This document shows, piece by piece, positions 1 through 43,802 of a stretch of DNA of 43,802 bases (position 1 is its first letter; the number at the start of each line of letters is the position of its first letter). The DNA lies in the NCBI RefSeq assembly GCF_001194135.2, contig NC_068981.1, positions 76,474,109-76,517,910 of the forward strand, given 5' to 3'. The translations under genes were made by a program, and so were the position numbers. This stretch comes from Octopus bimaculoides (lineage: Eukaryota). The notes under the pieces were generated by a model that had not been told where the DNA came from, made no database searches, and saw nothing but the letters and a program-made list of their open reading frames with translations.

Positions 1-477
1 ATATATGTATATATATATACGTGGGTTTTCAGCAGTTTACAATTTAAACTCATAGATATAGTGTAGCGTCAGACAAAATACAGAAACAAAAGAGAATAAA
101 AGGGATTTAGTTTGACTATATATTACAATTCTATCTTGATAGTCAGATTTTTGGAGAGAAAATGCAAAACAGAATGAAGAATAAAATTAAGCTTTTAAAG
201 TGTTAGAGTGATAAGAGACTGATCATCCTGTATTTATAAACTCTTTCTTCGATTCTTTGAAGGATCGAAGTCAACATTGGTCTTTCGCAACAAAACAACT
301 GGATTGATTCAGTTTCTATTTAAAGTTATTTTATTGCTGTCCAGATTTTATGTCCTTTTTTAAACCCTAGAAATAGGTTAGTAGATATATTCACCCCACC
401 CCGTTTATATATATATTATTTCATACACAATTATATGTGACTATATTAGTATTCGCGTCTTTATATTATGATTATAT

Positions 478-739
478 GTCTGTGCACACGTTTGAATGTG
501 GTGTGTGCCAGAGGGTTTGCAAATCCAATGGGGGTCTTAAAAGACATGTTAGGATCCACAATGAGCAGAACTTACTTGCAGGTATTGGTAGTGCAAATCA
601 GAGGTGCAATCTGTGTGGGTGTTTTTTCAAAACACTGTCTGGTTTAAAAAGCCACATCAGACGCCATGAAAGGGCTAAGGTGTAGGTGCAGGAGGTGGTC
701 AAACTCTGTTTAAGGAGTAGACAACCACCATATATATAT
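478..739 (+). mobile_element. Probable 5'-truncated 3' end of a non-LTR retrotransposon (LINE, RTE-like) encoding two C2H2 zinc fingers
   Basis: Frame to TAG 683-685 reads FECGVCQRVCKSNGGLKRHVRIH-NEQNLLAGIGSANQR-CNLCGCFFKTLSGLKSHIRRH, i.e. two C-x2-C-x12-H-x3-H fingers with a non-TGEKP linker. There is no ATG or splice acceptor upstream, and the stop is followed by a 45-nt 3' UTR running into (TA)n at 731. The fingers are seen directly; the LINE origin is inferred. Confidence 0.6.
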
Positions 740-1261
740 NNNNNNNNNNNNNNNNNNNNNNNNNNNNNNNNNNNNNNNNNNNNNNNNNNNNNNNNNNNNN
801 NNNNNNNNNNNNNNNNNNNNNNNNNNNNNNNNNNNNNNNNNNNNNNNNNNNNNNNNNNNNNNNNNNNNNNNNNNNNNNNNNNNNNNNNNNNNNNNNNNNN
901 NNNNNNNNNNNNNNNNNNNNNNNNNNNNNNNNNNNNNNNNNNNNNNNNNNNNNNNNNNNNNNNNNNNNNNNNNNNNNNNNNNNNNNNNNNNNNNNNNNNN
1001 NNNNNNNNNNTATATATATATATATGAGTGTGTGTGTGTGTGTGTGTATGTTATATTCACACATATATATGCAGATGTGCCGTATATGCATATACACGTG
1101 AATATTCAAATGTATATATATATATATAAATTCAAATGCACAAAACTACCCACATATATGCATTCATTATTTTACACACCCACACTGACATATGAGCTTA
1201 CTACTTATCGGTCTGTCTAAGTAACTGTCTAGCTAAGTATTTATTTATTTCTCTGTCTATT

Positions 1262-1262
1262 C

Positions 1263-1334
<72 letters not shown>

Positions 1335-1347
1335 CTCTCTCTCTCTA

Positions 1348-1382
<35 letters not shown>

Positions 1383-1390
1383 CTATCTAC
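1262..1390. repeat. Compound (CT)n/(CTAT)/(TA)n microsatellite
   Basis: Seen directly in sequence. Confidence 0.95.
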
Positions 1391-1681
1391 TTATCTCTCA
1401 CTTTATTTAGCTATATAATTTTTGTGTGCTTATTCGTGTGTCAATATTATTAATATTATCTGTTAATATAACAGATTGTAAATTGTGATCAGCACATTGC
1501 AACTTATTAATAAATGCTTTATTAAAAACATGAATTATATTAAAGCAAAAAATATTAATGACGTACATTCTTTTAATGAGTGTACTGGATTTCCAACATA
1601 TTAATATACCGTGCAAATGATGGCAATGCCACTGACATGAACAATTTTACATCCTCCTCAAATAATATCTCTCTGGTGTAG

Positions 1682-1799
1682 AATGTGAAAAAGAACAAGG
1701 AAGCTTGAATTACAGCTACAGATATTTCGACTGGTTTTGTCGAGCATTTACCCTTAGTCTAAATACATTCATGTGGCTTGGACTTCCAGGAAAGACATG
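1682..1799 (+). CDS. Candidate internal exon encoding part of a divergent C-type lectin-like domain
   Basis: Acceptor tctctctggtgtAG (1680-1681) and donor TG|GTAAAC (1800). The 118-nt open frame reads (x)CEKEQGSLNYSYRYFDWFCRAFTLSLNTFMWLGLPGKT(W/C), matching the C-xxx-G-x-L ... W-[IL]-G-L ... W pattern of CTLDs. GC content is higher than in the flanks. Confidence 0.45.
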
Positions 1800-1997
1800 G
1801 TAAACCACAATTGCCTATCCCACATATCACGTCCAAACAATGCAACTGCTTCTGATTTCAAAAAGCGTATATACACATACATTACCGTATTTTTATATGT
1901 ACGTATGTTTGTATTATATTATATCGAAGGATTGAAAAATGTTGAAATATATATGATATTCGATGTGAAATTCGAGAGACAGACACAGACAGATGAA

Positions 1998-1999
1998 TT

Positions 2000-2066
<67 letters not shown>
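1998..2066. repeat. (GATA)n tetranucleotide microsatellite
   Basis: Seen directly. Confidence 0.95.
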
Positions 2067-2068
<2 letters not shown>

Positions 2069-5000
2069 GTACAAGTCACATTTCCGTCAATTAGTTTCAC
2101 TCACAAGTCATTGATGAGCCTTATTCCACAGTACTAAACTCTTAATTAGACTGCAATACAGTAGGATTGAAATCTTCCCCAAGTGACGAGCAGTCGGGAT
2201 TTATGTGTCTCAGCGCACGTGTGTGACTATCTATCTATCTATCTATCTATCTATATATATATATATATATATATATGACGTTCTATTACTCTCAATTTGC
2301 CGCCCATCACGTTAATTTATCTCTGATGAGCAGTGGTGTGTTTCTTTTCATTCACCTGATTTTATTCGTCGTAAATTTTATCCAAAACTCACAAAAAAGA
2401 TCGTACCATTCGTCATCATAACAGTAGCAACCACTTCATCATCATAATATTCAGCTCACTCTCTCTCTCTTTTTCTCTCTTTCCCCTTCCCCCTCTCTCT
2501 CTTTCACTCATTATATATATGTTTCTCTTTGATCTATTTATCGAATAGCTAACATACGTAATACTTATTGAATTGCTCATGTGCTGCAGATATTGCAGGC
2601 CAATTCTAAATTTTGCAGACCTATGCAATATTCAGCGTAGATATTGCTATATAAAGTTGTCTTCATCGACAGAATCTACATATTCTTCATTTTTCTCTTT
2701 CATTTTCTTCTCGTTATTCTTTTGCTGCAGTTTTCCGTTTTATTCTTCTTCCTGTTTTTATTTATTTTTTTTCTAAAGCTGGCTTGAAGTTTGATGAAGC
2801 AGAAAACAAAATTTACATCACCGCATTAAAACTAATTCAGCGCTTTTCATTTTATGGAAAATTAGAAAACTGAAACAGCCAAGCAGAAGATTTTTCCCCT
2901 TTCCATAGTGGTTTTTACTTCATATATATGGTAGCATAAATTAGACAACCGTCCAAATTAGCTATTTTATAATTCGCACACATCTTTGTCTTTATTGATT
3001 GAATTATCCCTGTCTTCATTCAGGTTGTAATTTCGAATAATATTGTTTTACAGTCATTCCCTTTTATACTTAAGCCAATGTTAAATCATTCATGTCCTGG
3101 TTAGCGTGGGACCCTGAGTTCTCGTTAAAAGCTTCGTGATATATATATATGTATATGTGTGTGTGCGTGTCTATCCTCATGTACATATGTAATCCCAAGT
3201 TTCAGATATGAAATAAAAGAATTAGGCTACATTTTAGCGTTTTACTTTATAATGTCCATTTTATTTTATTTTTTTTTCAAATGTAGAAAACAAAACGTTC
3301 TGAGAGCCTATATCTTTTTTCGCCTCTAGTTGTGATAGGAAATGGAATGACATGGTAATGTTTCTACTTATTTCGCAGCTATTAATTTCCGTTTCATGTA
3401 TAATTCAATTAGTGTTAGCCAAAAATGTCATTGATTTCCTACATTTTATACTTATATCGAATAATGTATTGGAGACATTTTGAATGCGACTGTATCTTGG
3501 TTTATAATGGCTTGAACATATTTAAATTATTTTTTTATAATTTTATGGCTCTTAAAGAATATTAACGATTTTTAACTAGGTTCATAGATTCCATTTAGGA
3601 TTTGGTCACAACGGTGGCGTTTACGTTTACGTATTTGCTGTAGTAGCAACATAACTAATAATAATCATGATGAATAAAAGAGTTAAATTATGGTCTTGTA
3701 CATTATTTTATCCCGTTTAATCGTATCGTTAGCTCTATAAGACTTTTTCAGAATCATTAATTAAAAAAAAATTGTTTGCGTTGCTTAAAATTCAACTTAA
3801 AATTCGAAACAAATCTGTGGTGAAATGTATATGTATGTTAAGTGAAGTACATTTTTAACTGTGGAGTCAGTGTGTTCCTATTCAACGTTTACAAATTCGT
3901 GTGACGAATCAAACAAAATAAAACTCACTACCCACCAGACGAAATCTACAAGACTATTTTAAATCACCTCTACAGACCATCGAAACATTCTTTAAATATT
4001 CAGTGAACTTTTTTTTTTGTTGTTTTACGATCTACATGCACACATTTTATGTTATTGGCCTATGGATTCAGTCTGAAATTTCGAATATATATCTATGCAT
4101 ATGAATGGTATTATGCAAAACTAGTACAATAATGTCAACGCATATACGCCCCACACCCACGCACAAACTATGCACAGATATGCATAACTGAGTGTTTGTG
4201 TATGTATGCGTATGCTTGTAAACCGTTTAAAGGTAGGCGTACTTCTATTGATTCTTCACATCGGCCTCAGAGAAGTGAATGTCGAATTTTACTTAATCGC
4301 TCTCTATAAATTCAGATAAGAGCCTCCATCAATTATTCCTCCCCCACCCCGTTTGTCTTTCAATGGTTACTTAATAACTTGAATACTGGTATTCGAAGCC
4401 TAATACTTTTTTCTTTTTTACTTGTATACCTTTTAACTGATTTTTCCCTCCATTGCTGTTGCTGTTCATCTCACTCTTCAAGTATTTCGTAGAGCATATT
4501 TTTATTACGTTTTAAAATTAGCTAATTCACAACTCTAAAAGCTTATATGGAATGAATGATTTTCTCCAATATTCCGGCAACCTACTGCTATAATGCCCCT
4601 CATTCTAACAAACGGTGATTTTTTTTTTTTTGCGCTTGCAGTTTTGATTGGCAATTTTTGTTCTTCCATGACCTCAGAACAGATTATTATTATACATTAT
4701 TTTCTTCTACTTTATTTTAGTAACATTATTATCCTATCATTTTTCTATGGTTCCATAAACTATTATCTTTATTTCAAAGAAGATTGTTTATCTAAAACAC
4801 CCACACAACCCTCTCCTTACAAGCAATACCAATATCAAAAATTTTACTTCAGTCCTAAAAAGAAAATTTCTGCCGTGGTGGATCATCAACTTTCTCCTTC
4901 AATTCTCTTTTTCTGTCTATCATTACAGCATTAAATATCAAATATTAAATGGCTTGAATTATGCATATTTCCATTTTGTTTTTGTTTTATTTTTCTTCCT

Positions 5001-5090
5001 TTTGTTTTAAAATTTTACTTCCATGTTCTGCGTTTCCTGCTGTAACAAACAATATATTTCCATCTTGTTAGCAGTGGTCTGTATGATATA

Positions 5091-6334
5091 CATGGGTTGG
5101 AAAAAATAATGGAAACACCTAAAGATTTCAAACAAATTTATTTTAACATGGGGTAGGACCGCCTTTGGCGGTAATTACAGCTTGAATTCTACAAAGTTTA
5201 TATTGTTTTCAAAGGAATTTTTGTCCATTTTTCAGCTAAAACAATTTCGAGTTCTTGTAGTGATGATGGTGGAGGATAACGACTCCTTACTTGCTTTTCT
5301 AAAATGAATCATAAATGTTCAATAATATTGAGATCTGGGGACTATGGTGACCAGATAAGATTCTCAACTTCACTAGAATGTTTCTTGTGCCATTCACTAA
5401 CAAAGTTAGGTGTGTGAATTGGTTCATTATCATCCTGAAAGATTGCACTTCCCTCTGGAGGAAACAGTTCCACAAACAGATAAAATGCTTAAATAGACTT
5501 CACTATTAATTCTGCCATGAAGGAAAACCATTGGGATGGCGGATTTCCAAGATGTAGCCCCACCATCAGATCATCACAGATCCTCCTCCATGTTTAACAG
5601 TTGGAAGAAGGCAGTCTGGGTCAAATGTTTCTTTTGGCTATTTCCACACGTTTACTCGACCGGTGCTCGTAAATAAGGTAAAGGATGACACGTTCGAGAA
5701 AATAACATTCTCCCACTGCTCTAGGGACCTATTCTGTAGGTTTTTACACCACTCTAAAAGCTTTGCAACATTTGTTTTTAAAAGTAGTGGTTTTCTGATT
5801 GCAGCGCTCCTCTGAAATCCGGCTTGGTGCAGCTCGCAGCGAACAGTTTTTGTGGAAACTGGTTCTCGAGGTGGTCATTAAGCTCTGCAGTAATTTTGGG
5901 AGCTGTACTCTTGTGATCCTTTCTAACAATTCACTTAAAAGTCCGACGGTCCATATCTGAAAGATTTGGTTTTCTTCCGGAGTTTTGTTTTGACAAGGAA
6001 GTTTTCCTTCTTTCTCAAAGGCTCTTATTACTTTCCAGACAGTACTTCTTCATACGCCAGACATTTCGGCTGTTTTTGTTACGCTAGCAACTGCCATACG
6101 AGCACCAACAATTTGACCTCTTTGAAAGTCCGATAGATCTGTTATTTTAATGAATTTTAATTACCTTTTCCTGATGATATCTGAAAAGAAACAACAATTT
6201 TAGCAAAGCATGTTAAGCAACATTAATACTTAATCAAAAAATATAAAAATAAACAATCTTTTGACGGTCTTATATATATTTCAAAATTATGAAACTAAGA
6301 TGCTAGGTCTTTCGATTATTTTGTCCAACCCCTG
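5091..6334 (-). mobile_element. Tc1-like DNA transposon, near full length, decayed
   Basis: Imperfect terminal inverted repeats: catgggttggaaaaaataatggaaacacct at 5091 versus the reverse complement caggggttggacaaaataatcgaaagacct ending at 6334. TA lies on the left flank and CA/TA on the right. Length is 1244 bp with transposase remnants inside. Confidence 0.93.
5143..6145 (-). pseudogene. Tc1 (DD34E-type) transposase pseudogene
   Basis: Minus strand reads ITDLSDFQRGQIVGARMAVASVTKTAEMSGV*RSTVWKV..., ENVIFSNVSS (from FSDES, first Asp lost), AIFQDDNEP, WSP*SPDLNIIEHL and RIQAVITAKGGPTPC*. It carries multiple stops and frameshifts, and the start codon has mutated to ATA. Confidence 0.9.
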
Positions 6335-6496
6335 CATATTAATTCCATATTGAAGTCAGTTTCGCTGATTGCGTGCTCAGTACATTAATGCACCTTGTGA
6401 GTGGAACTCATAGATGTAATTCTTTATATATTTGGTACTGAAAGATATTGAGTGAGCATGTGCGAGATATGTGAATGCGCGCAGGATATTCGGTGG

Positions 6497-6759
<263 letters not shown>

Positions 6760-8453
6760 CTAGCTAATAGAGAGATAGAGAAATAGAAAAGGCTTTGATA
6801 GTTTGATACAGGAATGAGTTCATGGGATGAATAGCGGTAACTGAAATATGTGAAAAGCCCCATCAACTGTCGATACCGAATTGAAATTCTAAAATCGTGC
6901 AAATTTACCTTTACTAGAAAAACTGGGAACCATTACTCAATCTTTTAATCTACATAAGTAGTAGTCAAATTTCCTTCAAATGAATGTTCACCGTCTTAAA
7001 AAATGGAAAGTCACCTTAATTACAATATGGATGGAAAACGTAGTTCGACATGTTAAGAGTAGAATACTTTTAAACATATATATGCGGGGTATAGGCTGAC
7101 TTAGAACAAGGATTTGAGCAACGTCCCTCTCGTCTGCAGCGATTACTATTTGAAGACAACATCAATTATGGCTGACTTTATTTTAAAAGAAATATGCATA
7201 AAATTATATTGTTACATACTCAGCAGTTTTTACTGTCTGAATATTCATATAACTGGAATCATGTAATATTTAAACGTACTTAGTTTAATAACGTAGGCCC
7301 CCATTCTCATTCGATTAAAGGAATATTAATTCTGAACGTAGATTTAATGAAGTTTATTTAGATTAGACCTGCCTATGGAGATTCTTATGTCAGCAAGAGA
7401 CATTTATTGAGAATATTAATATCTGCATTGGAAGAACATTATTGAGCACTGTTTACTCATACGGTATTCATGTAAACATAAAATGACCACTTTCAAAAGA
7501 TTTTTTTTAAAAATCAATTCAAGTTATCTGAACTGAGCTATTTAAAACTGACCTACAACGTATCTTGTTATAACCAGATAGCTTCAAAAAATTCTGACAG
7601 CTCGCCGTCTTATTACTTATAGTTAATGATCAAAGTACATTGTTGCGTACAGTTTGATTATTTGTGTAACGTTTACAGTTGAAAACAACAGTTAAGAGCC
7701 AGCAGTGTTACATTGCCTACAGTTGGCTCTGACAAATAAGATGCAAATATAATTCTAACAACTCAATTCCATATTAACTGACATTTAAATTCGTATATTC
7801 CCAAGCCTTGTTCCTGAACAGTTTTACATCTATTTAACTTAATCGGTATTTCACTTTATTAACACTTACTGTCATTCGTGGTCTTAACCCTATTACTTTA
7901 TAAGAGTTTTAAGTAAGACTTTTCAATTTTCGATACATTTAATTTTCATAAATTATCAAAAAACGTTGATATTGAATTAAAGTCCGTTCGAGGATAACTT
8001 AATTTGCTCATAGTCACACAGAGCATGTTTTCTCCAATAACAATATCAGACGTTTTGACATACATTCTGGAATTGCAGCTCTGTGATATTTCTCAGATTT
8101 GATCATTATGTACGTTCATTTTTTAACCTCTACTATTTTTTTCGCCAATATATTGAATTCTATATGTAGATGTATTTACTTTAGAACAAATTTAATAGCA
8201 CTTTTTATAAACATATCCTTCAGCTGACGCGAAATTCTACCACTATCTCGTAAACTAAAATGTGTATACATAGGAGAGAGATACATTCTAAATTTTACTC
8301 CAGGCATCATTGTAAGAAATAGAAAGAATCATTAGAAAATATAATGTTCAAGGATAGCACTAATCTTCGTAGACTGCTCAACAGAGCATGATGTTCCATA
8401 CGGTAAAAGTGATTACTTCACATTCACACAAACATTTACACACCTAAATACAT

Positions 8454-8456
<3 letters not shown>

Positions 8457-8492
<36 letters not shown>

Positions 8493-8572
8493 TGTGTGTG
8501 TGTGTGTGTGTGTGTGCGTGTGTGTGTGTGTGTTTGTGTGTGTATGTGTGTGTGTGTGTGTGTGTGTCTGTG
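8457..8572. repeat. (TG)n microsatellite
   Basis: Seen directly. Confidence 0.95.
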
Positions 8573-9721
8573 TGATCTTATTCTTGTCTATAAAGTCTTA
8601 TGGAGAAGAAGCGAGAAGTATCATCAATCTTCTCAAATAATGTTTCTTTTCAATCTGTTTTGTTTTTACAACACATCACTTTCACAAGTATTAATTTGTT
8701 TCATGAAGTTTACTCATGTAAGTACTAGTGTAAACTGTTGTCATTTAACTGAATTATATTTAGTTCTAATTGACTGCACTTAGACATATAGCTATTATTC
8801 TAAAGAAAACTGGTCTCCTTTTAAATGTTGATTACGGCGATTTTCAATCGACTTTCTGTTACTATAGTATTGGCTCCGTATCAGTACTAAACTTGAATGA
8901 TTATTACTTTCGAAAAGTTTTAATTAAAACAGAATACATTCAACTTCTTTCCACATTATGTAGCTGCATCTATCACACATGATTTGCTAAAAGTCAAATA
9001 AATTCTGCCATCATAAAACACTTTCATAAGCGACAGCAGCCTATATAATGAAAACAAATATATTTACGAATTACCAAACAATTTATTATGCAAACCATAA
9101 ACAATACTTAATCGGGAAAATGAAGACTATAATCCAAAGTGAATAAATTCGTATCCATATGTGAGCATATATTATTATTATATATATATATATATATATT
9201 TGTTCGAGAATAGTCAACATTAGCAGCAGAGGAAATGTCATCGACCTTAATACTTTTTGTAACATATTTATATCTCAAGCTTAAGCATTGCCTTTAGAAT
9301 CACTCTAGATTGTGTGCCAAGATAAATATAAGATCCCTGAGACGTCATCAGATATTTCTGAATCGGTTTAATGCATCTCGTTGCGTATAAATGCAGGTTG
9401 AAGGACCAAAAATTTTTAAAAAAAACAAAAAAAAAAACATGGCACACAGAAAATTTCCCAGAATTAGATTTGTGAAATTCAATAACCATATACAAGGCCA
9501 AACATTTAGTGTATGAAATAAATTATTTAATTGGTTCCCGTTATTTGGTGATTGATCCTTATTTTCATTGATCATACAATCAAAAGAATATACTTTAGAT
9601 TACAAAGACTCGATTTATAGATATAAATGCTTTTAAAACTACATTCCATTTATTGTATTACCCTGTGACCCTCAGCATATTCTATAATAAAGTAATAGTT
9701 ATGTAAATATGATTACACTAG

Positions 9722-10096
9722 CTAACAGAACAACAACCAGCTTTCCACACAGAATCTCATATCTGCAAGAGAATAGTTTTTAAATAAACGGATCTCCTGA
9801 AGACTAAACATTTCTGAATTTCGCAGTATAGAATCGAACATATCCGTAACATCTATAAGTTTAATGCAAGTTAAACAGCTGAACAACTTGTGTATTAGGG
9901 AATATACTAAGACATCAGTAAATCGTAATTCAGAATATAATCTTAAGAAAATCTCTTTCATAAATGGATGACCAATATTAAAATAAGTTTCAATACTAAT
10001 TTCTTGATCACCAGATATATAGCTACTACCGTAAAATATTTCCGAACTGTAGGTCTGAATTAAACTGGAAATTCCTGTGCGCTTCTGCAGGAATAT
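9722..10096 (-). CDS. Possible terminal exon or decayed ORF of unknown product (124 aa open)
   Basis: Stop-free frame IFLQKRTGISSLIQTYSSEIFYG...ADMRFCVESWLLFC*, preceded by ccacattttAG, which is either an acceptor or a single in-frame TAG. The same frame stays open for 59 more codons upstream (to 10276). No recognisable homology. Confidence 0.25.
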   Translation of the reverse strand: MFLQKRTGISSLIQTYSSEIFYGSSYISGDQEISIETYFNIGHPFMKEIFLRLYSELRFTDVLVYSLIHKLFSCLTCIKLIDVTDMFDSILRNSEMFSLQEIRLFKNYSLADMRFCVESWLLFC

Positions 10097-11459
10097 CTAA
10101 AATGTGGTGAAGTGGCAATGTTCGGACAAAATGTCTTTCACTTTTTGTGTCCCTCTACGTTCTGAGTTAGAATCACTCAAGTGTCTAATTTGCTTTTTTT
10201 TATTTCCTGCGAGGCTAAAATAATTAATTGCTGACATCGCTAGAACGACTGCAAATCTCGCCCAAATGCAACATATCTACCACAATTATTCATTACAATA
10301 TCGCCTAGCATCAACATCTGTTTAGAAGCTGTCGACCTTCATCAGGGAACTAGAATTTTAGGACGCTGAGAAATTTTAAAGCTTTGTATGCCACACAACA
10401 CTATTCATTTAACTATTACTAATGTCAATAATAAGCTGGACCATCTATCACTACTTCCTTTAAAACTCAATCGGCTCCTTCAGATCATTGGCGTCAAGAT
10501 TTTGTAATCATTCCTCAATATCAATTACTGCACAGCCTCTCTGTAAACTTATTCACTGTAGCTTCTAAATAAACATATCAAGACGTCATCCTTCATAAAG
10601 ATACTATTACGTTGGAAATTCAACTGCAAAAGGTATTATTAAAAATAGTATATCTGATTTGATATTCTGCTGTGATACAGTAATTACAAAGTTTCTTTTT
10701 CTTTCCCATTTTTTCACCAGTTTTATTTTATTTTTTTTATTAATACTTATTGCTGATTAATTGTTTTATTCATATTCATATTTTTCTTTTATCTTTTCTT
10801 CTTTTTTATTTTCCATCTTTTCCAGAGACGCTGTTATCGTTTTCTATGATTAAGTATTTCTTTTATCATTTTAACATCTTTTGTTCAATGTAAATGTAAT
10901 AGGTAATGAAGACACTTACCCATTGAACCTTCCACACGTGTCCCCTCACATCTTCGCCCACTCATTGATTGTCTCACCCTCTCACCATAATATATATATA
11001 CATATCACGATAAATTCACATTGCATCCGTTTCATAACAAGTTTACACGTGTTTTGTATCACATTTTTTAATCATTAATGAACACTACCTCATATCCATT
11101 TTTTCTTATAGGTAACCTCAAATCCTGCCTTTTGTTTCTTTTTATTGATTATTGATAGGATTAACTTTTTTCTCACTTGCAGTATAAATCCCAGTATCAA
11201 ATCCAATAAGTTTTCAATAGAGAGCTTCTTGTCACCATCTGGCAATGGATATTTATCTCCTTTAATATCAGTAGTGCAGAAAGTAATGATAGTTAAGCGC
11301 TTTCTAGAAAAATTTAGCAGTATAACAAATGTTATGATTAACCTAGAACTAGAGCTTGCTGGCAAGCTCAGAAGGCCGGAAACTTACTTTGAATTTTCGA
11401 AGCCAACCATTTGAATAAGGATTTCCAACATAGCTGTAATCTAAGCAACGTCATCGAGA

Positions 11460-11529
11460 CGCTAAAACTGTTAACAACAAGTCGGCCATCACACTGTTGA
11501 TGGCCAACTTGCGGTTAGCAGTTTTAGTG
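11460..11529 (+). ncRNA. Pre-miRNA-like hairpin (candidate)
   Basis: 11460-11491 pairs with 11498-11529: 27 Watson-Crick pairs, 2 G-U pairs and 3 mismatches around a 6-nt loop, in non-repetitive sequence. Function is not shown. Confidence 0.35.
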
Positions 11530-11734
11530 ACAAAGAAAGAAATTAACAGAAAGGGGAATCGTATATTAGAGTCAGTTTTTTCGATGTTCCCGAATTCTTG
11601 ATCCCTAGATTATGGAAAGCAGATTGCGAAAAAATATGCAATGCAAGGATATGTAAAGAAATCGTTCTAACCGAAGAATTGTCGTCTCAGTTTTTAAATC
11701 CAGCAATTTCTATGAAATTATTTACATTTGAAGG

Positions 11735-11930
11735 ATATTTGTCATCGAAAAATACCTAAGCAATGAAAACCCAGGTTCGAAATTTTCCCAAGACACCTGG
11801 TGAAGGCTGGAGGGTATATAAGCCGAAACGTTGTGTTAACATCAAACAAGATGAGGACAAATATCCCTCAAATGTAAATAATGTAAATAATGTACATAAT
11901 TCCTCATCTCTTAAATATAGAACTGTAAGT
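11735..11930 (+). mobile_element. Penelope-like element terminal (pLTR-type) fragment carrying a hammerhead motif
   Basis: Contains gacac-CTGGTGA-a-ggct...agcc-GAAAC-GTT-gtgtt followed by 9-mer tandem units aatgtaaat. This CTGATGA...CGAAACG architecture is typical of PLE termini. Boundaries are approximate. Confidence 0.6.
11792..11837 (+). ncRNA. Minimal type I hammerhead ribozyme-like motif, probably inactive copy
   Basis: Stem I gacac (11792-96) / gtgtt (11833-37); core CTGGTGA (A6 changed to G at 11800); extra A at 11804; stem II ggct/agcc; GAAA; palindromic ACGT stem III; cleavage triplet GUU ending at 11832. Confidence 0.6.
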
Positions 11931-12769
11931 GTATCAGTATCTGTTTATTTGACTGTAAAAAGGATATAGATAATCCTATCAGATGGTGCTATTAAGTTAT
12001 ACATGGCCTGGACCAATCTTTGGTCGAAACATATCTAAGTTCATCTATATTTATATTATTTGTGTGTTTTTCTGAACTCGGTTTTGGAGATTCACTCCTC
12101 TGTGTGAAAGTGTGCTATTCTTTATTTTTATTTTTGCTTTAATTTAATTTTATCTCTTGAAACCTGAGACTGGCAAATAAATTTGTGTATCAGTGGTCTC
12201 ATAGTTGTTGCTTCGTTAATTTCTCGTTCACTTAACATGCCAAACTGGCGGAGAATATATAACGCGAGTAACAATAATCTGCTGTGTAACCAACAACTCT
12301 ACTGTGTAAGTTAATGAATACTTACGTTAATATCCTGAGTTCAGATTGCTCCATGAGATAATTTTTTGAGATGAATGCATTATCCAATACATCACGTGGA
12401 AATGAAGCGTTAAGTATTTTTGCTATGTTAGGAGAGAATTTGGTATCCACGACCAACTTCCCACTTATTGTTTTAAAAATTGAAATGAACGCGTATAAGA
12501 AAACAAATTGGTACTCTCTTTCAAGCATCTTCTTTCTCTTTCTCTCCTTTATCTCTCTCTCCCCCTCTTTGTCACTTTTCCTTATTTCGCTCCCTTTTTT
12601 ACTTTCTCACGCTCTATCTTTACCATAATTTCTCTTGTCGCTTTAAAACTCTAAAGCAACCACTTACCCAAATATTTTCTTTTGTTAACGAACATAATTA
12701 TTGTTCGTTATGAAAGTCATTCTTGAAGCTTCTTTCTCATGTACACCTGCTCTCATGTACATATGCAAA

Positions 12770-12803
12770 CATACACATACGCACACACACGCACACACAC
12801 ACG

Positions 12804-12849
<46 letters not shown>
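12770..12849. repeat. (CA)n microsatellite
   Basis: Seen directly. Confidence 0.95.
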
Positions 12850-12851
<2 letters not shown>

Positions 12852-13123
12852 AAAATAGCTTAAACGATTGTAAATTGCAATGAATGAAAATTAATTTGCA
12901 AAGTCAATTGAAATTCTAACGAGTTTTAAAACTCTTGAGTTTGAATATGTAATTCATGTTGTAGATATCTCTCTTTCTCCCTCTCTCCCCCCNNNNNNNN
13001 NNATATATATATATATATATATATGAAGGAGAAGTATCTGCCATGTCTTCCCAATAGTTTTAGGCAGTAATTGGAGGAAAATCTTAGCTTCTTAGAAGCA
13101 CACAACTCACTTATGTCCATATA

Positions 13124-13540
13124 GGCGCAGGAGTGGTTGTGTGGTAAGTAACTTGCTTACTCACCACATGGCTCCGGATTCAGTGCCACTGCGTGGCACC
13201 TTCGGCAAGTGTCTTCTACTATAGCCTCGGGCCGACCAAAGCCTTCTGAGTGGATTTGGTAGACGGAAACTGAAAGAAACCCGTCGTATATGTGTGTATA
13301 TATATATAAATATGTGTGTGTGTATGTTTGTGTGTCTGTGTTTGTCCCCCCACCCCCGCCAACATCGCTTGACAACCGATGCTGGTTGCTGGTGTGTTTA
13401 CGTCCCCATAACTTAGCGGATCGTCAAAAGAAACGATAGAATAAGTTCTAGGCTTACAAAGAATAAGTCCTGGGGTCGATTTCCTCGACTAGAAGGCGGT
13501 TCTCTAGCATGGCCGCAGTCAAATTACTGAAACAAGTAAA
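13124..13540 (+). mobile_element. Full-length tRNA-derived SINE (family A) with a 9-mer tandem tail to about 13590
   Basis: tRNA-like head ggcgcaggagtggttgtgtggtaag...ggattcagtgcc, body ccttcggcaagtgtcttctactatagcc, an internal TA/TG tract, and 3' end agcatggccgcagtcaaattactgaaacaagtaaa. Homologous copies lie at 20474-20853 and 25443-25810. Resembles described octopus tRNA-SINEs; the exact family is not assignable by eye. Confidence 0.9.
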
Positions 13541-15003
13541 GTTTCAACAAGTAATGAAAGTAAAGAAAGTAAAGAAAGTAAAGAAAGTAAATATATGACA
13601 AACTTTGGAGACAATATATACAGAAACTACACAGCGTCAATTAAATCGATTTCACTATTTCTGTGGTGTTTGAAAATCAAAGTCAGCCTTGAGGTATTAT
13701 TATTAACTCATACTGTGAACGGCTGTAAAGAATGTAGTACAATTTACTAAAATATTCCACCATATTACTTTCTAACAATGTCATAAAGCCACTTATTGAG
13801 AAGTGTTCGTTGGATTCATTGACCTCTAATACCCGGTGGGTATTTATTTTATCAAAGTTAACCTCGATGGGGTTCGAGATGAAAACACAAAGAGAACAAC
13901 TGAATAATGTATGGTATGAAATTTATCCTATCGATCTCGCAAATTATCTCAACATTTATACGCAAAATAATCCATTTATATACATTTCAAACAAGTGATA
14001 TCCCTTATCAGCAGTTAGTTGTATTAAGGACAAATAATGTAGAAACAGTTGTGACATCCACACTACTTTCAAAAATATTAACAAAGTTACTGAAATAAAT
14101 GACAGCCGCCAGAAATATAACTTGTATGAATGCCATCGTATCTTGTAAGCTCGGACGGTCTCCATTCATATTTCATTTCTGGAGTCACCAGAATAAATGC
14201 CAGACCAACTCTTGAGGTAAATAGGCACTCTAAAACATGTATTCAAAATTGATGACGGACATTTCTTCTGCTAACACTAATGTCCTCATAACCCTTAATG
14301 CAGTGAATACAATCAATTCACTTCTAATGAGTCTCTTCATTTAGCACTCATTGAAAGATACATTCTTCATACAAGAAGATAATACCATAGAAAAGAAAAA
14401 TCATGGCGCATATTATCACCAATGGACTCAGTATAAGATGATTAAAATGAAAAAGAAAAAAACATTAATGTATTGAATAACGTCGAAAATATCTGAAAGT
14501 TTTCTTTGGAAATTTAAAATGTGCAGCCTGTATGTCTGGTGATTTCACTCGTAAAAATATATTTCAGAAATATATAAACTCTATGGCTATGAAATAATTT
14601 ATACATTTGCACATTAGCACACACACGTAGACACAACTCAGTACCAGTGCACTTGATAAATTAAATGAACACACAACACACACACACACACACACAAATA
14701 TGCCTATGTTTGTATGTTTGGAAATTTAATATTATACCTGATATTTTTTCTAAGTAATGGTGAGTATATTATAGAAACTACTAGTTTTTGTTCATTAGAT
14801 ATCATTCTACGTTTTTATTTTATCAACTTGCTCTGAGTTTTGCTTCTGTTCTTCTTTTTCCTTCTTTAGTTCTAGTCAGGCATTAGTTTGATAACAATCA
14901 CAATAATCATGCTAAATGTAATGATGAAAACTATATAACATACTATCAAAAAAAGCAAGAGAACAGGAGTTAAAATTAACTGGGAATGGTGTGATTTCGT
15001 CAG

Positions 15004-15116
15004 AAGAATGCTGCTACACATTAGAATATTGTAGGACCTCCAAACATGGACGTTGCTGCTGCAACGTTAATCAGCGTTGTACGAGCGGTCAACCCCGCTT
15101 CTGCGCAGTTCATTAA
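15004..15116 (+). CDS. Candidate terminal exon for a small cysteine-rich peptide
   Basis: Acceptor gatttcgtcAG with a ttaac branch-like site about 20 nt upstream. Reads (x)ECCYTLEYCRTSKHGRCCCNVNQRCTSGQPRFCAVH*, with 8 Cys in two identical 16-aa spacings. The segment is locally GC-rich, with an AATAAA at 15399. No upstream signal-peptide exon was found. Confidence 0.3.
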
Positions 15117-15669
15117 TCTGCCAAAAATTGCTACAAATTCCATCAAATGACTTCATAGTCTCCCATCGAGATTTTCACCTTTAAGATAATGGGTTGCCGA
15201 TTGAATCATAAATCTGCTTCATTAGAGTTTACCAGAAGGTGTTGTTTAACCCAGAATTAGATAACATCTTGAGCTCTATAAAACCGAAATGTCTCTGTAT
15301 CTAAACAGGTACGCGTCAGCTACACAATTGGCTACGTTATATATTTAGAACAAAATATTTATTTTTACTAGTACTATAATGTCCGTAGGGTTCTAGAGAA
15401 TAAATTGTTCTCGGTGTAGTTCAATCTAGATGTAATGAGATACTATGAGAATGTGAAGTGGTTCTCTATAATCGGCAAGAACAGGGAATCGTTAAGGTAT
15501 CGCTAACTTGTGCTTTTATCAACGGATAGATGGAAGAGCATTGTAGAGAATGAAGGAGAATATATTTTAGATAAAAAGAGAACTTTCTTTATCTTAATTT
15601 TGAAAAATAAAAGAAGAATATAAAAACGTCATTGTTAATGGGATGACCAAATATTTTGTAATGATAAAA

Positions 15670-15810
15670 AGGCGCCAAGCTAGCAGTATCGTAAGCACGT
15701 CGGAAAATAAAAAAAAAACACCGAGAGGCATTTCGTCCGTCTTTACGAACTGAGTACAAATTGCGCCGAGGCCAACGTTCCCTTTCATTCTTTCGGGATT
15801 CATGAAATAA
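15670..15810 (+). mobile_element. Degenerate SINE (family B) fragment
   Basis: ggcgccaagctagcagtatcgtaagcacg...ttcattctttcgggattcatgaaataa aligns by eye with the 22792-23022 copy. Confidence 0.65.
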
Positions 15811-16093
15811 TCTACAAATATTACGGTCAATATGATCGATTATCCCCCTCCCACAAGATTTCACCTTTCTGTTTATAATAGAAAGAGTTATTGTTTCTGT
15901 TGTTGTTGATGTTATTGCTACTGTTTCGTTAGCACGTCGAGCTGATGCTTCTGCACCACGTAATGCACCGAAATCCATTGTATAGTTTCCCACCCACGAG
16001 GGAGCGATGCAGGATGTGTCGAAACGTTCGTTGTGGTCATTAAGGTTTCCAGTATGTTCCGTCTTCCGTATCAATTATTTCTATTATGTCTGC

Positions 16094-16138
<45 letters not shown>

Positions 16139-17309
16139 CGTGTGTCACGATATATGGATTCCAGCAATCCGACGGTACTCGTAAAAAAGCACCTTAGTTT
16201 ATCATAGCACAAACCATATAGATTATATAGTAATATACATGAGAAACGAATAATGGGAATATACAGATATAAATGATGGAGATTGTATGTAAGTATGTAT
16301 GTATGTATGTATGTATTACTTTGCTGCTATTTGGCTACCTCGGATTAAATACAAATATCACATAATTAAGAAGACAAACAGCACAGAACATAATGGTTCT
16401 TGTTATTAAAAACAACATTACGAGGTAGTTTGAAATCATTTAAGTGTGACATGTTGTCACCTTTTGGTTTAAAGGGTACTTCAGGATACTGAGAGACATT
16501 TCTTTCCAGTTTAAATTAGTCAATGTTCGTAATGGTTTTGTTAGGGTAACAATATTACAAGACATGTTTCTTCTTTCAAAGAATTGTTTTTTTTTTCTAT
16601 GTTAAAAAAAATCAATAGTATATGACGCGTGTGATAATGGAGTGACAATTTGAAGGCAGAAATGTCCAATTAACACATCGGTAATGCAGTATCATTGTAT
16701 GATTGTTAAGTGCCAAATCAGACGCCTTCATTTTAATGTCAGTTTTTTTTTTGGGGCTTCGTTCAGTCAATAAACTACACTGTAATTTCTCAAGAATTAG
16801 ACATTTCAGTATTCCAAATTGATCTATCTTTGTGTCTTTGGCTTCCTATGAGACAACTTCATAATATAAATTGGACATGCATCTCTCTAGACATATCGAT
16901 TTAGTTACAAAACCTCTGATATAAATAGCCTTATAGTTTATTGAATCTAGTTATGTCGCATATCACGTTTTGGTTTTCCGGGCATCATCGAAAACCTCCT
17001 TTTCACATAACATTAATACTGCTAGGTAACGACTATAGCTTATTTATACTTATAACTACAAAGAAATTTACAAATAAGTGAACAACTATTCTTTTAGGTG
17101 AGTAGAACTAAGAAGACGTGACATTTATATACTTTTATTTACATATATACACAAAAAATACTGAAGCTGGAAGCAATTGTTTACTTGAAATTTTGAATCG
17201 TTTTGCAACACAAATATCAATGTAGCTTTGAAACCAAAAAGTCGATTTATGCCAATCATATATTAACGTAGATTAACGACAATTACAATATGCGTTGCAC
17301 AGTTGGGTG

Positions 17310-17312
<3 letters not shown>

Positions 17313-17360
<48 letters not shown>
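17313..17360. repeat. (TG)n microsatellite
   Basis: Seen directly. Confidence 0.95.
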
Positions 17361-17362
<2 letters not shown>

Positions 17363-17543
17363 CGATCAGGAACTCTAAGGCCAGAGCTGAGTGCCAATGC
17401 AGAGTCTATCTATAGAGTCATACCATTTTGGCCCCGGATCATACTAATTCTGTGATGGTGAAGTATAGTGATGTCTAACAGCTTAGTACCGCTTCAGCTA
17501 AGGGGAAGCGTAACATGCATACATATTTGCATACATACATGTG

Positions 17544-17594
<51 letters not shown>

Positions 17595-17595
<1 letters not shown>

Positions 17596-18477
17596 GAGAG
17601 GGTACCGAAAAGAAACTGGAAATTTGCAGTATTATTTTATCCAGAGAGTTCTACATATTTACACTTTTATCACCTTCAGAATATTCTCCATTTGAAACAA
17701 CGTATCGCTCCAGACGCATTTTACACTATTCGAAGCAGTCCTAGAACTCGTGCGATGTAATGCTTTTTAACGCCTCCGTCGTTTTCCTTTCACCTCTTCC
17801 ACATTAAAAAATTCCATATCACCAGCTTTCGGCACCAGCGATGACTTTCGAAAATAGATCCGGGTTAACCTCCAGCTGTTCTTTCAGTTCACGACACACG
17901 GTCAGTTGTGACTGCTGGTGAACTTCCGTTAGCAACCCAGGCACAAATTTTGCTGCAACTTTTTTCATTCGCAATTCATCGCTCAAAATTCTTTAACAGG
18001 AGTATCAGGACACATCACTCATATCAAGAAGTTCGGCAATTGTTCATTGATGGTCCTCCAAAATTATTTCATGAATTTTCATGATGTTTTCATTCGTTCA
18101 GGATGTCGACAGTCGTCCTGAGCCTGGGCTTCAAGCGACAAGTGACCATTCCTAAAACGTGAACACCACCCGCAAGCGTTTGTTTTGCTCATGGCAGCAT
18201 CCTTGTAAGCTTTTTTGAATGTTGACATCTGTTTCGGTCGTCGTTTTCCCCAGCAGAAAACAGAATTTCAGGGAAGAACGCTGTTACTTTGTTTCAGCCA
18301 TCGCCAAATTCGACGAACAGGAGAGAAGCTCTGCAAAACAAACATGCACCAATTAGCAGTACGCTCATGCTAGACGATGCTGAGGGTTTTATCAAATAGC
18401 TTCTCGCGGCGGAAGCCTGATCTACAACGAGCTTGTCCTACAAACAACGTTTCCTGTTACTTTTCGGTACTTCCCTG
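17595..18477 (-). mobile_element. Mariner-like transposon, internally deleted, inserted in a (TA)n tract
   Basis: TIRs cgagagggtaccgaaaagaaactggaaa (17595) and the reverse complement cagggaagtaccgaaaagtaacaggaaa (ending 18477). TA on both flanks within (TA)n; length 883 bp. Confidence 0.92.
17651..18301 (-). pseudogene. Mariner transposase remnant lacking most of the catalytic domain
   Basis: Reads MAETK*QRSSLKFCFLLGKT..., RMKKVAAKFVPGLLTE (WVP-type motif) and LFSKVIAGAESW*YG (from TGDESW), then jumps at about 17810 to NVEEVKGKTTEALKSI...SNGEYSEGDKSV. It contains stops and frameshifts. Confidence 0.88.
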
Positions 18478-18843
18478 TATATATATNNNNNNNNNNNNNN
18501 NNNNNNNNNNNNNNNNNNNNNNNNNNNNNNNNNNNNNNNNNNNNNNNNNNNNNNNNNNNNNNNNNNNNNNNNNNNNNNNNNNNNNNNNNNNNNNNNNNNN
18601 NNNNNNNNNNNNNNNNNNNNNNNNNNNNNNNNNNNNNNNNNNNNNNNNNNNNNNNNNNNNNNNNNNNNNNNNNNNNNNNNNNNNNNNNNNNNNNNNNNNN
18701 NNNNNNNNNNNNNNNNNNNNNNNNNNNNNNNNNNNNNNNNNNNNNNNNNNNNNNNNNNNNNNNNNNNNNNNNNNNNNNNNNNNNNNNNNNNNNNNNNNNN
18801 NNNNNNNNNNNNNNNNNNNNNNNNNNNNNNNNNNNNNNNNNNN

Positions 18844-18886
<43 letters not shown>

Positions 18887-20174
18887 CAGAACAACAATCA
18901 ATTCATCTCTCCATCCTTGATATATTTGTAAATAATCCCCTAAACATGTGTATATATCCCGCAAATCTGTATACATTCAGTCTAAAGACCCTAACAATAC
19001 TTTGAAAGTAACTTGTAATTTTCAGATAAGTTGAAGAGTTACATCCTTTGACTGCAAAATATTTGTCAACAACAAAAATGGCGTTCCCATGATCTAAAAC
19101 TGACATTTTGGAAGTTTGATAAGCGTAAGACGCGAAACCGCTACTCACAGTTAATTATATAATGTTTTAATACAACTCTTTGTTACAGTATGATATTGAT
19201 ATTAGCATAAATTTTATTACACAAACCACCCTGTGCGTTTTTATATATTTTCCCTTCTTAACTATATATTTAGTATAATTCAGGTATAAGCATCGTATAC
19301 CGTATACTGTCATACCGCATGTCATTCAACAGCAGGATATCTGCAAGGCTGGATAAACATTTGAACCCTTGCTATTGCATACGATTAATATAAAAATAAC
19401 ACAGGCATGTAAAATACCAGACCTTTGTAGCCGATCACGTTTGTTTCTGTACCGCACACCAACTTTAAGTTGCTGAGTTTACATATATACATCACAGTAT
19501 ACGATTATTCTATAGAACAATTAAATATTTTTCAGCGCAAATATGTGTGGGTGCTTCCACAAGTGGAATGTAATGAATCACATAGCTGTGGCTGAAAAAT
19601 ATTTAATTATATTGTAATTGTAAAGAATAATCTTTGAAATATGTGTAGTACACAGGTGCACGAAGAAGATTTTGCTAGTAAATGTTAATGATATTAGAAT
19701 CAAAAGAACAGATATATATATATATATTTTAACTGTTGAATACAATCTTCATCGTCATAAAAGGCAATTGCCACATTTTTTTGAATACTTACGTCAAATA
19801 ATATAACTCGATTTCAACTCCTTCACATCCATCCAAATATCTCAGCAAATATGTTTCACTGTTGTTCTTTCTTCTGTTCACCCATTGTTTGTCTCCTTAT
19901 TTGGCAACATCAAAAAATACACGGATCAACTCAACCTATCAAGGTTGACTGGCCCCGACAACAATTCTTCAATCTGCCTCTGAGACAATGCCCTTGAATT
20001 GATTACTCTTTTTGCCACGCTATTTAATTTTTCATTTCCTAAGATTTCACCCCAAATATTGGTAGAGAAACGCTACACAGTATCCTAGTAGCCTACCCAT
20101 GAGAAAAGCTTTCTAACTGACCTAAATTTGTCCTTTATTTATCGACCATGCCCTTTTCTTTTATTCGTCCGCAA

Positions 20175-20330
20175 GTTTACAGTCATATGACTGTAACTGT
20201 GCTGGGGAATTGGAGATTGGTCGAAGAGATCGACGCCAGGACTGAACTTTAATCCTGGCATGTATTTTATCAGTGTCTTCTAACGAATGGCTGGGTTACA
20301 GAGATGTAAATATACCAATACCGGCTGGTT
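20175..20330 (-). mobile_element. Degenerate 3' fragment related to SINE family A
   Basis: cagtcatatgactg...ggtcgaagagatcgacgccaggact...gatgtaaatataccaataccgg resembles the 3' half of the 25443-25810 copy. Confidence 0.5.
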
Positions 20331-20410
20331 GTTGGTTGTTGTTTTGGTTGTTGAAGACAAATATATACACAAAGGTACACGCACATACGCATTCATATAT
20401 ATGTGTGTGT

Positions 20411-20444
<34 letters not shown>

Positions 20445-20473
20445 ATGTATATTTATATATACATTTTTTATGC

Positions 20474-20850
20474 GTTTCAGTAATTTGACTGCTGCTATGC
20501 TGGAGCACCGCTTTTAGTCAAACAAATCGACCCCAGGCCTTATTCTTTGCAAGCCTAGTACTTATTCTATCGGTATCCTTTGCCAAACCGTTAAGTTAAG
20601 GAGACGTAAACACACCAACATTGGTCAAGTGATGATGGAGGGAAAAACGCAGACACACAAACACACATATACATACATACATATATCTATACGATGGGCT
20701 ATTTTCAGTTTCCGTCTACCAAATCCACTCCCAAGGTTTTGGTCGGCCCGAGGCTATAGTAGAAGACACTTGCCGAAGGCGCAATGCAGTGGCACTAAAC
20801 CCCAAACCGTGTGGTTGGTAACACGCTACTTACCAGACACCCACTCTTGC

Positions 20851-20853
<3 letters not shown>
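20474..20853 (-). mobile_element. SINE family A copy
   Basis: Reverse complement of the 13124-13540 element, head at right (...cttaccagacacccactcttgcgtc). Confidence 0.9.
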
Positions 20854-20892
<39 letters not shown>

Positions 20893-22705
20893 TGAGGCAG
20901 CTAGTTAGCAGAGTTTCGCCCAAAAAGCAAGCAACAGATATCATTAAATATGACTGAAGGTATTAGAACACTTACACTTCTAGAAATAAGACCTAACTGG
21001 CTTTATTGCTGCTGTGAAAGCGTTGACACCAGCAAGAGAGCTCTTACCTTGCTGAGTCTACATTTATACATCACAATATACGATTATTCTTTGGAATAAT
21101 TAAATATTTTTCAGCAATAGCTCTGTGTGGCTGCTTCCACAGGTGGTTGGAATGTGATAAATCAAATCGCACAGCTATATATATATATATATATATGCAA
21201 GTATTCTTGTTTTACATAGAAGGCAACACAAATGATAATTCAACAAAGTAAAGATTCACTGAACGTTTCCTAAACAATGCTTTATATATGCGCTTTCACT
21301 TCTTGCAAAATATATAGGCAATAAAATGGCAATGACCCATCCAAACTAGCTCTGCTGCAAGCCCTATCCACCTATTGATCGATCGAGTCATTCCATATGA
21401 ACATGAATTACATGGAAAACGCAGCATGATATATCTAACTTAAAACAATTAATGGAAATGCCAAATCAAACCAAGTACAAACAGAATATGGGCTGAGATA
21501 ATTATGTGTCTCTTATGTTGTGAGAACAAAGACAACATATCATGTGATACCGCATTTTCAAATACAAGCAAATACAAAAATTGGCGAATGAATTTAATGA
21601 ACAACCTTTTTTTAATTCTGACGTTTATAAATTAATTTTCATTATATATGAAGTTAAGTTTACACTTACGAACATAAGCATAAGCACATTCAAGTGTAAT
21701 AAGACTTTCTATATATACGAATGCATATGCATGTGCGTGTGTGTTTATATATATATATATATATATATATATNNNNNNNNNNNNNNNNNNNNNNNNNNNN
21801 NNNNNNNNNNNNNNNNNNNNNNNNNNNNNNNNNNNNNNNNNNNNNNNNNNNNNNNNNNNNNNNNNNNNNNNNNNNNNNNNNNNNNNNNNNNNNNNNNNNN
21901 NNNNNNNNNNNNNNNNNNNNNNNNNNNNNNNNNNNNNNNNNNNNNNNNNNNNNNNNNNNNNNNNNNNNNNNNNNNNNNNNNNNNNNNNNNNNNNNNNNNN
22001 NNNNNNNNNNNNNNNNNNNNNNNNNNNNNNNNNNNNNNNNNNNNNNNNNNNNNNNNNNNNNNNNNNNNNNNNNNNNNNNNNNNNNNNNNNNNNNNNNNNN
22101 NNNNNNNNNNNNNNNNNNNNNNNNNNNNNNNNNNNNNNNNNNNNNNNNNNNNNNNNNNNNNNNNNNNNNNNNNNNNNNNNNNNNNNNNNNNNNNNNNNNN
22201 NNNNNNNNNNNNNNNNNNNNNNNNNNNNNNNNNNNNNNNNNNNNNNNNNNNNNNNNNNNNNNNNNNNNNNNNNNNNNNNNNNNNNNNNNNNNNNNNNNNN
22301 NNNNNNNNNNNNNNNNNNNNNNNNNNNNNNNNNNNNNNNNNNNNNNNNNNNNNNNNNNNNNNNNNNNNNNNNNNNNNNNNNNNNNNNNNNNNNNNNNNNN
22401 NNNNNNNNNNNNNNNNNNNNNNNNNNNNNNNNNNNNNNNNNNNNNNNNNNNNNNNNNNNNNNNNNNNNNNNNNNNNNNNNNNNNNNNNNNNNNNNNNNNN
22501 NNNNNNNNNNNNNNNNNNNNNNNNNNNNNNNNNNNNNNNNNNNNNNNNNNNNNNNNNNNNNNNNNNNNNNNNNNNNNNNNNNNNNNNNNNNNNNNNNNNN
22601 NNNNNNNNNNNNNNNNNNNNNNNNNNNNNNNNNNNNNNNNNNNNNNNNNNNNNNNNNNNNNNNNNNNNNNNNNNNNNNNNNNNNNNNNNNNNNNNNNNNN
22701 NNNNN

Positions 22706-22756
<51 letters not shown>

Positions 22757-22791
22757 GCATATATGCATATATGCATGCACGCACGTATGTA

Positions 22792-23022
22792 GGCGGCGAG
22801 CTGGCAGGAACGTTAACATGCCGGGCGAAATGCTTAGCGGTATTCCGTCTGCCGCTACGTTCTGAGTTCAAATTCGGCTGAGGTCGACTTTGTCTTTCAT
22901 CCTTTCGGGGTCGATTAAATAAGTACCAGTTAGGCACTGGTGTCGATATATTCGACTTAATCCGTTGGTCTGTCCGTGTTTGGCCCCTCTATGTTTAGCC
23001 CCTTGTGGGCAGTAAAGAAATA
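22792..23022 (+). mobile_element. tRNA-derived SINE (family B)
   Basis: Head ggcggcgagctggcag..., B-box-like gagttcaaattc, central ctttcatcctttcggggtcgattaaataagtaccag (reminiscent of the Meta-SINE central domain; recalled, not aligned), and A-rich end gtaaagaaataa. Confidence 0.9.
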
Positions 23023-25028
23023 ACATACATATGCACGTATGTATATACACACGCCTATTTGATATACATATAGGCATATGATGTATATGCTTGAACACAC
23101 ACACTCACACACAAATACATGCGCAACCACTATAGAGTTTACATCGTACATTTACAATATTTTCATTTCTACTTCGCAGGAATAAAAATAGACAATTCCT
23201 TTGTAATTGAAGCAAACTACTACATCATCCATTTATTTTCTCTAGTTCTTTTGTGCTTTTGTTTGCATATTTTCTTCTTTCTCCCCATCTTTCTTATTCT
23301 CACTCAATCATTCTTGATTCTTTTTATTTTCTTCCTTTTTCTTTTTTTCTTACGAGACTATTTTCAGATCTGCAAATATGTCGCCTTTTGTTTTTATACT
23401 CTTTCTTTTCTCCTTTCTTTTATGTCCTTTTATCTTCCTCGGTTCTGGCATTTTTAGCAGTTTCTTCGTCACTGAGTTTCATTTCGAAACAATAACAATA
23501 ACAACATCCAGTTGAGATGCCTATATTTATTTTAACTGGTCTTCTGACTACAAGTCTTTTTGACTGTAAAGTAATTAAATTCCTACTGAATTTTTCTCTT
23601 TTCTTTTCAAGTGACATCTGGTGGCTGAATTACCATCTTAGTATTTTTTATTCAAAACATTTTCTTTTCTATCATCCTCACTTTTATGTCTATTTCTGGT
23701 AGCAGTTAGAATCATCTACAGAGTTGTCGATAGACCAGCTTGCCACGTTAATCACTGTAAACGTTTACATATACACGTGTGCACTGCTGTTTATCTGTGT
23801 TATGTCTTAGTAGATGTCTGCTATGTAATATACAATCTTGTAATTCCAACCTTTCCTTCTAGATAAGTTATTGTCTTCCCCGATAAATGGAATTTACAGA
23901 TAATTGACGTTTTATTCTTTAATAAAGTTAATTGAATATCATTCTCTTGGTATTTCTTTTCGAGAACTTGAAGAAAATTTAATGTACCTCACGAAATATC
24001 TTGAAAATAATTGCTTTTCCTTTTAGGATCAAAATTATAGTAATGTTACTATTATGTTTCCTTAGCTTTATTGCATCGATACAAATATCAACAATTCACT
24101 AGTGGCTTCATTTGATATTGGCCTTTCAATGCAGTAAATGTGTTTAGCCGTAAGATAATTGATTATTTCTAGCATAGGTATACGACGTTATAAATGTGGT
24201 AAATGAAAGATGAAAAAACTATATTTTGGATCTAGTATCATACCATTTCTGAGAACGGCTTCCTTTTTATAACACGTAAAAATAATAGAAGTGACAGATG
24301 CGGCAAAATGCAGTATTATACATTTAGGTATACGGTCAGTAAAGATTGGTGTAGATAAAATTAGAATTGTCTGTATTACTTTCCTAAAACTTCTAATAGA
24401 ATATGATTATTTTTAAAAATCATATATACTCAGGAATATCTACACCCAAATGCTTTTGTTTTAAGATTTTATGAGAAATATATAGTATATTGTTGATAGT
24501 CGTAAATTTTACATTTTCATAATTGTATATGACATAACTATTGGACCTGATATTCTCAGATAATGTTTTACATAAGGTGCTTGCAGCGTGGATGACATAA
24601 GGTAGCCATTCAGAAACGCACAGAGACAATCAACTTAAATTAAACATTTATTTATAATACAGTGTCAGACTTTTTGTCTATCGAATATGCGACCTGTCTC
24701 CCCACAAAACGTTTTGCTGCATCTTCCTATATGTCTTCCTCGCTCAATCACTTTACTTTCAGCATTCGATCTCAAATGCATGCAAGTACATCTAGTTTGG
24801 AAGTAATTTTGAATTGTGAAGTAGAGTAGATTTCTTTCCTTTTTTCTTTTTTTTTTTAAGCTTGGATTACTGGTCATGCATATCTTAATATTTATTTATT
24901 TATGGAAGCACATAATATATTTTATTATTCACTAAAACATATCAAGATATTCATATGTCGCGTGCAAGGGTCTTTAACATGTACCTATCAACTTTATACT
25001 TATGATTTATTTTATTTTCTAATTTCAG

Positions 25029-25073
25029 TATGATCAACGGACAGAACGAAGATACAGAATTTCAACCAGTCTG
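25029..25073 (+). CDS. 45-nt internal exon (phase 2-2), probably cytoplasmic tail of a membrane protein
   Basis: Strong acceptor ttatttattttctaatttcAG and donor TG|GTAAAT. Frame (x)MINGQNEDTEFQPV(C) is phase-compatible with the terminal exon at 31881. Confidence 0.6.
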
Positions 25074-25442
25074 GTAAATATGTTTAAATTTTATGTTTAC
25101 ATTATGTTGACGTCTAGATTAAATAGTGGGATATTTAGTTTTGAATGAAACAGATTTGATAATACATCTACATAAACTGTGTCACAAACAAAGGTCGTGT
25201 ATATGGACGTCTAGGCTAGTTTCCATATAACAGTATCGACTATGGGAAACATAATGAGACTTATACAATGTAATTAGCAACAGATGTTCCTTATAGCTTA
25301 CTCAGAGAAGGGAAGGTGATCTCTAGAAAGTTTTTTTTTCAGGATTATAGAGTCAGACTAAAAGGGAGCTATAAGCTTCGACGCATAGATTACTACAGCA
25401 ATTGTATATTTCTGTGTGCATATATTATTTTATTCTTTTATT

Positions 25443-25810
25443 CTTTTACTTGTTTCAGTCATTTGACTGGGGTCATGTTGGAGCACCGCCTTTTAGTCGA
25501 AGAAATCGATCCCTGGACTTATTCTTTGTAAGCCTGGTAGTTATTCTATCGGTCTGATTTGCCGAAACGCTAAATTACGGGGACATAAACACACCAACAT
25601 CGGTTGTCAAGCGATGTTGTAGGGGGACAGACACAATTACAAAGACACGCATATATATATACGTTTACATACGACTGGTTTCTTCCATTTTCTGTATACC
25701 GAATCCACTCACAAGGCTTTGGTCGGTCCGAGACTATAGTAGAAAACATTTGCCCAAGGTGACACGCAGTGGGACTGAACCCGGAACCATGTGGTTGGGA
25801 GACAACATTC
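25443..25810 (-). mobile_element. SINE family A copy, 5' end degraded
   Basis: cttttacttgtttcagtcatttgactg...gggactgaacccggaaccatgtggttgg, homologous to 13124-13540. Confidence 0.9.
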
Positions 25811-25954
25811 TATGCATAGTGACGGCGCGTTGACTAGTGTTTAGGTTGTTCAGCTCATGATCATAATTTCGTGGATTCAAAATTTGTGTTGGGTGGCGCG
25901 TTTTGTCCTTCGACAAGGTACTTAATTTTATTTTGCCTCAGCATCGTCTCTCGT

Positions 25955-26332
25955 GGCACCCCGTCGGTTACGACGTCGAGGGTTCCAGTTGATCCGATCA
26001 ACTGAACAGCCTGCTAGTGAAATTAACCGGCAAGTGGCTGAGCACTTCACAGACACGTGCACCCTTAACGTAGTTCTCGGGGATATTCAGCGTGGCACAG
26101 TGTGACAAGGTTGACCCTTTGAATTACAGGCACAACAGAAACAGGAAGAAAGAATGAGAGAAAGTTGTGGTGAAAGAGTACAGCAGGGTTCGCCACCACC
26201 CCCTGCCGGAGCCTCGTGGAGCTTTAGGTGTTTTCGCTCAATAAACACTCACAATGCCCGATCTGGGAATCGAAACCGCAATCCTATGACCGCTCGAGTC
26301 CACTGCCCTTAGCACTGGGCCATTGCGCATCC
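25955..26332 (-). mobile_element. tRNA-derived SINE (family C)
   Basis: Minus strand begins ggatgcgcaatggcccagtgctaagggcagtggactcgagcggtcataggattgcggtttcgattcccag (A and B boxes). Its 3' tail is shared with 27240-27550. Confidence 0.88.
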
Positions 26333-26925
26333 TGCCCCAGCATACTTAGTTGAAAATATTATCAACCGAGTGCCAATTCAGCTCTATCCTTCCATACCCC
26401 ATCTCTCTATCTCATTTTTATTCAGCTGATTGTGCTGTTGGGTCAAAAGATATGTGTCTCTACTAATGTTCGCAACTGCAGAGCTAACTAAAACAGCAGA
26501 AGCATGCTGCATATTCGTGTGTCCATACTCGTGTGTCCGTATGTGGGCTGATACACAGATATACACTTATATACACATATATCGACCGAAAATGTAAAAT
26601 ACCAGACTCATCGTATCGTTGAATTAGTGTGTAAGCGACCGTGTAATTCACACACAAACATCACCTTAATAAGTTTTTCAAACATTATTTATGTAGCATT
26701 TGTGAAAGGCTAGACATTTCAGTTACATCCGACGGGCCTCTACATATTATCTAATTTTAAATACGTTCGCGTAATTGCCTTCATATGTTACGTCGACCCA
26801 AGTCAAAAGGAAATTACACACAGTTCGATCGTACTGATTCCACGCAGTACGATCGAACTCGGCGTCTGGAATGTGCGAAAATAAAAAAACATCTTAATAA
26901 TGTGCTCATATGGCACTTAATCACG

Positions 26926-26960
<35 letters not shown>

Positions 26961-27239
26961 GCGCGCAAACACATACACACAGAGAGACGCGGGCGGATAA
27001 ATTTATATATTAAGGATACAAATCTTCGCATAGTGTCAGAAGCCTCATAAAACAACACAAACGCATGTCACCAAATCATAATCTTACGCTAATAGTATAC
27101 TACGTAAGCACTAAATTTGGGATTAATAACTGTCTTAGTTTAGGTACAAAACCATGAGCTTTCAGAAGTGAATATAAATGCACCATTAACTCCACTGAAT
27201 GAATGGTACTTTACGTTATCGACTCCGACATTTATACGG

Positions 27240-27550
27240 TCAATGGCTTAGTGATTAGGGTATTCAAATCGTGATTGTAGGGTCACGAGTTCGATTCACG
27301 AAGGTGCATTGTGTCCTTGAGCAAGACGCTTTATTTCATGTTGCTCCAGTTCACTCTGCTGGCAAAAATGAGTAGTACGTGTATTTCAAGGTGCCAGATT
27401 TTACACGCTCTGTGTCACGCTGAATCTCTCTGAGAAGTATGTGAAGGGGTGCACGTGCCTATGAAGGGATCAGCCACTTGCACGTTAATCTCACGAGGAA
27501 GCTGTTCCATTGATCAGATCAACTGGAAAACTCGTCTTAAGCAACGGAGT
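27240..27550 (+). mobile_element. tRNA-derived SINE (family D) sharing its 3' tail with family C
   Basis: Head tggcttagtgattaggg...gagttcgattc, middle ttgtgtccttgagcaagacgctttatttc, and tail gtcacgctgaatctctctgagaag...gatcaactggaa matching 25955-26105 reverse-complemented. Confidence 0.85.
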
Positions 27551-28119
27551 ATCAGTATATATNNNNNNNNNNNNNNNNNNNNNNNNNNNNNNNNNNNNNN
27601 NNNNNNNNNNNNNNNNNNNNNNNNNTATATATATATAGCAAACAGTTTTGACCATTGCACGTAATTCCCAATAAATGTTTTATGTGCCCCTGCTTTCGTT
27701 TTTCCACTTACACGTGTATATGTATGTATGTATATGTATGTACAAAGTATGGGGTTTTAGTTTATAGGTGATCTAAACGATTAAGTACGCTAAGGTAAGT
27801 GCTGTTACGGATTACTGGAGATCTAAGATTATAGCCGAGCCGGTAGTTATGGAGTCATTGCAGATTTTCGATGCAACGGATATAGGATTGTTAAACAGGA
27901 CGTCAAACATTAAGGCAAGGCAAACATCTGAAGTCATATACAGTATTACAGGAAGAAATACAAAATCTTACACCTGTTTCTGGGATATTCCCGAGTATGG
28001 GATATTCCGTCATCAGAGACAAATTGGGGGAGAAATATGGAAAATGAGAATGGTATATATCAATAAAATGACAACATAGAGGAAGGAGGTAAAAGAATAA
28101 GAGAAAAAAAAGGAAGTCT

Positions 28120-28241
28120 AACTTTCCGAAGTTATAGAAGCTAAAGCATGTATCCTTAGGTGCAATCCTGCGTATATCCATGGGTCTACGCCTGATTGCA
28201 CCTAAGGACTCACGCTTTGATTTCTATAACTTCGGAAAGTT
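28120..28241. repeat. Foldback / MITE-like inverted repeat
   Basis: 55-bp arms 28120-28174 and 28187-28241 match at 47 of 55 positions, with the outer 20 bp perfect; the loop is 12 nt. Confidence 0.9.
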
Positions 28242-28351
28242 GAACCATGAACTTTTATGCTTCTTTTTTCCTTCTGTCTTTCGTGGATTCAAGACTTGTG
28301 TTGGGTGGCGCGTTTTGTACTTCTTTGTTCCAGCTTCCTTGTTCCAGTTAC

Positions 28352-28354
<3 letters not shown>

Positions 28355-28418
<64 letters not shown>
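28355..28418. repeat. (GA)n microsatellite
   Basis: Seen directly. Confidence 0.95.
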
Positions 28419-30845
28419 CGGATCTGTATACATACATAGATTCTAACATCATTATATACCACTTCGTATCTTAGTTCTCTATTTTTTTCCACTAAGCAGA
28501 CACTTGGCATATCTTGACTTATGGATCTGAGTGTCACAACTTATCGTTTAAATCAATTACATAATTTATGTAAGAATAACCATCAAGGCAATATCACATT
28601 AGCCTACCAGTTTCTAACGTTATTCTTAGAATTTGAGACTGATTCATATTTAGTCTAGCTGATTTTTAATGGCGTACTCAGATCAGGGAAATCACTACCC
28701 ATTAATAATTTTCTAGCACAGCTTGATTTGTAAGTGGAAGTTAGGTAAGTTATTCTCTCATGATTGACTGATACTTCAAACAGCGTGGACGCCGCTAAAA
28801 ATACCCAAGATTCAGAAAGTGGTGTTAAGCTGTGGAAGAATGGGGTAGCTTTCAGAGACAACGATATACTATTTTTGTACACGAAAATTTCAATCACAAA
28901 GCTTTGTTCCAGTAAAGACTATGGAAAATGGTACTAAGAAACTGCATAATAGTGAGACTACGTTGTTGCGAAGTGTAAGGTTGCAGAATAAGCGGTCACT
29001 TGGCTGCAAGTCAAATATTTTAACTATACAGTATTGCTTGCACCCATTGTATGTCAGTATATAGTATTTACTATGATTGAAATTCCAGGTTTCTCTGAAT
29101 CTGAGTGCAAAGCTTCAAACTGGAATGCGTTTGTGAAAATAATTTCTAAGTTTGGACTATTTCTGTAGCACAAAACTCATTCAACTCTTTCTCACTCCAT
29201 CCACAATTCTCTTTATCTCTCTTCCTCATATGAACTGCAGTGACCGTTTAATATAGCGCAAAGCGTAATATTTTAAGAATATCTTCAACATTTATTTCAA
29301 CAGCTTTCAGATATAGCTTCTGTATCTTTACGCTTCGACAAAATTAAAGAAAGTATTAACATTCGAAAGAAAATATAGACTCTTCTCGCAAATGATTATA
29401 TACTCACACTCACATGCACACACTCACACACACGCATACACGCATACACACACACACACACACACACATACAACTTACTTGCTATCATGCAGAGGTCTGG
29501 CGATAACGTTTAAATTGTTGAACGTCAAAATTTTATTTGGTTAAACGTAACTGGTGATTTGCCAAACAAGCAGTTAAATTCATCTATATTGCTAATGGAG
29601 TTTATATGTACAGATCAATGCCGTGAGATCAGTTTTATTCATTATCAATAACAGTATAACAATATAGATATTTGATGTCTTTCAAATGTATTTTTATCAA
29701 CTTTAATTGATTATATGACTCATTATACAAAGATAAAATATTATTGATTTTAACGTATATTCACAATTTATTACCACGGTGCATATAAGTGTGCCTGTAT
29801 ATATGTATGATCTTCCAGGTTTGTCTCAGTTTGATGGTTCTGTCGTAAAAGCGATTAAGTTTAACTGCAGCTAAATTATGTATGCGTTCGTACGTGTGTG
29901 TGTGTGTGTGTCTCTGTGGGCGCGTGTGTGTGATTATATACGTACATAGAAACGTGTGTTTGTGTGTGCGTATATATATATATATATATATATATATATN
30001 NNNNNNNNNNNNNNNNNNNNNNNNNNNNNNNNNNNNNNNNNNNNNNNNNNNNNNNNNNNNNNNNNNNNNNNNNNNNNNNNNNNNNNNNNNNNNNNNNNNN
30101 NNNNNNNNNNNNNNNNNNNNNNNNNNNNNNNNNNNNNNNNNNNNNNNNNNNNNNNNNNNNNNNNNNNNNNNNNNNNNNNNNNNNNNNNNNNNNNNNNNNN
30201 NNNNNNNNNNNNNNNNNCCCCCCCCCCACAAAAATTTCCTTTCTTGAGCTATAGTGTTACAAAAAGCACAATATACTCTAGACTAAGGAGAAAAGAAATT
30301 CCCACCATAAGTGAACGCGAGGGCAACAGATACGCATTTCGCCACTCTGCTACCTCTCAGTGTGAAGTAGTCGCATCACTTCCAAGACAAATTATAGTTA
30401 ACTAGTTTGAAGTGTATATAGGCAGTGCATTAACTATACATCAGCAACGAATAAGCAGATAACATTCCAATTAGGCAACGGACGCACTTCTTTAGTAAAA
30501 ACTCTATCAATACAATATACTTATGTATGTGTGGTCGAAACATCCATACGTAGACCTCGAGTTCTGTTTCGGTTCGATCAACAGTCAGCTCCTTTGCAGT
30601 AACATCTATGCACTGGTGACTTATACTCTGAGTAGTCTTTATTTATCAGCGTCTAGCTGCCATCCTTGAGGATGCTGATCCTAGGCATCCTACCAAGTTT
30701 TAACACCGGTGCAGCTAAGACAAAAAAGGCGCCTTCTCTTATAGACATGATTTATCAGAAAATAAAGGGTAACTTAGTCACATTTTTTATGCAGCAAGCA
30801 GAATCTGAATATTTCCTCCTTTTTATTAACTGTGTGTCGCATGTG

Positions 30846-30846
<1 letters not shown>

Positions 30847-30920
<74 letters not shown>

Positions 30921-31030
30921 NNNNNNNNNNNNNNNNNNNNNNNNNNNNNNNNNNNNNNNNNNNNNNNNNNNNNNNNNNNNNNNNNNNNNNNNNNNNNNNN
31001 NNNNNNNNNNNNNNNNNTGTGTCGCATGTG

Positions 31031-31070
<40 letters not shown>
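30847..31070. repeat. (CA)n tracts on both sides of an N gap
   Basis: Seen directly; both tracts are preceded by the same tgtgtcgcatgtgata. Confidence 0.9.
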
Positions 31071-31076
<6 letters not shown>

Positions 31077-31449
31077 ATATATATGGGTATGTATGTATAT
31101 ACATGGAATGTGGCTTGCTCTGATATTTTGTCACAGACTAACTTCTCGCAGAGCCGTTTTCCTTGTATTTCTTTGTTGAGATGTTTGTCTGAGATATACC
31201 ATTACAACTATTCACTTCCTGCGTTCCTATAAAGGGTATAAAGGCTGTACATATCGTTATTTTCATTGAATGCTGCTTTAAGATTATTCACTCACATACA
31301 CACATACATACACAAATTTACACACAAAAACACGCACGCAGAGACAGACAGACAGAAGACAGATATATATATATATAGAGCGAGAGAGATAGAGAGAGAT
31401 AGATAGATAGATATGCGGAATCAAGTTCCCACAAACGTTGGCTATATAA

Positions 31450-31600
31450 AGACAATTTTGTCCAATGAGTTCAAATTCCGGCGTACATGGCTTGTACTTA
31501 TTTCAATATTTTGGGGTCGACGAAATTAGCACTGGTTACATACAGGAGTCGATGTAAACGATTTGCTCTTCCCCCAACATTTCAGGCCGTTTGCTTGTTG
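31450..31600 (+). mobile_element. Degenerate SINE family B fragment
   Basis: gagttcaaattcc...ttggggtcgacgaaattagcactgg...gtcgatgtaaacgatt resembles 22860-22960. Confidence 0.5.
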
Positions 31601-31628
31601 CTTAAAAGGTTATCATTATTCTTCTTGA

Positions 31629-31629
<1 letters not shown>

Positions 31630-31675
<46 letters not shown>
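31630..31675. repeat. (CAT)n microsatellite
   Basis: Seen directly. Confidence 0.95.
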
Positions 31676-31676
<1 letters not shown>

Positions 31677-31880
31677 CATTATTTATTTTTCTAGTTATTT
31701 TTCTTTTATTAATAGTAGTATAACTACAATTTTACTCTGTACTTTATTTATCACAATTCCCTAACATTTTATTTATAATTAAAAATGATTTTTAAATGTC
31801 TGTTAAAACATTAATTTAGGTTTCTTCATGATATGCTAATAATTAAATAAATTCGTTTATTCCTCTTTCTCTCAATATAG

Positions 31881-31980
31881 CAACAGTGCTGTACCGGACA
31901 CTGCGTTTTCGAATCCGATGTATGAAGAACGCAACAGTCGACAGCAGTTATTGGCAGCTGACAGTAGCACGCGGTGCTAA
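31881..31980 (+). CDS. Terminal coding exon with FxNPxY motif (cytoplasmic tail of a putative endocytic type I membrane receptor)
   Basis: Acceptor tttattcctctttctctcaatatAG. Frame (x)NSAVPDTAFSNPMYEERNSRQQLLAADSSTRC* ends at TAA 31978-31980. The exon has CpG/GC-rich, coding-like composition in AT-rich flanks, with polyA signals downstream. Confidence 0.72.
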
Positions 31981-32059
31981 ATCCATGTGACACAAGCGTC
32001 CAAAAGATCTCATTTACAGTATGGTCTTTATTGCATCAAGTACTGGCATAACAAGTGAA

Positions 32060-32080
32060 AATAAATACACGACAAATAAA
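32060..32080 (+). promoter_or_regulatory. Tandem AATAAA polyadenylation signals
   Basis: AATAAA at 32060-32065 and 32075-32080, 80-100 nt after the stop of the NPMY exon. Such hexamers are common in AT-rich DNA. Confidence 0.35.
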
Positions 32081-32602
32081 CAAGAAAATCTGGAAAACGA
32101 AAGAATTCATTAAAAACTCCACAGATATTAAAAGCAACAGAAGAAAATTGTGAATGAAAGAAATTGAAATAAAAGACTACAATATGTTAAAATAACCTGC
32201 ACCGAATGATATATTTTTGTTTAATTATTAGTTATTGATTAATGACTGATAAAGAACCAAAACCATTATGGTTGTACATAAACTACAGCAGTAATATATC
32301 ATAATTTATAAAACAATGTGAATATATGCACACTTTCGACTGTGCATTCATGTATGCATAAACGCATTATATATGTATATGCATACCAACAAATGTAACA
32401 ACATGCACACAAACGTACACATACATACATATACCTTTCAATTATGCATATAAATATATATATATATACACACATGCTATATATATATATATATATATAT
32501 ACATATGTATTTATATATATATATATACAAACATTATATATATATAAGTATATATANNNNNNNNNNNNNNNNNNNNNNNNNNNNNNNNNNNNNNNNNNNN
32601 NN

Positions 32603-32634
<32 letters not shown>

Positions 32635-32640
32635 TATATG

Positions 32641-32675
<35 letters not shown>

Positions 32676-32955
32676 GTATATGTATATATAGAGATATAGG
32701 TAATTAAATTTCTTCCAAGAAAGCAATGAGTTGAGAAAAAAGTATGAATGTATTGTGGATGCAAGCACTTTAGTAATTGTATGGATGCAAGTGTGGATGT
32801 GCGTAAATGTAAAAGACAATATAATGACTGTCTACTAGTACATCTTATGATCAACTGCGGCAGTAATATATGAAATAAACTTCAACCATAACATTTATTA
32901 TTTTGAGAAGCGCATACATATTTTCTAAAAGAAAATGCAAAGAAATTCTTCAATA

Positions 32956-32959
32956 TGAC

Positions 32960-33004
<45 letters not shown>

Positions 33005-33165
33005 TAACAATAGAATTAATAATAATAATAACAATAGTATTAACAATAATAGTATTAACAATAATAGTATTAATATTAATAATAATAGTATTAATAATAA
33101 TAATAGTAATAATAATGATAATAATAGTATTAATAATAATAATAATAATAATTACGATAATGGAG
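32956..33165. repeat. (AAT)n with AGT/AAC variant units
   Basis: Seen directly; explains the poly-N and poly-I ORFs. Confidence 0.95.
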
Positions 33166-34286
33166 TTGATAATTGTGTATACTAATTAACAATGGAAATT
33201 CTTAATTGAAAAATATCTTGTAATAAAATTAGAGCACCCTTAGAACAAACATTTAAACGCTTCTAGTGACATGCGTTAATGTTGATTAAAATTAATTTAG
33301 ATAAAATAACATGTATATGTATATCTCTCTATCTATCTNNNNNNNNNNNNNNNNNNNNNNNNNNNNNNNNNNNNNNNNNNNNNNNNNNNNNNNNNNNNNN
33401 NNNNNNNNNNNNNNNNNNNNNNNNNNNNNNNNNNNNNNNNNNNNNNNNNNNNNNNNNNNNNNNNNNNNNNNNNNNNNNNNNNNNNTATATATATATTATA
33501 TGATATAAAATATATCCGAAGTTTTCGTTAAATTCTTTGAAAATAAATTATACCGAAAAAGATTCTCTTTGGATTTGATATGTCTTTGTCTTCAGCCAGA
33601 AACTGCTGTAGTTTTAAAAAGTAATTATAGTTCCCCAGTACAAAGACAACAGTTATAGGACGTATCCTCGTGTTAGACGATTATTATTGTTATTCTTTTT
33701 TTGTCAAGGACTTTTTGATCTTATTGTTTTGTTATAAATCTAATCCAGACATCAAATTCAATCGAGTGATTATTTTCCTTTCTTTTTGTTTTTGTTTTGT
33801 TTTGCTGTGTGTTGATTTGTTCGTTTGGGAGAGATGCTTGTGTTTGTTGTTTTGGGATGGGAGATACGTGCTTAGTGTCAATTTAAATGATTTATAAATT
33901 GTTAAATGTACCAGTTAGACTCATTTGTTTAAATTCATTGAAATGCAAGCATGGACAACATGTATGTAACTATTACATACATACATTATATCATAGAAAA
34001 AGAACTTTACTCAAGCAATTGACAACGTGTACAATAAAAGGTTTATCACACTATTAAAATAGCAACTAATTTTTCCAGTCATATGAGTTCATCTGCAATT
34101 GAATGTATATTTATGCTACATGTAAGTATGATGTTTATATGACGCATATATGAAAGTGTACGCTGTATGTATGTTATATGTATGTTAGTACATGTATATA
34201 TCAAATATGTATATATAACAAGTATGGCCTTTGCGATGACAACAATTTGTGACTCATTGCTAGTAACTGATTAATTATTCTCGTAG

Positions 34287-34452
34287 TCAATATACTATTG
34301 TTGAAATACAAATTCCCTGTGGGTGTGATGACTGTGCCGTATATATAGGACGAGTCCAATCTTTAATAATGTCAGGAACCACATTTAAAACCACATGGAA
34401 ATTATTCCATAAACCACTGAGACCCACCTCGGATAATACTTTTATAATATAA
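34287..34452 (+). pseudogene. Possible GIY-YIG (Penelope-like endonuclease) remnant
   Basis: Frame reads QYTIVEIQIPCGCDDCAVYIGRVQS, resembling the PLE pattern VYxIPCxxCxxxYIG; there is no convincing continuation. Confidence 0.25.
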
Positions 34453-34846
34453 CTTTGAGATTTTTGAGCTTCTACCAATTAATAGAAAACTGGTGTTCAG
34501 GAACATCTACTCTACTTTGTTTTGCAGGTGATACTTGAAATACAGCAAAGACTATTTGCATATGCAGAATCCAATATTTCATTGTACAGGAATTTACAGC
34601 CTATTTTTACTTACAAAACGAATTAATTAGACACCTGAATAATCTCTTCCCTGCATTGATCAAATCGTTAGATATATCTTCAAGTTCCACATGCTACTAC
34701 AATTATACAATTCTAAAAATATATGTCAATTTCGAAACATCTGTAAAAACAAACAACTTCTCTCCACACGTCTAAGTACAAAACCATAAAATACCTTCCA
34801 GTTATTACATTAAGTCTACATCTGTGAAGATATGTGTAAATTTCAA

Positions 34847-34892
<46 letters not shown>

Positions 34893-35142
34893 ACAGATAC
34901 ACGTTCAAGATATATGACAATTTGTTTAAAAATGCAATTATATCTGCATACATATATGTTTAATATGTATAACTATATATATTTATGTGTAGGTTTCTAA
35001 GTGTATATTCATATATATAGGTACACAGACACACACACGATCACATGCATATATATCTTTGAAAGTGTATAAGGATATATGAATATACATGAATATGTAT
35101 ATGTGTGTGTGTGTGTGCATGTATATATATATATATATATAT

Positions 35143-35178
<36 letters not shown>

Positions 35179-35287
35179 TGAGAGAGAAAGAGAGATTTTA
35201 TCATGGAACTGTACGTTAAATACCAGAGCACAATGAAATGTGAAGTTAATTAGTGTAGATTGTTGTTAATATCAGTAGCTGACAGAA

Positions 35288-35470
35288 GGCGGCGAGTTCA
35301 CAGAGTCGTAAGCACGTCTAACAAAATGCTCTGCAAGCATTTCGTCCGTCTCGAGTTCAAATATTGCTGACGTCGACTTTGTCTTTCGAGGAATAATAAG
35401 ATAAGTACCAGCTGTGTAATAAGGCTACAATCCCTCGACATTGCTGGCATTGTGCCAAAATTTGAAGCCA
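35288..35470 (+). mobile_element. Degenerate SINE family B copy
   Basis: ggcggcgagttcacagagtcgtaagcacg...gagttcaaat...gtcgactttgtctttc...ataagtaccag. Confidence 0.75.
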
Positions 35471-37439
35471 TAAATTGTTGCAGTTATGAGAAGTGTCTGT
35501 CGTTGGAAATAGTTGGAGTATTCAACTATTGTTGTTTTCAAAATTGTAAGCGCTCGGAGAAAATACGATCAGACATAATATTAATATATTTTAAAGACTA
35601 TACACAGCATAATCACACTCACGCACACACACACACATATTCCCGCACGCGCGTATATGTGTAGGTGAATGTCATTGTTAGCAGTTCCAAGTTTCTAGCT
35701 TCCTATATTTGGTTTATGTGCTACTAGCTCCAACTACGTAACTCTGTGTCCTAGCATAATGGGAGGGTACTGTCCCCTAACGCTAAGCTCTGAGATCGGA
35801 ACTATTATCTGCTAACAAATTAATACACAAATATATATATATATATAGATGTTTGGGGTGGGTATATGTTTGTGTGTGTACGCACACATATGTATATATA
35901 TACATCGTGATTTAAACCGAATATGAATGTATGTACGTATATACATATATCGATATATTTCAATATACCACTAGTAAGTATATATAATATACTTATGTGT
36001 ACGTAGATTTATGTGAGTGTATGTGCATATATGTGTGTGCAAGATTATAGGCATATTTATATATTGGTGTGAATGTATATGTGTGTGTGCGCGTCTGTGT
36101 GCATGCATATGTATATGTATATTTGTATATATGAATTTAGGTGCGTTCATTGGAAACAGACACAGGCAAATCAAAAGTATGTTGATCGAACGACATTAAC
36201 GGTAAAGAAATATTCGTAGAAATTACCTGATTTGGAAAAAATGATTGAAGAAAAACACGTTGTTCAATGTAAAATCAGAGTTTTGTCGGAAATGCAGTTA
36301 AAGTGTACAGATAATGATGCACTGATGCATTCATATTGGAGTTCACAATATGTAAAATTTCTAAAATATCTTTATACATATAGAAGAAATGTGGCACTGA
36401 GTAACATTCCATTAGCTTCAAAGGTCAACTTCTTTCGTGGCCAGATTTAATTTTCATATATTTAGTGCCAACAAACGAAGAACTCAAAGGAAGAGGAATA
36501 TAGAATCGATTATAATCGTCACAGAATGTGTGATATTTTCGATTTACTTAGCAGTTAGTGCCATTCTTATAATCAGTAAATCATTTAGACCATTCAAAGA
36601 GGCATCAGATGAGTGATGATTCATGTGACGAGCAGTCGAAGGTACACGGAAAGATGAAAATAATTCGATCGTATAATTTTAAAATTATCTACAAATATGT
36701 GAAAANNNNNNNNNNNNNNNNNNNNNNNNNNNNNNNNNNNNNNNNNNNNNNNNNNNNNNNNNNNNNNNNNNNNNNNNNNNNNNNNNNNNNNNNNNNNNNN
36801 NNNNNNNNNNNNNNNNNNNNNNNNNNNNNNNNNNNNNNNNNNNNNNNNNNNNNNNNNNNNNNNNNNNNNNNNNNNNNNNNNNNNNNNNNNNNNNNNNNNN
36901 NNNNNNNNNNNNNNNNNNNNNNNNNNNNNNNNNNNNNNNNNNNNNNNNNNNNNNNNNNNNNNNNNNNNNNNNNNNNNNNNNNNNNNNNNNNNNNNNNNNN
37001 NNNNNNNNNNNNNNNNNNNNNNNNNNNNNNNNNNNNNNNNNNNNNNNNNNNNNNNNNNNNNNNNNNNNNNNNNNNNNNNNNNNNNNNNNNNNNNNNNNNN
37101 NNNNNNNNNNNNNNNNNNNNNNNNNNNNNNNNNNNNNNNNNNNNNNNNNNNNNNNNNNNNNNNNNNNNNNNNNNNNNNNNNNNNNNNNNNNNNNNNNNNN
37201 NNNNNNNNNNNNNNNNNNNNNNNNNNNNNNNNNNNNNNNNNNNNNNNNNNNNNNNNNNNNNNNNNNNNNNNNNNNNNNNNNNNNNNNNNNNNNNNNNNNN
37301 NNNNNNNNNNNNNNNNNNNNNNNNNNNNNNNNNNNNNNNNNNNNNNNNNNNNNNNNNNNNNNNNNNNNNNNNNNNNNNNNNNNNNNNNNNNNNNNNNNNN
37401 NNNNNNNNNNNNNNNNNNNNNNNNNNNNNNNNNNNTATG

Positions 37440-37475
<36 letters not shown>

Positions 37476-37524
37476 TATACATGTAAGTATATCTATGTAT
37501 ATATGTATATATATATAGGTTTAC

Positions 37525-37583
<59 letters not shown>

Positions 37584-37918
37584 GGTGCTTATGCGCATAG
37601 ACACACTTGTATATTCACGAATACATTTACTTGCGTGTGCATCATGCGTTGGCATTCAGATGTATATACATATATAGTTATACGTAGGTTTTGTATGAGC
37701 TTATATGACAGAACAGTTACGTAGACACACTCATACACACAACTTCATGTGTATGTATGCATAAGGAATGCATATAAGGTCTTTGTATTTGCATATATAT
37801 GATCACATATCCATGTATATATTTATGCTTGTGTATAATTCTGTATATGTGTGTGATTATCTTGTGCATATATATGAGTGTATTTGCATGCGCTTGTATA
37901 TGTGTGCGTGTGTGTGTA

Positions 37919-37976
<58 letters not shown>

Positions 37977-38628
37977 NNNNNNNNNNNNNNNNNNNNNNNN
38001 NNNNNNNNNNNNNNNNNNNNNNNNNNNNNNNNNNNNNNNNNNNNNNNNNNNNNNNNNNNNNNNNNNNNNNNNNNNNNNNNNNNNNNNNNNNNNNNNNNNN
38101 NNNNNNNNNNNNNNNNNNNNNNNNNNNNNNNNNNNNNNNNNNNNNNNNNNNNNNNNNNNNNNNNNNNNNNNNNNNNNNNNNNNNNNNNNNNNNNNNNNNN
38201 NNNNNNNNNNNNNNNNNNNNNNNNNNNNNNNNNNNNNNNNNNNNNNNNNNNNNNNNNNNNNNNNNNNNNNNNNNNNNNNNNNNNNNNNNNNNNNNNNNNN
38301 NNNNNNNNNNNNNNNNNNNNNNNNNNNNNNNNNNNNNNNNNNNNNNNNNNNNNNNNNNNNNNNNNNNNNNNNNNNNNNNNNNNNNNNNNNNNNNNNNNNN
38401 NNNNNNNNNNNNNNNNNNNNNNNNNNNNNNNNNNNNNNNNNNNNNNNNNNNNNNNNNNNNNNNNNNNNNNNNNNNNNNNNNNNNNNNNNNNNNNNNNNNN
38501 NNNNNNNNNNNNNNNNNNNNNNNNNNNNNNNNNNNNNNNNNNNNNNNNNNNNNNNNNNNNNNNNNNNNNNNNNNNNNNNNNNNNNNNNNNNNNNNNNNNN
38601 NNNNNNNNNNNNNNNNNNNNNNNNNNNN

Positions 38629-38666
<38 letters not shown>

Positions 38667-38785
38667 TCTTTAGATAGTTGCAATTTATAAGTATCCTTCC
38701 TCGGGGGAAATATTTAACGGATGTATTAAACGATTAATCTCAGTTTGATAATTTTAGAACAATATACTTATTAGTTTATATTAAT

Positions 38786-38833
38786 AACAACAACAACATC
38801 ATCATCATCAGCAGCAGCAATAACAACAACAAC

Positions 38834-38895
<62 letters not shown>
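38786..38895. repeat. Compound triplet repeat (AAC/ATC/AGC/AAT)
   Basis: Seen directly. Confidence 0.95.
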
Positions 38896-38896
<1 letters not shown>

Positions 38897-38905
38897 GAAT
38901 AAAAT

Positions 38906-39104
38906 GTTTTGAATGGTACAACAATGCACTATAATACAAAAAATGGACTATATACCTGTTGTATGGATAACTAAATTACAACAGGTATATAGTCCATGTT
39001 TGTATTATATTCCGTTGTTGTGCTACTCTCCTAATAATAATGATAATAATTATAATTATATAGTCCATTTTTGTATTATAGTGCATTGTTGTACCATTCA
39101 AAAC
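38906..39104. repeat. Nested foldback (MITE-like) element embedded in (AAT)n
   Basis: Outer arms 38906-38954 and 39057-39104 are identical except for one A indel. An inner second copy of the right arm lies at 38977-39023 around a 13-nt loop. Confidence 0.9.
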
Positions 39105-39118
39105 TTTTCATTATTTAC

Positions 39119-39154
<36 letters not shown>

Positions 39155-39289
39155 TACCTTAGGTTGCTGACTGTGGACACCTTACACTTTCCATCACACC
39201 CAGCAAAATAAGCTGTGAGTTTTCATATAATAATAATAAAAACGATAATAACATCTACATCGTAGGAAAAATTCTTTGCAATATTTTTT

Positions 39290-39375
39290 CTCGTACTGTA
39301 CATTCTGATTTCAAATCCCGCCTTGGTCAATTTTGCCTTTATTTCATCAAGGGTTCGATAAAATAAAATGGCGTG
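39290..39375 (+). mobile_element. Degenerate SINE family B fragment
   Basis: ttctgatttcaaatcccgccttggtcaattttgcctttatttcatcaagggttcgataaaataa. Confidence 0.5.
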
Positions 39376-39444
39376 GATGATAACCATTAATCTGCACCCT
39401 TTAAATATGCTGGAATCTTGATTTAATTCATTGTTAAAATTATG

Positions 39445-39574
39445 AATATTATTATTATTATTATTATTATTGTTAATATTATCATTATCGCCATTATCAT
39501 CATCAACATCATCATCAACATCATCATCACCATCATCGTCGTTAACATCATCATCATCATCATCATCCTCATCA

Positions 39575-39626
<52 letters not shown>

Positions 39627-39815
39627 TTATGGATGCTTTTCATTATAACTTTAATTCAGCTGCCTTAGAACCGGGCATCCTCCAGAGGCACTTCTGTTTT
39701 GCTATGCATGGTAAAACTCTCACCACATTTATTCCATTTTAGATGGAGAGTGCTTTCCGTAGTATATGGGCTGTAGCCATCAAGGTTATCTTATTATCAT
39801 CACCATTATCATCAC

Positions 39816-39876
<61 letters not shown>
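39445..39876. repeat. (ATT)n/(ATC)n triplet tracts (two blocks)
   Basis: Seen directly at 39445-39627 and 39787-39876. Confidence 0.93.
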
Positions 39877-40066
39877 GAGTGAGTGAGAGACCAGCGCATG
39901 CCATCAAAATGACACGGGGGTACAATTACACGAAGCCCAATATACCCATCATGACTACCCGTCTGATAAGTGTACATCGCAATCACATGTACGTGACATT
40001 GTAATTTCGGATCAAGATAAACAGCGCATGACCTTGCAGGTGGGGTCCAGTAAGAATTTTCTTCAC
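39877..40066. mobile_element. Fragment of an interspersed repeat, class uncertain
   Basis: GC-richer block (gcatgccatcaaaatgacac...catgaccttgcaggtgggg) abutting an (ATT)n tract, as expected for a minus-strand retroelement 3' end with a triplet tail. Recognised from memory of octopus repeats; not verified. Confidence 0.45.
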
Positions 40067-40423
40067 CATCATCATTACTACTACCATCACCATTATCGCA
40101 AATAATAATTTTTAATCATTCGAAAGCTACTGAAGCGTTTCTTACAAATACTCGTCTATCAGTTATAATATTTATTTCACTTAATATAAATGTTGTTGCT
40201 TCTATTATCCCCCTAGATGCACTAGGCATAATCATATTCTGTCAGTAGATTTAGTAGGATGCACATATCATATTAGCAGAAGGATATAAAATGCAAATTT
40301 GAGATATACGTTAAATGCAACAAGATTATTTATAAATCTATGAAAAATAGCCCACAAAAGGATAGATTTCTGTCATTTTATCTAACGATGATTCTGAGTA
40401 ATATCACACTGACCTGCACACCT

Positions 40424-40515
40424 TGTATGTATGTATGTATGTATGTATGTATGTATGTATGTATGTATGTATGTATGTAGGTAGCTAGGTATGTATGTAG
40501 GTAGGTATGTATGTA
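40424..40515. repeat. (TATG)n/(TAGG) tetranucleotide microsatellite
   Basis: Seen directly. Confidence 0.95.
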
Positions 40516-40764
40516 TACTAGCGTATATATATAAATATATCTATACATCTATCTATATATATATATATATGTACCTATTTATATACACAAAAATGATTAC
40601 ATACATACACACACACGCATATATATATATATATATATATATGATTGAAATAATGTAAACACATATTAGATATGTATATGCATATTGAAGGATATATATA
40701 TAGATATGTATATACATATATACATATTGTATACATATATCTATGTGTAAATATATATATGTAA

Positions 40765-40798
<34 letters not shown>

Positions 40799-41235
40799 GT
40801 ATATACATGCATAGACATGTGCATATATGCATCTATATATTGCACAACTGAATAATTGTATCCCGCTCGTTAGCATATAAGTTGAAACGAAACACGTATC
40901 TCAGATCCGCATGCGAATGTTTATTGATTTTTAAACGCAAATGTGCAGATTTATAATTATATATATATAGAATATATAATTATATATATGCATAAAAATA
41001 GATATTTTAGATAGATATTTATATTAAATTTCGACAAAGAAAATCTGTTTTATTCCAGTATATTGTACATAAATGTCACTTGACGCATAACTTTGGCAAT
41101 CTATTATATTTGCTATCGAATTGTGCCTAATATATTTCTCTATAATGTTTACTTGTACATAAAGTTCATATATACATACTGGAATACTTCCTTCATTCAA
41201 CTATACACATATCCCTCCATCCATTCTCATATGTG

Positions 41236-41280
<45 letters not shown>

Positions 41281-41583
41281 ACATAAACATATATATATGT
41301 ATGTATATGTGTATATATATCCCTATATTTATATGTATATTCATATGATTTCATAATTTTGAAGCAAATTTAAATATAACAGAGTTTAGCAACGGTTAGA
41401 CGCAACATTAAGAGTAGAATCAAATTTATAATAAAATTCGTTTCCTATAATATTTTGATTTTAGCATCCCAGCTTCTCTGACCGCTTTTACTTTTCCTTT
41501 CTTATATTTCCATTTTATCTTCTCGTGATCACATCGTGACTCCTAACATTTCCACACTAATATACAACTTAATATACTTTCGC

Positions 41584-41586
<3 letters not shown>

Positions 41587-41662
<76 letters not shown>

Positions 41663-41670
41663 ACACACAC
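41587..41670. repeat. (CT)n-(CA)n compound microsatellite
   Basis: Seen directly. Confidence 0.95.
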
Positions 41671-42289
41671 ACAGATATAGTATATTTGGTGTACATATAC
41701 TTTTTCGCTTTAGAAGCCGATATCAATGTTGGTAAGTTGGTACATTTCTGCAGTCTCACTTCTTATGGCAAATTATACTCCCAAATTTAATCATCATATG
41801 ATGAGCAACACACAGGTTTACATATAAACGACACATTTTCACATGCACATATGCATACGAAAATATACATCCAGAAATATACATATGATTAACAGTAAAT
41901 ACATTAACTAACAAAAAGTATATAATGTATAATAAAGTACGTTAAAGAGCATTTTTACGACTTTCGTTCCACAAGATTATTTCAATAGAAACTATATCCC
42001 TTACTTGACGGTTCGTTGATCTTCCATTTAATGTAATATTATTCAATCTATTTTTTGCTTGTACAATATTCGGTTATCTATCTTTCTATTTCATATTTCA
42101 CATAGTTGACTTATCATAGCTAGATTTAGATTGATTTATTAGACCAAAAATACCATGTATCGTATTGTACTCCCACAAAATGAAATTTTAATATTTTGAA
42201 TTTTAGATACAATTGAAATTATCTTTATGAGTAACTATTTTAATAGAGATATACATACATAATGCATGTATATAAGTATATATATACAT

Positions 42290-42303
42290 ATATAAATATA
42301 TAC

Positions 42304-42364
<61 letters not shown>

Positions 42365-42380
42365 CATGTGTGTGTGTGCG

Positions 42381-42418
<38 letters not shown>

Positions 42419-42420
42419 GG
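42290..42420. repeat. (TA)n-(TG)n compound microsatellite
   Basis: Seen directly. Confidence 0.95.
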
Positions 42421-42978
42421 TCTGAGTCTGTGTCTGTCTGTGTCTGTGAGTGCACATAAAAACGTTGTATATTGCAAGAGAAAGAAGCTAGCGCAGAAAC
42501 AAACAAATAAGTTAAGTTAAATGAATTTCTACAATAAATTTTTCCGAATTACGTGCAATGTTTTTGGCACGTAATATTATATCGATATAAGGAGTATCTA
42601 AAAATGGAATTATAGTATAAATGCATTTGACTGCGCATTTAGATTTTTATATGATCTGTAATTATATAGGGAGTGATAGATGTATAGTTACATGGCCATA
42701 AAGTATATATTATATTTTTAAAAAATCGAAGAATGTAAGGAATGGAAAAGGTAAATAAAGATTACATATGTTTCATAGCTAAAGAATATTTGCTACATAA
42801 CTTCTAACACACACATAACCCGTTTAGCTAATCTTCAGGTTCGATTAACTTCGAGTTGTTTCATCATCGTGTGGAGAGGAGTACATGATTTACCAGTCGA
42901 ATCAGAGCACAAATTGTAAGTTGATAAAAACAAAATCAAGTAACCAGTGAGATCAATTGTTAGTAGGCAATTAGCTAA

Positions 42979-43092
42979 ACAGAGAAGATGGATGGGTGTA
43001 TTTACAGGTGTCAGTTTACCGACATAGACAGAGGCTACATAGGGAGAAGGGAACATGGGGAGTACGGGAGTACAAAAGAGAATGGGGAATAA
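42979..43092 (+). pseudogene. GIY-YIG endonuclease remnant, Penelope-like
   Basis: Frame reads EKMDGCIYRCQFTDIDRGYIGRREH, matching G-[VC]-IY-x10-11-YIG. Stops occur on both sides. Confidence 0.4.
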
Positions 43093-43769
43093 GAGATTCT
43101 TGTGGCGAGGCAATGAAATATTTAACATTGACGTCGAGAAGATATTAGAAGCTATATAGAACTGATTGAACATTAAGCTACGTGAGAAAGCGTGACAAAA
43201 ACGATAGCTAATATACAGTAACATTCTTAACAAAGGACTAATAAATAACATGCATAAAACTACAGCGTGAAGTAAGTATATAGAATTATATAAATGAAAA
43301 AAAAAAAGGTCGAAATAAGAAAATAAGTTTTAAAATAAAGATAGACATGAAAAAGGATAAAATGGTAGACAAGTCGAATATACAAAAATCGTGGACCACG
43401 TTAAAACTTTATGAACTTTCAAGTACATTAGTATATTTATTGATGTTGAGTTAAAGGGTATTGTGTGGATTACGAGTTATGTAATATTGTTTAGCTATCA
43501 AACATATCTAGCCATTTTATCGTTTACAATTTCTTACATTCTAGAGTTTTTATTCTCATATTCAGCGACTTCAGTTCTTAGTGAGTTAGTTGTATAATGG
43601 CAATCAGATTATCAAAATATCCAACTATTTCAATATGGGACACAGTGTATAACATAGGATAGTTATTAAACACTTTTTTTTCCTATATTGCACACTTTTT
43701 GTCATCTATACTAGCTGAGCATATTCCTGAACCTTACTAACTTTCTGCCCCAAAAGTGACCATTCTTCA

Positions 43770-43802
<33 letters not shown>

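What the first reader, a model, noticed from the sequence alone, without database searches (positions are those of the whole stretch)
15004..15116. Cysteine-rich mini-exon with a perfect tandem CC-x5-C-x7-C framework
Seen: the frame gives CCYTLEYCRTSKHGRC immediately followed by CCNVNQRCTSGQPRFC. These two 16-aa units have identical Cys spacing but otherwise dissimilar residues, and there is no obvious DNA repeat, so a simple tandem duplication does not explain the periodicity. The segment is GC-richer than its flanks, has an acceptor in phase 1 and ends in a stop. Established: CC-C-C is cysteine framework I of alpha-conotoxins (commonly 4/7 spacing). Inference: a possible undescribed secreted disulfide-rich peptide (toxin- or defence-like) nested in an intron. 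The resemblance is by spacing only, no signal-peptide exon was found, and other frames here are also partly open.
Basis: partly seen in the sequence, partly recalled or inferred. Interest (0 to 1): 0.7.

Follow-up and report, generated by a model that had tools for sequence, protein, structure and literature searches.

The report
Cysteine-patterned short ORF, probably chance
A 36-codon stretch that reads as two back-to-back CC-x5-C-x7-C cysteine motifs is really there and can even be joined to a signal-like mini-exon 244 bases upstream, but nothing else supports a gene, so it is more likely a chance reading frame in repeat-rich non-coding DNA than a new toxin-like peptide.

Summary
The + strand frame starting at 15009 reads CCYTLEYCRTSKHGRC|CCNVNQRCTSGQPRFC-AVH-stop. 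It is preceded by an AG in phase 1, is GC-richer than its flanks, and has no DNA-level repeat.

ATG 14714 opens a 15-codon hydrophobic mini-exon that ends in a perfect phase-1 donor (atg|GTGAGT). Splicing 14759 to 15004 gives a complete 52-codon ORF.

Several points argue against a gene:
- No homologue in 1.84 billion representative proteins, Pfam, PDB, metagenome contigs or the literature.
- The acceptor has no polypyrimidine tract.
- Three out-of-frame ATGs lie just upstream of a start codon in poor context.
- The signal-like stretch has no -3/-1 cleavage site.
- An AlphaFold model is no more confident than one of another chance Cys-rich ORF from the same window.

Null simulations put the Cys layout alone at about 4e-4 per window, or roughly 20 per octopus-sized genome.

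The alpha-conotoxin link is by spacing only. It fails on loop size and on precursor organisation, and no sequence similarity was detected.

Verdict: chance ORF about 0.58, real orphan two-exon secreted-peptide gene about 0.27. RNA-seq junction reads and orthologous sequences would decide. Neither was available here.

The parts
14928..15113 (+). Stop-to-stop open frame (62 codons, no in-frame ATG) that contains the cysteine pattern
15009..15056 (+). Unit 1: CCYTLEYCRTSKHGRC (Cys codons TGC TGC .. TGT .. TGC); starts with (TGC)2
15057..15104 (+). Unit 2: CCNVNQRCTSGQPRFC (same Cys codons); with the last codon of unit 1 it forms (TGC)3 at 15054-15062
15114..15116 (+). TAA stop after the AVH tail
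15002..15003 (+). Candidate acceptor AG (tcAG|AA), phase 1. Pyrimidine fraction at -21..-3 is 0.42, below the mean (0.46) of all 2,034 AGs in the window. A second AG at 15005-15006, 3 nt downstream, is in the same phase.
14714..14759 (+). Putative first coding exon: ATG + MFGNLILYLIFFLSN + 1 base. It is hydrophobic and signal-like. It has no basic residue and no small residues at -3/-1. The start context is poor (T at -3, T at +4).
14760..15003 (+). Putative 244-nt intron. It begins GTGAGT (perfect donor, phase 1), has 29.5% GC, carries TTAAC at 14976-14980 (24-25 nt before the 3' splice site), and has no AG between that motif and the acceptor.
14665..14708 (+). Three out-of-frame upstream ATGs (14665, 14700, 14706) within 50 nt of the putative start. 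The 14700 ATG has A at -3, and its 9-codon uORF overlaps the putative start.
15399..15404 (+). First AATAAA downstream (283 nt after the stop); not diagnostic in AT-rich DNA
14571..14578 (+). TATATAAA, a TATA-like motif 136-143 nt upstream of ATG 14714; not diagnostic in AT-rich DNA

Best explanation
The segment is a chance open reading frame in repeat-rich, AT-rich non-coding eukaryotic DNA. A local GC-richer patch contains two short (TGC)n runs, which give five of the eight Cys codons, plus three isolated TGY codons that happen to fall in register. The frame therefore reads as two CC-x5-C-x7-C units. It makes no peptide. The signal-like mini-exon upstream is a fortuitous ATG-initiated run of AT-rich (F/I/L/Y) codons that ends at a GTGAGT. 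That the pattern exists is shown. That it is not expressed is inferred from the weak gene signals and the lack of relatives.
For: 1. No relative of the 62-aa frame was found:
- Word-index search of 5.8 billion clusters found nothing.
- An exhaustive HMMER search of 1.84 billion representatives gave only five hits. All are long tandem-repeat proteins whose scores are summed over 3-14 weak stretches, and none has the Cys layout.
- Pfam gave nothing in six frames of 14401-16200. PDB sequences gave nothing. Metagenome contigs gave nothing.
- The spliced 52-aa and 51-aa products are not in the 15-billion-protein collection. There are no literature strings and no paralogue in the window.

2. The gene signals are weak:
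- The acceptor pyrimidine fraction is 0.42, against a mean of 0.46 for all AGs. 72% of random AGs are as good or better.
- Three upstream ATGs lie within 50 nt, more than at 85% of random ATGs, so there is no depletion.
- The start has T at -3 and T at +4.
- No position in MFGNLILYLIFFLSNEE satisfies the -3/-1 small-residue rule for signal peptidase (read from the sequence).

3. Five of the eight Cys codons lie in (TGC)2 and (TGC)3 runs, the commonest trinucleotide-repeat class.

4. Cys-dense stop-free stretches (7 or more of 32) outside microsatellites occur at least three other times in this window.

5. The null simulation gives the broad 'tandem identical 4-Cys layout' class at about 4e-4 per window, or about 20 per 2.7 Gb genome. 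Complete pseudo-genes also arise by chance: ATG, hydrophobic stretch, GTRAGT, intron, in-phase AG, 8 or more Cys.

6. The AlphaFold single-sequence model has pLDDT 63.7 and pTM 0.35. Another chance Cys-rich ORF of the same window scores 65.9 and 0.35. The fold search finds nothing significant.
Against: - The joint configuration is improbable under the null. The pattern is about 4e-4 per window. A phase-1, strong-donor, signal-like exon within 300 nt upstream has probability about 0.003. The 14714 feature is the only hit of that screen in the window, on either strand, that is not in or starting in microsatellite or low-complexity sequence.
- The 'exon' is GC 0.47 while the 'intron' is 0.295.
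- A TTAAC branch-like motif sits 25 nt before the acceptor with an AG-free zone of 34 nt. Only 16% of AG-to-AG gaps are that long.
- The non-Cys residues are polar or charged, as in real disulfide-rich peptides, unlike the hydrophobic low-complexity chance models from the simulation.
- The Cys codons are identical between the two units.
- The absence of homologues is weak evidence. None of 10 raw ORFs of this window is in the protein collection, so this genome may not be represented there.
Confidence: 0.58

Rival explanations
1. A real, lineage-restricted ('orphan') two-exon gene for a small secreted disulfide-rich peptide. Exon 1 (ATG 14714-14759) encodes a 15-residue signal sequence. A 244-nt phase-1 intron (14760-15003) follows. 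Exon 2 (15004-15116) encodes a mature peptide of about 36 residues with eight Cys (four disulfides), built from an old internal duplication of a CC-x5-C-x7-C unit whose non-Cys residues have since diverged. This architecture, a signal exon, a phase-1 intron and a mature-peptide exon, is that of defensin-type genes. The function would be defence-like or toxin-like.
For: - The spliced CDS is exactly 159 nt and gives MFGNLILYLIFFLSNEECCYTLEYCRTSKHGRCCCNVNQRCTSGQPRFCAVH*.
- The donor atg|GTGAGT is perfect and in the required phase. It is the only hit of the signal-like-exon screen on either strand of the window that is not in microsatellite or low-complexity sequence. The null probability of such an exon within 300 nt is about 0.003.
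- The Cys layout occurs at about 4e-4 per window by chance.
- Exon GC is 0.47 against intron GC 0.295.
- A branch-like TTAAC and an AG-free zone precede the acceptor.
- The number of Cys is even, the loops are polar, and the Cys codons are identical in both units.
- AATAAA lies 283 nt after the stop.
Against: - No homologue, paralogue or annotated product anywhere.
- The acceptor lacks a polypyrimidine tract.
- Three upstream ATGs, one in a good context, with a uORF that overlaps the start. The start's own context is poor.
- The signal is very short, with no basic n-region and no -3/-1 site.
- The thresholds for 'as good as observed' were partly set after seeing the hit. With looser donors, 3 phase-1 candidates occur in the 15 kb upstream.
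- There is no structural support.
Confidence: 0.27
2. A decayed relic. The segment would be a former coding exon, or a fragment of a cysteine-rich repeat protein or mobile-element gene, that is no longer expressed. The Cys periodicity would be a fossil of real structure and the surrounding gene signals would be lost.
For: - GC-richer and CpG-richer DNA extends from about 15000 to about 16100, between two microsatellites. It includes a 161-codon ORF on the other strand.
- The window is full of transposon remnants.
- Identical Cys codon choice in both units hints at an old duplication.
Against: - No Pfam or homology hit for any frame of 14401-16200 or for the 161-aa ORF.
- No second copy in the window.
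- Outside the Cys codons the two units are no more alike than chance, 12/36.
Confidence: 0.08
3. The segment belongs to something read on the other strand or in another frame, such as an exon of a minus-strand gene or a non-coding RNA. The Cys frame would then be incidental.
For: Other frames are open across it: 15046-15150 on + and 15021-15146 on -. The region is GC-richer than its flanks.
Against: Six-frame Pfam found nothing. Rfam and tRNA scans of the whole window found nothing. The alternative ORFs are only 34-41 codons and have no exact entries in the collection.
Confidence: 0.05
4. A true homologue of alpha-conotoxins (A-superfamily, framework I) in this genome.
For: Each unit has the CC-C-C arrangement that defines framework I (PMC4278219).
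Against: - The loops are 5/7 rather than the 4/7 or 3/5 types.
- Conotoxin precursors are a signal peptide, a propeptide and a single mature copy, and they are classed by a conserved signal sequence (PMC4278219). Here there is no propeptide and there are two fused units.
- No sequence similarity to any protein in the searches.
- The fold search hit to conotoxin GS has E 6.8 and probability 0.08.
Confidence: 0.01

Closest known systems
Alpha-conotoxins (conotoxin cysteine framework I, CC-C-C; A-superfamily)
   Same: Two adjacent Cys followed by two single Cys, short polar loops, and a C-terminal position in the putative precursor.
   Different: - Loop lengths are 5/7, not 4/7 or 3/5.
- Two units are fused head to tail, giving an 8-Cys CC-C-CCC-C-C pattern. 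As far as I recall (not checked here), this is not one of the 26 described conotoxin frameworks.
- There is no propeptide, and no sequence similarity was detected.
- The host is apparently not a cone snail.

The resemblance is by spacing only (PMC4278219).
Defensin-type two-exon genes (signal-peptide exon, phase-1 intron, mature-peptide exon), e.g. beta-defensins (from general knowledge)
   Same: The gene model found here has exactly this layout. Exon 1 is the signal only, a phase-1 intron sits at the expected cleavage region, and exon 2 is a cationic Cys-rich mature peptide ending in a stop.
   Different: It has eight Cys in a tandem CC-C-C layout rather than six in a defensin layout. There is no sequence or fold match. 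The signal peptide and the acceptor are sub-standard.
Known cephalopod venom and salivary components (cephalotoxins/DECA-CTX, CRISPs, phospholipases, serine proteases)
   Different: They are large multi-domain proteins (LDL-A, Sushi, TSP1, EGF modules; bioRxiv 10.64898/2026.04.09.716377), not 36-residue peptides. No similarity was found.
Cys-coding (TGY)n micro- and minisatellites
   Same: Five of the eight Cys codons here lie in (TGC)2 and (TGC)3 runs. A collection-wide scan for the 8-Cys DNA framework returned only such repeats.
   Different: The locus as a whole has no DNA periodicity at 48 nt or at any other offset.

Membership tests
Alpha-conotoxin / A-superfamily conotoxin | Cysteine framework I (CC-C-C) | tested here: met
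   It is present twice in tandem, at 15009-15056 and 15057-15104. The framework definition is from PMC4278219.
Alpha-conotoxin / A-superfamily conotoxin | Characteristic loop classes (e.g. 3/5, 4/7) | tested here: not met
The loops are 5 and 7 residues in both units.
Alpha-conotoxin / A-superfamily conotoxin | Precursor made of a conserved superfamily signal peptide, a propeptide and a single mature copy | tested here: not met
   The best gene model has a 15-aa hydrophobic start, no propeptide and two fused units. The precursor definition is in PMC4278219.
Alpha-conotoxin / A-superfamily conotoxin | Detectable sequence similarity to family members | tested here: not met
   There is no true hit in 1.84 billion representatives, PDB or Pfam.
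Secreted disulfide-rich peptide gene (generic) | N-terminal signal peptide | tested here: inconclusive
   MFGNLILYLIFFLSN has a 9-residue hydrophobic core. It has no basic n-region and no -3/-1 small-residue site. No signal-peptide predictor was available.
Secreted disulfide-rich peptide gene (generic) | Even number of Cys in a compact mature peptide | tested here: met
   Eight Cys in 32 residues.
Secreted disulfide-rich peptide gene (generic) | Functional splice signals joining the signal exon and the mature exon in frame | tested here: inconclusive
   The donor GTGAGT is perfect and the phases match. The acceptor has no polypyrimidine tract, with pyrimidine fraction 0.42 against a background of 0.46.
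Secreted disulfide-rich peptide gene (generic) | Transcription and translation | not testable with these tools
   No transcriptome or proteome of the source organism is reachable. Exact-product look-ups were negative.
Secreted disulfide-rich peptide gene (generic) | Conservation of Cys codons in orthologues or paralogues | not testable with these tools
   No related sequence was found in any reachable collection. Related eukaryotic genomes are not searchable here.
Dispersed repeat / transposable element | Further copies, or similarity to transposon proteins | tested here: not met
   There is no second copy of 14700-15600 in the window and no Pfam hit in six frames. Copy number in the whole genome is untested.
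Tandem DNA repeat (minisatellite) coding for periodic Cys | Nucleotide-level periodicity at the unit length | tested here: not met
   24/48 bases are identical, and 12/36 outside the Cys codons. Offset 48 is not above other offsets. TRF reports nothing here.

The most novel reading that the evidence does not exclude
The locus is a real orphan gene. It would be a two-exon, 52-codon precursor (signal exon 14714-14759, phase-1 intron, mature exon 15004-15116) for a secreted 8-Cys peptide made of two diverged CC-x5-C-x7-C units. That is a disulfide framework with no detectable relative in public protein space.
Probability: 0.25. Interest if true: 0.55.

Novelty: not a real feature. Interest (0 to 1): 0.25.

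Why it matters
If real, it would be a new small disulfide-rich secreted peptide with a tandem framework-I-like cysteine scaffold and no known relatives. Known cephalopod venom components are large proteins, so a peptide of this kind would be a lead for venom or innate-immunity biology and for peptide pharmacology.

If it is chance, as I judge more likely, the case is still useful as a calibration. In AT-rich, microsatellite-rich genomes, a striking Cys periodicity, and even a complete 'signal exon - intron - Cys-rich exon' model, arises by chance at a rate of several to tens per genome. Such calls therefore need transcript or conservation evidence.

Tried and rejected
1. Homology. All of these were negative or spurious:
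- Word-index search with the 62-aa frame.
- Exhaustive HMMER. The five hits are repeat proteins with summed weak scores.
- PDB sequences and metagenome loci.

2. Neighbouring 161-codon ORF at 15592-16074 on the minus strand, tried as a handle to fetch orthologous DNA. It has no homologue and is not on record.

3. Exact look-ups of 13 ORFs and models of the window. None is in the collection, so the source genome's raw ORFs are not represented there.

4. Tectonic-gene exon idea. A borderline DUF1619_N Pfam hit at 35371-35661 on the plus strand (20.8 bits, cut-off 22) suggested the window might lie in a Tectonic gene with a Cys-rich N-terminus. A homology search found nothing and the candidate itself has no such hit. 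I dropped the idea.

5. DNA-pattern scan of metagenome contigs for the 8-Cys framework. It returned only (TGY)n runs and 24-nt minisatellites, and no locus with exactly eight Cys.

6. Structure. The AlphaFold model has pLDDT 63.7 and no significant fold match. A control ORF scored 65.9, so structure prediction is uninformative here.

7. Rfam and tRNA scans found nothing.

8. Tandem duplication and an 18-nt hairpin around (TGC)3. Neither exceeds chance (and reading).

9. Alternative acceptors at 14954 and 14960 would add an 'AREQELK...' linker. They sit behind an A-run and are no better than 15002.

Full report
**What is there**

The window is eukaryotic DNA. It is 33% GC, has 11 runs of N and dozens of microsatellites, and gives no Rfam or tRNA hits.

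At the reported coordinates the + strand frame with codons starting at 15009 reads CCYTLEYCRTSKHGRC (15009-15056), then CCNVNQRCTSGQPRFC (15057-15104), then AVH and TAA. The enclosing stop-to-stop frame is 14928-15113, 62 codons with no in-frame ATG. These are the only two CC-x5-C-x7-C units in the six frames of the window.

- The AG at 15002-15003 is in phase 1 relative to this frame.
- The segment has GC 0.469, against 0.295 upstream and 0.345 downstream. Only 4.8% of 113-nt windows reach that value.
- The two 48-nt units share 24/48 bases, and only 12/36 outside the Cys codons. Offset 48 is no better than unrelated offsets. TRF and the repeat finder report nothing here.

The Cys codons are identical in the two units (TGC TGC .. 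TGT .. TGC). Five of the eight Cys lie in (TGC)2 and (TGC)3 runs.

**Is it more than chance?**

I generated 120 Mb of 4th-order Markov sequence trained on the window.

- The single (5,7) unit occurs 131 times in 240 million codons. No tandem CC-xa-C-xb-C pair occurs for any a,b from 1 to 9.
- The real window has nine such single units, close to the 6.7 expected. Two of them are the candidate.
- A deliberately broad class occurs once: two adjacent units of 10-20 residues, each with exactly four Cys in the same layout, stop-free. That is about 4e-4 per 44-kb window, or about 20 per 2.7 Gb (an octopus-sized genome, from my own knowledge).
- Cys-dense stop-free stretches (7 or more of 32) outside microsatellites occur at least three more times in this window.

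The layout is therefore unusual for one window. It is not by itself evidence of function if many windows are being scanned.

Using criteria fixed in advance, I screened the 15 kb upstream for ATG-initiated, hydrophobic, acid-poor open frames that end at a donor. This gave three phase-1 candidates.

One lies only 244 nt upstream. ATG 14714 is followed by MFGNLILYLIFFLSN plus one base, then atg|GTGAGT. Joining 14759 to 15004 gives a 159-nt CDS, MFGNLILYLIFFLSNEECCYTLEYCRTSKHGRCCCNVNQRCTSGQPRFCAVH*.

- The putative intron is 244 nt with 29.5% GC. It has a TTAAC 25 nt from its 3' end and no AG between that motif and the acceptor. Only 16% of AG-to-AG gaps in the window are that long.
- With a strong donor (GTRAGT) required, this is the only such feature on either strand of the window that is not in or starting in microsatellite or low-complexity sequence.
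- In the null sequence, phase-1 features of this kind occur at 0.0103 per kb. That gives about 0.003 for one within 300 nt. The strong-donor restriction was applied after seeing the hit, so the fair figure lies between 0.003 and about 0.06.
- The layout (signal exon, phase-1 intron, mature-peptide exon) is the familiar defensin-type architecture (general knowledge).

**What speaks against a gene**

- The acceptor has no polypyrimidine tract. Pyrimidines make up 0.42 of positions -21..-3, below the mean of 0.46 for all 2,034 AG dinucleotides. 72% of those AGs are as good or better.
- Three out-of-frame ATGs (14665, 14700, 14706) lie within 50 nt upstream of the putative start. That is more than at 85% of random ATGs in the window. 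The one at 14700 has A at -3 and opens a 9-codon uORF that overlaps the start. The putative start itself has T at -3 and T at +4.
- The signal-like stretch has 15 residues, no basic residue, and no position with small residues at -3 and -1 (read from the sequence).
- TATA-like and AATAAA motifs exist but are uninformative in AT-rich DNA.
- Whole pseudo-genes arise in the null sequence: ATG, hydrophobic stretch, GTRAGT, intron of 60-2000 nt, in-phase AG, at most 70 codons. There were 127 acceptor-level models with six or more Cys and 2 with eight or more in 48 Mb of single strand. Their peptides look more hydrophobic and of lower complexity than the candidate.

**Relatives**

None were found.

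- The word-index search found nothing.
- The exhaustive HMMER search of 1.84 billion representatives gave five hits. All are long tandem-repeat proteins scoring through 3-14 summed weak stretches, such as EDCNYTLTYVDTQTGTC repeated 14 times. None has the Cys layout.
- Pfam in six frames of 14401-16200, PDB sequences, metagenome contigs, the literature and the window itself gave nothing.
- A collection-wide DNA scan for the eight-Cys framework returned only (TGY)n runs and 24-nt minisatellites.
- The neighbouring 161-codon ORF has no homologue either.

There is a caveat. None of 13 exact ORFs or models from this window is in the 15-billion-protein collection. The source genome may therefore be poorly represented, which makes absence of hits weak evidence.

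**Structure**

The AlphaFold single-sequence model of the 41-residue frame has pLDDT 63.7 and pTM 0.35. Its best PDB fold matches are small toxins, but at E 6.8 and probability 0.10 or less. A control, another chance Cys-rich ORF from the same window (31853-31975, minus strand), scores pLDDT 65.9 and pTM 0.35. Structure prediction therefore says nothing here.

**Context**

I found no convincing host-gene exons. The window holds:
- a two-finger C2H2 ORF at 377-682;
- a Tc1/Tc3 transposase remnant at 5641-6049, minus strand;
- a weak mariner HTH remnant at 18082-18267, minus strand;
- three copies of a SINE-like repeat of about 400 nt;
- a 122-nt palindrome at 28120-28241.

**Comparison with known families**

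Framework I (CC-C-C) defines most A-superfamily alpha-conotoxins. Conotoxin precursors consist of a conserved signal peptide, a propeptide and one mature copy (PMC4278219). Here the CC-C-C arrangement is met, but the loops are 5/7, there is no propeptide, two units are fused, and no sequence similarity was found. It should therefore not be filed as a conotoxin relative.

Known cephalopod venom components are large multi-domain proteins (bioRxiv 10.64898/2026.04.09.716377).

In layout, the closest working analogy for the gene model is a defensin-type two-exon gene. There is no sequence or fold match to any defensin.

**Weighing**

Pattern rarity (about 4e-4 per window), the in-phase strong-donor signal-like exon (0.003-0.06) and the GC contrast favour a real gene.

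The acceptor without a pyrimidine tract, the upstream ATGs, the poor start context, the sub-standard signal peptide and the lack of any relative favour chance.

Real Cys-rich peptides only rarely show perfect tandem Cys periodicity, so that feature discriminates less than it seems. My estimates:
- chance ORF: 0.58
- real orphan secreted-peptide gene: 0.27
- decayed relic: 0.08
- something on another strand or frame: 0.05
- conotoxin homologue: 0.01

These weights rest partly on subjective likelihoods. Junction-spanning transcripts or conserved Cys codons in orthologues would overturn the verdict at once.

Noticed in passing
window 377-682 (+): This open frame holds two C2H2 zinc fingers (Pfam zf-C2H2, E 3.4e-10). 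It ends at a stop shortly before an assembly gap at 740-1010. It could be the end of a zinc-finger gene or part of a mobile element.
   Followed up: partly
window 5641-6049 (-): Remnant of a Tc1/Tc3-type transposase, split over two frames (HTH_Tnp_Tc3_2, E 8.6e-7, just below the Pfam cut-off).
   Followed up: partly
window 17822-18267 (-): Two short frames resemble the N-terminal HTH region of a mariner/Mos1 transposase. Pfam HTH_48 matches only weakly (E 0.0073, 18082-18267). The match for 17822-17992 is by eye only.
   Followed up: partly
window 13119-13533 (-), 20438-20858 (+), 25413-25798 (+): Three copies of a dispersed repeat of about 400 nt, 77-79% identical to each other. It is SINE-like, but ARAGORN and Rfam detect no tRNA-related part.
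   Followed up: partly
window 28120-28241: A 122-nt palindrome with two abutting 61-nt arms that are 84% complementary. It creates mirror-image ORFs on the two strands (27906-28223 on the minus strand, 28138-28443 on the plus strand).
   Followed up: no
window 15592-16074 (-): A 161-codon open frame lies 480 nt from the finding, in a GC- and CpG-richer stretch (about 15000-16100) bounded by microsatellites. It has no Pfam hit and no homologue. It is probably a chance ORF.
   Followed up: yes
window 35371-35661 (+): A Cys-containing ORF has a borderline Pfam hit to DUF1619_N, the Tectonic N-terminal domain (20.8 bits, cut-off 22). The homology search found nothing, so the hit is probably spurious.
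   Followed up: yes
window 740-1010, 18487-18843, 21773-22705, 36706-37435, 37977-38628 and six shorter runs: Eleven runs of N total 3,524 bases. At least the five largest (those listed) abut TA/TG or other simple-repeat tracts. The assembly appears to break at simple repeats.
   Followed up: no
window 31829-32035 (-), 26115-26309 region (-), 33631-33894 (+): These are other non-microsatellite stop-free stretches with seven Cys in 32 codons. They show that Cys-dense chance frames recur in this window. The first served as the AlphaFold control.
   Followed up: partly
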